Shown here one piece after another: positions 1 through 64,000 of a stretch of DNA of 64,000 nt (position 1 is the first letter of the stretch; each line of letters starts with the position of its first letter). The position numbers were made by a program, and so were the translations under genes. This DNA comes from an uncultured Acidobacteriota bacterium (GTDB lineage Bacteria > Acidobacteriota > Polarisedimenticolia > J045): assembly GCA_963702425.1 (NCBI GenBank), contig CAVPCQ010000035.1, forward strand, positions 11,781 through 75,780. The letters are read 5' to 3'. The notes under the pieces were generated by a model, which searched no databases, was not told the origin of the DNA, and was given only the letters and a program-made list of their open reading frames with translations.

Positions 1-393
1 CGCGGGCGGTTCGGCTCCGGGGAGCGCGAACCGCTGCAGCGGGGTCCCGTCGAGCGCGAGCAGGCGGACGTCCGTCAGCCCGAAGTTCTCCATCTCGGCC
101 AGGATCTCCTCGCGCAGCCCCGCGGGGGGAGGCTCGCCCCAGGCGCGGCGTGGATAGCCGCCCTCGTGGCAGAGCAGCACGAGGTCCTCGACGATGCTGT
201 CGGCCTGGTCCTTGGCGACGCTGACGAACGCCTCGTGCACGAGCCACGCGCCGGAGGCCGAGAGCGCGAGGAAGACGGCCAGCATGATCGCCAGGCTGGC
301 GCCGGTGAAGTAGCGCAGCAGGTTGAACGAAAGCCCCGGCGCGTCAGCGCCGGGGCCGCTCGAGGCGGAGGGTGTTCCAGCGGGCTTTGCCAT
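1..393 (-). CDS. 5' part of a membrane-anchored protein, possibly a sensor kinase or other signal-transduction protein; runs off the window
   Basis: ATG at 393 reads MAKPAGT...FNLLRYFTGASLAIMLAVFLALSASGAWLVHEAFV..., one TM helix followed by an extracytoplasmic region. The frame is open to the window edge. Confidence 0.5.
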   Translation of the reverse strand, partial: MAKPAGTPSASSGPGADAPGLSFNLLRYFTGASLAIMLAVFLALSASGAWLVHEAFVSVAKDQADSIVEDLVLLCHEGGYPRRAWGEPPPAGLREEILAEMENFGLTDVRLLALDGTPLQRFALPGAEPPA

Positions 394-601
394 CTCTCGT
401 CTGCCGGCGCCGATTGTAGGAGCCGGGAGCGGGAGGCGCTCGGGCACCCCCCGTCCCCTTCGACGCGACCGAGCTGGACCCGGGCCGGACAGGGAGGAGT
501 TTGCGAACCCCGGACTGACGGTCCGGGGCCGTGGATTGCGGCTGCTGCGCTGCGATATTCTCGCCGAGCCGGTTCGCTGACCGGCGGGCCGGGGTCCCAG
601 A

Positions 602-1146
602 ATGCCGACCTACATCGCGCTCCTCCGCGGGATCAACGTCTCCGGCCGCAACACGATCCCGATGGCCGAGCTTCGCGCGCTCTGCGAGAGGTTCGGGGCC
701 ACCGACGTCCGGACGTACATCCAGAGCGGCAACGTCCTCTTCGCGGCGCACGGGCACGGGCGCCGGCGATCGAGTCCGCGCTCGAGGCGGCGATCGAGCA
801 GCGCTTCGGGTTCGCCATCCCCGTCATCGTCCGCGCGACCGCGCAGTGGCCGGGCTACATGGAGGGCAACCCCTTCCCCGAGGCCTCCGCGCGGGAGCCG
901 AGCCACGTGCTCATGGGGCTCGCCAAGGCGCCGCCGCGGAAGGGCGCAGTCGAGGCGCTGCGCGAGCGCGCAACCGCCGGCGAACGCATCGAGGCGGCCG
1001 GCGACGCGCTCTGGTTCCACTTCGCAGGTGGCGTCGCGCGCTCGAAGCTGACACCGGCGCTCATCGACCGGTTGGTTGGCTCGGCCGTCACCGCCCGCAA
1101 CTGGCGCACCGTCCAGAAGCTGGGCGAGCTGGCCGCGGGCGGGTGA
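602..1146 (+). CDS. DUF1697 family protein (frameshift near 755-765)
   Basis: N-terminus YIALLRGINVSG...TYIQSGNVLF is in one frame. C-terminus FGFAIPVIVR...TARNWRTVQKL is in another. Confidence 0.85.
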
Positions 1147-1168
1147 CGACGACGACTCGAGCGGGGCG

Positions 1169-1399
1169 CTACTTCTTCCGGGACTTCTTCGGCTCGTCGT
1201 GCTCGACGATGAAGGTGACGCGCATCGTCACGCGGTACTCGACGACCTTGCCCTTGTCGACGACGACCTTCTGCTCGGAGACCCAGGCCCCGTGCACGTG
1301 ATCCACGGTCTCGGCCACCGTGGCGATGCCGGAGCGCACGGCATCCTCGAAACCCTTGGTCGACGAGGACGTGACTTCGATCACCTTCGCGACGGACAT
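1169..1399 (-). CDS. Dodecin family (flavin-binding) protein
   Basis: 76 aa, MSVAKVIEVTSSSTKGFEDAV...VVEYRVTMRVTF. A GGAGG RBS lies upstream. Confidence 0.9.
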   Translation of the reverse strand: MSVAKVIEVTSSSTKGFEDAVRSGIATVAETVDHVHGAWVSEQKVVVDKGKVVEYRVTMRVTFIVEHDEPKKSRKK

Positions 1400-1478
1400 C
1401 TTCCCTCCTCCGCGGCGCCGCATCGGGGGCGGGCCGTCGGAAGGAGTATAGGAGACCTGGACGGCGGACGGAACCCGC

Positions 1479-3458
1479 TCAGAGCCGCCAGATGAACCCG
1501 CCGCGCACCGTCGCCCCCGGCATCGGGTAACCCGGCCGGTAGCTGTAATCGGTGTCCGTGAGGTTCTCGCCGGTGACGAACAGCTGGATCCCGTTCTCCT
1601 TCGCCGACAGATCCCACGCCACACGCCCGTTGAGCAGCAGGAAGCCGTCTACCGCCTCCGGCTGGCCGGGGAAGCGCGGGTTGCCGACGAACCGGTCGTC
1701 GATCCACTGCGCGTCGAGGTTGACCTGCCAGCGCGCGGCCGGCGCCCAGTTGAGCCCCGCGACGGCCGTCCACTGGGGGGTGTACGGGATGTCGTCGGGA
1801 TCGGTCGTCGTGTAGGTCGCACCGATCATGATGTCCACCGTCCGCGCCGGTTTGACGGTGAAGGTCGCCTCCACCCCGCGGATCAGGTACGACCCGATGT
1901 TGTCGAAGCTGGGCGGCGGCGGCGGGGGCGGGACGAAGCGCAGCGCGTCGCGGACATCGGATCGGAAAAGCGCGACGTCGAGGTGCGCCGAGCGGCCGAG
2001 CGCGAGCCCCGTGCCGACTTCGAACTGCTCCTGGCGCTCCGGTTCGAGCGTGAGCCAGCCGTCGCGGTTGGGGCCGAAGCCGCCGTAGAGGAACGCGGTC
2101 CAGACGCCGGGAAGGTTGTAGGAGTCGGACCAGCGCGCATAGACCTGGCCCCACGCGCCACGCAGCACCAGCCCCGCCTGCCCGCCCCAGTCGCCGCCGA
2201 AGTAGCGGCTGTCGTTGTAGCGCAGGCCGGCCGACGGCACGAGTTCCGTTCCGCTGCCGCCGAGGGGGATCGCCCAGTTCGCCGCGAGGTACGGCGAGCT
2301 GTTGCGGAAGTGGAGGTCGCCAAGCGGCTGGTCGGGCTGGCCGCGGCGCGTCTCCCGGGCCCGGCCGCCGTAGAAGTCCTGGTCGAAGCCGGCGACGAGC
2401 TCGCCGCGCGCCGCGATCCGGAAGGTGGCCTTCAACCGAGCGCCGTAGTTGAGGTAGTCGGTGAGCGTGGTGAAGACATCTTCCCCGGCGGAGCCGGTCT
2501 CCACCTGCTGCCAGTCGAGCCCGCCATCGTCGGCGTAGAGGCGAACCGACCCGCTCCAGCGCTCGCCGGTGTGCTCCAGCGCCAGGAGGCCGATCAGGTC
2601 CTCGACGGCGAAGCGCGGCGTCACCGAGGGCTTCGGCGCCCCCTCGGGCCCCGGGTCGTTGGCCCACGCGTCGTTGTAGTCGGCGAGCAGCGACAGGTCC
2701 CAGCCCGGCGCGACCTGCCAGCCCACGCGCGCGAAGGCGTCGGTCACGCGGCCGTCGGCATCCTCGCGGTGCCCGTCGCTGCGGGTGGTGCTGGCGGCGG
2801 CGAAGTAGTCGAATTCCCCCTGCCGGCCGCCGTACTCGAGGGCCGCCTCGCCGAAGCGATCGACGCCGAGCGAGGCCAGCAGCTGCCCGCCGTGTCCTTC
2901 TCCCACGTAGCGCTTCGGCACCAGGTTGACCGCGGCGAAGGCCATGTTCCCGAGCAGCGCCGGCTCGGGCGCCTTGTGCACGTCGATCCGCGCCGTGGTG
3001 TGGACCGGCATCGTGTCGAGCAGCGGGTGGGTCCAGATGCCGACGAAGCGCGGGACGCCGTCGTACAGGGTCGTGATCTCCGCCCCGGGACGGCCCGAGC
3101 CCTGTCCGCGGATGAAGATCGCGCCGCCGTCGGCGCCGCCGTAGCTGCCGACGGCGTTGTAGCGCGAGATCACCACCCCCGGCACCCGCCGCAGCGCCGA
3201 CGCGAAGTCGACCGCGTCGAGGTCCTCGATCTGGCGTTCCCCGACGCGCACGATCGGGTTGCCGTAGGCGTCGACCGTCGTCTCCTCGACCACCGGCGAG
3301 GCGACGACCGTCACCTCCTCGGTGACGCCCGAGGGAAGCGGGGGCTCCGTCGGGGTCTGGGGCGGGTTCGCCGGCTCCTCGGCGGCGACGGCTGCGAAGG
3401 CGGCGACGCAGACCAGGCAGGGGGCCACGACGACGGCGAGCATCCGGTGGAGCGGCAT
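1479..3458 (-). CDS. TonB-dependent receptor, probably for metal (Ni/Co) chelates or cobalamin
   Basis: Signal peptide, TonB-box-like EEVTVVA, plug motifs (ALRRVPGV, IFIRG, LYDGVP), LEPE and ENLTD motifs, C-terminal beta strand GGFIWRL. Directly downstream of nikR. Confidence 0.9.
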   Translation of the reverse strand: MPLHRMLAVVVAPCLVCVAAFAAVAAEEPANPPQTPTEPPLPSGVTEEVTVVASPVVEETTVDAYGNPIVRVGERQIEDLDAVDFASALRRVPGVVISRYNAVGSYGGADGGAIFIRGQGSGRPGAEITTLYDGVPRFVGIWTHPLLDTMPVHTTARIDVHKAPEPALLGNMAFAAVNLVPKRYVGEGHGGQLLASLGVDRFGEAALEYGGRQGEFDYFAAASTTRSDGHREDADGRVTDAFARVGWQVAPGWDLSLLADYNDAWANDPGPEGAPKPSVTPRFAVEDLIGLLALEHTGERWSGSVRLYADDGGLDWQQVETGSAGEDVFTTLTDYLNYGARLKATFRIAARGELVAGFDQDFYGGRARETRRGQPDQPLGDLHFRNSSPYLAANWAIPLGGSGTELVPSAGLRYNDSRYFGGDWGGQAGLVLRGAWGQVYARWSDSYNLPGVWTAFLYGGFGPNRDGWLTLEPERQEQFEVGTGLALGRSAHLDVALFRSDVRDALRFVPPPPPPPSFDNIGSYLIRGVEATFTVKPARTVDIMIGATYTTTDPDDIPYTPQWTAVAGLNWAPAARWQVNLDAQWIDDRFVGNPRFPGQPEAVDGFLLLNGRVAWDLSAKENGIQLFVTGENLTDTDYSYRPGYPMPGATVRGGFIWRL

Positions 3459-3482
3459 GACGACACCTCTTGACCGTCGCGC

Positions 3483-3890
3483 TCAGCGCGACGCGGATCC
3501 GATCACGAGACGGGCCTGCAGGACCCCCTTGAGGCGGCCGAGCCGGTCGGCGACGCGGCGCAGCTCGGCGGGCCGGCCGCGCAGGGCGTGGACCTCGAGG
3601 CAGAGGTCGTGGTCGAGGTGGACGTGCAGCGTCGCCAGGATCCGGCCGTGGTGCTCGTGCCCCTCGTCGATCAGCCGGTCGGCGAGATCGCGGCGGGTGT
3701 GGTCGTAGACGAGCGTGAGCGTGGCCACGGCGTCGCCGGCGCCGCGCTCCCACTCCTCCTCGACGAGGCCGCGGCGGATCATCTCGCGGATCGCCTCCGA
3801 GCGGTTGGCGAGGCCCCGTCGCGTGACGAAGCGGTCGAGGCGGCCGAGGAGCTGCTTTTCGATCGCGAGGCTGACCCGTTCGACGCTCAC
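3483..3890 (-). CDS. nikR: Nickel-responsive transcriptional regulator NikR
   Basis: Ribbon-helix-helix N-terminus (RVSLAI...NRSEAIREMIR) and metal-binding domain YDH...LHVHLDHDLCLEV. GTG start with AGGAG RBS. Confidence 0.95.
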   Translation of the reverse strand: MSVERVSLAIEKQLLGRLDRFVTRRGLANRSEAIREMIRRGLVEEEWERGAGDAVATLTLVYDHTRRDLADRLIDEGHEHHGRILATLHVHLDHDLCLEVHALRGRPAELRRVADRLGRLKGVLQARLVIGSASR

Positions 3891-3904
3891 GCGTTCTCTC
3901 CTTC

Positions 3905-3929
3905 ATACGAATCTGAAGAATCTTCCTAC
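3905..3929. promoter_or_regulatory. Candidate NikR operator
   Basis: AT-rich imperfect dyad ATACGA-N13-TCCTAC immediately upstream of the nikR RBS. It overlaps a GTATGA/TCATAC half-site like that of the E. coli NikR operator. Confidence 0.45.
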
Positions 3930-3995
3930 CGGTCGGGGCGCAAGGTCAAGCGGGTCCGGGGACGGCCTTCGCGGGGGGTGGCGCGCCGGCGACGG

Positions 3996-5456
3996 CTACG
4001 GGGCCGACGCCGGGCCCGGGGTCGGGGGCGGCACCAGACCCGGGGGCGGGGGCGGCGGTGACGCTTCCGCCGACGCGGCCGGCGCCACGCGCAGCAGCGA
4101 CGCCGTCGGCGCGGCGAAGACGCGCAGCCCCACCGCGCCGACGCCGCGGCGCGGAATCTCGCGCGCCAGCTGCTCGGGCAGGCCGGGGACGAGCCCGATC
4201 TCGATCGTCCGGCCGCTCTTCGACGAGAAGGCGGCGCGCGGAACGACGTCGGCGACCTGGGGCTTCAGGTTCCCCTTCCCCGTCGTCGCGCCGCTGCCGA
4301 GCTGGATCCCGTCGACGAAGCAGTCCTGCGGTGGTCGCCCGATCGTCACGGGGCGGACCGCGAGGTCGAAGTAGCCCGGGGAATCGAGCCGCTCGCGGGC
4401 CAGCACGGCGGCGCGGAAGCCGAGCACGACGTAGGGCCCGAGGTGACCATGGAAGGCGGCGAGCCGCTTGAGCGGCGGCCCGGCCGCGTCGGCGGCGGCG
4501 GGCTGATCGGGCGGCGTCTCGGTCCAGAGCGCGACCAGCAGGCGGCCGTTCGCCTCGCCGTCGAGCGTGTTGAGCAGCACGGCCCGGTCGCCGGCCGCCG
4601 CCGTCAGCGTCCCCTCCGGATCGAGGTCGACCCGCCTGTCGCGCGCCGCACCGCCCGCGTCGCCGCCGAGGAAGGCGGCCACGAGCGCCGCGTCGGCCAG
4701 CGGCGGAACGGGGTGGCCCGACCCGCGCCAGACCGCGGCGAGCAGGCGCGCCGGGAGCGCCACCGAGGAGGCGAGGCGGGACGCCGTCCCCTCGGGGAGC
4801 GCGATCGCGTGCGCGGCCGTTTCCGGCACCAGGACGAGCGGGACGCCGGCGCGGAAGACGGCGCGCGCCGCGGCCGGATCGGCGTCGATGTTCCACGCGT
4901 GCTCGCCGGGCCCGCCGAGCAGCCACACCGCGGCGATCCGGCGCGCCGCGGCCGGGTCGGCGGCGAAGAGCCGCGCGAGGTTCGTCAGCGGTCCGAGCGC
5001 GAGCACCACGATCTCGGCGTCACCGTGCGCCCCGAGCACGCGCCCGATCAGCGCGGACGCGTCGCGCTCCGGCACCGCTCCCACCGCGGGAAGCGCTACC
5101 CCACCCAGCGATTCGGCGACCGCGCGCCACCGGGGGGCCTCCCCGGACGGCGTAGCCCCCGTCGCCACGGGCACCCCGGGCGCGCCCGCCAGCGCGAGGA
5201 AACGCGCTGCGTTGTCGGCGCCGCGTTCCGGCGCGGCCGCGCCGCCGACCGTCGTCACGGCCACGATCTCCACGGTCGGCGCGGCGGCGAGCGCCGCCAG
5301 CGCGGCCAGGTCGTCGAGTCCCATGTCGGTATCGACGACGACGGGAATCCTGTAGGCCGGATCGGCCGGGTCGTGGTCGGCCAGGCCGGCCCCGCTCGCC
5401 CCCAGCCCGAGCGTCACCACCGCGATCGCAACGATGACACGCCGCCCGCTGTTCAT
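3996..5456 (-). CDS. Secreted IU-nucleoside hydrolase domain fused to an FmdE-like metal-binding domain
   Basis: Signal peptide MNSGRRVIVAIAVVTLGLGASGAGLA. IUNH motifs DTDMGLDD, GPLTNLA, WNIDADPAAA. FmdE motifs FHGHLGPYVVLG and CFVDGIQLGSGATTGKGNL. Pro-rich tail. Confidence 0.8.
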   Translation of the reverse strand: MNSGRRVIVAIAVVTLGLGASGAGLADHDPADPAYRIPVVVDTDMGLDDLAALAALAAAPTVEIVAVTTVGGAAAPERGADNAARFLALAGAPGVPVATGATPSGEAPRWRAVAESLGGVALPAVGAVPERDASALIGRVLGAHGDAEIVVLALGPLTNLARLFAADPAAARRIAAVWLLGGPGEHAWNIDADPAAARAVFRAGVPLVLVPETAAHAIALPEGTASRLASSVALPARLLAAVWRGSGHPVPPLADAALVAAFLGGDAGGAARDRRVDLDPEGTLTAAAGDRAVLLNTLDGEANGRLLVALWTETPPDQPAAADAAGPPLKRLAAFHGHLGPYVVLGFRAAVLARERLDSPGYFDLAVRPVTIGRPPQDCFVDGIQLGSGATTGKGNLKPQVADVVPRAAFSSKSGRTIEIGLVPGLPEQLAREIPRRGVGAVGLRVFAAPTASLLRVAPAASAEASPPPPPPGLVPPPTPGPASAP

Positions 5457-5503
5457 CGGTTCCGGTCCTCCGGCTGCGGAGCGCTTCACGCTCGCCGCCC
5501 ACT

Positions 5504-7312
5504 CTACAGTGCCGGCGCGTCCCCCCGCTCCACGGCCTGCCGCGCCAGCTCGATCCCCCGCTCCAGCCGACGGACGACGCGCACGTCCGGCAGCCGGTGG
5601 CGCCAGTCGGCCCGCACCAGCGCGCGCGCGGGCTGCCGGCGCAGCCCGGCCAGGACGACCGCGACGTGGCGCCGGCGCAGGAAGTCGATCGCCGCCTCGA
5701 GGTGCACGATGCCGGTGGCGTCGATCGCGGGTACCGCCGTCAGGTCGAGCACCACGACGCGCGCGCTGCGGTCGACCGTCTCGAGGGCCTCGACTGCCTT
5801 CGCCGCGGCGCCGAAGAAGAGCGGGCCCGCCACCTCGTAGAGCACGATTCCGGGCGGCAGCGGCTCGCGCAGCGCCGGGTGGTCGGCGGTGGCCCGCTCG
5901 ATGCCGAAGACGTCCGCCATGCGCTTGATGAAGAGCATCATCGAGAGCAGCATCCCGGCTGTCACCGCGACCGTCATGTCGAAGATCACGGTCAGGCTGA
6001 AGCAGGCCAGCAGCACTGCCACGTCGGCACGCGGCGCCCCGCGCAGCAGGCGCAGGAAGTGCTGCGGCTCCGACATGTTCCAGGCCACGACCAGCAGCAG
6101 CGCGGCCATCGCCGCCATCGGCAGGTAGCCGAGGGCGGGGGCCAGCGCAAGCATCGTCGTCAGCACGACGACACCGTGGATCGCCGACGCGAGCGGCGTC
6201 CGGGCCCCACTGCGGATTCCGGTCGCCGTGCGCGCGATCGCCCCGGTCGCGGCGATCCCGCCGAAGAACGGCGCCACGACGTTGCCGATCCCCTGCGCGA
6301 CCAGCTCGGCGTCGGGGTCGTGCTTGGTCCCCTTCATCCCGTCGGCGATCGTCGCCGAGAGCAGCGACTCGATCGCGCCCAGCACGGCGATCGCGAAAGC
6401 GGAGGGGATCAGCGTGCGCACCAGGTCGAAGGAGAACCGGGCCGTCTGCCCGTCGGCGCCGCCGACGCGCCACGGCAGGACCGGGAGCGGAAGCTGGCGC
6501 GGAATCCCGGGCAGCAGCCGCCCGTCGCCGGCCTCGAAGACGAAGCGGTCCCGGATCGTCGCCACGTGGAAGCCCGGGACCAGGCGCGAGGCCAGCCACG
6601 CCGCACCGGCGGCGACCACCAGCGCGACCAGCGGCGAGGGGACCTTGCGCGTGAGCTTCGGCCACAACAGCAGCACCGCGAGCGTCAGGGTCGCGATCGC
6701 GACGTCGGGCAGGCGCGCCGTCGGCAACGCGAAGGCGATGTCGCCCAGCCGCTCGACGAAGTGGGGCGCGGGCGACTCGATCGTCAGGCCGAGCAGGTCC
6801 TTGACCTGCAGCGTCGCGATCACGACGCCGATCCCGGCCGTGAAGCCGGTCGTCACCGGGTAGGGCACGAACTCGATCAGCTTGCCGAGCCGCAGCAGCC
6901 CCATCGCGATCAGCATCAGCCCGGCCAGGACCGTCGCGACGAGCAGGCCGGAGAGGCCGAAGCGGGCCGCGATCGGCGCCAGCACGACGACGAACGCGGC
7001 GGTCGGGCCGGTCACCTGCCAGCGCGATCCGCCGAGCAGCGGGACCAGGATCCCGGCGACGATCGCGGTGGTGAGGCCGACCTGCGGGGGGACACCGGAG
7101 GCGATCGCCAGCGCCATCGAGAGCGGCAGCGCGACGATGCCGACCACCAGACCGGCCAGGATGTCGGCCCGCAGCGTACCCGCTCCGTAGCCCGGGGCGA
7201 GTGCGCCGCGGAGCGCGACGCCGAGCCGCGGCAGGCGGACCAGCGCGCCGTCCTCGCCGCGCGGCCGGTCGCCGGCGGGCGAGGCCGGCGCGGAATGCGA
7301 CGGCTCAGACGT
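5504..7312 (-). CDS. SulP/SLC26 family anion transporter with STAS domain (DauA-like C4-dicarboxylate transporter); start uncertain
   Basis: DILAGLVVGIVALPLSMALAIASG, GPTAAF, AIESLLSA, ELVAQGIGN, ATGAIARTA, and STAS GPLFFGAA...IDATG. Confidence 0.9.
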   Translation of the reverse strand, partial: TSEPSHSAPASPAGDRPRGEDGALVRLPRLGVALRGALAPGYGAGTLRADILAGLVVGIVALPLSMALAIASGVPPQVGLTTAIVAGILVPLLGGSRWQVTGPTAAFVVVLAPIAARFGLSGLLVATVLAGLMLIAMGLLRLGKLIEFVPYPVTTGFTAGIGVVIATLQVKDLLGLTIESPAPHFVERLGDIAFALPTARLPDVAIATLTLAVLLLWPKLTRKVPSPLVALVVAAGAAWLASRLVPGFHVATIRDRFVFEAGDGRLLPGIPRQLPLPVLPWRVGGADGQTARFSFDLVRTLIPSAFAIAVLGAIESLLSATIADGMKGTKHDPDAELVAQGIGNVVAPFFGGIAATGAIARTATGIRSGARTPLASAIHGVVVLTTMLALAPALGYLPMAAMAALLLVVAWNMSEPQHFLRLLRGAPRADVAVLLACFSLTVIFDMTVAVTAGMLLSMMLFIKRMADVFGIERATADHPALREPLPPGIVLYEVAGPLFFGAAAKAVEALETVDRSARVVVLDLTAVPAIDATGIVHLEAAIDFLRRRHVAVVLAGLRRQPARALVRADWRHRLPDVRVVRRLERGIELARQAVERGDAPAL

Positions 7313-8700
7313 GGATCGCTCTCCCGTCGACGGCGAGCGCCGCCTCCTTGACGACCTCGGCGAGCGTCGGGTGCGCGTGGCAGGTCCGCGCCAGGTCCTC
7401 CGACGACGCGCCAAACTCGATCGCCGCGACCGCCTCGGCGATCAGGTCGCCGGCCCGCGGGCCGAGGATGTGCACGCCGAGGATCCGGTCGGTCGCCGCG
7501 TCGGCCAGGATCTTCACCCGGCCGTCGACCTGGGCCAGCGCCTTGGCGCGCCCGTTGGCCATGAACGGGAAGCTCCCCTTGCGGTAGGCCACGCCGGCGG
7601 CCTTGAGCTCCTCCTCGGTCTTCCCCACCGACGCCACCTCGGGGTGGGTGTAGACGACGTTGGGGATCGCGTCGTAGTTGACGTGGCCGTAGCCGGTCTT
7701 GATGAACTCGGCGCAGGCGACCCCCTCGTCCTCCGCCTTGTGCGCCAGCATCGGCCCGGGGATCACGTCGCCGATCGCGAAGACCCCGGGCGCGGCCGTG
7801 CGCCAGTGCGCGTCGACCGGGATCCGTCCGCGCGCGTCGAGCGCGATCCCGACCGTCTCGAGCCCCAGCCCCTCGGTGTACGGCACGCGGCCGACCGAGA
7901 CCAGCACGCGGTCGCAGCGCAGCGGCTCGCTCCCTTCGCTTTCCACGACCGCGCCGTCGCCGTCCGCGCGCGCGCCGGTGACGCGCACGCCGGTCCGGAT
8001 CTCGAGCCCCTGCTTCTTCAGCAGCTTCTCCATCTCGGCCGCGATCTCGCCGTCCATCCCGGGCAGGATCCGGTCGAGGTACTCGAGCACCGTCACCTTC
8101 GCCCCGAGCCGCGCCCAGACCGAGCCCAGCTCCAGCCCGATCGCGCCGGCGCCGATCACGACCAGGTGCTGCGGGACCTCGGGGTAGGACAGCGCCTCGG
8201 TGCTGGTGCCGACCCGCTCGCCGTCGAAGCGTCACGCCGCGCAGCGGCGCCGACCGGCTGCCGGTCGCGAGGATGACGTGCTTCGCGGCGAGCGCCGTCG
8301 CCGTCCCGTCGGCCGCGTCGACCACGACCTGGCCTGGACCCGCCAGCCGGCCCCGGCCCGCGTAGCGCGTGATCCTGTTCTTGCGGAACAGCCCCTCGAC
8401 CCCCTTGGTGAGCGCTGTGACGATGTCGGTCTTGCGCTTCAGCATCTCCGCCAGGTCGAGCTCGACGCCGGCCAGCCTGATCCCCTGGCGCGGGAAGCCC
8501 TTCTTCGCCTCGGCGAACAGCTCGGACGACTCGAGCAGCGCCTTGGACGGGATGCAGCCGATCCGGAGGCAGGTCCCGCCGAGCGCCGGCTCGATCTCGA
8601 CGCACGCCGTGTCGAGCCCGAGCTGCGCCGCGCGGATCGCGGCGACGTACCCGCCCGGCCCGGCCCCGATGACGACGACCTCGTGCTCCTTCGCGGCCAT
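7305..8700 (-). CDS. lpdA: Dihydrolipoyl dehydrogenase (E3), frameshift near 8225
   Basis: GAGPGGY, GGTCLRIGCIPSKAL, GAGAIGLE, MLAHKAEDEG and HAHPTLAE are split across two frames. Confidence 0.95.
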
Positions 8701-8701
8701 C

Positions 8702-9976
8702 TCAGACCTCCAGCAGGATGCGCTGCGGGTTCTCGACGCACTCCTTGATCCGCTTGAGGAAGGTGACCGACTCGCGGCCGTCGATGACGCGGTGGTCGTA
8801 GGTCAGGGCGACGTACATCATCGGCCGGATCACGACCTGCCCGTCCCGGGCCACCGGCCGGTCCTGGATCGCGTGCAGCCCCAGGATCCCGCTCTGCGGG
8901 TAGTTGAGGATCGGGGTCGAGAGCATCGAGCCGTAGATCCCGCCGTTGCTGATCGTGAAGGTCCCGCCGACCAGGTCCTCGAGCGTCAGCTTGTTGTCCT
9001 TGGCCTTCCGGGCGTACTCGCCGATCGCGACCTCGATCTCGGCGAACGAGAGCTTCTCGGCGTTGCGGATGATCGGCACGACCAGTCCGCGGCCGCCGCC
9101 GACCGCGATCCCGACGTCGTAGTAGTTGCGGTAGACGATCGTCTCGCCGCGGATCTCGGCGTTGACCTGCGGCACCTCCTTGAGCGCCTCGATCGCGGCC
9201 TTGACGAAGAACGACATGAAGCCGAGCCGCACGCCGTACTTCTTCTCGAACGGCTCCTTGAACTCGGCCCGCAGCGCCATGACGTTCGTCATGTCGATCT
9301 CGTTGAACGTCGTGAGCATCGCGGTGACCTGCTTGGCCTGCACCAGGCGCTCGGCCGCGCGCTTGCGCAGCGGGGTCATCGGGACCGCGTCCTCCAGCCG
9401 CGGGTGGGTCGGCAGGTTGCGCGCGGGAGCCGAGGGGAGCGCGGCAAGGCCGGCGCCGCCCGGGGCGGACGCGGGACCGGGCGCAACCGCCGCGCGCTGC
9501 ACGTCCTCCTTCAGCATCCGGCCGCCCGGACCGGTGGGGGTCACCTGCGCTGCGGCGAGGCCGGCGTCGTGCAGCGCCCGCGCGGCGGCCGGCATCACGA
9601 ACGGCGCGCCGGATGGGGCGACAGCGGCCGGAACGGCGGGGGGCGCCGGCGGGGCCGACGCTGGAGCCGACGAAGCCGGCGCCGGCGCTGGAGGGGCCGT
9701 CGCGGCTGCGGCCGGCGCAGCCTTCACCGCTGGCGCCGCCCCCTCCTCGATCAGCGCCAGCACCTCGCCGATCTTCGCGTACTCGCCTTCCTGCTTCTTC
9801 AGCTCGAGCAGCGCGCCGGAGACGGGCGCCGGCAGCTCCTGGGTGATCTTGTCGGTCTCGAGCACGACCAGCGGCTCGTCCTGCGCGAACGGCTCGCCGG
9901 GCTGCTTGAGCCAGCGCGCGATCAGCGCCTCGTTGATCGACTCGCCGAACGACGGGACCTTCAGTTCCAGCGGCAT
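8702..9976 (-). CDS. sucB: 2-oxoglutarate dehydrogenase E2, dihydrolipoyllysine-residue succinyltransferase
   Basis: Lipoyl domain LETDKIT, E3-binding GTG-like [12 protein letters not shown], catalytic [10 protein letters not shown]. Confidence 0.97.
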
Positions 9977-9995
9977 GTCCGTTCCTTCTGTCGTT

Positions 9996-10099
9996 CGGGC
10001 CGGCACGGAGTGCCGGCCCCTACATGGGCGGGCCGGCACGGAGGCCGGCCCCTACATCCGGCGGGAGCACCGTAGGGGCCGGCCTCCGTGCCGGCCCGC
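9996..10099. repeat. Cluster of three GTAG-type REP palindromes (two direct, one inverted; BIME-like)
   Basis: Unit GTAGGGGCCGGCCTCCGTGCCGGCCCG at 10072-10098, with reverse-complement copies at ~9996-10023 and ~10028-10055, between sucA and sucB. Confidence 0.85.
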
Positions 10100-10101
10100 C
10101 C

Positions 10102-12930
10102 CTACGTCCTCGCCTCGACCGCGAACGCGCGCTCGACGAGCTGCTGCTGCTCGAGCGCGTGGCTCTTCGCCGAACCGGTCGCCGGGCTCGCCGACGACTC
10201 GCGCGTCACGCCCGAGAAGGGCCAGCGCCCGAACAGCGTCTCGCCGAAGCGCGCGCGGAAGGCGCGCCAGGCTCCCATGTTCTCCGGCTCCTCCTGCACC
10301 CAGACGACCGGCGTCCCCGGACGGTAGGGCTCGAACGCGGCGAGCAGCGTGGCGTCGGCCAGCGGGTAGAGCTGCTCGATCCGCAGGATCGCGACGTCGC
10401 GCCGTCCGGCTTCCTCGCGCGCCCTGGCGAGGTCGAAGTAGACCTTGCCGGTCGCGCACAGCACCCGCCCGACCTCCGCCGGCACGGTCTGCCCCACGTC
10501 GGGCAGGATGCGCCGGAAGCGCCCCGTCGCCAGCTCGCCCAGCGAGGAGACGACTTGCGGGTGGCGCAGCAGGCTCTTGGGGGTCATCACGACCAGCGGT
10601 TTGCGCAGCGGGCGGACCACCTGGCGGCGCAGCGCGTGATAGTACTGGGCCGGGGTCGTCGGCTGGATCAGTTGGATGTTGTCGTCGGCGGCCAACGCCA
10701 GGAAGCGCTCGAGCCGCGCGGAGGAATGCTCCGGGCCCTGGCCCTCGAAGCCGTGCGGCAGGAGCAGCGCCAGGCCCGACAGCCGCTCCCACTTGTCCTC
10801 GGCGCTGACCAGGAACTGGTCCACGATCACCTGCGCCCCGTTGACGAAGTCGCCGAACTGCGCCTCCCAGAGCACCAGCGCCTCGGGCATCTCGAGGCTG
10901 TAGCCGTACTCGAACCCGAGCACACCGGCCTCGGAGAGCGGGCTGTTGATGATCGCCACCGGCGCCTGGTCCGGTGCGAGGTGCTGCAGCGGCAGGGTGC
11001 GCGCCCCGGTCTTCACGTCGGTGATCGCGGCGTGGCGGTGGCTGAAGGTGCCGCGCTGCGAGTCCTGTCCCGACAAGCGCACCGGGTGGCCTTCCACCGC
11101 CAGCGTCGCGAAGGCCAGCGCCTCGGCGGCGGACCAGTCGATCGGGCGCTTGCCTTCCGCCATCTCCCGCCGCTGGCCCAGCCAGCGCTCGATCTTGGGA
11201 TGAGGCGTGAAGCCGTCCGGGAGGCGCGTCTGGGCCTCCAGCAGCCGTGCGAGCGTGCTCTCGGGCACGCCGGTGTCGACCTCGGGGGTCTTGTCGTCGT
11301 CCCCTCCGTGGTAGCCGCCCCAGGTGCCACGCAGCTCGTTCCCCTTGAGCTGGTACTCGGGGCTGCGGGCGACCGACAGCTCGCGCTCCAGGTTCTCGCG
11401 GCGCGCCCGCGCGATCTCGTCGGCCTCCTCCTTCGTCACGCCGGACAGCGCGAGCAGGTGGTCGAGGTACCCCTCGCGCACCGACTTTCGGCGCTTGATC
11501 GCGGCGTACATCAGGGGCTGCGTGAACTCGGGCTCGTCGCCTTCGTTGTGGCCATAGCGCCGGTAGGCGTACATGTCGATCACGACGTCGCGCCGGAACT
11601 CGCGCCGGTAGTCCATCGCCAGGTGGATCACCTGCGCGACGGCCTCGGGGTCCTCGCCGTTGACGTGGAAGATCGGGACCTGGAGCATCTTCGCCACGTC
11701 GGTGGCGTAGGTCGTCGAGCGCGACTCCTCGGGATCGGTGGTGAAGCCGATCTGATTGTTGACGATCACGTGCAGCGTGCCGCCGATGGCGTAACCCGGC
11801 AGCTCGCTCATGTTGAGCGTCTCCTGCACGATCCCCTGCCCGGCGAAGGCCGCGTCGCCGTGGATCAGGATCGCCAGGCCGCGGGTCCGCGAGGCGTCGC
11901 CGTGGCGCTCCTCCTTGGCCCGCGTGCGCCCGACCGCCACCGGGTCGACGAACTCGAGGTGGCTCGGGTTGAAGCAGAGCGTCAGGTGGATGCTGCGGCC
12001 GTTGCTGCAGGTGGTGTCCGCGCTGTACCCCATGTGGTACTTGACGTCGCCCCGGCCGAAGAAGTTCTCGGGGTCGTTGTCGTCGAACTCGCGGAAGATC
12101 TGGGCCGGGCTCTTGCCGACGATGTTGGCCAGCACGTTGATCCGGCCGCGGTGCGCCATCCCGAACACGACCTCGTCCACACCGTGCTCGGCCGCCGTCT
12201 CGACCGCGATGTCGAGCAGCGGGATCAGGCTCTCGGCCCCCTCCAGCGAGAAGCGCTTGGCCCCGAGGTACTTGCGCTGGATGAACTCCTCGAAGACGAC
12301 CGCGTCGGTGAGCTTGGTCAGCAGGCGCAGCTGCTCGTCGCGGGTCAGAAGGATCCGGTTCTGCGAGGCCTCCATCCGCTCCTGCAGCCACAGCTTGGGA
12401 CGGATGTCGTCGATGTGCATGTACTGCGCGCCGATCGAGCGGCAGTAGGTGTTCTTCAGCCGCTCGAGGACCTCGCGGAAGGTCAGCGCGCCGGGCGAGC
12501 CGGCGATCGTGCGCGAGGAGACGACCTTGTCCATGTCGGCTTCGGTGAAGCCGTAGTGGGACGGGTCGAGCTCCGGGTGTGGCGGGCGCGGCAGCCCCAG
12601 GGGGTCCAGGCGCGCGATCAGGTGCCCGCGCACGCGGTAGGCCCGCACGATCTGGTCGACGCGGTCCTGCCGGGCAGCGACGTCCGCTTCCTGGCGGATC
12701 ACGGCGCAGGTCTCGCAGGCGTCCTTCGTCGGGTGGAAGAGCGAGGGCGGCCGGAAGGAGGGGCCGTGGCGGGCCGGCTGGTCCATCGCCGGCAGGCCGA
12801 CGAAGTAGTCCCGCCAGGCCTCGGAGACCGACAGCGGATCGCGCTGCCAGTCCTCGTAGAGGGCTTCGACGAACGCGAGGTTCAGGGGGACGTGCTCGTG
12901 CTCGGGGTGGCGCTGTTCGCCGTCGCTCAT
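10102..12930 (-). CDS. sucA: 2-oxoglutarate dehydrogenase E1
   Basis: KRFSLEG, GMAHRGR, GDVKYH, NPSHLE, HGDAAFAGQG, RLSGQD, WEAQFGDF and GPEHSSAR. Confidence 0.98.
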   Translation of the reverse strand: MSDGEQRHPEHEHVPLNLAFVEALYEDWQRDPLSVSEAWRDYFVGLPAMDQPARHGPSFRPPSLFHPTKDACETCAVIRQEADVAARQDRVDQIVRAYRVRGHLIARLDPLGLPRPPHPELDPSHYGFTEADMDKVVSSRTIAGSPGALTFREVLERLKNTYCRSIGAQYMHIDDIRPKLWLQERMEASQNRILLTRDEQLRLLTKLTDAVVFEEFIQRKYLGAKRFSLEGAESLIPLLDIAVETAAEHGVDEVVFGMAHRGRINVLANIVGKSPAQIFREFDDNDPENFFGRGDVKYHMGYSADTTCSNGRSIHLTLCFNPSHLEFVDPVAVGRTRAKEERHGDASRTRGLAILIHGDAAFAGQGIVQETLNMSELPGYAIGGTLHVIVNNQIGFTTDPEESRSTTYATDVAKMLQVPIFHVNGEDPEAVAQVIHLAMDYRREFRRDVVIDMYAYRRYGHNEGDEPEFTQPLMYAAIKRRKSVREGYLDHLLALSGVTKEEADEIARARRENLERELSVARSPEYQLKGNELRGTWGGYHGGDDDKTPEVDTGVPESTLARLLEAQTRLPDGFTPHPKIERWLGQRREMAEGKRPIDWSAAEALAFATLAVEGHPVRLSGQDSQRGTFSHRHAAITDVKTGARTLPLQHLAPDQAPVAIINSPLSEAGVLGFEYGYSLEMPEALVLWEAQFGDFVNGAQVIVDQFLVSAEDKWERLSGLALLLPHGFEGQGPEHSSARLERFLALAADDNIQLIQPTTPAQYYHALRRQVVRPLRKPLVVMTPKSLLRHPQVVSSLGELATGRFRRILPDVGQTVPAEVGRVLCATGKVYFDLARAREEAGRRDVAILRIEQLYPLADATLLAAFEPYRPGTPVVWVQEEPENMGAWRAFRARFGETLFGRWPFSGVTRESSASPATGSAKSHALEQQQLVERAFAVEART

Positions 12931-13178
12931 CTCGTTCGCCCTGGTTCCGGCGCCGGGGACGCTGCGCCGTGCGCCGCCTTCCGACCGCGGAAGCCGTTCA
13001 TCTTAGCCGGGTTCCGAACGGGTGTCCGGCAAGGTCGCGCGCGCCCGGCGGCGGGGCCGCGCGCGGCTCGTCGAGGCATCCCCGCGCACAGCGATTGACA
13101 CCCCCCCCCCGACGCGCCTACAGATGATCCGTCCCCGCGTGGACCCGCGCGAGGTCCTCAGCCGAGAGGAGGCCCGCC

Positions 13179-15154
13179 ATGTCGATCGGAACCCCGTCGC
13201 CCCGCCCACTCGACCACCCGGACGGCTCGCCCTCCGGGCGTCGTTCCCGTTCCCGAAGCCCCCTGCTGGTCGCTGGCGGACTGGCCCTGGTCACCGCCGT
13301 GCTCGCCTCGGCCGGGTTCGCCGGCGCGGCCCCCGGCGCCGCGAAGAAGGCGAAGGCCCCGCGTGCGCTCGTCGTCGACTCGCTGGCCGACGATGCGGCA
13401 CCGGCGAACGGTACCGTGACGCTGCGATCGGCTCTCGCTCGGATCCGGCCGGGGGGGAAGATCACCTTCGCCCGCGCCCTCGACGGCGGGACGATCCGGC
13501 TCACGCTGGTCGGGGACGAGCACACGGTGCTGCTCGGCGAGACCTTCGCGCAGGGCAAGTTCCTCGAGTACGCGGAGCGGGACTACGGCCGCTCGGCCCT
13601 CTCCGTGCGCAAGAGCGTGACGATCGACGCCTCCGGACTGCCGCACGGGATCACGCTGGCCTGGGACGGCGGCGCAGGGGCCCGTGCCCGCGTCCTCGCG
13701 GTGTACGGCGACCTGGCGATGACCAACGTCACCGTCACCTCCGGCTTCGCCGAGAGCGCACCGACCGCCGACCCGTTGCAGCCCTGGACGCTGGCCCGCG
13801 GCGGAGGTCTCGCGATCTGGGGCACGGCCACGCTCCGGCGCTGTACCTTCGCCGGGAACCGCGTCGCCGGGGATCTCGAGGCGAGCCGTGACCGCGGCGC
13901 GTTCGGCGGTGCGATCTACGGCAACCGGCTGGTCCTGACCGACTGCGTGATCGCCGGCAACGCCGTCTCCGGGTACGGCGGCGCAGGCGGCGGAATCTAC
14001 TCGGTCGGCGGCGCGCGGATCACCGGCGAGTCGTCGCTGCTGCGCACGACCGTCAGCGGGAACCGCGTCTCCGCGCAGCACGCCTACGGCGGGGGGGTCT
14101 ACAGCGACGGCGGCGGGCCGGGGAACCGGAAGACGATCACGCTCGAGAACTGCACGATCGCGCGCAACCTGGTCGAGGACAACCCCGCCCTGCCCGAGCC
14201 GCCGGGCTCGCAGTACTACTACCGCGGCGGCGGCTTCTACATGTCCAACGGCTCGCTCGCCCTGACCAGTTCGACGATCGTCGAGAACGCGGTGACCGGG
14301 TTCCCGGCGATCTTCAAGGGGAAGCCGAACATGGGCGGGGGCGCGATCGCGGCCACGATCGGCGACGCCCACGTCGTGGAGACGATGGCGATCCGGCACT
14401 CGATTCTCGCCGGGAACACGCTGAACGGCGCCCCGAGCGACATCTTCACCGGATCGCTCCTGCACTTCACCAGCGACGGCTACAACCTCGTCGGCTCGCT
14501 GGACGCGAGCCAGATCCTGGTCCCGATCCCGCCCTGGTGGTCGCTCTCCCGCAGGCACTGGCCCAAGGTGGGCGACCAGGAGGGGGTGCCGCTGTCGGCC
14601 GCGGTGGCGCTCGACGAGATCGCGTTCGACGACGCGATCCTCTCCGTGGGCGTCGACGCCGGCGGGCCCGCCGTTCTCTGGTACCCGCCGGGAAGCGAGG
14701 CGCGCGACAAGGTCGCCCGACAAGCGCTACCGGGTCCCCGTCGTCATGGCGCAGTACCAGGTCGAGTCAGGGCCGGGAGGACGGTTCCTCGTCGCAGTGC
14801 TCGAGCGGCTCCGCACCGAGTACGCAGCCGAGCTGGGCACGACTTCGGCGAATAGTTCGGCGACGTCTCCGGGATCCCCTTCGTGCCCACCCCGGAAACC
14901 TGGCCGAGCGAGCCGGCCAACGCGCCGTGGATCCGGTTCTGGCACGACCTCGACGCGGCGATCGGCGACCGGCTCGGCGACGCGGGCCTGGGGGACGGGT
15001 TCTGGGGCCCGTTCGATGCGTTCCCGCCCGACGCCGGCTTGAAGCTGAGCCAGCGGCTGCTCGAACCGGTCGGTTCAGCCGACTCCTCTCGACCAGCGTG
15101 GCGAGCGGCGCCCGGCGCGGCGGGCGCAGCGACATCGGGGCGATCGAGCGCTGA
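13179..15154 (+). CDS. Secreted right-handed beta-helix protein with a CSLREA-like N-terminus and a choice-of-anchor-Q-like C-terminus; several frameshifts after ~14720
   Basis: Signal-like hydrophobic stretch, VVDSLADD...TLRSAL, repeated GGG(I/V)Y and TIxxN motifs. The end reads DQRGERRP / DIGAIER across frames. Confidence 0.75.
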
Positions 15155-15182
15155 TCCGGGAGAGATCGCGGCGGTCGCCGGG

Positions 15183-16995
15183 CTAGCCGGCGCCGCCGCC
15201 GCCGCCGCCCGAGCCGCCGCCGCCGCCGCCGGAGGCGCCGCCGCCTGCGCCCACGCCGGAGCTCTGGGCCGAAGCGACGATTCCCGCGAACGACCCGAGG
15301 GCCGTGCCGAGGCCGCCTGCGCCGCCCGCTTCACCGGACCCGTCGCCGCCCGCGATCGCCCCCGCGTACCAGCCGTAGTAGCCGGCGGCCTGCTCGCGCG
15401 GCAGGCGGCCGACGAGCGTGGCGAACTCTTTCGAGACCCCGAGCCCGATCGCCAGCGCGAACGCGGGTCCCCCACTCGCCCGGCGCGAAGCGCGGTGCGA
15501 GCCCCGCCTTCGCCTCCTGCTTCACCCGCGCGGCCCACGCCTTCCAGGCGTCGAACTCGCGCTGACCCTCGAGCGTGCGGCGCCGGAAGGCGACGGTGAA
15601 GACCGCGACCACGACGCCGCCGATCAACGCGGGGAGCGCGGGGGCAGGAGCGCGGGCCCAGGCGATCAGCACGGCCGCGGTCGTGAACAGCAGGGCGGCG
15701 ATCCCGAGGTTGGCGGCGATCGCTCCGGTCGGGCGGGGCTCGAACGCCGCGTGGCCGGCGTCGGTCTCGTCCACCAGCGCCTTCCAGCCCGAGAACCAGC
15801 TCGTGATGCGCTCGCCCGAACGGCGCGCGGCACCCGGCAGGTCGGCGAGGTCGAGTTCCTGGCCCGACGATCCGAGGCGGCGCAGGAAGTCCAGCAGGTC
15901 GGACTCGAACGGCACCAGCCGATCGGAGGTGCGCGGCGCGAGGCGCACCCAGTAGTGCGGCGTGCTGTGGTGCCAGCTCACGTCGGCGCGGTCCTCGACG
16001 ATCGACAGGTGGCCGCGCCGCGCGAGGTCGGCAATCGTCGCCCCGAGCGCCCGCGCGTCGACCGTTCCGTGCACGAGGCGCGCCACGAGCGCCGGCGGCC
16101 GGTCGGACGGGCACTCGCCGGGCGCCTGCGTCGGCGTCACCGCGTGGGGCCACGCGCTCCTGCGGAACAGCGCGAACGACCCCGCCAGGCCGAGCGCCGC
16201 GAGCACACTGCCGATGATCAGCGCCGGGCGGCGGCGCGCGGCGACTTCCCTGGCCTGGGCCCGCGCCCGGTTCGCTTCGTCGGCCCAGCGCCCTTCCTCG
16301 GCCAGGATCGCGTCCAGCCGCGGCCCGTCCGCGCTCGCGGCGAGGCCGGGCACGGCCGCCGGCGGGAAGACCGCGCGTCCCTCGAAGAAGGTGCGTCGCG
16401 GCAGCGGGGCAACGTCGAACCGAACGCTCCCGTCGGGCTCGATCCGGACCGCGCCGTAGAGCGGGCCGTGGGCCCAGGCGCGCAGCTCGGACGCCGCCAC
16501 CGGCTCGGAGAAGCGCAGGCGCGCGGTCACGGCGCCGATCGTCCGGTCCCATTCGTCGCCGACGAACTGGTGGTAGAACTGCGCCACCTCGGGGCCGCGC
16601 GTCACCGCGCCGGTGAAGGTGTACGAGAGCGTGAAGGCCCGGCGCTCGTCCCGGGCCCGGTAGTACCAGGTGACACGGACGCTGTCCGGCTTCCGCTCGA
16701 CGCGGAAGGTCCCCGGCTCCTCGCCGTCGCCGGGCGCGTAGGGGACGCCGGCCTCCGCGACCTCGAACCGGTCGACCGACTGTCCCGGAGCGAGCGGGAT
16801 GTCGCGGGTCGCGTAGCGGAAGCTGCCGCGGTAGTCGTAGACGATCGTCTCGACGAAGGCCGCGCGGCCGTCGGGCAGCACGAGCGCGTCGACATCGACC
16901 TGCGGCACGCTGTGGCGCTTGTCGGCGAGCGCGGGCGACACCGCGGCGAGCAGCGTCGCCGCCGCCATCGCCCCCAGGACCAACTGTCGTCTCAT
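15183..16995 (-). CDS. DUF2207 family membrane protein (frameshift near 15460)
   Basis: Signal peptide, ETIVYDY, AWAHGP, ATIADLARRGHL, TM helices, and a Gly-rich tail SGGGGGGSGGGGGGAG ending at TAG 15183 in a shifted frame. Confidence 0.85.
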
Positions 16996-17041
16996 CGGGG
17001 TCCTCGTGGTCGAGCGGGCCGACACCTTGGGCGGCCAGCCC

Positions 17042-17389
17042 TCAGAACAGTTCGGCGTACGCGCTGTCGCTGAAGCCGACGATCAGCGTCTTGCCGACCC
17101 GGAGCGTCGGCGCGCGCAGGTTGCCGGTCGGCCCGAGCAGCACGGCGAGCAGCTCGTCGTCGGTCGGCCGGTCCTTCCGGAGGTCGAAGGCGACGATCCT
17201 GGCGCCCCGGGCGGCGACCACCCGGTCGACGCCGCGGGCCAGCGCCAGCGCCTCCTTGCGGCCCAGCTTCGTCCGGCCAGCGTCGACCTCTTCCTCGACC
17301 TTCACACCGCGCGGCTCAAGGAACCCCTGAGCCTTCTGACAGCTCGTTCATCCCTTGCGCCGGTAGTACCAGTCGATCGTGTAGGCCAT
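17042..17389 (-). CDS. ArsC/Spx-like thioredoxin-fold selenoprotein (UxxC)
   Basis: MAYTIDWYYRRKG-TGA-TSCQKAQGFL...LLGPTGNLRAPTLRVGKTLIVGF is continuous in one frame through TGA at 17348-17350. GGAAGGGG RBS upstream. Confidence 0.9.
17313..17333 (-). promoter_or_regulatory. Putative bacterial SECIS hairpin
   Basis: GGCUCAGGG-GUU-CCUUGAGCC stem-loop starts 14 nt after the in-frame UGA and has a G/U apical loop. Confidence 0.7.
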
Positions 17390-17412
17390 GGGCATCCCCT
17401 TCCCGAACGATC

Positions 17413-17847
17413 TTACCCCCGCGAAAGGGGCAGCCCGGCGGCCTCCAGGAAGCTGACGAGCGAGCGGTCCGCACCGGACACGTGACCGGCGAGCCAGTCG
17501 CGCAGCAGGTGGATGCTGTCGAGCGTCCATCGGGTGACGCCGACCGCGTGGCGCCGCTTGAGGTCCTCCAGCAGTTCGATCGCGTGGTCGTGCTCCCGCG
17601 CATGCGTCTCGCGCTGCGGGAACCGGTGCCGCTCCATCAATAGCTGCTCGGACAGGAAATGGGCGCGGAGGTACTCGATCAGGCGGCCCACCGCCGCGTC
17701 GACTTCCGCCGGCTCGCGCCCCGCGGCGACGGCCTCGGCGACCGCGTCGATCAACTCGAACTGGACCCTGTGTTCCTCGTCGAGCTCGTCGTGGCCAAGC
17801 GCGGGCACGCGACGGTCGGGAGCGGCGGATGAGGGCTGAGGCACCAT
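17413..17847 (-). CDS. Single-domain bacteriohemerythrin
   Basis: LGHDELDEEH, YLRAHFLSEQLLM, THAREH and WLAGHVSGAD give a complete set of di-iron ligands. GGAGG RBS. Confidence 0.9.
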   Translation of the reverse strand: MVPQPSSAAPDRRVPALGHDELDEEHRVQFELIDAVAEAVAAGREPAEVDAAVGRLIEYLRAHFLSEQLLMERHRFPQRETHAREHDHAIELLEDLKRRHAVGVTRWTLDSIHLLRDWLAGHVSGADRSLVSFLEAAGLPLSRG

Positions 17848-17940
17848 CGGAACCTCCTGTCTTACCTGATTTCGATAGCGAGTATGCACCCGTCCGCCGG
17901 CGCGCGCGAACCGTGCGGCCGCCCGCTCGCCCATGGGAAG

Positions 17941-18963
17941 ATGCCGCTCGTGAAAGCGATCGTGATCACCCGCCCGGGGCCGCCCGAGGCGCTGGCCTTT
18001 CGCGACCTGCCCGATCCGGCGCCGGGTCCCGGCGAACTGCTCGTCGCCGTTCGCGCGACGGCGGTCAACCGGGCCGACCTGCTGCAGCGGCGCGGCCTCT
18101 ACCCCGCGCCACCGGGCTCGCCGGCCGACATCCCGGGGCTCGAGTTCGCCGGGGAGGTGCTGGGGGGCGATCCTGCCGGAACGGGCTTCCGGGCGGGCGA
18201 CCGCGTGATGGGGATCCTCGGCGGCGGCGGCTACGCGGACCGGCTCGTCGTGCCGGCCGGGCAGTGCCTCCCGGTCCCGCCGTCGCTCTCCTTCGCCGAG
18301 GCGGCGGCGATCCCGGAGACCTTCCTGACCGCCTTCGACGCGCTGGTGCTGCAGGCCGGGCTCGACGCCGGGGAAGTGCTGCTGGTGACCGCAGCCGCGT
18401 CGGGCGTCGGCACCGCGGCCGCGCAGGTGGCGCGGGAGGTCGGCGCGCTCGCGATCGGCACCTTGCGCACCGCCGCCAAGCGCGCGCGGGTCGAGCAGCT
18501 CGACCTCGGCTTCGCCGCGCTGCTCGACGCCGGGTCTGCCGATCTCGCGGCGCAGCTCGCGGCCACGTCCGGCGGGCGCGGCGTGAACGTCGTGCTCGAC
18601 CTCGTCGGCGCCGCCAGTTGGCCGCTGGCGCTCGACGCGCTGGCGCCGCGCGGGCGGATCGTCGCGGTCGGCACGCTGTCCGGCGCGCGGATCCAGCTCG
18701 ACCTGGCGACGCTGATGCGCCGGCGCGCGACGCTGATCGGGACCGTCCTGCGCTCGCGGCCGGCGGCCGAGAAGGCGGCGCTGACGAGCGCCTTCGCGGA
18801 GCGGATGCTGCCGGCGCTGGCGGCCGGGCGGCTGCGCCCGGTCGTCGACCGGGTGATGCCGTTGGCCGAGGCGGCCGCGGCGCACGCCCTGCTCGAGCGA
18901 AACGAGACGCTCGGGAAGGTCGTCCTGCTGGTCGGATCGCCGGGTAGCGACGCTACTCGCTGA
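17941..18963 (+). CDS. NAD(P)H-quinone oxidoreductase (zeta-crystallin/PIG3, MDR family)
   Basis: VNRADLLQRRGLYP, IPGLEFAG, AAIPETFLTA, AAASGVG, GTVLRSR and GKVVL. Confidence 0.92.
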   Translation: MPLVKAIVITRPGPPEALAFRDLPDPAPGPGELLVAVRATAVNRADLLQRRGLYPAPPGSPADIPGLEFAGEVLGGDPAGTGFRAGDRVMGILGGGGYADRLVVPAGQCLPVPPSLSFAEAAAIPETFLTAFDALVLQAGLDAGEVLLVTAAASGVGTAAAQVAREVGALAIGTLRTAAKRARVEQLDLGFAALLDAGSADLAAQLAATSGGRGVNVVLDLVGAASWPLALDALAPRGRIVAVGTLSGARIQLDLATLMRRRATLIGTVLRSRPAAEKAALTSAFAERMLPALAAGRLRPVVDRVMPLAEAAAAHALLERNETLGKVVLLVGSPGSDATR

Positions 18964-19759
18964 CCGCGATGAAGAGCTGCGTCCCCGACGCGCCGGCGGC
19001 GGTGCCGCCCAGCGCCACGACGCGCGCGATGCGCGAGCCGTCGTGGTTCCGGGCGGTGAGCATCTTCCCCGCCGCGCCGCCCGCATCACCCGACGCTCCG
19101 TAGCCGTCGGGCCCGGTGACCTCGAAGCCCGCCGCACCGAGCTGCTCGCGATACCAGGCGAGCGCGTCGTCCGGCGTCCCGTCGACCGTCAACGCAAAGA
19201 CCGCCGCCCCTTCGAACTCGGCGGGGAGTCCGGGGAACCCGGACGCCCCGACTCCCGTCCCGTAGCCGCCGGTCCCGGGGAAGACCGGCAGCCAGTCCGG
19301 GGCCGGGCCGGCGGCACCGAGGCGGGTCACCTGGCCGTCCTTCTCGACGGTCAGCCCCCCCTCGCCGGCGGCGATCTTCACGTCCCGGCCGCCGGGCCGC
19401 TTCAGCTCGAACTTCCCTTCCTTCAGCCGGGTCAGGTCGATCGTCGACTCCTCGCCGGTCTTGCGGTTGCGGACGAGGTAGCGGCCGTCGGCCTGGCGAG
19501 TGATCTCCAGCTCGGGGTTCAGGCGGGTGATCCACTCGACGGCCTTGGCGCCGGGGTCTTTGGCGACCTCCGCGGCCACCTGCGATGCCTTCCGGACCGC
19601 GAAATAGCCCGCCACGCCGACCAGGGCGACCACGATGAACGCGATCAAGGCGAGGGCCACGACGATCTTGACCAGGACGCCACCCCGCTGGCCGCGCCAG
19701 GCTCCGAGTTCGCGCGGGGACGGAAGCGCGCAGGGCTGCGGAAAACCTCCTTGGCTCAC
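18953..19759 (-). CDS. Hypothetical membrane-anchored protein
   Basis: One N-terminal TM helix (VLVKIVVALALIAFIVVALVGVAGYF), a PDWLPVFPG motif and GC3-rich codon usage. AGGAG RBS. Confidence 0.7.
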   Translation of the reverse strand: MSQGGFPQPCALPSPRELGAWRGQRGGVLVKIVVALALIAFIVVALVGVAGYFAVRKASQVAAEVAKDPGAKAVEWITRLNPELEITRQADGRYLVRNRKTGEESTIDLTRLKEGKFELKRPGGRDVKIAAGEGGLTVEKDGQVTRLGAAGPAPDWLPVFPGTGGYGTGVGASGFPGLPAEFEGAAVFALTVDGTPDDALAWYREQLGAAGFEVTGPDGYGASGDAGGAAGKMLTARNHDGSRIARVVALGGTAAGASGTQLFIAVSE

Positions 19760-19836
19760 TGCTTCGTCTCCTTATGTAAGGTCCGGCTCCTGGATTAGGA
19801 TCGCGCATCTTTCCGTTTCCGTCAGGAGCCCCCCTC

Positions 19837-21133
19837 ATGGCCTACAAGACGATCCAGGTTCCGGAAGGCGACAAGATCACCCTCAAGGACGGCAAGCTCA
19901 CCGTGACCGACCGGCCGATTCTCCCGTTCATCGAGGGCGACGGCACCGGCCGCGACATCTGGCGGGCCTCGGTCCGCGTGCTCGACGCCGCGGTCGCCAA
20001 AGCCTACGGCGGCAAGAAGAAGATCGCCTGGATGGAAGTGCACGCCGGCGAGAAGGCCTTCAACAAGTTCAACACCTGGCTCCCCGACGAGACGGTCGAC
20101 GCCTTCCGCGAGTACCTGGTCGGGATCAAGGGGCCGCTGACGACGCCGATCGGCGGCGGGATCCGCTCGCTCAACGTGGCGCTGCGGCAACTTCTCGACC
20201 TGTACGTCTGCCTGCGCCCGGTACGCTGGTTCGAGGGGGTCCCCTCGCCGGTGAAGCACCCCGAGAAGGTCAACATGGTGATCTTCCGCGAGAACACGGA
20301 GGACATCTACGCCGGGATCGAGTTCGAGTCCGGCACCCCGGAGCTGAAGAAGGTCCGGGACTTCCTCGCCCAGAGCTTCCCCGACATGTTCAAGAAGATC
20401 CGCTTCCCCGACAGCGGTGGCGATCGGCATCAAACCGGTCTCGCGCGAGGGGACCGAGCGGCTGGTCCGCGCGGCGATCCGGTACGCCCTCGAGCACAAG
20501 CGCAAGAGCGTCACCTTCGTGCACAAGGGCAACATCATGAAGTTCACCGAAGGGGCGTTCCGCAACTGGGGCTACGAGCTGGCCGAGCGCGAGTTCGGCG
20601 ACCGCGTCTACACCTGGGAGCAGTGGGAGCGGACCAAGAAGGACAGGAGCGAAGAGGCGGCCAACGCCGAGCAAAAGGCCGCGCTGGGGGCCGGCCGGTT
20701 GCTGATCAAGGACGCGATCGCGGACATCACGCTGCAGCAGGTCCTGACCCGTCCCGACGAGTTCGACGTCGTCGCGACGCTGAACCTGAACGGCGACTAC
20801 CTCTCCGACGCCCTGGCCGCGCAGGTCGGTGGAATCGGGATCGCGCCGGGCGGCAACATCAACTACCTCACCGGCCACGCGATCTTCGAGGCGACGCACG
20901 GCACGGCCCCCAAGTACGCCGACCTCGACCGGGTCAATCCGGGCTCGGTCGTCCTGTCGGGCGAGATGATGCTGCGCCACCTCGGCTGGGGCGAGGCGGC
21001 CGACCGGGTGATCAAGGGTCTCGACGGGGCGATCGCGGCGAAGACCGTGACCTACGACTTCGCGCGGCAGATGACCGGCGCGAAGGAGATCAAGTGCTCG
21101 GAGTTCGGTGACGCGGTGATCGCGCACATGTGA
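19837..21133 (+). CDS. icd: NADP-dependent isocitrate dehydrogenase (frameshift near 20415)
   Basis: [53 protein letters not shown] and [11 protein letters not shown]. Confidence 0.96.
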
Positions 21134-21141
21134 ATCCCGCG

Positions 21142-21169
21142 GCGGGGCCGGCCGACCCGCCGGCCCCGC
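21142..21169. terminator. GC-rich hairpin between convergent genes, a likely terminator
   Basis: GCGGGGCCGGC-cgaccc-GCCGGCCCCGC, an 11 bp perfect stem just after the icd stop. No clear U-tract. Confidence 0.55.
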
Positions 21170-21177
21170 GACCTGCC

Positions 21178-21906
21178 TCAGACTTCGTTCGACTGCTTGT
21201 TCCGGACGAGGTAGTAGCGGGTCGTGCCGGCCGGGGGAGCCACGGCGTCGTTGTAGGTCGTTCCAGCCGAGCCGCCGATCGGGTCGGTCGTCGTGCGGCC
21301 GGTGTTGAAGGTCCGGTCGTTGGCCGCGATCTCCACCTTGAACGTCCCGTCGCCGCCGGTCCACGACAGGTTCGCCACGCTGACGTTGCGGGTCACGGTG
21401 AGCACGATCAGCCGCGACACCTTGAGCGTCCCCGACATCCCGGGAAGACCGTTGTGCTGCGGGTTGTCGTGCTGGCGGCAGTAGAAGCCCCACTGCGAGT
21501 CGGCCGGGAAGGCGCTCGCCGCGTAGCTGCAGGTGGCGTCGACGTTCGCGCTGGGGGGGGCCGAGATGTTGCCGGTGTCCCACTTGCAGGCCGGCGGCGC
21601 CGGGTTCGCGCAGGAGTTGACCCCGTCGTCGGGACAGGTGTCGGACGCGCCGCTGTGCACGCCGCCGGTGGCGTCCCAGAAGATGCAGTCTCCGGGCTCG
21701 ATGACGGGCCGCGTCGGGGTGAAGCTGAAGCTGGCGACGGTGATCTTGAGCGTGCGCGGCGCAGCGAGCTTCTGGCACGCCGCGGGCGGCGTGGCCGCGC
21801 CGGCGCAGTTGGACGTGCGGCACGTGGTCTGGGCGCGCGCGGGCGGAGCGACGAGAACGAGAGCCGCGAGCAAGGCGGCGAGGGTGAGCGGGAGCGGATG
21901 GCGCAT
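21178..21906 (-). CDS. Secreted cupredoxin (plastocyanin-like) domain protein with a C-terminal FN3-like module
   Basis: Signal peptide ending ARA. FSFTP...IEPGDCIFW, GVHS and FYCRQH...GMSGTLKV supply type-1 Cu ligands H/C/H/M. Confidence 0.75.
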   Translation of the reverse strand: MRHPLPLTLAALLAALVLVAPPARAQTTCRTSNCAGAATPPAACQKLAAPRTLKITVASFSFTPTRPVIEPGDCIFWDATGGVHSGASDTCPDDGVNSCANPAPPACKWDTGNISAPPSANVDATCSYAASAFPADSQWGFYCRQHDNPQHNGLPGMSGTLKVSRLIVLTVTRNVSVANLSWTGGDGTFKVEIAANDRTFNTGRTTTDPIGGSAGTTYNDAVAPPAGTTRYYLVRNKQSNEV

Positions 21907-21922
21907 CGCAAGTCCTCCTGTT

Positions 21923-21950
21923 GCGGGCCGGCACGGAGGCCGACCCCTAC
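21923..21950 (-). repeat. Single REP copy of the same family as 9996-10099
   Basis: GCGGGCCGGCACGGAGGCCGACCCCTAC. It overlaps the TAG stop of the upstream barrel gene. Confidence 0.8.
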
Positions 21951-23313
21951 GGATGTGGGGGAGAGGAGCCGGGTCCGCTTGCCGGCAGGGAGGCCGGCTC
22001 GGGGACCGGAGGAGAGGCCGGTCGTGGGGTACGGCGGCGGAAGGCGGAGCGGTCGAAGGTTCTCACGATGTTGAAGCCCAGCCGGAACTCCCCCTCGCCC
22101 CAGTCGAGTTCGCCGCCCGGCGCGTAGAGGCTGGTGTGGGTCCCGTTCGTGTTGGTGAGCACCAGCCGGAAGACGTGGCGCGCGGTGAAGATCGAGAAGG
22201 CGATCGACCCCGACTGGTAGGGCGCGTCGACGCCCGCCAACTGGCCGATCCACTCGCCGGTCAGCGCGAGGTAGGAGTTGAGCCACAGCTCGCCGCCCAG
22301 ACCCAGCGCGACGGTGCCGTCGGTGTCGGCGGGATCGAACGGATCGGTGCGGGTTGCGATCATCGGGACCGCCAGCAGCGAGAGTCGCTCGCCGAAGCGC
22401 CGGGCCAGCGGCAGCGAGAGCGAGACGCGGTTCCGGTTGGCCGCGTTGCGGTCCTGCAGGTACTCGTAGCCCAGGACCGCAGAGAACGACAGCGGCGCGC
22501 CGCCGGGCCGTTGCCGGGCCAGGGCGTACTTGCCGTACGCCTCCCAGTCCTTGAAGAGGTTCGTGCGCCGCAGCCCGAGATCGACGCGCTCGCCCAGCCC
22601 GGCCGCGACGCCGAACGAGATCCACGCGCCGCCGTCGAGCCCGCCCAGGTTGTACCAGCCGGCCTCCTTCACCGACTCCTTGAAGCGGTGCAGGAAGCGC
22701 ATCTCGAGACCCGACGCGCCGAGCGTCTCGGTCGTCGGGAGGTTGATCAGGTGGGTGTCCTGGAAGATCGGGACCGGGCGCTCGTCGCGCGGCGCCGGCG
22801 GGATGGCGGCCTGCTCGGCGATCGGCGGCACCGGCTCGGGGTCGCCCCACACGGCCGGATCGAACGATCCGATCCAGTCGCGCAGCACGGCCTCCTCGTC
22901 CGCGCCGAGCGGCGGCGCGTGCATCGGCATCCGCGGGCCGCGGGTGCGCCCTTCGGCCAGCGGCAGCGTCTTGAGGAAGAGCGCGCTGCGCTCGGGGTGG
23001 CCGGGATCGACGAGGAGGAGTCCGGGCTGGGTCCGGGAGGGGACGTTGACCGTGGACCGGGACAGCCTTCGAGGGGAAAGATCGAGCCCGGCCTCGGGCT
23101 CCTCCTCGCCATGGCAGTTGGTGCAGCGCGCGGCGACCAGGCGCTGCGCGGCGGCGTAGGCCGCGGCTTCGGTGGTAGCCGCGGCGGGTGAACGTCGAGC
23201 CTGGCGAGCGCCGCCAGGACGGCCAGCGCGGCCAGCCCGGAACGGGCCGCGGCGCGGGCCCGCGGCCGTTCCGGCGCCGCGCGCGGCGCGTCAGTTGTTC
23301 GGCGCGCCGTCAT
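21947..23313 (-). CDS. c-type cytochrome domain fused to a DUF5777-like outer-membrane beta-barrel (frameshift near 23195)
   Basis: RCTNCHGEEEPEAGLDL...VDPGHPERSALF...RMP is in frame with FQDTHLINLPTTETL...MRFLHRF...HVFRLVLTN...FRLGFNIVRTF. The signal peptide is in an adjacent frame. Confidence 0.75.
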
Positions 23314-23776
23314 CGATCCACTCGCGGATCACGTCGATCTCTTCGACCGAGAGCGCGCCGCCGACCGGCATCCGGTCGCCGACGATGCCGCGGCCGGTGA
23401 TCTTGTGGACCAGGTAGGAGCTGCGGCTGGCACCGGGCTCGATCCGGAACAGCGGCGGCAGCTCGCGGCTCGGCACGCCGACCGCACCGAGCGCGGGATC
23501 GTAGAGCCGGCCCGGCTCCAGCGAGAGATTCATCTCCGGGCTCGCGCCGCCGTGACAGGGGACGCAGTTGAGGTTGAAGATCGGCTGGACCTGGCGGCTC
23601 AGGCTGATCGTGCCGCCGGAGGGGTCGAGCGGGTCCGGGAAGATGCGCGGGTCGGCGTTTCGACACCCGGCACCCGCGAGCAGCGTTGCGAGCGCAACCA
23701 GCGACGGGAGCGGCCGTCGTTGCGTGCTGCCGGCGAAACCCCTGTGCGCTGCGGGCACCCGTTCCCCTCCCCTCAC
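23291..23776 (-). CDS. Monoheme c-type cytochrome lipoprotein (planctomycete-type cytochrome c-like)
   Basis: Lipobox-like LLAGAGC, VQPIFNLNCVPCHGG, IEPG..SSYLVHKI, RMP and IREWIDDGA. Confidence 0.8.
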   Translation of the reverse strand: MRGGERVPAAHRGFAGSTQRRPLPSLVALATLLAGAGCRNADPRIFPDPLDPSGGTISLSRQVQPIFNLNCVPCHGGASPEMNLSLEPGRLYDPALGAVGVPSRELPPLFRIEPGASRSSYLVHKITGRGIVGDRMPVGGALSVEEIDVIREWIDDGAPNN

Positions 23777-23843
23777 GACTGGAGAGCGAGGATGCGGGGC
23801 CCGCGGACCCGGCGTCTGTGACCTGGGTCCGCTGACTTAGGAG

Positions 23844-24287
23844 TCAGTCCGTAATCGCGCGCAGCAGCAGGTCGAGTGCTTCACGGTAGCCCTCGGCCCC
23901 CTTCCCGTCGACCGCCGCGACGCAGGCCGGCCGCACGACGCTGACTTGCCGCCAGGCCTCGCGCTCGGCGAGACGCGAGAGGTGGACCTCGACCACCGGC
24001 TTGCCGAAGTCGAGCAGCGCGTCGAGCAGCGCGTAGCTGGTGTGGGTGAAGGCGCCGAGATTGACGAGCGCCCCGTCGACCGTGCCGGCGTGATACTGCA
24101 GCGCGTCGATCAGCGCCCCCTCGTGGTTCGACTGGACGAAGACCGTGCGCGCCCCGCGCTCGGCGGCCCAGGTCGCGACGCGCGCCTCGAGCTGGGGCAG
24201 CGTGAGCGTGCCGTAGTGCGCCGGGTCGCGCCGCCCGAGACGGTTCAGGTTCGGGCCGTGCAGGACGAGCAGCGTCCGCGGGATCAC
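23844..24287 (-). CDS. aroQ: Type II 3-dehydroquinate dehydratase
   Basis: LHGPNLNRLGRRDP..YG, QSNHEGALID, THTSYAL and EVHLS...REAWR. Confidence 0.95.
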   Translation of the reverse strand: MIPRTLLVLHGPNLNRLGRRDPAHYGTLTLPQLEARVATWAAERGARTVFVQSNHEGALIDALQYHAGTVDGALVNLGAFTHTSYALLDALLDFGKPVVEVHLSRLAEREAWRQVSVVRPACVAAVDGKGAEGYREALDLLLRAITD

Positions 24288-25915
24288 GCGAGTTCCTCCG
24301 CCAGGAGGGCGCCCACCGTCGCCGACGGCACCGCCGCGATCATGACCTCGCCCGCGCGCACCGGCAGCACCCACGGCTGCTCGCCGCCGGCCCGCTTCTT
24401 GTCGTGCGCCAGCGCCTCGGCGAGCGCCTCGCGCTCCGCCGCGGCGAGCGCCGGAAGCGCGGAGGGCAGCCCGAGGGCATGAAACAGGGCCGGGACGCGG
24501 TCGAGCAGGGGGCGCTCCTTCAGGATGCCGGCGCGATCCGCCAGCTCGAGCGCGAAGACCGTGCCGATCGCCACCGCCTCGCCGTGTCCCAGCGGCGCCG
24601 GGCGGGCCCGGGTCGCGGTCTCCAGCGCGTGGCCGAGCGTGTGACCGAGGTTGAGCTTGCGGCGCTCGTCCTTTTCCTCGAGATCGCGCTCGACGATCGT
24701 CAGCTTGACGCGCGCAGCGCGGCTCGCGACCTCCTCGAGTTGCGGCAGCGGCCAGCCCGCCTCGCGCGCCGCCCCCTCCTCGATCGCCTCGAGCAGCGCG
24801 GCATCGCCGATCAGCGCGCTCTTGACCGCCTCGGCCATCCCGGCGGCGATCTCCGCCGGGGGCAGCGTGAGCAGGAACAGCGGGTCGAGGTGCACGCGGT
24901 CCGGCAGGCGCACGGTGCCGACCGCGTTCTTCGCTCCCGCGAGGTTGATCCCGTTCTTCCCGCCCAGTGCGGCGTCGAGCTGCGCCAACAGCGTCGTCGG
25001 CAGGAGCGCCAGCGGCACGCCGCGCTTGAAGGTGTCGGCGGCGAGGCCGGCCAGGTCGGTGATCGTCCCGCCGCCCGCCGCCCAGAGCGGCATGTCCTTG
25101 TCGAGACCGGCCTCGAGCAGCGCGCTCCAGACGCGCGCGAGCGTCTCCGGCGACTTGGCCGGTTCGCCGCCGGGGATCTCGAGCCAGGCCAGCCCGCCCG
25201 GTGCGTGGGACGCGAGCGGCCCGCGCAGCGCATCCCTGTGGCAGGCCGGGAGGTGCGCGTCCCAGAGCATCGCGGCGCGCAGGACCGGCGGAAACGGCAG
25301 GGCTCCACGGCCGACCGTGACCCCGCGCGCCGATGGCAGCTCGGGCGCCAGGGGCCGTGCGCGGTCGGCCCACGGCCCGGCGTCGTCGGCATAGAGCGCG
25401 CGCAGCACGCTCACCGCGACGTCGCGCGGCCCGCTGCCGCCGGTGTCGAGACGGACGTCGGCGCGGGCATACCCCGCCGCGCGCTCGCGCCGCAGGTCCT
25501 CGAGCCGCGCCACGCGATCGGCCGCGCTCGCCAACAGCGGCCGTGCGGCCACCTCGTGTGCGGCGAGGCGCGAGGCGAGGTCCTGCGCCGGCGCGTCGAG
25601 GTGGACGATTGCCGCGCGCCGCGCCAGCGCCTCGGCCAGCGCGGCGTTCTCGAGCGTGCCGCCGCCGACCGCGAGCACCTCCGGCCAGGCGTCGGGCGGG
25701 CGGGCCAGCCAGAGCCGGGCCGCGCGCTCCTCGGCTGCACGGAAGACCGGCTCGCCGGCGGCGAAGAGGGCCGCGATCGAGCGCTGCTCGAGGATCTCGA
25801 TCCGCGCGTCGAGGTCGACGAAGGCGCGCTCGAGCATCGCGGCCACGAGCCGGCCGACGGTCGTCTTCCCCGAGCCCATCGGGCCGGCCAGGACGAGATC
25901 GCGGCGCGCGCTCAC
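24284..25915 (-). CDS. aroKB: Bifunctional shikimate kinase / 3-dehydroquinate synthase
   Basis: P-loop GPMGSGKTTVG, GEPVFR and GGG, followed by GGGTITDLAG, PTTLLAQLDAALGGKNGIN and LNLGHTLGHALE. Confidence 0.93.
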   Translation of the reverse strand: MSARRDLVLAGPMGSGKTTVGRLVAAMLERAFVDLDARIEILEQRSIAALFAAGEPVFRAAEERAARLWLARPPDAWPEVLAVGGGTLENAALAEALARRAAIVHLDAPAQDLASRLAAHEVAARPLLASAADRVARLEDLRRERAAGYARADVRLDTGGSGPRDVAVSVLRALYADDAGPWADRARPLAPELPSARGVTVGRGALPFPPVLRAAMLWDAHLPACHRDALRGPLASHAPGGLAWLEIPGGEPAKSPETLARVWSALLEAGLDKDMPLWAAGGGTITDLAGLAADTFKRGVPLALLPTTLLAQLDAALGGKNGINLAGAKNAVGTVRLPDRVHLDPLFLLTLPPAEIAAGMAEAVKSALIGDAALLEAIEEGAAREAGWPLPQLEEVASRAARVKLTIVERDLEEKDERRKLNLGHTLGHALETATRARPAPLGHGEAVAIGTVFALELADRAGILKERPLLDRVPALFHALGLPSALPALAAAEREALAEALAHDKKRAGGEQPWVLPVRAGEVMIAAVPSATVGALLAEELA

Positions 25916-27114
25916 CGCTCGCGGTCCTTCGGCCAGCGCGGCAGCCGGCCGCGGTATGCGGCGAGCGCGGCGAGCAGGTCGGACAGCGCGTCGCCGCCGA
26001 ACTTCTCCAGCAGCGCGTCGGCCAGCACGATCCCGGCGACCGCCTCGGCGATCACCGTCGCCGCCGGGACGACGGTGACGTCGCTGCGGATGTAGCGTCC
26101 CTCCACCGCGCGGCCGGTGTCGAGGTCGACCGACGGCAACGGGCGCTTGAGCGTGGAGATCGGCTTGAGCGTCAGCCGCACGACCAGCGGCTGGCCGTTC
26201 GTGACGCCGCCTTCCAGACCGCCGGCCCGGTTGCTCTCGCGGCCGAGCCTGGCCCCGGCGCGGGCGATGACGTCGTGCGCGTCGTGCCCGATCGACCGGC
26301 CGGCAGCGAGCGCGTCGCCCAGCTCGACTTCCTTGACGGAGGGGATCGCAGCCAGCGCCGCGGCCAGCCGCGCGTCGAGTCGCCGGTCGTGCTGGACGTA
26401 GCTGCCGAGGCCGGGCGGCAGGCCCCACACGATCAGCTCGACCCGGCCGCCGAGCGTCTCGCCCTGCGCCAGGGCCTCGTCGATGAGGGCCACCATCGCC
26501 TTCGACGCGACCGGGTCGGCGGAAGCGACCGGCGACGCGTCGCGCGCCTTCTCCAGCCGGTCGGCGGCTGCGGCGGCGGGTGCCGCACTCGTGCCGGCGC
26601 CGTCGTTCGCCCCGTCCTCCGTTCGGCCCGGATGAGGCGCCGCAGGGATCCCGCCCAGCTCGATCACGTGCCCGGCGAGCCGCGCGCCGGTCAGCTCGAG
26701 CAGCCGGCAGGCCGCCGCGCCGAGCGCGACGCGCATCGCGGTCTCGCGCGCCGAGGCGCGCTCGATCACCGGGTTGGCGTCGGCGAAGCCGTACTTGAGC
26801 ATCCCGGCGAGGTCGGCGTGGCCGGGACGCGGGACGGTCTTGCGCACCGTCGTGCGGCCCTGCCGGTTCGAGCGGTTCTCGATCAGCACGGCCAGCGGCG
26901 CGCCGGTCGTCTCGCCCTTCCAGACCCCGCCGACGAGCTGCGGGCGGTCGGCCTCGAAGGTCATCCGCTTGCCGCGGCCGTAACCGCCCATCCGGCGCTT
27001 CATCCGCGGCGCGAGGTCGCGCTCGGCGAGCGGGATCCCGGCCGGCAGCCCGTCCAGAATCCCGACCAGCACCGGGCCGTGCGATTCCCCGGCGGTGAGG
27101 TACCGAAGCGCCAT
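25912..27114 (-). CDS. aroC: Chorismate synthase
   Basis: LTAGESHG, PRPGHAD, ERASARETA, SNRAGGLEGGVTNG, KPISTL and RSDV. Confidence 0.97.
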   Translation of the reverse strand: MALRYLTAGESHGPVLVGILDGLPAGIPLAERDLAPRMKRRMGGYGRGKRMTFEADRPQLVGGVWKGETTGAPLAVLIENRSNRQGRTTVRKTVPRPGHADLAGMLKYGFADANPVIERASARETAMRVALGAAACRLLELTGARLAGHVIELGGIPAAPHPGRTEDGANDGAGTSAAPAAAAADRLEKARDASPVASADPVASKAMVALIDEALAQGETLGGRVELIVWGLPPGLGSYVQHDRRLDARLAAALAAIPSVKEVELGDALAAGRSIGHDAHDVIARAGARLGRESNRAGGLEGGVTNGQPLVVRLTLKPISTLKRPLPSVDLDTGRAVEGRYIRSDVTVVPAATVIAEAVAGIVLADALLEKFGGDALSDLLAALAAYRGRLPRWPKDRER

Positions 27115-27226
27115 CCATCCTCCGTCCCGGGAGAATCCCCCATGAAAACCCGCACCAAGACCGACAGCATGGGTCCCGTTGAGGCCCCGCCGGCCGCTAC
27201 TGGGGCGCGCAGACCGAGCGCTCGCG
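27037..27226. repeat. Left copy of a ~190 bp imperfect direct repeat (aroC 5' end, intergenic, fumC 5' end)
   Basis: Aligns by eye with 35311-35501, e.g. gaatcccgaccagcacc...gattccccggcggtgag...cctccgtcccgggagaat...tactggggcgcgcagaccgagcgctcgc. Confidence 0.93.
27142..27226 (+). pseudogene. fumC: Truncated, frameshifted fumC 5' fragment
   Basis: MKTRTKTDSMGPVEAP / [10 protein letters not shown], compared with intact [28 protein letters not shown] at 35416. Confidence 0.9.
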
Positions 27227-27333
27227 CCGCTGAGTCGGTGCCGTGAGGCAACCGCGTTGTCGTGACGGATCACCAGGAAATCGCGGCCGGACGGGGTCGT
27301 GGCAAGGCCCAACGGGTAACTTCAGCTCAGTCC

Positions 27334-30300
27334 TCATGGCCCCTCCTGGTGACACGAGTTGATGGCGCGCACCTCGAAGAACGTCACCGCCGGCGTAGTG
27401 TGCGCGCCGTTCTCGATGCTGAACGTCGTCGCGGTTGTCGTCGTGCCGATCAGGTCCACCGCGCGGAAGGTCTTGTCGACGGACTGGAGCACGTGGTAGC
27501 CCGCACCGGCGACCGGTGTCCAGGAGAGGACGAGGTCGAGGTCGGGGCCGGCCGGGACGACGGTGACGCTGAGGTTGGGCGCTGCGGTCGGGGCAGGCTC
27601 GGCGCAGGCCTGCGGCGTGCAGCCGAGCCCCCCCGCGATGGTCGCGTGCAGCGTGCGGGCGTTGATGGAACCGCTGACGATCGAGCCCGAAGGGTCCACG
27701 TCCTGGACCGACAGCGTCCAGACCCCGGCCAGCGGCTCGCCGACGAAGTCGGTCATGCTGCCGGGACCGGAGGGCACCGTGTCGCGATCGTAGCGGGTCT
27801 GGATGTTGCGGCCGCCAGGGACGGGGCCGCGATCGTGCAGCCGGACCCGCGTGCCCCGCGGCGAGATCAGCTCGACGACGAGCTGTGTCGGGTCCTGGTG
27901 GGTGATGTCGACCGACACGTCGAGCTCGGCGACGGTGTCGTCGTCCCCGCTGGTCCAGAACACCTCGACCGGCGTCGGCGTCTCGTACGGGATCGGCTCG
28001 CGGAAGGTCTCCGTGTAGTCGATGTAGGGGTTACCCATCGGGATCCGGATCTCGTCCGAAAACGGCGCGGAATTCTCCGCGTCCCCGGTCAGCGCGAGCG
28101 TCAGCACCTCGCCACAGCGCGCCTGCTCGAGCACCACGATCCCGAAGTGCGGCGCGTTGGTCTCCCCCGTCGTGCCCGGCGCGATCGCGGGCCAGGTAGC
28201 CTGTGGCTGCAAGATCCGCACGTCGGCGGGGCCGACGAGGCGCAGCGTGCCGCTGGCGTTGGCGCTGGGATCGCCCCCGTTGTTGAGCAACGTCACCGCC
28301 AGATCGAGCGTCTCTCCCGGCTCCGGCACGCCGTCGCCGTCCCCGTCGATGACGCGGTGTGCGACCTCGTCGAGCCGGCTTCCCGGCGGCGCCACGATGC
28401 AGTTGGACAGGGGGCCGGCACAGGCTCGGTTCGTGCCGAACGCCTGGACCCGGTACGAGCGGCTCGCCAGGGAATCCCGGCTGTTGTCGGTGTAGGTCGT
28501 CTGCCCCGACCCAAGCTTTGCGAGCGGGACCTGCTGGCGGTTGCAGCCGAGCTCGCCGCGGAAGATGCGGTACTCGACGGCGTTGGCGACCGCGGCCCAG
28601 TTCAGCTCGACCCCGGCCGGCGTCATGGTCCTCGCCACGACCGGCGCCGCGAGCGGTGGACAACTCGACGTGCTCTTGTTCGTCGCGTCGGCTGCCGCGC
28701 CACAGGCGAGATTGTGCCGGTTGAACGCCGCGAACAGCGCCGCCGCGTGCGGCGTGCCGTTGGCCAGGTTGCCATTGTCGTCGTCCGCGACGCGCATCCG
28801 CTGGTACCAGCTCGTCGAGCCGCACGAGTTCGACGATGGGACGCACGTGTAGGCCTCGCCGCCCGATCCGGGCCGCGTCTGGTACCACAGGCGCTCCACG
28901 ACCTGCCACGCGCTGTCCTGGTCCATCCCCGACGCCGGCAAGTCACGCGTCGCGAGGTCGAACATCGCTTCGCTCACGACGTAGGATTCGCAGTGGGGCT
29001 CGCGCCGGCACGGGCCGCCCCAGGCGGAATAGTCCGTTTCGCAGCGAACGCTCGCGAAGTTCGTCGGCGTGGCCGGAGTCTTCGACGCCCGCGCATTCCA
29101 GTCCATGTCGCGAATCCCGGTGCAGTTCAGGCAGGTGTCCCCGTAGCCTCCTTGGGGGCCGCACATGGTCCCGTCTTTGTAGAGTCCGCGCCCGACGCAC
29201 GAGTCGTGGGTCGTGAGGATCGCCACGATGTCGGAGTAGGCCTCTGACGGGCGGTCCGCCCCGCCGCCGTCGTTGTCGTCGTAACCGTGTCCCCACTCGT
29301 GGACGAGGACGCCTGCGTTCTCCCCCGAGTTCCTGCACTTCTTGCCGTCCCCGTTCATGTTGATGCTGGTCATGTTCCAGTTCGCGTTGCAGTCACCCGT
29401 CGTGAGATTGACGTTGACCGTGAGCGGGTTTCTCAACCAACTGTTGCTCGCGTTGTAGAAGCGGGCGATCTCGGCGATGCGGTTGATGTGGTAGTAGGAG
29501 CTCCGGGCGGCCGCGGTGTTCCCGGCCGACGCACCCGGAGCGACCGCGCAGTTCTCGCCATACTTGAGCCCGAGCTCGACGCCCTCACTGCAGGTCCCGG
29601 ACTCCGCCATGGCGCCGCACGCGTCGACGATGCGGACGTAGCTCCCGGCGAGGTTCGTCACAACGGCCGCGCCCGGATCGGTGCACACGAGATTGCCGAA
29701 CGTGTCGGCGAACCTCTCCGCCTGCCCCGTCTCGGTGTAGTCCACGAACGGCACCGGCATCCACGGCAGCTCACAGCCGCCGGCCACGCAGTCACCGTCC
29801 GGCGAAACCGGGAACGCGCCGCCCCGGACCGTGCCGTACCGGGTTCCCTCGTAGAACGCCCGGACCGTACCGTCGTGCGCGTCCACCTCGCCGACCCAGC
29901 GGACCGGCGCGTCGGCTTCGTCGAGCAGGAAGCGCCAGACGAGGAGGTGCGAGAGGCCCGCGCCGCGGGCGCCCGACCAGGGCCGCGGCTCGCCCTCGCC
30001 CGCCTCACCGTCCGCGGCGACGGCGATCAGCGTCAGCTCCGGTGCGGCGGCGAGCTGCAGCCCGGCCGCGTCCGCGCCGATGTACTCACGGAGGAAATCG
30101 CCCGCGACCTCCGCCCCGACGGCCGGGATGCCGCTCTTGCCAAGCCGGCCCCAGAAGTGCGCGCCGAACAGGACCATCCGCCCGCGCACCACGTGCAGGT
30201 CGAGCCGCGCATTCTCGACGCGCACGCCATTCACGTTCTGGCGGAAGACGAGCTGCCACTGCCCTTCCCGAACGAGCAGGCTGGCGGCGCGGTCGAGTTC

Positions 30301-30708
30301 GAGAATCCCGGACCAGTCCCCGAGCAGCGCCGCGTTCTCCTGCAGGAACGCGCGGGCGAGCGCCTCGATCTCATCGAGCGTCGCCGCGGCGGCCGCCTCA
30401 TCGGACAGCCACGTGATTCCGCGCCCCGACACGAGCGTCGGCAGGCCGGTGCGCTCGTCGAGGTACACGGACCAGGCACCGGATCCGCCATGGCGAGCCC
30501 GGAAGGTCTCCCAGCCCCTGCGCAGCGGGTCGGTCGCAGCGAGGCTTTCCACGGGACGCGGGTCGACGGAGATCGCGCCGCCCTCGCGCCCCCTGAATCG
30601 TCCGTCGAACCGTGACGGCGGATGCTCGGTAGACACTGCGTGCACCGCCGCTATCGTCGACAACAGGACCGCCGCCGCGGCAGGCGCCACCCGAAACTGC
30701 AAGCGCAT
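27334..30708 (-). CDS. Large secreted zinc metalloprotease-like protein (M4/M36-type) with propeptide, FN3-like, Ig-like and proprotein-convertase P domains
   Basis: Signal peptide. FTP/PepSY-like FRQNVNGVRV and VDAHDGTV. VLVHEWGH...SEAYSD. P-domain VSVDITH...LVVELISPRGT...FVGEPLAGVWTLSVQD. Confidence 0.8.
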   Translation of the reverse strand: MRLQFRVAPAAAAVLLSTIAAVHAVSTEHPPSRFDGRFRGREGGAISVDPRPVESLAATDPLRRGWETFRARHGGSGAWSVYLDERTGLPTLVSGRGITWLSDEAAAAATLDEIEALARAFLQENAALLGDWSGILELDRAASLLVREGQWQLVFRQNVNGVRVENARLDLHVVRGRMVLFGAHFWGRLGKSGIPAVGAEVAGDFLREYIGADAAGLQLAAAPELTLIAVAADGEAGEGEPRPWSGARGAGLSHLLVWRFLLDEADAPVRWVGEVDAHDGTVRAFYEGTRYGTVRGGAFPVSPDGDCVAGGCELPWMPVPFVDYTETGQAERFADTFGNLVCTDPGAAVVTNLAGSYVRIVDACGAMAESGTCSEGVELGLKYGENCAVAPGASAGNTAAARSSYYHINRIAEIARFYNASNSWLRNPLTVNVNLTTGDCNANWNMTSINMNGDGKKCRNSGENAGVLVHEWGHGYDDNDGGGADRPSEAYSDIVAILTTHDSCVGRGLYKDGTMCGPQGGYGDTCLNCTGIRDMDWNARASKTPATPTNFASVRCETDYSAWGGPCRREPHCESYVVSEAMFDLATRDLPASGMDQDSAWQVVERLWYQTRPGSGGEAYTCVPSSNSCGSTSWYQRMRVADDDNGNLANGTPHAAALFAAFNRHNLACGAAADATNKSTSSCPPLAAPVVARTMTPAGVELNWAAVANAVEYRIFRGELGCNRQQVPLAKLGSGQTTYTDNSRDSLASRSYRVQAFGTNRACAGPLSNCIVAPPGSRLDEVAHRVIDGDGDGVPEPGETLDLAVTLLNNGGDPSANASGTLRLVGPADVRILQPQATWPAIAPGTTGETNAPHFGIVVLEQARCGEVLTLALTGDAENSAPFSDEIRIPMGNPYIDYTETFREPIPYETPTPVEVFWTSGDDDTVAELDVSVDITHQDPTQLVVELISPRGTRVRLHDRGPVPGGRNIQTRYDRDTVPSGPGSMTDFVGEPLAGVWTLSVQDVDPSGSIVSGSINARTLHATIAGGLGCTPQACAEPAPTAAPNLSVTVVPAGPDLDLVLSWTPVAGAGYHVLQSVDKTFRAVDLIGTTTTATTFSIENGAHTTPAVTFFEVRAINSCHQEGP

Positions 30709-31138
30709 ACGCCTTTCTCCCTCGGCGGGGCGGGCCAGACCCCGCGCTGCGCTACTTTGACATGCCGGCGAGGGTATGTCTCCCAGGCTGCGCTTCCCGC
30801 CGGGTCGGAAAATGCAGCAGTTCCTGGCCCGGGAGGACGGAGCCATGGATCTTGTCGGCGTGCTTGTCGAGAAAGGCGTCCATAGTCCAAGCGCACCACC
30901 GAACAGGGTCCGAGGGCAAGGGCCCTTACCGGATCGCGATGGTCAGCGACTTGGTTGCGGCCGGAGCGCCGCGGCAGGTGGTATTGGCCGGGTTTCGCTA
31001 CGGGCTCAGGGTAGCACCGGCGAGTAGGGACGGCCCTCCGGCGCTGACCTGCACCTGGTGTGTTGGTGGTGGAAGCCCTTACCAACCGTCGACGACGCGC
31101 TCGTGAACGCCAGAGTGCTCAAAGACGACACCGTCCCC

Positions 31139-31735
31139 TCAGCGCGGGAGCCGCGCACCGTTGAGCGGCGGCAGCTCGGAGCTTACCCCGTTCTGAATCA
31201 GAACGCGCTGCTCCGGCCGGATGTGCAGGGTGCGGCCGTCGATGCCGTCGAACACGAAGGTATCGAGAATCCTCTCCGGACCATCCAGCGCGACGTCCTG
31301 TTCGCATTCCAACTGCAGGCCGGACCGCAGTACCTTGTCGTTCTCGAAGAAGAAGCGTCGCGCCGCATCCATGTCGTCCCCATCGAGGGAAACGCTGCGA
31401 GAACGCTCGGGAAGGACGCGGTCCAGTTCAGTCCGAGGCACCGCCACGATCGTCGCCCGGAAAGAGACTTTGTATCCCTCGCAGGGGAAGGGGTCGGAGC
31501 CGATCCTCGTGACGACAAACTGAATCGGGGTGTCGTTGACGAAGTAGAGATCGTATCCGCTGACTTTCCCGACGCGCCTCACCTTGAGAGCGTGCGAAAC
31601 AAGCTTCCGATCAGGACGCATTGTGTCAGCCCGCCAGGCCGACGGGCTGGCGAGGAGAACGAGCGAGGTCATGGCCAGCACGCCGAGAAGTCGGAGAATG
31701 AGTCGGGAGTGAGCTGTTTGAAAGGAATGTGCCAT
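31139..31735 (-). CDS. Hypothetical exported protein, lower GC
   Basis: 198 aa ORF with a signal-like N-terminus (LILRLLGVLAMTSLVLLASPSA) and globular composition. No family recognised. Confidence 0.55.
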   Translation of the reverse strand: MAHSFQTAHSRLILRLLGVLAMTSLVLLASPSAWRADTMRPDRKLVSHALKVRRVGKVSGYDLYFVNDTPIQFVVTRIGSDPFPCEGYKVSFRATIVAVPRTELDRVLPERSRSVSLDGDDMDAARRFFFENDKVLRSGLQLECEQDVALDGPERILDTFVFDGIDGRTLHIRPEQRVLIQNGVSSELPPLNGARLPR

Positions 31736-32010
31736 CGGGCGGCCCTCCTCCCCGCGACAGCGGCCCCGAACGGGGAGACTCGCTGCGTCGCTGCATTGGA
31801 CCAGGCCAATCCACGTTCAACTGGACACGAATTCACGCTACACCCCCCGCTCGAGGGACCACAACCGCAGCGTCCGCCGGACCGATGGCCCCTGGTCCTG
31901 AATGGCCTCTCTCCGCGCTTCCAAGTCCTGCCCCAGCAGAGACTTGTCATGCACCGCGCATCGGTCGAGGCTGGGACCTTCCAGAAGGCTTCCCCGGCGT
32001 CGGGCGACCG

Positions 32011-33308
32011 CGGTTTCGAGTTCCGGCTTCCTCACCGCTGGCCTCGGCGGGCCCGCGCCGCGATCGTCCACGCCCTCTCCCTCGCCCGGGTCGCACTGAC
32101 CGCGGCTGGGGCTCGCACTGGGGATTCAACCCGACTGCAGCGCGAGGTTGCCCTGCTCCGCGATGAGCTCAGCATCAAGGACACCCGCTTGGAGCGGGCG
32201 CCACCGCATCGCCGCTCGCACTACCCCGCGGTGGAGCACCTCGCGATTCTCGAGCTTCGCGCGGCACGCGGCCGGTCGGCGGCTCAGTCGGCCGAACCGC
32301 TCCTCGGCAGCGAGGCCACGGTCGTCTCCTGGATGGCGCGCCTCGACGAAGAGGGGCCTCCCGCGCTAGCCTCAATGTGACATTCCGCTTCGGCCAGAAC
32401 CGCTGCGCTCGCGTGATAGCGCGCCATCTGCGGTGTCTGCGGGGGTTTGCAAGGCTTCACCTACCGTGACGGTAAGCCTCGCCTTCCAAACCCCCGCAAA
32501 CACCACATCTGACGCACTCTGACGCGTTCTGGCTCGAACCGGGATGTCACATTGAGGCTAGTCCGGACTCCCGAGCCAGTCAACAAGTTCCCGGACCTGG
32601 TCGCGTCCCAACCACGTCTGACTGGTCGACCTGACCACCGTGCCGACGTGCGCCGGTTTCTGGGTCTCGTGGCTGCCCTGGTCCGTCCCGCAGCGCCGGC
32701 CCTTCTGCTGCTGGGTTGCCGTCGGCGTGGACCACTCATCGCGGCGCATCATGGGGGTGCCGGCATTCCGGGGCCGGCCTTCCGCGATGACGATGCAGGC
32801 CTTCCTCGCCGGCATGATCCGAGCTGCCGGCGAGCGGCCCGCGAACCTGATCACGGACCGCGGCAAGCAGTTCACGGCGCGATCGTTTCGGCGCCGGCGC
32901 CGCCGCACCGGGATCCGCCAGCGCTTCGGCGCGATCGGGAAGCACGGCAGCATCGCGCTCGTCGAGCGCTGCATCCGCACGCTCAAGGACGAAGGTGTGC
33001 GGCGCTGGCTTGCGCCCGTCCGATGGCGCACCGTCGGTAGGGAGCTGTCGTTCTTCGCTGACTGGTAGATCGGTCAGCGCCCGCATGATGGACTCGGAGG
33101 CGCGCCCCCCGACGAGGTCTACCTCGGACGGCACCTCGCCCACCGTCGCCCGCGCTTCGAGCCCCGCGCGCGATGGCCACGTGATCCCGCCTGTGCGCGA
33201 CCGCAGGCACCGGCCCCCGGGCGGCCGGGAGTGTGGCTCGCGCTCGACCTCCGGTACCTGGAAGGACGAGCGCACCTTCCCATCGGCACGTTGAAACGCG
33301 CAGCGTCA
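32011..33308 (+). pseudogene. Degenerate DDE (rve integrase-core, IS481/IS3-like) transposase, interrupted by a MITE
   Basis: LAILELRAARG...SWMARLDEEG, PVNKFPD, PNHV*LVDLT, VDHSSRR, ITDRGKQF, VERCIRTLKDE, W*...RPHDGLGG.PDEVY. Contains in-frame stops, a frameshift and an apparent internal deletion. Confidence 0.85.
32370..32557. mobile_element. 188 bp fold-back MITE with CTAG target-site duplication
   Basis: ctag|CCTCAATGTGACAT...ATGTCACATTGAGG|ctag. Removing the element and one CTAG restores the transposase frame (P-A-L-V-R-T-P-E). Confidence 0.92.
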
Positions 33309-33540
33309 GGAGGCCTGCGCCGCCCCGCGTCGCGACCGTGACCCGCGTGTGCCTTCCGGCACCCTGGTATGACACTCGACGAGCAGTTACCGCGGCTCGA
33401 CCGTCGTGCGGCGAAGCGCCTGGCCGCCAGCAGTACTCCGCGGCCGTGAATTCGACCCCGAAATCGCCCACTCGCCGCGATCCAAGATCCCTGGCGCCGG
33501 ACACCACCGACGGACCCGGGCGGGAAGCGCTGAAGAGGAA

Positions 33541-35139
33541 CTACGGACAGGCTCGGGCGACGATGACCGAGCCGCCGCTGTCGAACCCCGCGGGCCCGGC
33601 GTCGCAGGCGTTCTCCGCCCGCGCCAGGTACGAGAACAGCCCGCCGGCAGACGGCGCCGGGACCATGTAGGCGTTGTTGAACGGACCGTTGCGATCGATC
33701 GACGTCGCCTCGCAGACGGCGGAACCGGCGAAGTCCGGGGGATCGGCGCTCCGCACGACGTCGTAGACCAGATCGGTGACGAGCGCACCCGGCGCGTCCG
33801 GCTGGAACCAGTCGAGGAGGTTCGTCGTCGACCAGCAGGTGAGCGCCCCACTCTGTGGGTTGTAGCTGACGGTGAGGCAGGTCGGGTCGCCGTAGAAGAT
33901 CGCGCGGCCGGTCTCGCCGGGCGCGGCCCACAGGCGCGCGTTCGACGGCGCGCAGTCGCACGCGTCGCCCGCGCCGTCTCCGTCGGCGTCGCGCTGCGCC
34001 GGATCGGGCGTCGAAGGACAGCGGTCCGCCGCGTCGCAGACGCCGTCGCCGTCCGCGTCGGCCACTCCAGCGGTCATCCGCTCGCGCACGATCGTCTCGA
34101 TCTGGAACGCGACGTGACGCCCGCCGCCTGACGCCGCACCATCCGGGTCGTTCTGCATCACGATCCCCGCGATGCCCGTGTCGACGTCGTACCACGGGTG
34201 GAAGCCGAACTTGCCGGGATCGCTCAGCACGTGAGCGTGCTGGGAGCTGTCCGGGCGGAAGCGCCAGATCCCGAGCCCGTAACGGACGTCGGGCTGGGCC
34301 GCGGAGTAGTAGACGGGAGCCCCGAACGTCTGGTCGCGCGTCATCGCGTCGACAGCGTCCGGCGAGAGCACGCGCACGCCGTCGACCTCGCCGCGGTTCA
34401 CGATCATCCGCCAGAACGTGACGTAGTCCGACAGGCGGCTGAGGAGTCCGCCGGCGATCCGCGGGTTGGTGGCGCTGCTGTAGAACATGCCGAGGCCCAG
34501 CGGGTTCTTCAGCCGTTCGGTGAAGATGCGCCGCCAGACCTCCCCGGAACCGAGACCGGCGCACTTCGCCGGGAAGCGGTTGCAGAACGCGATCTCCGCG
34601 ATCCGGCCCGCGACGTGCATCGAGTTGCCGCCGTAGTAGAACGTCGCACCCGGCGGAGAGACCCGCGGCGCGTGGTCGAGGATGTCCAGCGCGCACGCGG
34701 AGAGCGTCGTCGACCCGTCCGCGATGCAGGGCCATTCGTCGTTGTAGAGGCCCGTCGTCTGGCTGAACGCCTGCCGCAAGGTGATCGCCCCGTTCGGCGT
34801 GCCCGCGTACTGCGGCAGGTACGCCGCTACGGCGTCGTCGAGGGAAAGCGTCCCGTCGTCTACGAGGCTCATGATCACCGCCGCCCCGACCGCCTTCGAC
34901 GCCGAGGCCAGCGGCACGAACGTCGCCTCGGTGTAGGTCCCGAAGAAGCGGCGGTGGAGGTTCGTCCCGGCCCCGTCGAAAACCACGACCGCGGCACCGG
35001 GGAGCGTGCGGTCCTGGCGGTGCAGCTCCAGGACGGCATCGACCTGGGTGAAGTCGGGAGCGCACGCCGCCGAAGCGGGCAGAACGGCGGCGGAGATCAG
35101 CGCAAGGACCGTGGCGATCGTGCGGGCGGCAGGTGGCAT
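33541..35139 (-). CDS. Secreted serine hydrolase (beta-lactamase/class C-like) with thrombospondin type-3 Ca-binding repeats and a C-terminal FN3-like module
   Basis: Signal peptide, SxxK (ASASKAV), ITLRQ, PPGATFYYG, YGLGIW, DADGDGVCDAADRCP and DADGDGAGDACDCAP. Confidence 0.85.
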   Translation of the reverse strand: MPPAARTIATVLALISAAVLPASAACAPDFTQVDAVLELHRQDRTLPGAAVVVFDGAGTNLHRRFFGTYTEATFVPLASASKAVGAAVIMSLVDDGTLSLDDAVAAYLPQYAGTPNGAITLRQAFSQTTGLYNDEWPCIADGSTTLSACALDILDHAPRVSPPGATFYYGGNSMHVAGRIAEIAFCNRFPAKCAGLGSGEVWRRIFTERLKNPLGLGMFYSSATNPRIAGGLLSRLSDYVTFWRMIVNRGEVDGVRVLSPDAVDAMTRDQTFGAPVYYSAAQPDVRYGLGIWRFRPDSSQHAHVLSDPGKFGFHPWYDVDTGIAGIVMQNDPDGAASGGGRHVAFQIETIVRERMTAGVADADGDGVCDAADRCPSTPDPAQRDADGDGAGDACDCAPSNARLWAAPGETGRAIFYGDPTCLTVSYNPQSGALTCWSTTNLLDWFQPDAPGALVTDLVYDVVRSADPPDFAGSAVCEATSIDRNGPFNNAYMVPAPSAGGLFSYLARAENACDAGPAGFDSGGSVIVARACP

Positions 35140-35310
35140 GAGACCTCTCCCGGACAGTGTCGGTCGTCGTCCGGCACGTTCGCCAGCGCGCCGACTCCCT
35201 CGGCTTGAAGGACGGGGATCCGGGGTGCCGCGTTGACAGCCGTCGGCGCTCACCCGGATCGGGGTGGCGTCCCGGCCAATCCCCCGCCTCTCCTCGGACC
35301 GCATGGCCGG

Positions 35311-36789
<1,479 letters not shown>

Positions 36790-36795
36790 TCGGGG

Positions 36796-39700
36796 CTACG
36801 CCGGAACCGTCCGTTCGTCCGCCGCCGCGATGCGGCGCAGATAGGCCCGCAGCTCGCGCGACTGGACCGGTTTGGCGAGGTGGCCGTCCATTCCGGCGGC
36901 GAGGCACTCTTCCCGGTCCTGCGGCAGGGCGCGCGCGGTCATCGCGACGATCGGAACGTGCCCGCCGCGGGTCTTCTCCAGCGCGCGGATCGCGCGGGTC
37001 GCCGCCAGCCCGTCCATCTCCGGCATCTGGACGTCCATCAGCACCGCGTCGAACCGGCCACACTGGAAGGCCTCGACCGCCTCCTGCCCGTTGGCCACGA
37101 CGGTGGCACGATGCCCGGCTTTCTCCAGAACCCGCGTCACCAGGCGCTGGTTCACCGGGTGGTCCTCGGCGACCAGTACCGCGAGCGACCGCGCCGCGAT
37201 GCCGGTCAGCGCCGTCTCGTCCGGCCCAGGCTCGCTCACCGGCGACGAGACCCCCATCGCCTCGATCAGCGCACGCCACAGCTCCGCGCCCGCCACCGGT
37301 TTGGTGACGAGCGCGCTCCGTCCGGACTCGGTCTCCGGCATCCCGCCGCTGTGGGGCCCGAGGACGGCGAGGTGGACGGTGCACACGTCCGAGAACCGCG
37401 CGTCTTCGGCGATCTCCCTGGCGAAGGCGAACCCCGGTTCGTCGCCGAGCCGCTCGTCGACCAGGGCCAGCAGGTAGGGGTCCTGCTCGTCGAGGGCCCG
37501 CAGCAGCACGGCCCGTGCATCCGCCGAGCCGTTGGCGCCGGCCGCACGCAGCCCCCACTCGATGAGCTGCGCGACGAGGTGGGAGCGCGCCGTGGCGTTG
37601 TCGTCGACGACGAGCGCCCGCACCCCGGAGAGGGACGCCAGGTCTCGGCCGGCATCCGGCTCGCCGGCCGGGCTGGCGACGCCGAAGCGCACGGTCAGCT
37701 CGAACGTGCTCCCGCGCCCCGGCTCGCTCCGGACTTCGAGGTCGCCACCCATCAGCTCGGCCATGCGGCGCGAGATCGTCAGTCCGAGGCCGGTCCCGCC
37801 GTAGCTCCGTGTGTGCGATCCGTCGACCTGTCGGAACGGCTCGAAGATCAGGTCCAGCTTCTCGCGTGGGATTCCGATCCCGGTGTCGCGCACCGTGCAG
37901 GCGACCAGGACTTCCGTCGCGCTCCGCTCGCGCGCGACAACCTCGATCGCGACCTCGCCCCGCGGGGTGAACTTGACGGCGTTGCCGATCAGGTTGACCA
38001 GCACCTGGCGGAAGCGTCCCTCGTCTCCGATCAGCCGGTCCGGGACCTCGGGTGCGACGCGGAAGGCGAGCTCGAGGTCCTTCTCGAAGGCGTGGCAGGC
38101 CAGCCCTTTGATCGCCTCGCCGAGCCGCTCGCGCAGCGGGAATTCCTCGTGCTGCAGCTGCAGCTTGCCGGCATCCACCTTGGACAGGTCGAGAATGTCG
38201 TTGAGCAGCCGCAGCAGGGAGTGAGCCGAGAGCTTCACCAGGCCGAGGTACTCGCGCTGCTCGGGCGACAGCTCGGTGCCGAGCGCCAGCTCGGTCATCC
38301 CGATGATCCCGTTCATCGGGGTGCGGATCTCGTGGCTCATCGTGGCCAGGAACTCGCTCTTGGCGCGGTTCGCCGCCTCGGCCTGGTCGCGGGCCGACGC
38401 CAGCTCGACGTTCGCCGCCGCGAGCTGGTCGGCCTGCTGCCGCAACTCGGCGGTGCGCACCGCGACCCGTTCCTCCAGCGCGCGGTTCTGGCGGTTCAGC
38501 TTGAAGATGCGGGCCAGGTAGATCCCAGAGAAGGCCGCCACCGAGAGGGTGCCGGCCAGCAGGTAGAAGGCCCAGGTCTCGTGGAACAGCGGCGGGACCG
38601 TGATCGCCTGCGCCGCGCCGGCCTCGCTCCAGCGTCCCGCCGCGTTGCTGGCCACGACGCGGAAGGTGTAGGCGCCGGGCGGGAGATTGGTGTAGAAGGC
38701 GGTCCGGCGGTCGCCGGCGTCGACCCACTCCTCGTCGTAGCCCTCGAGAATGTAGCGGTAGCGGACCCTCTCGGGGGCCTTCAGCGAGATCCCGACGTAG
38801 CCGATCTCGAGGTCGCGCACGCCGGATGGCAGCGGCGCCACGACGGCGAACGGCTGCACCTCGTGCCCGGCCTCGATCCGTTCGATCAGGACCTGCGGCG
38901 GCACGCCGTCGCCGAAGTCGCGCGCCGGATCGGTGACGACGATCCCCTTGACCGTCGGGAACCAGATCCGGCCGTCGGCACTGCGCGTGGCGGCGGGCTG
39001 GTAGGCGCCGTTGCACTCCGCGCTGCGCATCCCATCGGCGGTGCCGAAGACCCGGCCCGCCGCGCTCGGCACCTGGCCGGAGACGAGGCCGTCGAACTCG
39101 CGCTTCGGCATCCGGCACACGCCCCGGTTGGAGGCGAGCCACAGCGCCCCGCGCCGGTCGTCGACGATCGAAAACACGATGTCGTCGAAGAGCCCCGTCC
39201 CGGCGTCGGCGTGCTCGAGCTTCCCGCCGCGCATCCGGGCCAGGCCGCCGCCGTCGGTGCCGATCCAGAGCGTCCCGTCCAGCTCCGCGTACAGCGCCAG
39301 GACGCGGACCGACGGCAGCCCCTCGCGCAGCGACCAGGACCGCTCCTTGCCTTCCTTCTGCTCGATCAGCCCCTGCCCGTCGGTCCCGATCCAGAGCGTG
39401 CCGTCCGGGGTCTCGGCCAGCGCGCGCACGGTGCGGCCCGGCGCCGCCGCTGCAGCGCACTCGAAGAAGCGGCCGCCGTCCTGGCACTGCAGGCCATCGC
39501 CGTCGTCGAAGCCGATCCACAGCCCGCCCGCCGCGCGCGGGACGATCGTCTTGACGTGCCGCGCGCGAAGACCGTCGGCCGGCGTGAAGATACGGACCTT
39601 CCCCGATCGATCGATGCGCGCCAGCCCCGCGGAGGAAAGCCCCGCCCAGATCGCCCCGTCGGCGTCCTCGGCGATCGCGCCGACGATCGCGCCGTCGGCT

Positions 39701-40869
39701 CCGCCCGCCCCGGGCAGCTCGACGCGCCGCGCGCGGCCGCGCTCGATCACCGCGAGGCCCCCGCCGTTGGTCCCGACCCAGAGGCGACCGCGACGGTCCC
39801 CGAAGACCGACCAGGCGTCGTCGACCGGCAGTCCCTGCTTGCGTGCCAGGGTCGTGAACGCCCCGTCGGAGAACCGGTGCAGGCCACCGCCGTCGGTGCC
39901 GACCCAGAGGTTCCCCTCGCGGTCGATGCCGAGCGAGATGACGTCGTCGTGCGCGAGCCCCTCGGGCGTGCCGAAGTGCTCGAACCGGCCGCCCTCGAAG
40001 CGCGCGAGACCGCCGCCCTGCGTGCCGACCCAGATCGTCCCCTCGGCGTCCTCCGCCAGGGCCTGGACCCGCGTGCGGCGCAGCCCCTCGCGCGCACCGA
40101 AGAGGGTCGTCCGGTCCCCGCGCAGCAGGCCCAGTCCGGCGTCGGTGCCGAACCACAGCGAGCCGTCGAGGGCCGCCATCACGACGTGGATCTCCTGGAC
40201 CGGTACCCCCTCGTCCGGACCGAAGCACCGGAAGCGCCCGTTCTCGAAGACTGCGAGCCCAGCCGCGGTCCCGACCCACAGCCCGCCACCGGGAGCCGAG
40301 GCGAGGGTGCGGATCCGCTCGTCGGGTAACCCGTCGGCGCTCCGGAAGGTCGTGATCCTGCCGCGCTCGAGATGGGCCAGGCCGGCGTCCGCGGTGCCGA
40401 TCCAGAGCGAGCCGTCGGGCGGCGCGGCCAGCGCGGCGATCCGCCCGCTCGGCAGGCCGTCCTCCTTCCCGATGCGCCTGAAGCCGCGCGCCGTGCGGCC
40501 GACCAGCCCGCCCTCGGTGCCGATCCAGAGCTCGCCGTCGGGGCCGATCGCGAGCGCCGTCACCTTGTGCGAGCTCAGCTCCGGCGTGTTGCGTCGATTG
40601 AAGACCTGGAACGTGACGCCGTCGAAGCGGACCAGCCCCTCCTGCGTCCCGAGCCAGAGATAGCCGTAGCGCCCCTGCGCGATCGCGGTGACCGAGTTCT
40701 GCGGCAGGCCCTGCTCGGCGCCCCAGCCGCGCTGGGTGTACTGGGTCACGCCGCGCCCCGGGTCGAGCGCCAGCGCCGCGGACCCGGCGGCCAGCAGGCA
40801 GGCCGCGGCCGTGAACGCGCCGCGAGCAGCGCACCTCCCGTGCGAGCGTCGGATCGCCGAAAGCGCCAT
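36796..40869 (-). CDS. Hybrid sensor histidine kinase: periplasmic two-component-regulator beta-propellers and Y_Y_Y, TM, HisKA, HATPase, two receiver domains
   Basis: Many DGxLWxGTxxGL repeats, [45 protein letters not shown] and [11 protein letters not shown]. Confidence 0.95.
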
Positions 40870-41007
40870 CTCGATGGGGTTCCTGGTCCCTCGGGGGGCG
40901 GCCCTGGGCCGCCGCTCCGAATATGGGTTCCCGGTCCCGGAAGCGCCCGGGCGGGGGCGGGCCCGCCGGCTTGCGGTTGCTGTCCCCGATGCGGTCGGCT
41001 TACCGGC

Positions 41008-42894
41008 TTACGGTTGCTGTCCCCGCTCGAGGAGGCGGGCGTAATCGCCGCGCCGGGCGAGCAGGGCCTCGTGGTCCCCCTGCTCGACGATCCGCCCCCC
41101 GGAGAGCACGAGGATCCGGTCGGCGTGGCGAACGGTGGAGAGCCGGTGGGCCACGACGAGGCTGGTTCGACCGGAGGTCAGGCGGGCCAGCGCGCGCTGC
41201 AGCGCCTGCTCGGTCTCGGAGTCGACATTGGCCGTCGCCTCGTCGAGGATCAGCAGCGGCGGGTCGGCGACCAGCGCGCGCGCGAACGACAGCAGCTGCC
41301 GCTCGCCGGCCGAGAGGGTGCGGCCCCCCTCCTCGAGCGGGGCGTCGAGCCCCCCCAGCCGCTCGACCAGGCCGTCGAGGCCGACCGCGGAGAGGCATTC
41401 CCGTACCCGCTCCTCCGGGACCTCGAGCCCCAGCGTCGCGTTCTCGCGCAGCGAGCCGGCGAACACGACAACCTCCTGCGGGACGATCGCGATCCCGCCC
41501 CGCAGCCGGGCCAGCGTGTAGTCGCGCACGTCCCGCCCGTCGACCAGCACGCGCCCCTCGTCCGGGTCGTGGAAGCGCGAGACCAGCTTGGCGATCGTCG
41601 TCTTCCCGGCCCCGGTGTCGCCGACCAGCGCGATCATCTCGCCGCGCCGCGCCGCGAACTCGATCCCCTCCAGCGCCGGCATGCGCTGGCCGGGATAGGT
41701 GAAGCGCACCCCCTCGAAGCGCAGTGTCCCCTCCCGGACCACGAGCCCCGGATCGGCCTCCGCACGGTCGGCGATCGCCGGCTGCGCGTCGAGCACGGCG
41801 GCGATCCGCTCGGCCGCGGTCAGCGCGGCCTGGATCGTGTTGAACTTCTCGGTCAGGTTGCGCACCGGGATCCAGAGCCGCGTCGTGTACTGGAGGAAGG
41901 TCAGCAGCATCCCGACCGACATCAGCCCCGCCGCCACGCGCTGCTGGCCGACGAGCAGGACCAGCGCCGTCGCCAGCGCGGTGACCGACAGCATCGCCGG
42001 CCGCAGCAGGGCCCAGGCGCGGACCACGTCGGTGATCGAGGCCTGGTGCGCGCCGGTCAGCGCCGCGAACTCCTCGCGGCGGCGCCCCTCGGCCCGGTAG
42101 AGGTGGTTCTCGCGCATCCCGGCCAGGTTCTCGGCCAGCCAGGAGTTCATCCGCGACTGCACCGCGGCGTTGGTCCGGAGCGGCCCGCGCGCCATCCGGC
42201 GGTAGCCCCAGGCGATCAGCACCAGCGGCGGGAAGGTGCCGACCAGGATCGCCGCCAGGGGGGCATCGAGCGCGAACATCACCGCGCCCAGCACGACGAC
42301 GAAGAACAGGTCGCGCACCCCCTGCGCGAAGGCGTCCGAGAACAGCTCGGCCAGCGCCTGCACGTCGAAGGTGGTCCGGTTGACGAGCCGGCCGACCGGT
42401 TGGACCGCGAACCAGCCGGCGTCCATCGCCGTGATGCGGCGGAAGACGTCGACGCGGATGTCGTGCACGATCGCCTGGCCGAGCCATTGCACGATGTACG
42501 AGGTCACCACCGCAATCGCCCAGCGCAGCGACCAGACCAGGAAGAGCAGCAGGCCGAGCCCGCCGACCAGCGCCGCCCGCGGACCGATCGCGGCGAGCAG
42601 CGCACCGAGCGCGTCGGCGATGACCAGAACGCCGCGCTCGAACGCCGAGCCGGGGCGCGCGGCGCCGGTCAGACGATCGACCGCGAGACCGATCACCCAG
42701 GCCGGCAGCGTCATCACCAGCGCCTCGACCAGCGCCAGCACGAGCGCCGCCGCGGCCAGCGCCGGGTGGGGGCCGAGGGCGCCCGCGAAGCGGCGCAGCA
42801 GCGCCGCGTCGAGCAGCCGCGTCTCGACCCGCTCCTCGGCGATCATCCGCTCCAGCACCGGGTCGCGCGGTGCAGCCGGGCGGCGGCCACTCAC
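41008..42894 (-). CDS. ABC exporter, permease plus ATPase (MdlB/YheH-like half)
   Basis: TM domain, GDTGAGKT, LSAGERQ, LILDEATANVD and IAH-like VAHRLST. Confidence 0.93.
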   Translation of the reverse strand: MSGRRPAAPRDPVLERMIAEERVETRLLDAALLRRFAGALGPHPALAAAALVLALVEALVMTLPAWVIGLAVDRLTGAARPGSAFERGVLVIADALGALLAAIGPRAALVGGLGLLLFLVWSLRWAIAVVTSYIVQWLGQAIVHDIRVDVFRRITAMDAGWFAVQPVGRLVNRTTFDVQALAELFSDAFAQGVRDLFFVVVLGAVMFALDAPLAAILVGTFPPLVLIAWGYRRMARGPLRTNAAVQSRMNSWLAENLAGMRENHLYRAEGRRREEFAALTGAHQASITDVVRAWALLRPAMLSVTALATALVLLVGQQRVAAGLMSVGMLLTFLQYTTRLWIPVRNLTEKFNTIQAALTAAERIAAVLDAQPAIADRAEADPGLVVREGTLRFEGVRFTYPGQRMPALEGIEFAARRGEMIALVGDTGAGKTTIAKLVSRFHDPDEGRVLVDGRDVRDYTLARLRGGIAIVPQEVVVFAGSLRENATLGLEVPEERVRECLSAVGLDGLVERLGGLDAPLEEGGRTLSAGERQLLSFARALVADPPLLILDEATANVDSETEQALQRALARLTSGRTSLVVAHRLSTVRHADRILVLSGGRIVEQGDHEALLARRGDYARLLERGQQP

Positions 42895-44684
42895 GGGGCA
42901 TCCCCCTCGGTCCGGGTCTGGGCGCGCGCGATCGTCGCGTACCAGCCGCCGCGGGCGACCAAAGCGGCGTGGGTGCCGCGCTCGACGACCCGTCCGCCGT
43001 CCAGCACGAGGATCTCGTCGCAGCGCCGGACCGCGCGCACGCGCTGGCTGATCACGATCCCGCTGCGCCCGGCCAGGGCCTCGTCGAGATTGGCCAGGAT
43101 CTCCGCCTCGGTCGCCGCGTCGACCGCCGCCAGGCAGTCGTCGAGCACCAGCACGCGGGGCGCGGCCCCGACCGCGCGCGCGATCGCCAGCCGCTGGCGC
43201 TGGCCGCCCGACAGGTTGACCCCGCGCTCGCCGAGCAGCGTCGCGTACCCTTCCGGCAGCGCCTCGATCTCGTCGTCGATCGCCGCCAGCCGCGCCAGCC
43301 GGCGCGCGTCGAGGCGGTCGGTCGCGGAGGCCAGCACGATGTTGCTGAGGACGGTGTCGCCGAACAGGAAGGTGTCCTGTGGGGCGACCGCGATCGCGCC
43401 GCGCAGCGAGGCGAGCGTGAGCTGCCGCACGTCCACCCCGTCGAGCAGGATCGTCCCGGGCGGCGGCTCGTAGAGCCGGACGAGGAGGGCGGCCAGGGTC
43501 GACTTGCCGCCGCCGACCGGGCCGGTGACGCCGAGCGTGCCGCCGGGCGGGAGGGTGATCGACACCCCTTCGAGCGCCGGCGCTTCGGCCCCGGCGTAGC
43601 GGAAGGTCAGGTCCTTCACCTCGATCCGCCCGGGCCCCGCGGCCTCGACCGCGTCCGCCGCGCTCTCGATCTCGACCGGCTCCGCCAGCAGCGCGTCGAT
43701 CCGCTGGAGCGATTTGCGGCCGCGCTGCATCAGCGAGACGGCCCAGCCGAACCCGATCATCGGGCCGGAGAGCTGGCCGACCAGGTACAGGAAGGCGGTG
43801 AACGCGCCGATCGACAGCGTCCCCTTCGCCAGCTGCACGCCGCCCGCGACGAGCACGAAGAGCGTGGAGAGACCGAGGAAGTACTCGAGCGACGGATCGA
43901 ACAGGCTGCGGATCCGGGCCAGCCGCAGGTTCAGCGCGAAGTGGCGGCGCGAGTCGGCGGCGAAGCGCGCGCGCTCGAACTCCTCGCGCGCGTAGCCCTG
44001 CAGCAGGCGGATCCCGGCGTAGGTCTCGCGGGCCCGCTCGGTCAGCTTCGCGAGGTCCTCCTGCACCGCCCCGAAGCGCGCGAACTCGGCGTGCGAGACG
44101 CGCTGCGTGAAGAGCGCGATCGCGGGCAGCGGGATCAGCGCCGCCAGCGTCAGCGGGACCGACAGCGTGGCCATCGTCCCCAGCACGAAGACGATCAGCA
44201 GCAGGGTGTCGACCAGCAGCAGGACGCCGGGGCCGAGGGCCATCCGCAGGGCCTGGGTGTCGGCCGTCGCCAGCGACATCAGGTCACCCGAGCGGGAGCG
44301 GTCGAAGAACGGGCGCGCGAGCCGCAGCAGGTGTCCGACCAGCGCCTGCCGGACCCCCTGCACGACGCGGTGCGAAGGGACCGAGACGTTCATCAGCATC
44401 GGGTAGCGGAAGAGGTTCGACAGCAGGGAGATCGCCAGGAAGGCGGCGACCGCCGCGCCGACCGAGCCGGTCGCTCCGCTCAGCCCGAGCCAGACGAGCA
44501 GCCGCGGGACCGCGGCGGGCTGCCCCGCCGCGCCGGCCGCGACCCGGTCGATCGCCACCGCCAGGAAGAGCGGGGCCAGGACGTCGGTCAGGTTCACCAC
44601 CAGCAGCGAGAGCAGCCCGAAAGCGTAGCGGCCGCGCTCGGGGCGCAGGAGCTGGGCCAGGCGGCGGGTCGTGGCGGTCGGCAT
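42891..44684 (-). CDS. ABC exporter, permease plus ATPase (MdlA/YheI-like degenerate half)
   Basis: TM domain, GPVGGGKST, LSGGQRQR, non-canonical LDDCL (D for E) and ISQR (Q for H). 4 nt overlap with its partner. Confidence 0.93.
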   Translation of the reverse strand: MPTATTRRLAQLLRPERGRYAFGLLSLLVVNLTDVLAPLFLAVAIDRVAAGAAGQPAAVPRLLVWLGLSGATGSVGAAVAAFLAISLLSNLFRYPMLMNVSVPSHRVVQGVRQALVGHLLRLARPFFDRSRSGDLMSLATADTQALRMALGPGVLLLVDTLLLIVFVLGTMATLSVPLTLAALIPLPAIALFTQRVSHAEFARFGAVQEDLAKLTERARETYAGIRLLQGYAREEFERARFAADSRRHFALNLRLARIRSLFDPSLEYFLGLSTLFVLVAGGVQLAKGTLSIGAFTAFLYLVGQLSGPMIGFGWAVSLMQRGRKSLQRIDALLAEPVEIESAADAVEAAGPGRIEVKDLTFRYAGAEAPALEGVSITLPPGGTLGVTGPVGGGKSTLAALLVRLYEPPPGTILLDGVDVRQLTLASLRGAIAVAPQDTFLFGDTVLSNIVLASATDRLDARRLARLAAIDDEIEALPEGYATLLGERGVNLSGGQRQRLAIARAVGAAPRVLVLDDCLAAVDAATEAEILANLDEALAGRSGIVISQRVRAVRRCDEILVLDGGRVVERGTHAALVARGGWYATIARAQTRTEGDAP

Positions 44685-44946
44685 CGGGGGCGCGAAACGG
44701 AGAGGTTAGCCCGGACCGCGGCCTTTCTCCCGTGCCCCGGCGCGCCCGGAACGCGCCGGGCTTGCCGGGCCGCTCCGCCGGGACCTAGCTTCGCCTCACC
44801 CGGTCTCCTGCCCGACCGCTCGGCCCCTTCCCGCGGCCGCTCGCGCTCTCCCCTTCCCGCCCCCGCAACCTTCCGCCGCGCCGTCCGTTTCGAGCGGCGA
44901 AGGCCGGGGAGGCTCCCACCGGGGCCGGCCCCAGGGAGGCACGATC

Positions 44947-45525
44947 ATGAAGGCCCGGATCATCGCCGTATCGCTCGCCCTCGCCGCCGCGCTCTTCGTC
45001 TTCGCCCCCGCGCTCGCCGCCGACGCCTGGCTGCACCTGCGGGTCGAGAAGTCCGGGGACGACCCCGAGACGGTCTCGATCAACGTCCCGCTCGATCTGG
45101 CCGCGAAGGTCCTCGCCGCCGTCGACGACGAACACCTCAAGGGGGGCAAGATCGTCTTCGACGTGGAGGACCACGCCGACGTCGACCTGGTCGCGATGTG
45201 GAAGGCCGTCCGCGAGGCGCCGGACGCCGAGTTCGTCACCGTGAAGTCGCGCTCGGAGAACGTCCGCGTCGCGAAGGACAAGGGGTTCCTCGTCATCCTG
45301 GCCGACGAGAAGTCGGACGAGGAGGGGCAGCGCTCCACGGTCCGGGTGAAGGTCCCGCTGGCCGTCGCCGACGCGCTGTTCGGGGCCGCCGGCGCGAAGG
45401 GGGAGCTGGATCTCGTCGCGGCGCTGCGCGAGCTGCAGCGCACAGGCAACGGGGAGCTGATGACGGTCGAGGACGGCGACGAAACCGTCCGGATCTGGAT
45501 CGACGACCGGAACGAGGCGCCGTAG
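44947..45525 (+). CDS. Hypothetical exported protein
   Basis: Signal peptide ending ALA. Internal repeats VSINVPLDLA / VRVKVPLAVA and EFVTV...VRV / ELMTV...VRIW. GGAGG RBS. Confidence 0.75.
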   Translation: MKARIIAVSLALAAALFVFAPALAADAWLHLRVEKSGDDPETVSINVPLDLAAKVLAAVDDEHLKGGKIVFDVEDHADVDLVAMWKAVREAPDAEFVTVKSRSENVRVAKDKGFLVILADEKSDEEGQRSTVRVKVPLAVADALFGAAGAKGELDLVAALRELQRTGNGELMTVEDGDETVRIWIDDRNEAP

Positions 45526-45550
45526 CGCGCCGCGCGGCACGGGAGGATCG

Positions 45551-46075
45551 ATGGCCATGACCCGCGGAACGAAGATCGTCATCACCGGCGTCGTCGCGAC
45601 GGCCCTGCTCGCGCTCGCCGGGGTTGCCTGGGCCAGCTCGGCGGTCCGCCACGCCTCCGGCGGCTCGGTCCGGATCGAGGTCCACGAGCAGAACGGCGAG
45701 GACGTGAGGATCGCGGTCCCCGGCTTCGTCGTCGGGATGGCGATCGCGCTCGCGCCGGACGAGGCCCTGTCCGGCGCGTTCGACGAGGCGCGCCCGTGGC
45801 TCGACGTCGCCCGCGTGGCGGCCGAAGAGCTCAGCAAGGCCGGGGACTTCACGCTCGTCTCGGTGGTCAAGCGCGACGAGCGGGTCACGATCCGGACCTC
45901 AGCAGGTGCGCTGGTGGTCGAGGTGCACGAGCGCGGCGACCACGTGCGGATCGAGATGCCGCTGCGGACGGTCGACCGGATCGTGCGCCGGCTCGACCGC
46001 GCCGCGGCCCGCACCGCACGCGCGGAGCGCCGCACGGAGGTCCCGGAGGCCCCGGCGACGGGCGCCGCGATGTAG
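45551..46075 (+). CDS. Hypothetical exported protein resembling the upstream gene
   Basis: Signal or anchor sequence. VRIAVPGFVV, LVSV...VTI and VRIEMPL. Confidence 0.7.
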   Translation: MAMTRGTKIVITGVVATALLALAGVAWASSAVRHASGGSVRIEVHEQNGEDVRIAVPGFVVGMAIALAPDEALSGAFDEARPWLDVARVAAEELSKAGDFTLVSVVKRDERVTIRTSAGALVVEVHERGDHVRIEMPLRTVDRIVRRLDRAAARTARAERRTEVPEAPATGAAM

Positions 46076-46122
46076 CCCGGCCGCGGTGGCGGCGCGCGGC
46101 GCGCCGCTCCATCCTGTGTCGC

Positions 46123-47601
46123 ATGGACGATCCGGCCGGCGACGCGCTCTTCCGCGCCTTCGATCCCGAGGTCTTCCGCCGCGACGGCCACGCCACCGTC
46201 GATCTGCTCGCGGGCTACCTCCGGGCGGCACTCGAGGAACGAAGCCTGCCGGTCCTGCCCTGGACGCCGCCGCGGGCGATGCTGGACGAGTGGCCGGGCG
46301 ACTTCCCCGAGCGCGGCGGCATGCCGTTCGCCGAGCTGGTCGAGCGCGCGCTCGCCGGCTCGACGCACCTGCATCACCCGCGTTTCGTCGGCCACCAGGT
46401 CACGGCGCCGCTGCCGCTCGCGGCGCTGGCGGAGCTGGTCGCCGCGCTGCTCAACAACGGGATGGCGGTCTACGAGATGGGTCCGGCCGCGACCGCGATG
46501 GAGCGGACGGTCATCGGTTTCCTGGGGCGGGCGCTCGGGTTCGACGGCGGCGATCCCGGCCCCGGCGGGGCCGGCTGCGACGGGGTGCTCACCTCGGGCG
46601 GCTCGCTCGGCAACCTGACGGCGCTGCTGGCCGCCCGGCAGTTCCGGGCCGGCTACGATGCCTGGGGCGCCGGCGCGCACGCCGGGCCGCCGCTGGCGCT
46701 GCTCGCCGGCGCCGACGCGCACTACGCGATCGCGCGGGCGGCCGGGGTGATGGGGCTCGGCGCGGAGGGCCTGGTGCGCGTGCGGCTCGACGAGCGCCGG
46801 CGCCTCGATCCGGACGCGCTGGGTCCGGCGCTCGACGCCGCGACCCGCGCCGGGCGACGGGTGATCGGCCTGGTCGCCAACGCCGGCTCGACCCCGGTCG
46901 GCGCCTTCGACCCGCTCGACGCGAGCGCGGACTTCTGCGCCGCGAAGGGGCTCTGGCTGCATGTCGACGGGGCGCACGGGGCGGCGGCCGCGCTCTCGCC
47001 GAAGTACCGCGGCCTCGTCTCGGGGATTGAGCGCGCCGACTCGGTCGTCTGGGACGCGCACAAGATGCTGCTGGTCCCGGCGCTGGTCACCGCGGTGCTG
47101 TTCCGGGACGGCCGGCGCTCGTGGGACCCCTTCGCCGAGGAGGCCTCGTACCTGTTCCCGGGTGAACGCCGCGAAGATGACGCCGAGTGGTTCAACCTCG
47201 CGCACCGCACGCTCGAGTGCACCAAGCGGATGATGGCCTTCGAGCTCTACGCGGTGCTGGCGGCCTACGGCCCGGCGCTGCTGGGCGACTACGTCACGCG
47301 CTGCTTCGACCTGGGGCGCCGTTTCGGCGAGCTGCTCGAGGAGACCTCCGACTTCGAGCTGCCGGTCGTCCCGGAGGCGAACATCGTCTGCTTCCGCCAC
47401 GTTCCACCCGGGCGCGACGACGATCTCGACGCGGTCCAGGAGCGGGTCCGGCGCCGCTTGATCGAGGACGGCAGCTTCTACCTGGTGCAGACGCGACTCG
47501 ACGGCGCGGTGCACCTGCGCACGACGCTGATCCACCCGCGCACGGCGGAGTCCGACCTGATCGACCTGCTGGCTGCGATCCGCCGGGCCGCGGCGGACTA
47601 G
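46123..47601 (+). CDS. Group II pyridoxal-dependent decarboxylase (DABA/aromatic amino acid type)
   Basis: HHPRFVGHQ, YEMGP, TSGGSLGNLTAL, WLHVDGAHG, DSVVWDAHKM (PLP Lys) and NIVCFR. Confidence 0.93.
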   Translation: MDDPAGDALFRAFDPEVFRRDGHATVDLLAGYLRAALEERSLPVLPWTPPRAMLDEWPGDFPERGGMPFAELVERALAGSTHLHHPRFVGHQVTAPLPLAALAELVAALLNNGMAVYEMGPAATAMERTVIGFLGRALGFDGGDPGPGGAGCDGVLTSGGSLGNLTALLAARQFRAGYDAWGAGAHAGPPLALLAGADAHYAIARAAGVMGLGAEGLVRVRLDERRRLDPDALGPALDAATRAGRRVIGLVANAGSTPVGAFDPLDASADFCAAKGLWLHVDGAHGAAAALSPKYRGLVSGIERADSVVWDAHKMLLVPALVTAVLFRDGRRSWDPFAEEASYLFPGERREDDAEWFNLAHRTLECTKRMMAFELYAVLAAYGPALLGDYVTRCFDLGRRFGELLEETSDFELPVVPEANIVCFRHVPPGRDDDLDAVQERVRRRLIEDGSFYLVQTRLDGAVHLRTTLIHPRTAESDLIDLLAAIRRAAAD

Positions 47602-47612
47602 CGGTCGGCCGC

Positions 47613-48380
47613 GTGGAACTCTCCGCGCCGCTCGTCGCCGGGCTCGCTGCAGTCGGCGCGACCGCCGGCTTCGTCGACGCGATCGCCGGCGGCGGCGGCC
47701 TGCTCACGCTCCCGGCGATCCTGCTGACCGGCCTGCCGCCGCACCTCGCGCTGGGTACCAACAAGGGGCAGAGCGTCTTCGGCACGGCCTCCTCGCTGCT
47801 GCGCTATGCCCGCTCGCCGCTGCTCGACCAGCGCCGGGCGCGGATCGGCGTCGTCCCCGCGCTGGCCGGGTCGGCGGCCGGCGTGCTCGCCGTGCGGGCG
47901 GTCGCGCCCGCGGCCCTCGCGCCGCTGGTGATGGTGCTGCTGGCGGCGGTGGCGATCTTCTTCATCGTGCGCCGTCCTCCGGCGCGCGACGGCGCGCGGA
48001 CGCCGCCGCGCGACCGGCCCTGGACGCTGGCCGCACTCGTCGCGTTCGGGCTGGCGTTCTACGACGGCTTCTTCGGGCCGGGGATGGGGACGTTCCTGAT
48101 CGCGATCTACACGCTGCTCTGGCACGACCCGCTCGACGCCGCGAGCGCCAACGCGAAGGTCGTCAACTTCTGCTCGAACCTCGCGGCCGCGGTTTCCTTC
48201 GCGGCGGCCGGCCTGACGGTCTGGAGCGTCGCGCTGCCGATGGGAGCCGGACAGCTCGTCGGGAGCTGGCTCGGCGCGCACCTGACGGTCCGCCGCGGCC
48301 AGGGGCTGGTGCGCGGAGCGGTCATCCTCGTCAGCCTGGCGCTGCTGGTGCGCCTGGCGTGGCAGTTCAGCCGCGGCTGA
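47613..48380 (+). CDS. TauE/SafE (TSUP) family transporter
   Basis: AGFVDAIAGGGGLLTLP, LGTNK, YDGFFGPGMGTF and AKVVN. Confidence 0.92.
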   Translation: MELSAPLVAGLAAVGATAGFVDAIAGGGGLLTLPAILLTGLPPHLALGTNKGQSVFGTASSLLRYARSPLLDQRRARIGVVPALAGSAAGVLAVRAVAPAALAPLVMVLLAAVAIFFIVRRPPARDGARTPPRDRPWTLAALVAFGLAFYDGFFGPGMGTFLIAIYTLLWHDPLDAASANAKVVNFCSNLAAAVSFAAAGLTVWSVALPMGAGQLVGSWLGAHLTVRRGQGLVRGAVILVSLALLVRLAWQFSRG

Positions 48381-49707
48381 CGCGCCACAGGCCGGCACGC
48401 CGCGCGGTCGCGGCGTAGCCGCCGATCCCCCAACCCAGCACCAGCGCCGCGCCGACCAGCGACAGCCCGCCGACCGCGACGAGCGCGGCGGGAAGCGCCG
48501 CCTCGTCGCCGAAGACGCGGTCGGTCGCCAGCGCCACCGCGGTCGGGCCGAGGCCCAGTCCAACGAGGTTCTGCAGGAGCAGGTAGAGCGCGACGACCTG
48601 GCCACGCAGCCGGTTCGGCGCGAGGTCGGCAATCGCGGCCGCCAGCGCGCCCCAGGGCGCGGTGAGGCAGAAGACCAGCGCCACGAAGAACGACGCCGCC
48701 AGGCCCGCCGAAGGGGCGAGCGCGAAGCCGGCCAACAGCGGTAGCGCTCCCGCCGCAGCGACGAGTGGAACACGGAAGCGCGCCGCGCGAACGCCGCGTC
48801 CGTGCCAGCGATCGGCCAGCCGTCCGCCCACGACCATTCCCGCCGTCCCGGCGACGAGCATCGTCAGCCCCTGCAGCGCCCCGGCGGCGGCGAGCGAGAG
48901 GCCGTGCACGCGCACGAAGAAGGTGACGGCCCAGGCCTGCACTCCGTAGACCGCGGCGCCAAGCGCCGCGGCGCCGAGGAACAGCGCGACCAGGCTGCGT
49001 GCGTTCTCGCGCAGGTACGAGACGAGCGCACCAAGCGGCGCGTCGGCCGCCGCGGCGCCGGCCCCCTGGCGTTCCGGCTCCCGCACCGCGAGCATCAGCG
49101 CCGCCACGCCCAGGCCCGGCAGCCCGATCCAGAGGAAGACCGATTGCCAGGCGAAGATCGTCTGCCCCGTCGGCAGCGCGATCGTGCCGGAGCCGGCCGC
49201 GGTGGCGAGCGTCCCGCCGAGCAGCGTCGCGAGGCCCGAGCCGACGGTGCTCCCCGCGGCGAAGAGCCCGCTCGCTCCCGCGACCTGCCGCGGCGGGAAG
49301 AGGTCGGCGATCATCGAGTAGGCAGCCGGGGCCAGCGTCGCCTCCCCGATCCCGACCGCCGCCCGCGCGAGCAGCAGCTCGCCGTAGCCGTCGGCCAGCG
49401 CCGCGGCCGCGGTCGCGAAGCTCCAGGTCGCGATCCCGGCGGCCGCGATCGTGCGGCGCGTGCCGCGGTCGACGAGGCGGCCGAGCAGGAGACCGGACAG
49501 GACGTAGGTCGTCGAGAACGCCGCCCCCATCAGCAGGCTCAGCTGCGTGTCGCTGAGCGCGAGGTCGCGCTTGAGCGGGACGGCGAGCGCGAACAGCACG
49601 GCGCGGTCGAGGAACGACGAGACCTGCGCCAGCACGAGCACGGCGAGTGCGCCCCAGGCGGCGGGGGCGGCAGCGGGAGGACGGACGGGCGGAGGCGGGT
49701 CGATCAC
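48367..49707 (-). CDS. MFS transporter (spinster-like); start uncertain, GTG 49707 preferred
   Basis: SFLDR, LSDTQLSLL, GRLVDR...RR, ARAAVGIGEA, SMIADLFP, GRLADR and PNRLRG. Confidence 0.9.
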   Translation of the reverse strand: MIDPPPPVRPPAAAPAAWGALAVLVLAQVSSFLDRAVLFALAVPLKRDLALSDTQLSLLMGAAFSTTYVLSGLLLGRLVDRGTRRTIAAAGIATWSFATAAAALADGYGELLLARAAVGIGEATLAPAAYSMIADLFPPRQVAGASGLFAAGSTVGSGLATLLGGTLATAAGSGTIALPTGQTIFAWQSVFLWIGLPGLGVAALMLAVREPERQGAGAAAADAPLGALVSYLRENARSLVALFLGAAALGAAVYGVQAWAVTFFVRVHGLSLAAAGALQGLTMLVAGTAGMVVGGRLADRWHGRGVRAARFRVPLVAAAGALPLLAGFALAPSAGLAASFFVALVFCLTAPWGALAAAIADLAPNRLRGQVVALYLLLQNLVGLGLGPTAVALATDRVFGDEAALPAALVAVGGLSLVGAALVLGWGIGGYAATARRAGLWRVSRG

Positions 49708-49734
49708 GGGGAGTCCGGGGGCGGAGGATACGGC

Positions 49735-49777
49735 TTGACCGGGGACCGGCAGGGCTGTACTTTGTATTGCAAAGTAC
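49735..49777 (+). promoter_or_regulatory. Sigma70-like promoter overlapped by a perfect inverted-repeat operator
   Basis: TTGACC-N17-TACTTT. GTACTTTG-N5-CAAAGTAC at 49757-49777. AGGAG RBS at 49783. Confidence 0.75.
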
Positions 49778-49793
49778 TTCATAGGAGCTGTTC

Positions 49794-51352
49794 ATGACTC
49801 GCCCGCACCTCCCTCCCGCGAACCGCCTGCGCCCCCCGCACCTCCCCCTCGCCATGCGCCTGGCCCCTGCGCTCGACCCGCTTGCCCCGGCCCCTCCCCC
49901 GACTCCGCGCCATGCCCTGCTGCTCAACCCGTTCTATCCCAAGGACCCGCACGGCAGCTTCGGCAAGCACGTGCTCACCCCGTCGCTGGCGCTGACCTCG
50001 CTCGCGGCCGCGACGCCCCCGGAGTGGACCGTCGCTGTCTGGGACGAGAACCTGCTCCAGGGACCGCCGCCGCTCGATCCGTTCCCGACGCTCGTCGGGA
50101 TCACGGTCCACCTGACCTTCGCGCGCCGGGCCTACGAGCTGGCTGCCTGGTATCGCGCCCGCGGGGCGCTCGTCGTGCTCGGCGGCCCGCACGTCCAGAG
50201 CTGCCCCGGCGAGGCGCGAGACCATGCCGACGCGCTCGTCTTCTCGGGCGGCGTACGCGCCTGGCCCCGGGTCCTGGCCGACGCCGAGCGCGGGGTCCTC
50301 TCGGCCGAATACCAGGGGAGCTACCGCGCGCCGCTCGCCGAGGAGCCGCCACCGCGGCGCGACCTCCTGCCGCGCGGCAGCTTCCTGAGCACCGCCAGCC
50401 TCGTCGCGACGCGCGGCTGCGCCAACCACTGTGCCTTCTGCCACCTCGCGACCGACGGCCTCGACATGCCCTACCAGGCGAAGGACCCGGCCGCGGTGGC
50501 GGCCGAATGGGCGGCCACGGGCGAGCCGTACGCGGTCTTCCTCGACAACAACCTCGGCTCGCGGCCGGACGACCTGCGCGCGCTCTGCCGGACCCTCACC
50601 CCGCTCGAAGGGATCTGGAGCGCCGCGGTCACGATCGACGTCACCGACGACCCGTCGCTGGTCCGGGAGATGGCGCTGGCCGGCTGCACCGGCGTCTTCG
50701 TCGGCCTGGAGACGCTGAACCGGGAGAACCTGCGGGCGGCCGGCAAGCGCTCGCCGCCCCCGGAGGACTACGGGCGCCGGGTACGGATCTTCCACGACGT
50801 CGGGATCCAGGTGAACGGCAGCTTCGTGCTCGGCTTCGATGCCGACGGCCCGGAGGTCTTCGAGCACACCGCGGCGTGGATCGAGGAGCAGCGGCTGGAG
50901 TGCGCGACGTTCCACATCCTCACCCCCTACCCGGGCACGCCGCTCTTCCGCCGCCTCGAGGCGGAAGGGCGCCTGCTGCACCGGGACTGGGAGCTGTACG
51001 ACACCGCGCACGCCGTCTTCCGCCCGCTCCGGATGTCCGCCGAGGAACTGGAGACGGGCTACGCCTGGCTCTACCGCCGGCTCTTCTCGCCGGCCTCGAT
51101 CTGGGCCCGCAGGCCGGAGGACGCGCGCGCGGTGCTCCCCTACCTGGCGATGTCGGTGCTCTACAAGAAGACGAACCGGATCTGGCCGCGGCTGATCCGG
51201 CACCGGCTCGTGGGACCGATGTGGCGCCCGCTGATCGCGCTCTCGCGGCGGCGGCATCACTCCTTTCGGCGGCGGCTGGCGCTTGCTACGATGGCGGCCC
51301 CCCCGCGGAGATCGCGCCATGCCGCGTTCCGGCCTCGCCGCCGCTCTCGTGA
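49794..51352 (+). CDS. B12-binding-domain radical SAM protein; 3' end uncertain (probable indel in the C run near 51300)
   Basis: PSLALTSLAA, LGGPH, TRGCANHCAFC (CxxxCxxC), FLDNN, FVGLET and ILTPYPGTPL. Confidence 0.9.
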
Positions 51353-51741
51353 CGATCCTGTGCGCCGCCGGCTGCGGCGGCTCCCGCCTCGAAGCCGACG
51401 ACCCTGTCATGCAGCGCGGGCGCGAGCTCTACTCCGACAACTGCGTCGTCTGCCACCAGGCCAGCGGTGCCGGGGTGGTCGACCTGCAGCCCGCACTCGC
51501 CGGCTCATCGCGCGTCTCCGGGGACCCGGCGACGCTCGCGCGCTGGGTGCTCCGCGGGTCGGAGGCGGAGCCGGCTCCCGGCGGACGGCGCTTCCAGAAC
51601 GTGATGCCTGCGTTCGATCACCTCGGCGACGAGGATGTCGCGGCGGTCGTCACCTACGTCCGCCAGACCTTCGGCGGCGGTGCGTCACCCGTTTCCCCCG
51701 CGCTCGTGGCCGAGACCCGGAAGTCGGCCGGCAGCCCCTGA
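51319..51741 (+). CDS. Class I monoheme cytochrome c lipoprotein
   Basis: Lipobox AAGC, GRELYSDNCVVCHQ, axial MPAF and VAAVVTYVRQTFG. Confidence 0.9.
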   Translation: MPRSGLAAALVTILCAAGCGGSRLEADDPVMQRGRELYSDNCVVCHQASGAGVVDLQPALAGSSRVSGDPATLARWVLRGSEAEPAPGGRRFQNVMPAFDHLGDEDVAAVVTYVRQTFGGGASPVSPALVAETRKSAGSP

Positions 51742-51753
51742 AGGGAGACGACG

Positions 51754-52775
51754 ATGCGTGCGCTCCGGCTGTTCCTCGCGCTCTCCGTCGTGCTGTGCGC
51801 GGCCCCTTCGGTGCGTGCCGAAGGCGAGCGCTGGCTCGGCTACGGCTGGGAGAAGGTCACCTCCGCGCGCTACCGCGTCGTCACCGCGAGGAATCGGTCA
51901 CGGTCCACGAGGGGAAGAGCACGCCCAGCACGGCGACGATCGAGACCGACCTGCTGCTCCTGCCCGGCGCGCGCAGCGAGAAGGAGACGCTGATCGAGGT
52001 CCGCTTCGAGCGGGTCCGGATCCAGACCGAGCCCCAGGGGCTGGAGGCGGACTCGGATGCGACCGCGAACCCCAAGGGAGGCCCGCTGGCCGGACTCCCC
52101 GGCATCCTCGCGGCCACGCGCGCGACGCCGCTGAGGATCGCGCTCTCGCCGGGTGGCCGGGCGCTCCGGGTGGAGGGGTTGCCGGCCTTCCTCGATGCCG
52201 CGCGATCGGCGCTGCCGGAAGGCCCGAACCGCGACGGGCTGCTGCGCTACCTCCTCCCGGTGTCGGACGCCGACCTGGCGGAACGGATCGCCGCGATCGT
52301 CATGCCGCTCCCGAACAAGGCCGTCGCGCCGGGCACCGCGCTGTCGGTCCGGCTGCCGGTCCCCGGGAGCGCCGAACCGCAGGAAGCGACGGTCACCTTC
52401 GCCGGGGTCGAGACGGTGGACGGACGCGAGGTGCTGCGGATCGTGCGCGCGCTGTCGGCCGAGGCGCTGCCGCCGTCCACCGTGACGCAGGGGGAGCGGA
52501 ACGTCGTCGTCACCACCACCCGCTACGCGACCGACTCGACGCTCCTGCTCTCGCCCGCGCTCGGGATCCCGCTCTCGCAGGTCACGACGACGACCAGCGC
52601 GCAGACCGTCGGCACCGCCGGGGCGGGCGGCACGCCGGCCGGCTCCCTCGTCGAAACCAACCGCACGGTCGAGGCGACGCTCGCGGCGCACGAACCGGCC
52701 GCGGCTACGGCTCCGCCGGACCCGCCGGCCGTCCCGCCCGCCGCGCCGCCCACGCCCCCCGCCCCCCGCGGCTGA
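51754..52775 (+). CDS. Hypothetical exported protein (frameshift near 51890)
   Basis: Signal peptide MRALRLFLALSVVLCAAPSVRA with RBS. The body (IEVRFERVRI, LPNKAVAPG, TFAGVETVDGR) is in another frame. Pro-rich tail. Confidence 0.65.
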
Positions 52776-53688
52776 GCGCCCGGAAGATCCCGAACGGCGT
52801 GTCGGGCGTGTCGCGCGGCCCGTCCATTTCCGGCCGCGCGTAGCGGGCGACCGCGGCGGCGACCAGGCGCGCCCAGATCCAGGCCTGCGCCGCGAACGCC
52901 GCCAGCGCCAGCAGCGTGAAGAGCGCGACCGCGACGCCGCCGAGCGGCTCGCCGCCGCGCCACCCGGCGAGCGCGATCCCCGGCAGCAGCGCCGCGAGCA
53001 GCAGCGCGGCCGCCGGCCCGGCGAGTGCCCGCCCGGGGCGGCGGCGGAAGACGCCCAGGGCCGCGGCGGCGGCACGCCGCGCGCGGCGGCGGCCGTCGGC
53101 GACGACGATCACGCGCGTCCAGAGCGAGAAGGCGGCGACGAGCGCGAGCCAGAGCAGGCTGGCCAGCAGGACCGCCAGCGGGATGGCGACGTCGATCGTG
53201 TACGACCACCAGCCGGCGCGGACGCCGGCGTGGTGCAGCCGCGAGGACAGCCAGCGCAGCGCCGCCACCCCGCCACCTCCCGCGAGCAGCGCGAGGAGCG
53301 CCACGCGCAGTAGCGGCCACAGGTGCGACGGACCGCCGCGGAAGATCGCCGGGAGCAGCCGCGGCCGGTCCCACGGCCCGCGGCGCGGCGCCAGCACGCG
53401 CACCGCACCGGCCAGCAGGAGCTGGTCGAGGATCACTGCCGCGAGAGCACCGGCGGCAAGGCCGCCGGCCCAGGCGGCCCCGGCTTCCATCGCCATGCGA
53501 ACGGCGAGGATCCACGGGAGCGGGCCGTCGCCGTCGACGAAGTAGGGGTTGGCGGCCGGGCCGCCGGACAGGGCCCCGCGCATCAGCAGCCACGCCGGGA
53601 GGGCGCAAAGCACGACGAGCGCGAAGCGCGCGAGCGTCACCCGCAGCGTCCCGTGCGAAGCGGAGCCGGCACCGCGTCTCAGAGCCAT
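52705..53688 (-). CDS. Hypothetical multi-pass membrane protein overlapping the M1 peptidase gene end
   Basis: About 6 hydrophobic helices. Start overlaps the peptidase stop. Confidence 0.7.
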   Translation of the reverse strand: MALRRGAGSASHGTLRVTLARFALVVLCALPAWLLMRGALSGGPAANPYFVDGDGPLPWILAVRMAMEAGAAWAGGLAAGALAAVILDQLLLAGAVRVLAPRRGPWDRPRLLPAIFRGGPSHLWPLLRVALLALLAGGGGVAALRWLSSRLHHAGVRAGWWSYTIDVAIPLAVLLASLLWLALVAAFSLWTRVIVVADGRRRARRAAAAALGVFRRRPGRALAGPAAALLLAALLPGIALAGWRGGEPLGGVAVALFTLLALAAFAAQAWIWARLVAAAVARYARPEMDGPRDTPDTPFGIFRALSRGGRGAWAARRAGRPAGPAEP

Positions 53689-55877
53689 AGCGTCAACGCC
53701 CCCACGGCCCACCCGGCCAGCGCTCCGAACCAGTTGCCCCAGTCGGCCGCGAACCCGGCCTTCGGCTCGACGCGGCGCGCGTCGTTCAGCTCGTTCGGGT
53801 CGATCGCGATCGTCCCCTTCGAATCGACGCGCGCGGAGACGAGCGGCGCGGCGCGCAGGAAACGGTAGCTCCGCCACGGCGAGCGGCCGTCCCAGGCGTC
53901 GGTCACCACCGCGCCGTCGGCGAAGCGGAACTCCAGCTCCACCGGGAGGTACTGCCAGGCCGGGCCGGTGACCCGCACGCGGCTCTCGTGGAGCACCTTC
54001 GGGTCGGCCTCGTACCCCGGCTCGGCGGGGCCGGTTGCCGGTGTCACCCGGCGCCGTACGATGCCACCGGGAGCGGCGCCGTCCGGCCGGATCCAGCCCG
54101 GATCGGCGGTCTCGACGAAGACGGTTCCGTCGGTCTCGACCGCGTCGTCCGGCGCGAGCGCGGCGGCGTGCTCGTCCTGCGTCGCGTGGGTCACCTCGAG
54201 CGTCCCGGCCTTGCCCGGCACGCGTCCGAGCGGCGTCTGCCAGCGCGTCACGCGCGCGCGCTCGATCGCGTAGTCGGGCTGCCGCACCGCGGTGAAGGCC
54301 TCGGCCAGGAACTGGGCCATCGGCTCACCCCCCTCCTCCCGCGCCACGGCCAGGAAGTCCGCGAGCGTCGGGTGGCGGAAGGCCCAGCGCCGGTAGTACT
54401 CGCGGAAGACGCGGTCGATCGGCTCCTGGCCGAAGAGGAGGGCCGCGGTCTCGAGCGTCTGCCCGGTGCGGATGTAGACCTGCAGGGCGAGCGTGCCGGG
54501 GGCGTACAGCCACGACGGCGAGCGCGCGATCGGCTCCCTGATCTTCTGGTCGCCGAAGCCCAGCGCCAGGCGGCCGAATCCGCCGCGGAGCAGCGGGCGG
54601 CCGAAGAGCACGCTCGACGACTCGTCGCCGCCGAACAGCGCCGTCATCGCCCGTTCCTGCCAGTAGGTGGCGAACCCCTCGTCGAGGAAGGCCTCCTCCT
54701 GCTCGTTGGACGCGAGCAAGCCGTAGAAGTACTCGTGCGCGAACTCGTGGACCAGCGTCCCTTCCAGGAACCGCAGCGCGGCGGCCGGGAAACGCAGGTC
54801 GGCGAGGTCGGCGGCATCGCCGGTGAAGAAGGTCGGGTACTCCATCCCGGCGGTCTCCTGCGCCCACGCCGGCGGAAAGACCTCGGTCAGGTGGTCGTAG
54901 GGGTAGGGCCCGATCCCGGCGCCGAGCGTGTCGAGCGCGACCTCGGTCGCGTGGCGCCAGCGCGGAACGAGCGCCTCCAGGCCCTGCGGGAACACGTAGC
55001 GAACGTCGACCGGTGGCCCGCCTCCCTTCGGCGTGTGCCGGCTGGTGGCTTCGGCGAGGCGGGAGCCGGCGACGAGCGCGAAGTCGTGGATCGCGCGCTG
55101 CCGGAAGCGGTGCGCGACGAGGCCGCCGTCGCTCGGTGCGGGCGGGCCGGCCGGCCGGCCCGAGGCCGCGACCAGCCAGCCGGAAGGGACGCGGAAGGTG
55201 ACGTCGAAGTCGGCGAAGTCGGCGAAGAACTCGGTCGTGGAGTGGAACTGCCGCGCCTTCCCCGGGACGCCGATCTTGGGGTACCACTGGCCGACCAGGA
55301 AGAAGTCGCGCGCGCCGCCGGTGCGGGCGATCGGATACGGCAGGCGGGCCTCGAACGCGATCGCCAGCGTCACCGTCTCGCCCGGAGCGAGCGGCGCCGC
55401 GAGCGTCACCTCGGCCAGCGAGCGGTCGAGCGGGTTCCCGTCGTCGGGCTGGATCGGGCGCCAGGCGAGGGGCGTCTCGCGGCCGTCGGGTCCGCGCGCG
55501 ACGATCGACTTCGGCTCGATCCAGCCCCACGGATCGGGCTCCTCGGCGATCAGCTTCTCGACCGCGTCGAAGCGGCCGATCTGCTCCTCGGACAGCCAGG
55601 TCGTGTGCTGGTGCGCGAAGGCGTTCAGGTAGAGGTGCAGCGGAAGCGCCGCGAGCGTCTCGCCGGTGGTGTTGGTCCAGTGGATCTCCTCGGTCCCGGA
55701 GAGCGCGCGCGTCGCCGGGTCGAGGCGGGCGTCGATCCGGTAGGCGATCGAGCAGGGCGGGAGCTCGATCGCGCCCGCGGCGAGCGCGGTGGGGGCAGCG
55801 AGGGCGAGGACGGCGATGCCAGCGATGCTGGCGATCCGGAGCGGCAGCGCGCGGTCGGGAACGGTGCGACGACTCAT
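53679..55877 (-). CDS. M1 family zinc aminopeptidase, exported, with a C-terminal hydrophobic helix
   Basis: YRIDARLDP, HLYLNAF, QWYPK, EFFADF, AGMEYP and HEFAHEYFYG...NE...FLDEG. Confidence 0.93.
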   Translation of the reverse strand: MSRRTVPDRALPLRIASIAGIAVLALAAPTALAAGAIELPPCSIAYRIDARLDPATRALSGTEEIHWTNTTGETLAALPLHLYLNAFAHQHTTWLSEEQIGRFDAVEKLIAEEPDPWGWIEPKSIVARGPDGRETPLAWRPIQPDDGNPLDRSLAEVTLAAPLAPGETVTLAIAFEARLPYPIARTGGARDFFLVGQWYPKIGVPGKARQFHSTTEFFADFADFDVTFRVPSGWLVAASGRPAGPPAPSDGGLVAHRFRQRAIHDFALVAGSRLAEATSRHTPKGGGPPVDVRYVFPQGLEALVPRWRHATEVALDTLGAGIGPYPYDHLTEVFPPAWAQETAGMEYPTFFTGDAADLADLRFPAAALRFLEGTLVHEFAHEYFYGLLASNEQEEAFLDEGFATYWQERAMTALFGGDESSSVLFGRPLLRGGFGRLALGFGDQKIREPIARSPSWLYAPGTLALQVYIRTGQTLETAALLFGQEPIDRVFREYYRRWAFRHPTLADFLAVAREEGGEPMAQFLAEAFTAVRQPDYAIERARVTRWQTPLGRVPGKAGTLEVTHATQDEHAAALAPDDAVETDGTVFVETADPGWIRPDGAAPGGIVRRRVTPATGPAEPGYEADPKVLHESRVRVTGPAWQYLPVELEFRFADGAVVTDAWDGRSPWRSYRFLRAAPLVSARVDSKGTIAIDPNELNDARRVEPKAGFAADWGNWFGALAGWAVGALTLWL

Positions 55878-57079
55878 GCGGGACTCCGTGGCAGCGCGCA
55901 CGCCGCCTCGCCGAGGGCGGCGATCGCGTCGTCGAGCTGCCGGTCGCAGAGGTACGGGGCCGGCCCGAGCCGCAGGGTCCGGTCGCGGAAATCGGTGAAC
56001 ACGCCGCGGGCGCGCAGCGCCGCGCAGAGCGCGCCGGCGCGCGGCGCGCGCAGCGCGAGGAAGCCACCGAGCGCGGCCAGCGGCACGGAGCGGTCGCGGT
56101 CGATCAGCGCAGGATCGAGCCCCAGCCCGTCGAACCCCGCCGCGAGGCGGCCGACCTGCTGCCGGCTGATCGCCCGCAGGCGCTCCGGGTCGAGTCCTTC
56201 GACGTCGAAGAAGTCGAGCACCCGCGCCGCGCGGTAGTGGCTGGTCGGGTCGTAAGTCGCGCCGGCGAAGCGCGCCGCGCCGCGGCCGTAGCTCACCTCG
56301 CCGGAACGGCGGGGCGCGGCCAGCGCGTCGAACTCGGCGAACCACCCGGTGACGGCCGGGCGCAGCGTGGTGCCGGCCGGGAGGCGCAGGAAGGCGTTCC
56401 CTTCCCCGCATTGCAGGTACTTGTAGCCGCCGCCCACGACGAACGCGCCCGACAGCCCTTCCGCAGTGAGGGAGAGCGGCACGACGTTGACCGCGTGGTA
56501 GGCGTCGACCAGCAGCGCCGCGCCGGCGCGCTCGCAGGCGCGGGCCAGCTCCCCCAGCCCGGGAACGATCCGGCCGCTCTCGAAGAGGACGTGCGAGACG
56601 ACGACCAGCGCGGTCCGGTCGTCCACCGCCCGCGCGAGCCGGCCGGCGAGCGTCTCGGGCGGCTCGGCCGGGAGCCGGAGCAGCTCCAGCCCCTCCTCGG
56701 CCAGGCGGTCGAGCTGGCGGCGGGCACTGTGATACTCGCCGTCGGTCGTCACGACGCGCGGCCGATCCCGCAGTGGGAGCGCCGACAGTAACCGGACCAG
56801 CAGCTCGTGCGTGCTGGCGGCCAGCGCGTAGTCGCCCGCCGCGTCGTCGAGCCGCGCGGCGATCCCGCGACGGACCCGCTCCGCCTTGGCGAAGGCCCGG
56901 CTCCACTTCTCGTCGACCCGCTCGGCCGCGTCACGGAAGGCCTCGATCTGACCCTCCAGCGCGACGTCGGGCCAGGCCTGGTGCGAGTGGCCCGTCAGCA
57001 GCAGGCGCTCGGCGACGCGGAACGCGCGGTAGTGCGCGGCCAGCGGATTCGAGTCACGAGGGAATGCGTCGATGACCAT
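55874..57079 (-). CDS. kynU: Kynureninase-like PLP enzyme (class V aminotransferase fold)
   Basis: LLTGHSHQAWPD, VSHVLFE, LVDAYH, GGGYKYLQCGEG, TGWFA and TDFR...LRLGPAPY. Confidence 0.8.
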   Translation of the reverse strand: MVIDAFPRDSNPLAAHYRAFRVAERLLLTGHSHQAWPDVALEGQIEAFRDAAERVDEKWSRAFAKAERVRRGIAARLDDAAGDYALAASTHELLVRLLSALPLRDRPRVVTTDGEYHSARRQLDRLAEEGLELLRLPAEPPETLAGRLARAVDDRTALVVVSHVLFESGRIVPGLGELARACERAGAALLVDAYHAVNVVPLSLTAEGLSGAFVVGGGYKYLQCGEGNAFLRLPAGTTLRPAVTGWFAEFDALAAPRRSGEVSYGRGAARFAGATYDPTSHYRAARVLDFFDVEGLDPERLRAISRQQVGRLAAGFDGLGLDPALIDRDRSVPLAALGGFLALRAPRAGALCAALRARGVFTDFRDRTLRLGPAPYLCDRQLDDAIAALGEAACALPRSPA

Positions 57080-57133
57080 GGGAAGGGGCGTTCCGAGAGG
57101 GCGGGGGCACGCTACGGCATCCCCCTGCCGGGG

Positions 57134-58378
57134 TCAATCGGACCGCTCGCGCGACGTCCCCGGCTTGTCCGCGAGCGCGCGCTTGAGCGCGTCGGCGAGC
57201 GCGCCGCCCGCTCCGGTCGGCTCGGGCGCGGCGAGCTTGGCGCGTTGCGCGTCGTCGAGCGCGGTTCCCTCGAGCGGGTCCATCGAGAGGGAGATCCGGT
57301 GCGCGTCGGGATCGACGGACAGGATCGCGACCTCGACCTCCTGCCCGGGACGCACGACCTCTCCGGGGTGGGTCACGCGCCGGTTGCCGCCCATCGCGCT
57401 GACGTGGACCAGCCCCTCGATCCCCGGCGTCAGCTCGACGAACGCCCCGAACGCGGCGATCCGCGTGACGCGGCCCATCAGCGTGCGCCCGGGGGTGAAG
57501 AGCGCCGCGGCCGTGCGCCACGGATCCTCGCCGACCTGCTTGAGGCTGGCGGCGATCCGCGGCTTCTCCCCCTCGAGATCGATCTCGAGCAGTCGCACCG
57601 TCACGGCCGTTCCCGGAGGCAGTGCCGGGCGCGCGGAATCCTCGCGCGACCAGGCCAGCTCGGCCCGCGGGACCAGCGCGTGGACGCCGGCACCGAGGTC
57701 GACGAAGACGCCGAAGCGCTCGGACCGGACGACCGTCGCCTCGAGGATCTGGCCCTCGTCGAGCCCGGCCAGCAGCGTGGCGCGCGCGGCGGCCTGTTCT
57801 TCGCGCAGCAGGTCGATCCGCGACAGCACGATGTCGCGCCCGCGGACGTCGGTGACCTTGAAGCGCAGCGTGTGCCCGGCGTACTCGGCGAACGGCCGGG
57901 CCTGTCCGAGCTCCATCTGCGAGAACGGGACGAACCCGCGCTGGCCTCCCAGCTCGACCGTGAAGCCGCCCTTGTTCTCGCCCGCGACCTTCCCCTCGAC
58001 CGGCACGCCGCTGCGCCGCGCTTCCTGCAGGCGCTCGAGGTCGAGCGCGCGCGCGGCCAGCGCGTGCGACAGCTCGATCGTGCCGCCCGCGGCGCGCGTC
58101 ACGAGGAACTGGGCCCGGGTGCCGACGCGGAACGCGACCAGCTCCTCGGGCGTCATCCCCTCGAGCGGCATCACGGCTTCGCTGCGCTGGCCCACGTCGA
58201 CCAGCAGGGCCGAGGCGGTGCGCTGCACGACCGTCCCTTCCACGCGGTCGCCGGCGGCGAGCGACGCGAAGCGCTCGCGCCCGGTCTCGGCCAGCAGGCG
58301 CGCGAACTCGTCGCTGTCCCCGGACGCGGGCGGGGGGCCGGCGCTGCCTCGGGACCAGCCGGGTCGGTTCTTCGTCAT
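57134..58378 (-). CDS. S1 RNA-binding domain protein (four S1 repeats, ribosomal protein S1-like)
   Basis: GDRVEGTVV, NKGGF..RGFVPFSQM, FGVFVDLG, FGAFVELTPGIEGLVHVS and RISLS. Confidence 0.88.
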   Translation of the reverse strand: MTKNRPGWSRGSAGPPPASGDSDEFARLLAETGRERFASLAAGDRVEGTVVQRTASALLVDVGQRSEAVMPLEGMTPEELVAFRVGTRAQFLVTRAAGGTIELSHALAARALDLERLQEARRSGVPVEGKVAGENKGGFTVELGGQRGFVPFSQMELGQARPFAEYAGHTLRFKVTDVRGRDIVLSRIDLLREEQAAARATLLAGLDEGQILEATVVRSERFGVFVDLGAGVHALVPRAELAWSREDSARPALPPGTAVTVRLLEIDLEGEKPRIAASLKQVGEDPWRTAAALFTPGRTLMGRVTRIAAFGAFVELTPGIEGLVHVSAMGGNRRVTHPGEVVRPGQEVEVAILSVDPDAHRISLSMDPLEGTALDDAQRAKLAAPEPTGAGGALADALKRALADKPGTSRERSD

Positions 58379-58538
58379 GGCCAGAGTCTGACCCGCTCCG
58401 TGCGCGACGGCCAGCACGGCTCGGGGCCCGCGGCGGTCGCGCTGGCCCGGCCGCGCCGCCCCCGTTGACCCGGCGCTCCCGGCTCGCGCACGATGCGCCC
58501 GCCCGCGGCGGCCCCGCCGCGCGGACCGGGAGCCCACG

Positions 58539-59870
58539 ATGCGTCGTTCCGCCGCCCTCGCGCTGGCCGTCCTGCTCCTCGTACCGCTCGCCCTGCCGAG
58601 CCCGGCAGCCCAGGAAGAGCCTGCCGCCGGCAACCCGCCGGCCGCGTCCGACGAGCCGAAGCCGTCCGCGGAGCCGAAGGAAGCCGACGAGAAGGCCTTC
58701 TCGTGGAACGGGACGCTGAAGATCGCCGGGATGGCGCAGCGCGGGCAGTACTTCGGCTCTCCCGAGCAGCCGAACCCCGACGGAAAGTACCGGTGGAGCG
58801 AAGGGGACCTGCAGCTCGAGGCCCGCTGGCGGCCCGCGGACTGGGTCCGGCTCAACGTCGGGGGCGCGGCCACCTGGACGCTGGGGGACGACGCGTACGG
58901 AACGGGGACGACGACCCAGTTCCTGTTCTATCTCGCCGACCTCGAGTTCCCCGACATCGGCGGCTCGGGCGTGGACGTCACGATCGGCCGGCAGGACATC
59001 TCGATCGGGGACGGCCTCGTGATCGGCGACGGCTTCCGCAGCGAGAAGGCCGCGCTCTGGCTCAACCCGTTCTACTTCTTCGACGCCGTGAAGGTCGACT
59101 GGAACGGTGCGAGCGGCCTGGGCGCGACCGGCTACGCGTTCCTGCTCGACCGGACGACGGGCCAGACCGAGGACGGGTACGCGTGGGGCGCCGAGCTGCG
59201 CTGGCGCAAGGGGGACGAAGGCCCCGAGGTCGGGGTCGACTACGTGGCGCGGCACGACACGAGCCCGGCGGCCAACGACGCCCGCGCCGCGTGGGTCCGG
59301 GGCCACGTTCCCGCCGGTCCGTTCCGCTTCGGCGGCCAGTACGTCTGGGAGTTCGGCACGGTCGGCGGCGCGGACTACGACGCGAGCGCCTGGCAGGCGC
59401 TCGCGCGGTGGAACCTCCCGACCGAGCTCGACAACTACTTCGCGCTCAACTACGCCTTCTTCAGCGGCGACGACCCGGCGACCCCCGAGCAGGAGGGATA
59501 CTTCCCCTGGTACTACGGCGACCAGGACTGGTCGCAGTGGTTCATCGGCGACATCGTCGGCTCGACCCTGAACGACAATACCGACGAGAAGGCGCTCTGG
59601 CTGGAGGCAGCCTGGACTCCGATCGAGCCGCTCCTGCTGCGGGCCTACCTGCACCGGTTCTGGGTCGACACCGGCGCCTACCACGGCGTCCCGGAAGGGG
59701 TCGGCAACGAGTTCGCGGACGAGGTCGACCTGACGTGGGAGTGGACGATCAGCGAGCGCTTCGACCTGTGGGGGATCGTGGGCTGGGCGCGCCCGCTGGA
59801 GGCCGCGAAGGCGGTCTACGGCGACGACACGATCGAGGAGGTCGCGGCGGTCTTCGAGTGGCACTTCTAG
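58539..59870 (+). CDS. Alginate-export (AlgE-like) family outer-membrane beta-barrel
   Basis: Signal peptide, TIGRQDI..GDGLVIGDG, FDAVK, YAFFSGDDPAT, DEVDL and a C-terminal F (FEWHF). Confidence 0.75.
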   Translation: MRRSAALALAVLLLVPLALPSPAAQEEPAAGNPPAASDEPKPSAEPKEADEKAFSWNGTLKIAGMAQRGQYFGSPEQPNPDGKYRWSEGDLQLEARWRPADWVRLNVGGAATWTLGDDAYGTGTTTQFLFYLADLEFPDIGGSGVDVTIGRQDISIGDGLVIGDGFRSEKAALWLNPFYFFDAVKVDWNGASGLGATGYAFLLDRTTGQTEDGYAWGAELRWRKGDEGPEVGVDYVARHDTSPAANDARAAWVRGHVPAGPFRFGGQYVWEFGTVGGADYDASAWQALARWNLPTELDNYFALNYAFFSGDDPATPEQEGYFPWYYGDQDWSQWFIGDIVGSTLNDNTDEKALWLEAAWTPIEPLLLRAYLHRFWVDTGAYHGVPEGVGNEFADEVDLTWEWTISERFDLWGIVGWARPLEAAKAVYGDDTIEEVAAVFEWHF

Positions 59871-59964
59871 CGGCGCCGGCGGCGCTGGACCCGGAGCCCC
59901 CCCCGCCCTAGACTCCCGCCTGCCGCTGCGGTCCCGCCGCGGCCGACCGGAGGGGGCGCCCGCC

Positions 59965-61158
59965 TTGGCCGAGTTCCTCGAGTTCGACAACGTCCACAAG
60001 CACTTCGGCAGGGTCCGCGCTGTGGACGGCGTCTCCCTGTCGATCCGCCGCGGCGAGTTCTTCTCGCTGCTCGGCCCGTCGGGCTGCGGCAAGACGACGC
60101 TGCTCCGGATTCTCGCCGGCTTCGAGCGCCCGGATCAGGGGCGCGTCTTCCTCGACGGCCAGGACATCACCGAGCTCCCGCCCCACAAGCGCAAGGTCAA
60201 CACGATCTTCCAGAACTACGCGCTCTTCCCGCACCTCACGGTGCGCCAGAACATCGGCTTCGGGCTGAAGATCGCGGGCGTCGAACGGACCACGCTCGAG
60301 CGCGAGGTCGACGCCATGCTGGCGCTGATCCAGATGGAGGACCAGGCCGGCAAGTATCCCGACCAGATCAGCGGCGGCCAGAAGCAGCGGGTGGCGATCG
60401 CCCGCGCCCTGATCAAGAAACCGGATGTCCTGCTGCTCGACGAGCCGCTGGCCGCGCTCGACCTGAAGCTGCGGCAGAAGATGCTGATCGAGCTGGACCT
60501 GATCCACGACGAGGTCGGGATCACCTTCGTCTACGTCACGCACGACCAGGGCGAGGCGATGAGCCTGTCCGACCGGATCGCGGTGATGAATCACGGCAAG
60601 GTCGAGCAGCTCGGGACCCCGACCGAGATCTACGAGGCGCCGCGCAGCAGCTTCGTCGCGGCCTTCATCGGCGACACCAACTTCTTCGAGGGGACCGTCG
60701 CCGAGATGGTCGGGCCCGACTACAGCCGACTGGCGATCGACGGCTTCCCCGACGTGGTCGTCTTCAACGACAAGCAGCTCAAGACCGGCGACCTGATCTA
60801 CCTCTCGGTGCGGCCGGAGAAGATCCGGATCTCGCGCGACCGGCCGGAGCAGGGGGTGCACTCGAACGTCGTCCCGGCGCACGTCGAGGACGTGGTCTAC
60901 CTCGGCTCGCACACCAAGTACTGGGCGCGGGTCCAGGACTACCGGATCGCGGTCTACCAGCAGCACAACCGCTTCCTGCTCGACGAGCAGCCGATCCGCT
61001 GGGGCGAGGACGTCTTCCTGCGCTGGCACGCCGACGACGGGTTCATGCTCGAGCGCTACTCCGAGTCCGACGAGCGGCTGATGGGCACGCCGCCCGAGGA
61101 GGTCGGCGAGGCGAACGACGGCGCCGAGAACGTGTCGACCGGGGGCCCGCGTGGCTGA
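59965..61158 (+). CDS. potA: Spermidine/putrescine ABC transporter ATP-binding subunit
   Basis: GPSGCGKTT, NTIFQNYALFPH, SGGQKQR, LLLDEPLAALDLKLR, VTHDQ and a TOBE tail. Confidence 0.93.
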   Translation: MAEFLEFDNVHKHFGRVRAVDGVSLSIRRGEFFSLLGPSGCGKTTLLRILAGFERPDQGRVFLDGQDITELPPHKRKVNTIFQNYALFPHLTVRQNIGFGLKIAGVERTTLEREVDAMLALIQMEDQAGKYPDQISGGQKQRVAIARALIKKPDVLLLDEPLAALDLKLRQKMLIELDLIHDEVGITFVYVTHDQGEAMSLSDRIAVMNHGKVEQLGTPTEIYEAPRSSFVAAFIGDTNFFEGTVAEMVGPDYSRLAIDGFPDVVVFNDKQLKTGDLIYLSVRPEKIRISRDRPEQGVHSNVVPAHVEDVVYLGSHTKYWARVQDYRIAVYQQHNRFLLDEQPIRWGEDVFLRWHADDGFMLERYSESDERLMGTPPEEVGEANDGAENVSTGGPRG

Positions 61159-62028
61159 GGGGCGTCGCGGCCGCGGCGCGGAATGGTCGGTCACGCTGCC
61201 CTCGTTCCTCTGGCTGGTCGTCCTGTTCGTCGTTCCCTCGGTGATCGTGTTCGCGATCGCCTTCAAGCCGGCGACGCCCTACGGCGGGATCGGGAGCGGC
61301 TGGACGCTCGGCACGCTGCGGAGCCTCGGCAACCCGAACTACCCCGCCATCGTCTGGCGCACGATCTGGCTGTCCGCCGTCACCACGGCGGCTGCCTGCT
61401 CTTGGCGGTCCCGATGGGCTACACCATGGCCCGGGCCCCGAAGCGCTGGCAGAACGCGCTGCTGCTCGCGGTGATCATCCCGTTCTGGACGAGCTTCCTC
61501 GTCCGGATCTTCGCCTGGAAGATGCTGCTCCACCCCGAGGGCTTCCTGAAGAGCGCGCTGGTCGCGATCGGCGCGGCCGCGCCGGACAGCCAGCTGCTCT
61601 ACAACTCCTGGGCCGTGCTGCTGGTCCTGATCTACACCGAGCTGCCGTTCGCGATCCTGCCGATCTACGCCGCCGCGGAGAAGTTCGACTTCCGGCTGAT
61701 CGAGGCGGCGCGCGACCTGGGCGCCTCGCCGTTCCGCGCCTTCCGGAGCGTCTTCCTCCCCGGCATCCGGCGCGGCGTCGTGACCGCGATGCTGGTGACC
61801 TTCATCCCGGCCCTCGGCGCCTACGTGGTTCCCGACATCGTCGGCGGCCCGTCGTCGGAGATGATCGGGAACAAGATCGCGCAGCGCACCTTCGTCGACC
61901 GCAACCTGCCGGAGGCGTCGGCCCTCTCCGCGCTCCTGGCGCTCGCCGTCCTGCTCCCGACCTTCGGCGTGCTCGCGCTCAATCGCGGCCGGACGCTGCT
62001 GGCTCCGAAGCCGGAGGACTCGCCGTGA
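61151..62028 (+). CDS. potB: Spermidine/putrescine ABC permease (frameshift near 61395)
   Basis: IIPFWTSFLVR, LPFAILPIY, LIEAARDLGA and FIPALG...MIGNKI. Confidence 0.9.
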
Positions 62029-62794
62029 GACGCAGCCGCGCCCCGCTCGTCGTCACGGCCGCGGTCCTGGTCTTCTTCTACCTGCCCGTGCTCGTGCTGG
62101 TCGTCAACTCCTTCAACGCCTCGCGCTTCTCGGCCGGCTGGGAGGGGTTCACGCTCGACTGGTACCGCCGGCTCTGGGACGCCCGGGAGATCTGGCACGC
62201 GCTGCGCAACACGCTCATCGTCGCGGTCGTCGCCACCACCGTCTCGACCGTGCTCGGCACGACGGCCGCCTTCGCGCTCCACCGCTACGACGACCGGCTG
62301 CAGCGGCTGCACTACCTGATGATCTACACCCCGCTGGTGATTCCCGAGATCCTGATGGGGATGAGCCTGCTGCTGTTCTTCGTCGCGGTCGGCTTCGAGC
62401 TCGGCCTGGCGACGATCATCCTGTCCCACGTCACCTTCTCGATGAGCTACGTGGCGATGACCGTGCTCGGCCGGCTGCAGGACTTCGACTGGTCGCTGAT
62501 CGAAGCCGCCCAGGACCTCGGCGCCGACTGGTGGACGACGATCCGCCGCGTGCTCCTTCCGCTGCTCGCGCCCGGCATCGCGGCCGGCGCGCTGCTCGCC
62601 TTCACACTGTCGATGGACGACTTCGTCATCACGTTCTTCGTCGCCGGGCCGGGCTCGACGACGCTGCCGGTCCGGATCTACAGCATGATCAAGCACGGGG
62701 AGCCGCCGCTGATCAACGCGCTCTCGACGCTCCTGCTCCTGGTCACTTTCGTCACGGTCTGGCTAAGCCAGCGCCTGATGGGGGACAACGATGA
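62025..62794 (+). CDS. potC: Spermidine/putrescine ABC permease (probable indel just before the stop)
   Basis: FFYLP...SFN, GFTLDWY, PEILMG, EAAQDLGA, FTLSMDDFVIT, TTLP and INALST. Confidence 0.9.
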
Positions 62795-63839
62795 CCCCCA
62801 CGCCTCGCCGCCGTCACCACGGCCGCCGCCCTGCTGCTGGCCGCGCCGCTGCTGGTCGGACCGGGTGCTCGAAGAGCCAGCCCGTGCTCCACGTCTACAC
62901 CTGGGCCGACTACATCAAGCCCGAGCTGATCAAGGCGTTCGAGGCGGAGACCGGGGCCCAGGTCGTGATCGACACCTTCGACTCGAACGAGTCGATGTAC
63001 GCCAAGATCAAGGCCGGCGCCGCCGGCTACGACCTGATCACGCCCTCGAGCTACATGGTGAGCATCATGCAGAAGCAGGGCATGCTGCAACCGATCGACC
63101 ACGCGAAGATCCCCAACCTGTCCACGTGGACTCCGATACCTGGCGATCGCGATCGACCCGAAGATGCAGCACACCGTCCCCTACATGCTGACGAACACCG
63201 GGATCGCGTACCTGGGAAGCAAGGTCCCGGATGTCGAGCCGTCTTGGGCGATGTTCGACCGCGCCGACCTCGGCCGCCGCGTGACGATGCTCAACGACAT
63301 GCGCGAGACGATCGGCGCGGCGCTCAAGTTCCTGGGCTACAGCCTCAACACCACCGACGACCGGCAGCTCGAAGAGGCCCGCGACGTCGTCATCCGCTGG
63401 AAGAAGAACCTGGCCAAGTTCGAGAACGAGCAGTACAAGAGCGGCATCGCCTCGGGCGAGTTCCTGCTGGTCCACGGCTATTGCGGCGACATCCTGCAGG
63501 TCGAGGGCGAAAACGACGACATCGGTTCTTCGCCCCGCGGGAGGGGGGCTCCGTGTCGTGCGACGATCTCGTCATCCTCAAGGCCGCCAAGGAGGTCGAG
63601 CTCGCCCACGCCTTCATCAACTTCCTGCACGACCCGAAGCGCGCGGCGGAGAACAGCGAGTTCATCGGCTACCTTTGTCCCAACTCGGCGGCTACCCGAT
63701 GCTGCCCGAGGAGTTCCGCTCGAACCCGGCGGTCTTGCTCGACCCGGCGGTGAAGGCGAAGAGCGAAGTGATCCTCGACCTGGGCGACGACAACGCGAAG
63801 TACACCCGCATCTGGGACCAGATCAAGGCGGCGGACTGA
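62791..63839 (+). CDS. potD: Spermidine/putrescine-binding lipoprotein (several frameshifts)
   Basis: Lipobox TGC, LHVYTWADYI, FDSNESMYAK, YDLITPSSY, MLNDMRE, AFINFL and WDQIK, spread over three frames. Confidence 0.88.
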
Positions 63840-63867
63840 ACCCGCTGCATTCCGGCACGAGGCTCTC

Positions 63868-64000
63868 ATGAAAGACTTCCTGAAGATGTTCTTCGCGAGC
63901 CTGCTCGCGATCGAGCTTCGTCGCGGCCGGGCTGTTGATGGCGTTGCTCCTGGTGGCGATCCTGGCCGCCGGTTCGGCCGGCCAGAGCGGCGCGCCGGCG
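63868..64000 (+). CDS. 5' end of a membrane-anchored protein, possibly signal peptide peptidase SppA
   Basis: MKDFLKMFFASLLA followed by a hydrophobic stretch resembles long-form SppA N-termini. Only ~44 codons are visible. Confidence 0.4.
   Translation, partial: MKDFLKMFFASLLAIELRRGRAVDGVAPGGDPGRRFGRPERRAG

Follow-up and report, generated by a model that had tools for sequence, protein, structure and literature searches.

We lean towards reading three co-directional genes, arranged head to tail along the minus strand of a 64,000-nucleotide stretch of DNA from a sediment bacterium (the window), as a NikR-associated outer-membrane uptake module for nickel or a nickel chelate, whose periplasmic partner would hold nickel on an FmdE domain. 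This reading is taken as the most likely one because the only NikR gene found in the genome (a single NikR_C match) is placed between the gene of a TonB-dependent outer-membrane receptor (TBDT) and that of a secreted two-domain protein, P0001, from a widespread family. The initial annotation of this DNA knew of no characterised system with the IU_nuc_hydro-FmdE architecture of this protein, and none was found in the searchable literature either.

The locus and its fusion protein

The features of the locus and its surroundings are as follows:

1169-1390: dodecin gene, a neighbour of the three-gene locus
1479-3458, minus strand: TBDT, 659 aa
3483-3890, minus strand: NikR, 135 aa, with RHH_1 (PF01402) and NikR_C (PF08753)
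3901-3949, minus strand: promoter/operator-like island 5' of nikR, read from the sequence
3996-5456, minus strand: secreted IU_nuc_hydro-FmdE fusion P0001, 486 aa from the ATG at 5456
3999-4076, minus strand: proline-rich, low-complexity C-terminal tail of P0001 (residues 461-486)
4077-4454, minus strand: FmdE-type alpha+beta domain of P0001 (residues 335 to about 460; PF02663, 2gvi/2glz matches)
4602-5342, minus strand: nucleoside-hydrolase-fold domain of P0001 (residues 39-285; PF01156, PDB sequence matches, Foldseek)
5379-5456, minus strand: predicted Sec signal peptide of P0001 (residues 1-26, by inspection)
5504-7414: DauA-type SulP transporter gene (NF008660, 679 bits)

The order fusion-nikR-TonB receptor on one strand is as initially annotated, with ORF coordinates in agreement, and it was also correct that the locus holds no inner-membrane nickel permease, the neighbours being the SulP transporter, dodecin and a DUF1697 gene.

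Both domains assigned to the fusion in the initial annotation were recovered by HMM scan on the single polypeptide P0001. IU_nuc_hydro covers residues 39-285 with 127.9 bits (E 8.3e-37, cut-off 34.2), and FmdE covers residues 335-403 with 49.9 bits (E 4.5e-13, cut-off 22.9), aligned to positions 1-65 of the 133 in the profile. That the two domains form one chain is borne out by a reading frame unbroken within the window, by the continuity of all 62 aligned homologues, and by three public runs, belonging to two studies, whose contigs span the inter-domain linker (about 4452-4600) with no gap (X2 record 23, 4302-4644; X1 record 8, 4408-5039; X3 record 31, 4057-4731). The AF2 model of the whole chain, with a pLDDT of 89.2 and a pTM of 0.86, suggests that the two domains are packed in a fixed arrangement.

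By inspection, the N-terminus, MNSGRRVIVAIAVVTLGLGASGAGLA followed by DHDP, resembles a Sec signal peptide, and the mature protein would start with DHDPADP. Nearly all fusion homologues carry signal peptides, an AxA stands directly before the conserved DHDP in the homologues, and the AF2 model is of low confidence at residues 17-31. In the NikR-linked clade of fusions, all seven members have at least three His in the segment that runs from the predicted cleavage site to the DTD motif. As for the C-terminal tail (pLDDT < 60), it is missing in homologues and varies among related strains, one contig of which (X1 record 7) has 18 nt of deletions in this region.

NikR, the receptor and the recurrence of their neighbourhood

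The window's NikR matches NCBIfam NF003381 with 140.6 bits (cut-off 105), and its motif HVHLDHDLC fits H-x-H-x5-C. Its gene is directly ahead of the TBDT gene, the NikR stop being 24 nt before the receptor ATG, and the two are probably co-transcribed. The receptor bears a signal peptide, and by inspection its EEVTVVA resembles a TonB box; its Plug domain (53.1 bits) spans residues 70-177, and a sequence search yielded no solved relative. Related receptors were found by tblastn in loci L026 (44% identity), L011 (35%), L002 (34%) and L014 (32%); three of these four stand behind NikR, and the contig of L002 starts within its receptor. In Helicobacter pylori, FrpB4 and FecA3 are NikR-repressed TonB-dependent nickel transporters, the periplasmic and inner-membrane steps involving NiuB/CeuE-NiuDE and NixA. 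By description, this system and the window have in common the coupling of NikR to a TonB-dependent outer-membrane receptor in a Gram-negative background, whereas the former has no described periplasmic partner of the FmdE or nucleoside-hydrolase-fold type.

The island 5' of nikR is AT-rich compared with the 73% GC of the genome, and contains TTGACC (3949-3944) and, after 17 nt, TAGGAA (3928-3923), followed by the imperfect dyad CTTCA-N8-TGAAG (3918-3901), along with the SD AAGGAG, while a consensus promoter scan detected no promoter in it. The same layout, TTGAC(C/A)-N17-'-10', box and SD, is found in L011 and L124, where the box is GTATTAC-N13-GTCATAC instead of the imperfect CTTCA dyad; together with L106 (GTATTAC-N13-GTAACAC), three of the four nikR-TBDT-fusion operons thus have a clear NikR-type box between '-10' and SD. 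Across the window, the canonical box gave no match with N13 and one chance-level N14 match away from the locus. Since the fusion gene sits upstream of the nikR promoter region, and not behind it, NikR control of this gene is not evident in the window; the 47-nt spacer upstream of the fusion has no AT-rich box.

The fusion architecture recurs: a further 19 two-domain proteins have it, its non-redundant loci number 49, and grouping at 50% identity gives at least 150 clusters. The family is widespread and unstudied. With the window excluded, 21 of the 49 loci have a TBDT no more than 5 kb away, five have NikR at that distance, four have both and 27 have neither, proportions that are rough because FmdE-motif patterns served to retrieve the loci, the tblastn scoring used few queries, and related genomes are not independent. 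Among the 21 loci with at least 3.5 kb on either side, ten have a TBDT and one has NikR. The neighbourhood proposed in the initial annotation therefore recurs for the TBDT, NikR linkage being rarer and coming, in four of its five cases, from one-strand nikR-TBDT-fusion operons (L011, L014, L106 and L124, the first two confirmed by Pfam). TBDT-linked fusion loci span several phyla (Calditrichota, Eiseniibacteriota, Krumholzibacteriota and the window's own class), and the NikR-linked ones fall into three separate clades of the fusion tree; many Krumholzibacteriota fusion loci have PAP2, Usp, PMT_2 and SagB-like nitroreductase genes instead.

Of the 88 FmdE-only loci of the same subtype (FHGHLGPY), 29 have NikR and 33 have a ZnuA/ABC-3 importer within 5 kb. 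The NikR-linked genes occur within importers of the ZnuABC, ECF or TBDT type, some with HypA: Pfam matches include a divergent NikR beside ZnuA-FmdE-ABC-ABC3, followed by HypA in the archaeal operon L038, NikR-ECF-S-FmdE in L130 and L136, and NikR-TBDT-lipoprotein FmdE in L026.

These data bear on an unlikely alternative, adjacency without common function, in which the fusion would act in salvage as a periplasmic hydrolase of nucleosides or ribosyl compounds, with a structural zinc in its FmdE domain, beside an autonomous nikR-TBDT unit. The island at 3901-3949, which implies that the fusion is outside the nikR-TBDT transcription unit, the lack of a NikR box upstream of the fusion, the 27 loci with neither neighbour, and the complete set of Ca and ribose residues in the hydrolase fold would all suit this alternative; against it stand the TBDT linkage across phyla, the four loci with the fusion inside a NikR-headed operon, and the NikR linkage of the FmdE subtype alone.

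The FmdE site and the nature of the metal

In P0001, FHGHLG at residues 335-340 is followed by C379, D382, Q385 and T391, and a His2Cys metal site is predicted, with H336, H338, G340, C379, D382 and Q385 unchanged in all 62 fusion sequences. The domain matches the solved structures 2gvi (E 1.1e-10) and 2glz (E 2.3e-5) by sequence. In the portions of the structural report considered here (PMC2954224), the metal of FmdE proteins is held by FHGHxC and a Cys about 40 residues further, then D, Q and T; one crystal had mixed Zn/Ni occupancy, zinc is held at least as readily as nickel, and most family members adjoin metal transporters, according to the authors. Judged against these portions, 2GLZ (B8FYU2_DESHY), 2GVI (Q9HJ63_THEAC) and the fusion have in common an alpha+beta core, the FHGH and distal Cys site followed by D-x2-Q-x5-T, and metal-transporter gene neighbours, and the spacing of C379-D382-Q385-T391 (3, 3, 6) equals that of C55-D58-Q61-T67, so that the metal-binding role first given to this half agrees with the solved family. 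The fusion differs from the proteins described there in that the Cys ligand of FHGHxC is Gly in 62 of 62 sequences, the C-terminal zinc finger is absent, and the domain is predicted to be secreted, behind a nucleoside-hydrolase fold. With Gly340 in place of that ligand, one coordination position of the site would be open.

The genome encodes a single FmdE domain, HypA, [NiFe]-hydrogenase large subunits and, away from the locus, a CbiM+PDGLE protein with an ABC ATPase (a CbiM/NikM-type ECF importer). We infer nickel as the metal; that zinc or cobalt is captured instead, or that an imported cobamide with an N-glycosidic lower ligand (or another corrinoid or tetrapyrrole) is processed, appears less probable still than mere adjacency. 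The recurrent regulator is NikR rather than Zur or a B12 riboswitch, and no Rfam family, cobalamin riboswitch included, was matched at threshold in 11 fusion or FmdE loci, nor at E up to 0.1 in the window's locus or the CbiM locus; the HypA gene after the archaeal operon also points to nickel. Another metal, or a corrinoid or tetrapyrrole, would fit the zinc of solved FmdE sites (PMC2954224, in the portions considered), the FmdE-only relatives within ZnuA/ABC-3 operons, the weak likeness of the receptor plug region to BtuB models (TIGR01779, E 2.1e-8, far below cut-off) and the additional tetrapyrrole-methylase domain of the relative P0015 (L037), although this last fusion is confined to a single lineage.

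The hydrolase fold and the proposed path of nickel

The hydrolase domain has the DxDxxxDD motif (DTDMGLDD, residues 42-49) and matches PDB nucleoside hydrolases both by sequence (E down to 1.9e-37) and by Foldseek (E about 1e-16, TM by target 0.75-0.80). Its invariant residues are D42, T43, D44, D48, D49, P108, W110, R111, N189 and D255; D42, T43, D44, D48, D49 and D255 are identical in 62 of 62 fusion sequences, and N189 in 61 of 61. The fold, DxDxxxDD, GPLTN, the N of (F/W)N-x3-D and an Asp equivalent to Asp242 are common to the fusion and the Ca2+-dependent nucleoside N-ribohydrolases (Crithidia/Leishmania IU-NH, E. coli RihA/RihB/RihC and plant NRh; PDB 2MAS, 1YOE, 3G5I, 4KPO, 6ZK1). These enzymes are cytosolic whereas the fusion is predicted to be secreted, their GN...E loop is about 8 residues longer, and in the fusion an invariant PxWR takes the place of their His82-region loop. 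Their proton-donor His is not conserved either: P0001 has Ala254 at this leaving-group position of classical IU-type enzymes, and the family has Tyr in 24, Phe in 15, His in 12 and Ala in 5 of 62 sequences. P0001 is ruled out as an orthologue of RihA/B/C or UriH because its NCBIfam equivalog scores are 38-69 bits vs. cut-offs of 382-459. As the Ca2+/ribose aspartates are kept and the base pocket is remodelled (PxWR, short GN...E loop, no catalytic His), the domain most likely still binds a ligand, judging from its residues.

The mechanism first put forward, in which an imported ribosyl N-glycosidic nickel chelate or cofactor is cleaved by the hydrolase domain and its nickel caught by the adjacent FmdE domain, is as improbable as another metal or a corrinoid. 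Literature searches turned up no such nickelophore, we know of no ribosylated nickel chelate and see no sign of one in these data, and there are no chelate biosynthetic genes nearby. The Ala at the proton-donor position is also against cleavage, even though all 62 sequences strictly keep the catalytic-base and Ca/ribose residues, the family-specific W110-R111 would fit a stacked, anionic leaving group, and the loss of the classical 5'-OH-binding loop would permit 5'-substituted ribosides; the stable fusion to a metal site, with its high pTM, suggests cooperating pockets in the model. In L026, which has the closest receptor orthologue, and in L098, the TBDT is paired with an FmdE-only lipoprotein, so that the hydrolase domain is, by gene content, dispensable for the TBDT partnership. 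The initial reading is thus supported for the secreted fusion, its TBDT and rarer NikR linkage, the FmdE metal site and the NikR link of the FmdE subtype, and is unsupported, though not refuted, for chelate cleavage.

In the nickel uptake module that we favour, the TBDT would import nickel or a nickel chelate, and the periplasmic fusion, encoded just upstream, would take up the metal at His336/His338/Cys379. Passage through the inner membrane would probably be via the ECF importer encoded elsewhere, nickel then reaching HypA and the [NiFe]-hydrogenases. The hydrolase domain may bind or cleave a ribosyl-type ligand travelling with the metal, or may be a Ca-stabilised scaffold for FmdE. AztD is a periplasmic metallochaperone for the zinc SBP AztC, and HypA is a nickel chaperone with an N-terminal His motif; by analogy, the fusion could likewise be an importer-linked small metal-binding protein handing its ion on, and His-containing mature N-termini are common to both, although the folds are unrelated and transfer by the fusion is putative. 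If the nickel module reading is true, the locus includes an undescribed periplasmic component.

Gene order and reality of the fusion

In the window, whose GC content is about 73%, the minus strand carries three genes in tandem:

3996–5456, minus strand: first gene, coding for the nucleoside hydrolase–FmdE fusion P0001 (486 aa)
3483–3890, minus strand: second gene, nikR, following the fusion gene
1479–3458, minus strand: third gene, coding for a TonB-dependent receptor (TBDT), with its ATG 24 nt past the nikR stop

Since the flanking genes code for a DauA-type SulP transporter, a dodecin and a DUF1697 protein, the locus is devoid of a nickel permease, as the initial annotation had indicated. 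Short contigs of the public run X10, the RNA nature of which is only guessed, cover parts of all three genes.

The regulator carries both RHH_1 (PF01402) and NikR_C (PF08753) in Pfam and is an NCBIfam equivalog (NF003381, 140.6 bits for a cut-off of 105; NF002815, 126.7 bits for a cut-off of 83). Its translation contains the high-affinity Ni-site pattern H-x-H-x5-C with the upstream His (HEHH...HVHLDHDLC), residues which we take to be the equivalents of E. coli H76, H87, H89 and C95. As for the TBDT, a Plug domain was found by Pfam (53.1 bits), residues 470–638 match the barrel part of TIGR01783 (E 1.2e-14, under the whole-protein cut-off), and a candidate TonB box was seen by inspection. No match to the PF00593 barrel model was reported by Pfam on this protein, one being present on the orthologue in locus L002, and no solved relative was found by sequence.

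Elsewhere in the window, the dihydrolipoyl dehydrogenase gene (7012–8700, minus strand) of the sucA-sucB-lpd cluster (10102–12930, 8702–10039) looks frameshifted, with a break near 8160–8200: the ORF 7012–8700 opens as Lpd and its C-terminal part runs on in another frame, as ORF 7305–8159.

Both domains announced by the initial annotation were recovered on a single polypeptide by the Pfam scan: PF01156 (IU_nuc_hydro) on residues 39–285 (E 8.3e-37; 127.9 bits, cut-off 34.2) and PF02663 (FmdE) on residues 335–403 (E 4.5e-13; 49.9 bits, cut-off 22.9; profile positions 1–65 of 133, the matches of the homologues reaching positions 1–133). No stop was seen between them, and the inter-domain linker is spanned without interruption by contigs from three public runs, belonging to two studies, which excludes the joining of two genes by a sequencing artefact.

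The N-terminus of P0001 displays a charged n-region and a hydrophobic core followed by GLA|DHDP, and an AxA directly precedes the same DHDP in close homologues; by inspection, it is read as a Sec signal peptide, with a predicted mature start of DHDPADP. In the clade of NikR-linked fusions, the stretch from the predicted cleavage site to the DTD motif contains at least three His residues in 7/7 proteins. An AlphaFold2 model based on a 20-sequence alignment reached a pLDDT of 89.2 for the whole chain and a pTM of 0.86, with disorder limited to the signal peptide and a proline-rich C-terminal tail. This tail (window 3996–4080, PPPPPPGLVPPPTPGPASAP) is found in P0001 only among the 20 aligned homologues, and the same region shows deletions totalling 18 nt in the contig of a related strain.

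A word-indexed search (E ≤ 0.001) retrieved 31 proteins, 19 with both domains and 12 with PF01156 only. When 1.84 billion representatives were searched with a profile, the 150 best matches listed all had E ≤ 3.6e-58; most were 420–545 aa long and spanned the whole profile. At 50% identity, the fusion family numbers at least 150 clusters. In the ESM Atlas, the domain pair occurs in nine clusters, of which the largest has 759 members, most often from Bacteroidota. Among the genomes of 40 relatives (41 searched including the window's own), only one, G027, gave a full-length match, and identity over the full length did not exceed about 36% in any locus among the best 80 of 216 relatives from metagenome contigs.

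Residues of the two domains

For the hydrolase half, the PDB profile matches are nucleoside hydrolases (E down to 1.9e-37), as are, exclusively, the top Foldseek matches (E about 1e-16; TM-score by target 0.75–0.80). D42, T43, D44, D48, D49 and D255 are invariant in the 62 aligned fusions, and N189 in 61/61; these residues align with DTDPGIDD, (A)N-x3-DPEAA and (H)D of the solved enzymes. From the IU-NH literature, D42, D44, D48 and D49 presumably form the Ca2+/catalytic-base motif, and N189 and D255 belong to the ribose site.

The other side of the pocket differs from that of the classical enzymes. Residue 254, at their leaving-group position, is Ala in the window protein and Tyr, Phe, His or Ala in 24, 15, 12 and 5 of the 62 fusions, respectively; the GN...E loop, which binds the 5'-OH, is about eight residues shorter in P0001 than in 4kpo, 6zk1 and 6ba0; and the IU-type loop bearing His82 is replaced by an invariant P108-x-W110-R111 throughout the fusion family. 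Judged from these alignments, the hydrolase half has neither the leaving-group residue (His241 of the IU-NH type, or the stacking aromatic of the IAG type) nor the GN...E loop features, and the base side of its pocket is rebuilt; for the invariant W110, stacking against a base is conceivable. NCBIfam scores for RihA, RihB, RihC and UriH were 68.8, 67.5, 56.2 and 38.4 bits, for cut-offs of 433, 382, 450 and 459, respectively. Fold and Ca/ribose motif assign the fusion to the nucleoside-hydrolase superfamily, in which its sequence makes it the orthologue of no named hydrolase. From its strictly selected Ca/ribose pocket, the domain is predicted to bind a ribosyl-type ligand, which seems probable, and possibly to cleave it, or else to serve as a scaffold.

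The FmdE half matches 2gvi (E 1.1e-10) and 2glz (E 2.3e-5) in the PDB, and its motifs come in the order FHGHLG, C379, D382, Q385 and T391. According to PMC2954224, His15, His17, Cys19 and Cys55 of solved FmdE proteins bind Zn or a Zn/Ni mixture, the metal site being defined by FHGHxC plus a distal Cys, with a second motif at the dimer axis. In the fusions, H336, H338 and C379 are kept, whereas the FHGHxC cysteine (Cys19) is replaced by Gly340 in 62/62 proteins; because of this Gly, the predicted metal site has one vacant position besides its three protein ligands. By its residues, the fusion belongs to Pfam FmdE, but of the four ligands that hold the metal in the solved proteins it has three. 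D382 and Q385 are present in 62/62 fusions and T391 in 60/62, and the D-x2-Q-x5-T spacing of the second motif in P0001 is identical to that of D58, Q61 and T67 in solved FmdE.

In a lineage from hypersaline-type metagenomes (L111, 2002–3390, and L113), the hydrolase half is split into short ORFs and the FmdE half is whole, with an ABC-3/ABC ATPase pair about 4 kb off.

Genomic company and NikR boxes

Pattern scans yielded 120 relatives in genome contigs and 216 in metagenome contigs, of which the best 80 of each were kept, providing a non-redundant set of 49 fusion loci (the window being left out) and 88 FmdE-only loci. ORFs were called on the fetched loci, with a GC3-based filter for those of high GC, and scanned with Pfam; all loci were also surveyed by tblastn for NikR, TBDT, ZnuA, ABC-3 and HypA, with sequences of the window and of annotated loci as queries.

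Within 5 kb of the fusion, a TBDT was found in 21/49 loci, NikR in 5/49 and both in 4/49; for the 21 fusion loci of this set with at least 3.5 kb on each side, the numbers were ten for the TBDT and one for NikR. The linkage to nikR and TonB receptors proposed by the initial annotation is borne out, less frequently for NikR than for the receptors. The four loci with both partners (L011, L014, L106 and L124) are ordered nikR-TBDT-fusion on one strand vs. fusion-nikR-TBDT in the window. On a quick maximum-likelihood tree, NikR-linked fusions fall into three separate clades, namely that of the window, L014/L011/L124, and L037. The receptors of the four nikR-TBDT-fusion loci group with that of the window (about 32–35% identity for L011 and L014), as does that of the acidobacterial locus L026 (44%), where NikR and the TBDT are followed by a lipoprotein with the FmdE domain only. 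In Krumholzibacteriota and related loci, which have no NikR, the receptors next to the fusion make up a second group, 23–25% identical to the window's. Since the partner of the TBDT is an FmdE-only lipoprotein in both L026 and L098, the hydrolase domain is an add-on and not the core of the partnership. That the genes of the window simply adjoin, without a shared function, is considered unlikely.

Two further arrangements were observed. In L037 (9824–12280), the fusion P0015 has a third, C-terminal tetrapyrrole-methylase domain (PF00590), a SAM-dependent domain that is odd with a signal-like N-terminus, and NikR is encoded about 2 kb upstream on the opposite strand. In six Krumholzibacteriota-like loci without NikR (L009, L010, L021, L029, L039 and L040), the genes downstream of the fusion, on the opposite strand, code for a SagB-like nitroreductase-family protein (TIGR03605, 96.9 bits), PAP2, tandem-Usp and a PMT_2 glycosyltransferase; this shared synteny may reflect mere relatedness.

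Among the FmdE-only loci, which share the FHGHLGPY subtype, NikR was found within 5 kb in 29/88 and a ZnuA/ABC-3 importer in 33/88. In Thermoplasmatales-type loci, a divergent NikR adjoins ZnuA-FmdE-ABC ATPase-ABC-3, followed in L038 by HypA and a Mrp/ParA-type ATPase; the arrangement was also seen in L041, L046, L047, L048, L055, L057, L062, L070 and many metagenome loci. This cluster with its ZnuA-type binding protein, annotated as Zn/Mn, is a probable nickel importer. ECF-S type systems are a third transporter class with the same FmdE subtype: NikR, an ECF S-component-like membrane protein and FmdE follow one another in L130 (5946–7450) and L136 (5784–7546), and a TBDT, an ECF-S-like protein and FmdE in L044 (7603–10393). 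Signal peptides are missing from the archaeal FmdE proteins; those encoded next to TBDTs in bacteria start with a lipoprotein or Sec signal and have a His-rich mature end.

At the regulatory level, a GTATTAC-N13-GTCATAC box is located in L011 and L124 between a TTGAC(C/A)-N17 '-10' element and the Shine-Dalgarno of nikR, and L106, the contig of which begins too near the box for its promoter to show, has GTATTAC-N13-GTAACAC. These boxes resemble the GTGTTAC-type NikR box reportedly described in the comparative-genomics papers of Rodionov. The nikR promoter of the window has the same layout as those of L011 and L124 (TTGACC at 3949–3944, N17, TAGGAA), with only an AT-rich imperfect dyad at the box position (3901–3930; CTTCA-N8-TGAAG, 3918–3901). 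GTRTTAC-N13/14-GTAAYAC gave no match at the window locus with up to three mismatches, the canonical N13 box had none in the whole window, and a scan of 1000–5800 for consensus promoters and terminators found none. An N14 match at 30990, unrelated to the locus, was discarded as being at chance level (21/100 shuffles). Because the fusion gene lies upstream of this promoter island, and nothing comparable is seen in the 47 nt that separate it from the SulP gene, NikR may plausibly control nikR-TBDT in this genome, its control of the fusion gene being unproven.

Nickel supply and a proposed role of the fusion

The metagenome-assembled genome of the window (91% complete, 5.85% estimated contamination) encodes HypA and several [NiFe]-hydrogenase large subunits. 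Two of the latter matches (G000:C12:232285–233823 and G000:C15:1627–3165) have an identical score of 721.5 bits and may belong to a duplicated contig. Neither NiCoT nor HupE/UreJ was found in this 91% complete genome. On another contig, a CbiM/NikM gene with a C-terminal PDGLE, an ABC ATPase gene being just downstream (G000:C25:42991–45340; 3991–6340 of L169), codes for a candidate inner-membrane Ni/Co importer of the ECF type; neither a riboswitch nor an AT-rich box was found upstream of the CbiM gene. A single NikR and a single FmdE domain were counted in the genome, both of them encoded by the window locus. Hydrogenases, HypA, CbiM and the single NikR together point to a nickel need, a candidate inner-membrane route and a sole sensor placed beside the receptor.

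The reading we favour, and hold to be somewhat probable, is that of a NikR-controlled receptor for nickel or a nickel chelate, with the fusion as its periplasmic partner and an ECF system carrying the metal inward. The sequences establish the gene order, the domains, the residues and the linkage; the identity of the metal, its hand-off, the regulation and any catalysis are inferred. The TBDT would bring nickel, free or chelated, across the outer membrane; the secreted fusion would take the metal on its His2Cys FmdE site; and the NikM-type ECF system would then move it inward, to HypA and the hydrogenases.

Two rivals are given a slightly lower probability than mere adjacency. According to the first, the system handles another metal or a corrinoid, which the absence of riboswitches weakens: cobalamin, NiCo and Moco riboswitches were not found by Rfam in 11 loci or in the window and CbiM loci, the last two having no Rfam hit even at E ≤ 0.1. 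The recurrent company of NikR and HypA also stands against it, and we deem this rival improbable. Riboswitch control as such was rejected, no Rfam family reaching its gathering score in the 11 loci (137,288 bases).

The second rival is the mechanism of the initial annotation, in which the fusion cleaves a ribosylated nickel chelate. Such periplasmic 'nickelophore-cracking' would have the TBDT import Ni on a ribosylated, probably anionic aromatic ligand, either a nucleoside-type metallophore or a scavenged cofactor resembling the nickel-pincer nucleotide; a Ca2+-dependent cut of the N-ribosidic bond would follow, with W110/R111 holding the leaving group, and the three-ligand His2Cys site would take over the nickel at its open fourth position. 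We regard this cleavage as improbable. As a whole, the annotation is confirmed in its observation and supported in part in its interpretation. If true, it would reveal a class of ribosyl-containing nickel chelates, and metal release by glycoside hydrolysis, a mode that, to our knowledge, is known for no metal.

The annotation's remark that no characterised system has this architecture agrees with the literature covered, which was mostly from outside subscription journals: no description was found of FmdE joined with NikR, TonB receptors or nucleoside hydrolases. The terms FmdE, nickel and NikR co-occur in PMC3087415, and FmdE does not occur in PMC11247825.

NikR-controlled, TonB-dependent nickel uptake is established in Helicobacter. 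The system of the window would work alike, with in addition a periplasmic component of a kind for which no description was found; we read it as nickel uptake across the outer membrane, linked to NikR, in which the periplasmic hydrolase-FmdE protein is an undescribed element. As far as we know, a detailed understanding of how nickel passes the outer membrane and periplasm is confined to a handful of bacteria, in essence Helicobacter, and FmdE has been without a known function since the methanogen genetics of the 1990s. The window locus is part of a widespread group of systems in which a secreted, uncharacterised protein accompanies TBDTs. With the FmdE half recurring with NikR beside three importer classes, in bacteria and archaea, FmdE gains a testable role in nickel handling, and genes that now bear the annotation 'nucleoside hydrolase' or 'zinc ABC transporter' are flagged as probable nickel-uptake components. 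Should the hydrolase domain be catalytic, the system would also suggest that nickel ligands of an unknown type exist.

Follow-up and report, generated by a model that had tools for sequence, protein, structure and literature searches.

The window, by which we mean the whole 64,000-nucleotide stretch of DNA analysed here (positions 11781-75780 of contig C35), carries on its minus strand an intact gene of the NCBIfam family NF041106. We are highly confident that its in-frame UGA at codon 14 specifies selenocysteine (Sec) by means of a hairpin lying within the reading frame; the product is most likely an oxidoreductase that would act through U14 and C17. The gene is not new, since NF041106 is curated and listed in the selenoprotein literature; it is an ordinary member of a selenoprotein family that has already been described. 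The source assembly comprises 5.1 Mb in 42 contigs and is 91% complete with 5.85% contamination. The gene and its boundaries are located as follows.

17045..17389, minus strand: coding sequence of the ArsC-family selenoprotein, 115 aa with U14-x-x-C17, from translation with TGA as U, matches to NF041106 and PF03960, and full-length alignment to Cys-form homologues
17348..17350, minus strand: Sec codon UGA (codon 14), aligned with the first Cys of CxxC in the Cys homologues
17042..17044, minus strand: true stop, also TGA, with no SECIS behind it; homologue ends fall within a few residues
17396..17404, minus strand: purine-rich, putative Shine-Dalgarno-like element GGGAAGGGG, 6 nt before the ATG at 17389

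The reading frame on the minus strand opens with ATG at 17389-17387 and runs through 13 sense codons to the TGA at 17350-17348, after which 101 sense codons lead to the TGA at 17044-17042. When the first TGA is read as U, residues 13-17 of the product are G-U-T-S-C. A table-11 listing of open reading frames breaks the gene into two fragments, 17348..17530 and 17042..17305. An earlier note on this DNA had proposed that the two join into a single protein of 115 aa across TGA 17348-17350, and that this TGA occupies the first Cys position of a CxxC motif; its coordinates proved right throughout, and alignment with the Cys homologues places the TGA at exactly that Cys. The start is set at 17389 because the ATG of the upstream fragment, at 17530, falls within the adjoining hemerythrin gene, in another frame. 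A second in-frame ATG at 17395-17393 lies too near GGGAAGGGG and is absent in the nearest relative.

The read-through protein was searched against 41 genomes, namely its own and those of 40 relatives. Matches were observed in 19, each of which holds exactly one TGA; these include all four other genomes of the same genus and 12 of 22 additional genomes from the same family. Of the 19 loci, all but the weakest (L041, E 6.4e-4) were recovered by local tblastn, leaving 18. The TGA is found at the same codon in all 18 extracted loci, and the 13 codons upstream of it are conserved in frame, with the pattern I/V-D-W-Y-Y-x-R-x-G/S, in every one of them. These tallies and the corresponding alignment (A2) include genome G034 with its locus L034; its omission brings the counts to 18 of 40 genomes and 17 of 17 loci and alters no conclusion.

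A wider scan, limited to one genome per species, yielded at least 597 loci with a relative of the protein, and the 80 best were analysed. The aligned codon in these 80 is TGA in 68, TGC in eight and TGT in four, so that the alternation of Cys and TGA codons, for which the earlier note had advised a search among homologues, occurs at precisely codon 14. Most of the 80 best of these loci are titled Planctomycetota (Gemmataceae, Pirellulaceae, Phycisphaerae), and a few carry the names of Eisenbacteria, Methylomirabilis or still other groups; the two closest among them, with 86% and 77% identity, are titled Acidobacteriota/Acidobacteria. We also note that two loci, L031 (genome G013) and L054, read U-T-S-S and have Ser in place of the resolving Cys but retain both the TGA and the hairpin, a possible monoselenol variant.

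At the protein level, a word-indexed search proposed 3145 candidates, of which 3073 matched at E <= 0.001. The closest of the best 120 proteins are calls of 87 aa, including P0002, which is 99% identical and comes from the window's own contig, and many others among the 120 are calls of 103 aa that begin right after the aligned Sec position. The full-length proteins of 115-119 aa in the same set carry C-x-x-C (alignment A1). The comparison of the 87-aa and 103-aa calls with the full-length Cys proteins indicates that gene callers truncate the Sec forms, as had been anticipated in the earlier note; P0002 is such a stub, and so are many of its homologues. Some NCBI records (P0016, P0105, P0110) are already named "ArsC family (seleno)protein".

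The public gene calls, which give exactly the 87-aa product (P0002 and similar), are what would be expected if the TGA were a true stop and the locus a decayed gene or two unrelated small open reading frames, from which only the 87-aa piece beginning at GTG 17305, or nothing, is made. The hairpin, which is not significant when considered alone, also fits such a reading. However, the 13 codons upstream of the TGA, conserved in frame at 18 of 18 loci, match the N-terminus of the Cys forms, and retention of one and the same TGA in 68 of 80 species is not what a pseudogene would show. Furthermore, the 87-aa piece would have lost helix 1 of the fold together with strand 1 and the redox motif. We regard termination at this codon as very improbable.

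An error of sequencing or assembly, with TGC or TGT as the real codon, could be suspected in a metagenome-type assembly of 42 contigs, the more so as the window includes an isocitrate dehydrogenase gene (icd) with a probable frameshift. This is set against the presence of TGA at the same codon in all four same-genus genomes and 14 further relatives, and against the SECIS hairpin that accompanies the TGA. Contigs assembled independently provide another view of the codon. Parts of the stretch occur in 20 public metagenome runs from 14 studies, none of which contains half or more of the sampled words and none of which is on record as RNA. The contigs, rather than the reads, of four runs were compared with the stretch, and those of three span the TGA: X1, an 861-base record (16830-17690); X2 (17321-17471); and X3 (17309-17599 and 17309-17403). 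Among the differences listed for the X1, X2 and X3 contigs, none lies between 17307 and 17382, while the same contigs differ at 17383 and 17394. The earlier note had named reads with TGC or TGT at this codon as one observation that would speak against it, and the contigs of three independent runs give no listed difference there. This agreement is modest evidence against an assembly error, in accord with the conservation, and we consider such an error extremely unlikely.

The icd gene itself (19837-21133, plus strand) is split between two frames, with a conserved continuation in the next frame. The split points to a single-base indel near 20412-20420, due either to an assembly error or to a pseudogene.

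The selenoprotein reading of the TGA relies on an RNA element just downstream of it:

17313..17333, minus strand: SECIS hairpin with 5' arm 17333-17325, GUU loop 17324-17322 and 3' arm 17321-17313, from folding, covariation and the contrast between TGA and Cys forms

The hairpin has the sequence GGCUCAGGG-GUU-CCUUGAGCC and, in agreement with the earlier note, consists of 9 bp and begins 14 nt downstream of the TGA, at 17333-17313. Counted from the U of the UGA, the GUU apical loop starts at a distance of 26 nt. The two features by which a bacterial SECIS is recognised, a stem-loop just past the UGA and a G in the apical loop, are both present. In this one sequence the hairpin is within the range of chance: the 66-nt stretch folds with a z-score of -1.14, and 34 of 200 shuffles do equally well or better; of the 972 TGA triplets on both strands of the 64-kb window, eight are followed at a like distance by a hairpin of 9 bp or more. 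Reliance was therefore placed on comparative evidence, which lifts the hairpin above chance because the same combination of TGA and hairpin recurs in relatives and is absent from Cys forms.

For the comparison, a hairpin was defined as at least six consecutive pairs, G-U allowed, closing a loop of 3-5 nt that starts 22-30 nt from the U of the codon or its equivalent. Among the 80 best species-level loci, 67 of the 68 TGA forms have such a hairpin of 6 bp or more, versus none of the 12 Cys forms. The loop starts 25-30 nt from the U in the TGA forms, and exactly at position 26 in 62 of the 67; its sequence is GUU in 60, AGUU in four, GUA in two and CUG in one. The sole TGA form that does not possess such a hairpin, L107, folds otherwise, and the longest stem in the Cys forms (TGC or TGT) has four pairs.

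Covariation was assessed with an alignment of 17 sequences of relatives, of which 16 rows are distinct. The 9-pair stem is paired in 88.9% of the cells, as opposed to 30.6-59.7% in controls with the 3' arm slid by 1-3 columns, and changes on both sides are observed in four of the nine stem pairs. The closing pair, for example, changes from G-C to A-U, where the replacement of Gly by Glu is compensated by the synonymous change of UUC to UUU. None of 500 shuffles matches the observed pairing or covariation score, a result inflated by the kinship of the sequences; the slid control and the contrast between TGA and Cys forms are the stronger arguments for that reason. Compensatory changes thus maintain the hairpin put forward in the earlier note, and it occurs in the TGA forms only.

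Because the stem coincides with the codons for A-Q-G-F-L, its conservation is in part that of the protein. The peptide over the stem is A/S/T-Q-G/E-F/Y-L in the Sec forms and is mostly not found in the Cys forms. One Cys form, L075, keeps the peptide A-Q-G-F-L with no stem in the RNA, which indicates that the stem is selected at the RNA level, apart from the constraint on the protein. The locus L075 looks like a recent conversion of Sec to Cys, or the reverse.

The genome possesses the machinery that Sec insertion requires. The gene for tRNA-Sec is situated at C39:71334-71429, where Rfam RF01852 scores 70.8 bits (gathering score 47); ARAGORN names the same gene tRNA-SeC, with the anticodon tca. 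Profile searches of the genome identified selA (507.3 bits; cut-off 267.9), selB (313.2 bits; cut-off 242.25) and selD (340.1 bits; cut-off 125), the last with one in-frame TGA. The earlier note had called for a search for this machinery, and tRNA-Sec, selA, selB and selD all turned up above curated cut-offs. These genes reside on contigs C39 and C16 and not on the contig of the window; given this separation and the 5.85% contamination of the assembly, they could in principle belong to another organism.

The selD gene (C16:54490-55428; locus L018, with the TGA at locus position 1531) encodes C-A-G-U-A-S-K-L at its in-frame TGA, which is followed by a strong stem-loop, so selD is a selenoprotein gene itself. 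Its SECIS has another shape, with a long stem directly after the UGA, and for that reason no motif is shared between the selD and the ArsC-like SECIS.

A frame left open by near-cognate read-through with Trp or Cys, or by reassignment of TGA throughout the genome, would look equally open, and nothing specific speaks for decoding of this kind. The same gene ends on a TGA, at 17044-17042, and the genome holds a dedicated tRNA-Sec together with selA, selB and selD. In addition, the hairpin is tied to TGA forms only, and the position is that of the catalytic Cys of CxxC, a classic site of exchange between Sec and Cys. Decoding of the UGA as anything other than Sec is accordingly judged extremely unlikely.

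We infer the insertion of Sec at residue 14 from the established bacterial Sec pathway. SelD would make selenophosphate, and SelA would convert Ser-tRNA(Sec). At the UGA of codon 14, the ribosome would encounter SelB with Sec-tRNA(Sec), held by the mRNA hairpin at 17333-17313, and selenocysteine would be inserted instead of termination. In the proposed reaction of the protein, U14 would attack an oxidised substrate and C17 would resolve the adduct to yield a U14-C17 selenenylsulfide; a reductant would then regenerate the oxidised U14-C17 protein.

The product matches NF041106 well above the cut-off, with 140.6 bits (E 2.5e-41; cut-off 85) over profile positions 1-107 of 107, and the N-terminal U/C-x-x-C with alternation of Sec and Cys that marks the family is observed as U14-T-S-C17 (alignments A1 and A3). 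The next best family, TIGR01617 (Spx/MgsR), scores 30.4 bits, below its cut-off of 75.05; for the Spx equivalogs, whose cut-offs are 152 and 123, the scores are 20.1 and 19.9 bits, respectively. The arsC equivalog TIGR00014 is not among the seven NCBIfam families found at E <= 0.01. In Pfam, ArsC (PF03960) is matched with 24.5 bits (E 3.5e-5), barely over the gathering threshold of 24, and Glutaredoxin with 19.8 bits, below its cut-off of 22.9. In support of the ArsC match, a profile search of the PDB gave 2m46, a putative arsenate reductase, at E 1.2e-8, Spx structures at 1.3e-7 to 4.6e-5 and YffB (1rw1) at 8.2e-5; in this search, U14 is aligned with the first Cys of the Spx CxxC.

The AlphaFold model, built from a 40-row alignment, has a mean pLDDT of 93.9 and a pTM of 0.86. 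Its predicted elements are strand 7-10, helix 15-27, strand 34-36, helix 44-52 and strands 56-61 and 64-69, followed by helix 77-84, strands 95-98 and 101-106, and helix 108-114. The model places U14 and C17 at the N-terminal end of helix 1, where proteins of thioredoxin fold canonically carry their redox residues. Strand 95-98 is directly preceded by the invariant R92-A93-P94, which we take to be the site where the thioredoxin fold has its cis-proline loop. A Foldseek search of the PDB gave no match at E <= 0.001; the best hits were Spx, a Bacteroides ArsC-family protein and YffB, with TM ~0.53 and E values of 1.9e-3 or weaker. VIA-align against 48,161 representatives ranked YffB (Z 7.8), the Spx-like 3l78 (Z 7.5), 3gkx (Z 7.4), the putative ArsC 3rdw (Z 7.4; 88 residues, 2.6 A) and NrdH (Z 7.2) ahead of glutaredoxins and GST N-domains (Z 5-7). 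All of these Z values are below 8, middling by the scale of the tool; they are consistent with the placement by sequence and add nothing to it. The product is predicted to be a 115-aa protein of thioredoxin/glutaredoxin fold within the ArsC/Spx/YffB superfamily, and is most likely a selenol/thiol oxidoreductase, as argued from its motif and fold.

Comparison with the known members of this superfamily defines the product further. The fold and the CxxC at the start of helix 1 are common to Spx/MgsR (1z3e, 3gfk, 6ghb) and YffB (1rw1). In contrast to Spx/MgsR, the present protein falls far below the Spx cut-offs, has Sec for the first Cys and comes from another taxon. Glutaredoxin and NrdH have a dithiol-type motif as well, and ~73 residues of their core (beta-alpha-beta ... 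beta-beta-alpha) can be superposed on the present protein at 2.5-3.0 A (Z 6.8-7.2), whereas the Pfam Glutaredoxin score is below threshold and an insert of ~55 residues lies here between strands 2 and 3, as in the ArsC superfamily.

After 2m46, Spx gives the best sequence matches and the best Foldseek matches among solved structures, and has its CxxC at the same position, which would suit a redox-switched regulator of the Spx/MgsR type that binds RNA polymerase. The family scores argue otherwise, at 30.4 bits for TIGR01617 relative to 75.05 and ~20 bits for the Spx equivalogs relative to 123-152. Spx is a Firmicutes system, whereas members of NF041106 occur in Acidobacteriota and Planctomycetota. 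Between strands 2 and 3, moreover, the model has a helix, a beta-hairpin and a helix, an insert that presumably differs from the helical Spx subdomain. A regulatory role of this type appears decidedly improbable.

The neighbourhood of the selenoprotein gene includes the following genes.

17413-17850, minus strand: hemerythrin-domain gene (PF01814, E 2.7e-10), 23 nt upstream of the selenoprotein start
15331-17025: DUF2207 membrane protein gene, downstream of the selenoprotein gene
17884-18963: zinc-type dehydrogenase/quinone-oxidoreductase-like gene, divergent from the hemerythrin gene

The hemerythrin and selenoprotein genes may be co-transcribed; a scan of 16900-18000 for promoters and terminators returned zero of each and is uninformative on the transcription unit. 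The hemerythrin neighbour is common only to the closest related genome, and the DUF2207 and quinone-oxidoreductase-like neighbours are common only within the genus. The survey of neighbours took the nearest open reading frame on each side by a crude longest-first pick at 78 loci and covered 150 of the 154 frames selected, 55 of the 150 having no Pfam match. Among the 78 loci, no partner is conserved across the family, and pairings are local to clades: Rieske and HGLS genes in 6-7 related planctomycete assemblies, ThiG and DUF1499 genes in 3-4, and a hexapeptide transferase gene in four. At L061, L066, L079, L084, L085 and L087 (and L069), the selenoprotein gene is located between the genes of a small Rieske [2Fe-2S] ferredoxin and of an HGLS-family dioxygenase/decarboxylase. 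A globin gene adjoins the homologue in two planctomycete loci, L047 and L090.

None of the 150 nearest-neighbour frames matches an arsenic-resistance family or thioredoxin reductase in Pfam, and no gene of an ars operon (arsR, arsB/acr3, arsA, arsD) is the nearest frame on either side of the window gene. This bears on a genuine glutaredoxin-coupled arsenate reductase (ArsC) with Sec as its nucleophile, a function to which the Pfam ArsC match, the name 'arsenate reductase-like' given to homologues in the sources and the presence of the putative ArsC 3rdw among the best structural matches would lend themselves. Against it, in addition to the flanking frames, stands the lack of a TIGR00014 match at E <= 0.01. 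Plasmid-type ArsC uses a single Cys, and the CxxC dithiol motif is of the Spx/Grx type. Such an ArsC is quite unlikely; no support was found for arsenate reduction or for Spx-like regulation.

A more specific proposal can be formulated for the family. Rather than an arsenate reductase or a regulator of the Spx type, NF041106 might constitute a separate glutaredoxin-like redox protein with the Sec form as the norm (68 of the 80 best loci) and with a SECIS inside the reading frame that fixes A/S/T-Q-G/E-F-L directly behind the active site, and in this acidobacterial lineage it might work with the hemerythrin of the upstream gene as an oxygen- or peroxide-linked redox pair. Taken as a whole, we put this forward as a speculation that is unlikely to hold in full.

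Selenoproteins of the ArsC superfamily have been described before, as the earlier note stated. The Sargasso Sea survey reports "arsenate reductase" selenoproteins with UxxS, represented by 14 sequences (PMC1088965), and a bacterial comparison of 2006 reports "ArsC-like" selenoproteins, for instance in Desulfotalea psychrophila (PMC1794560). The GOS survey of 2008 separates "Arsenate reductase (ArsC) 1", with UxxS, from "Arsenate reductase 2" (cd03032), with UxxC and 42 Sec sequences (PMC2398784). A 2026 review lists NF041106 as 'Arsenate reductase-like protein, UxxC', with a citation of the GOS survey, and says that such functions "remain largely uncharacterized" (PMC13188914); the worked example in the BSepDB paper, also of 2026, is an arsenate reductase-like protein (PMC13326102). 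The phylum names Acidobacteriota and Planctomycetota are absent from the main text of PMC13188914 and of PMC13326102.

The proteins named 'ArsC-like' or 'arsenate reductase (UxxS)' by Zhang et al. in 2005 and 2006 (PMC1088965, PMC1794560) share with the window protein the ArsC superfamily, an N-terminal catalytic Sec and a SECIS inside the reading frame. The 'ArsC 1' proteins of the Sargasso and GOS surveys carry UxxS in contrast to the UxxC found here. Compared with NF041106 (ArsC_rel_Se_1), the window protein has the same length, N-terminal U/CxxC, Cys/Sec alternation and type of hairpin as the other members, and nothing material differs. It is a member from Acidobacteriota, most of the 80 best loci being titled Planctomycetota, and its gene has the hemerythrin gene 23 nt upstream, an arrangement found otherwise only in the nearest relative.

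It is a minor descriptive observation that the Sec form prevails among the best loci (68 of 80) in Planctomycetota and Acidobacteriota. For annotation, the value lies in the replacement of the 87-aa call by a selenoprotein of 115 aa. The locus also offers a clean example for the recognition of a bacterial selenoprotein, with the hairpin strictly tied to the TGA forms. As the public calls are truncated, the redox centre of this family is missing from the catalogues for Acidobacteriota and Planctomycetota.
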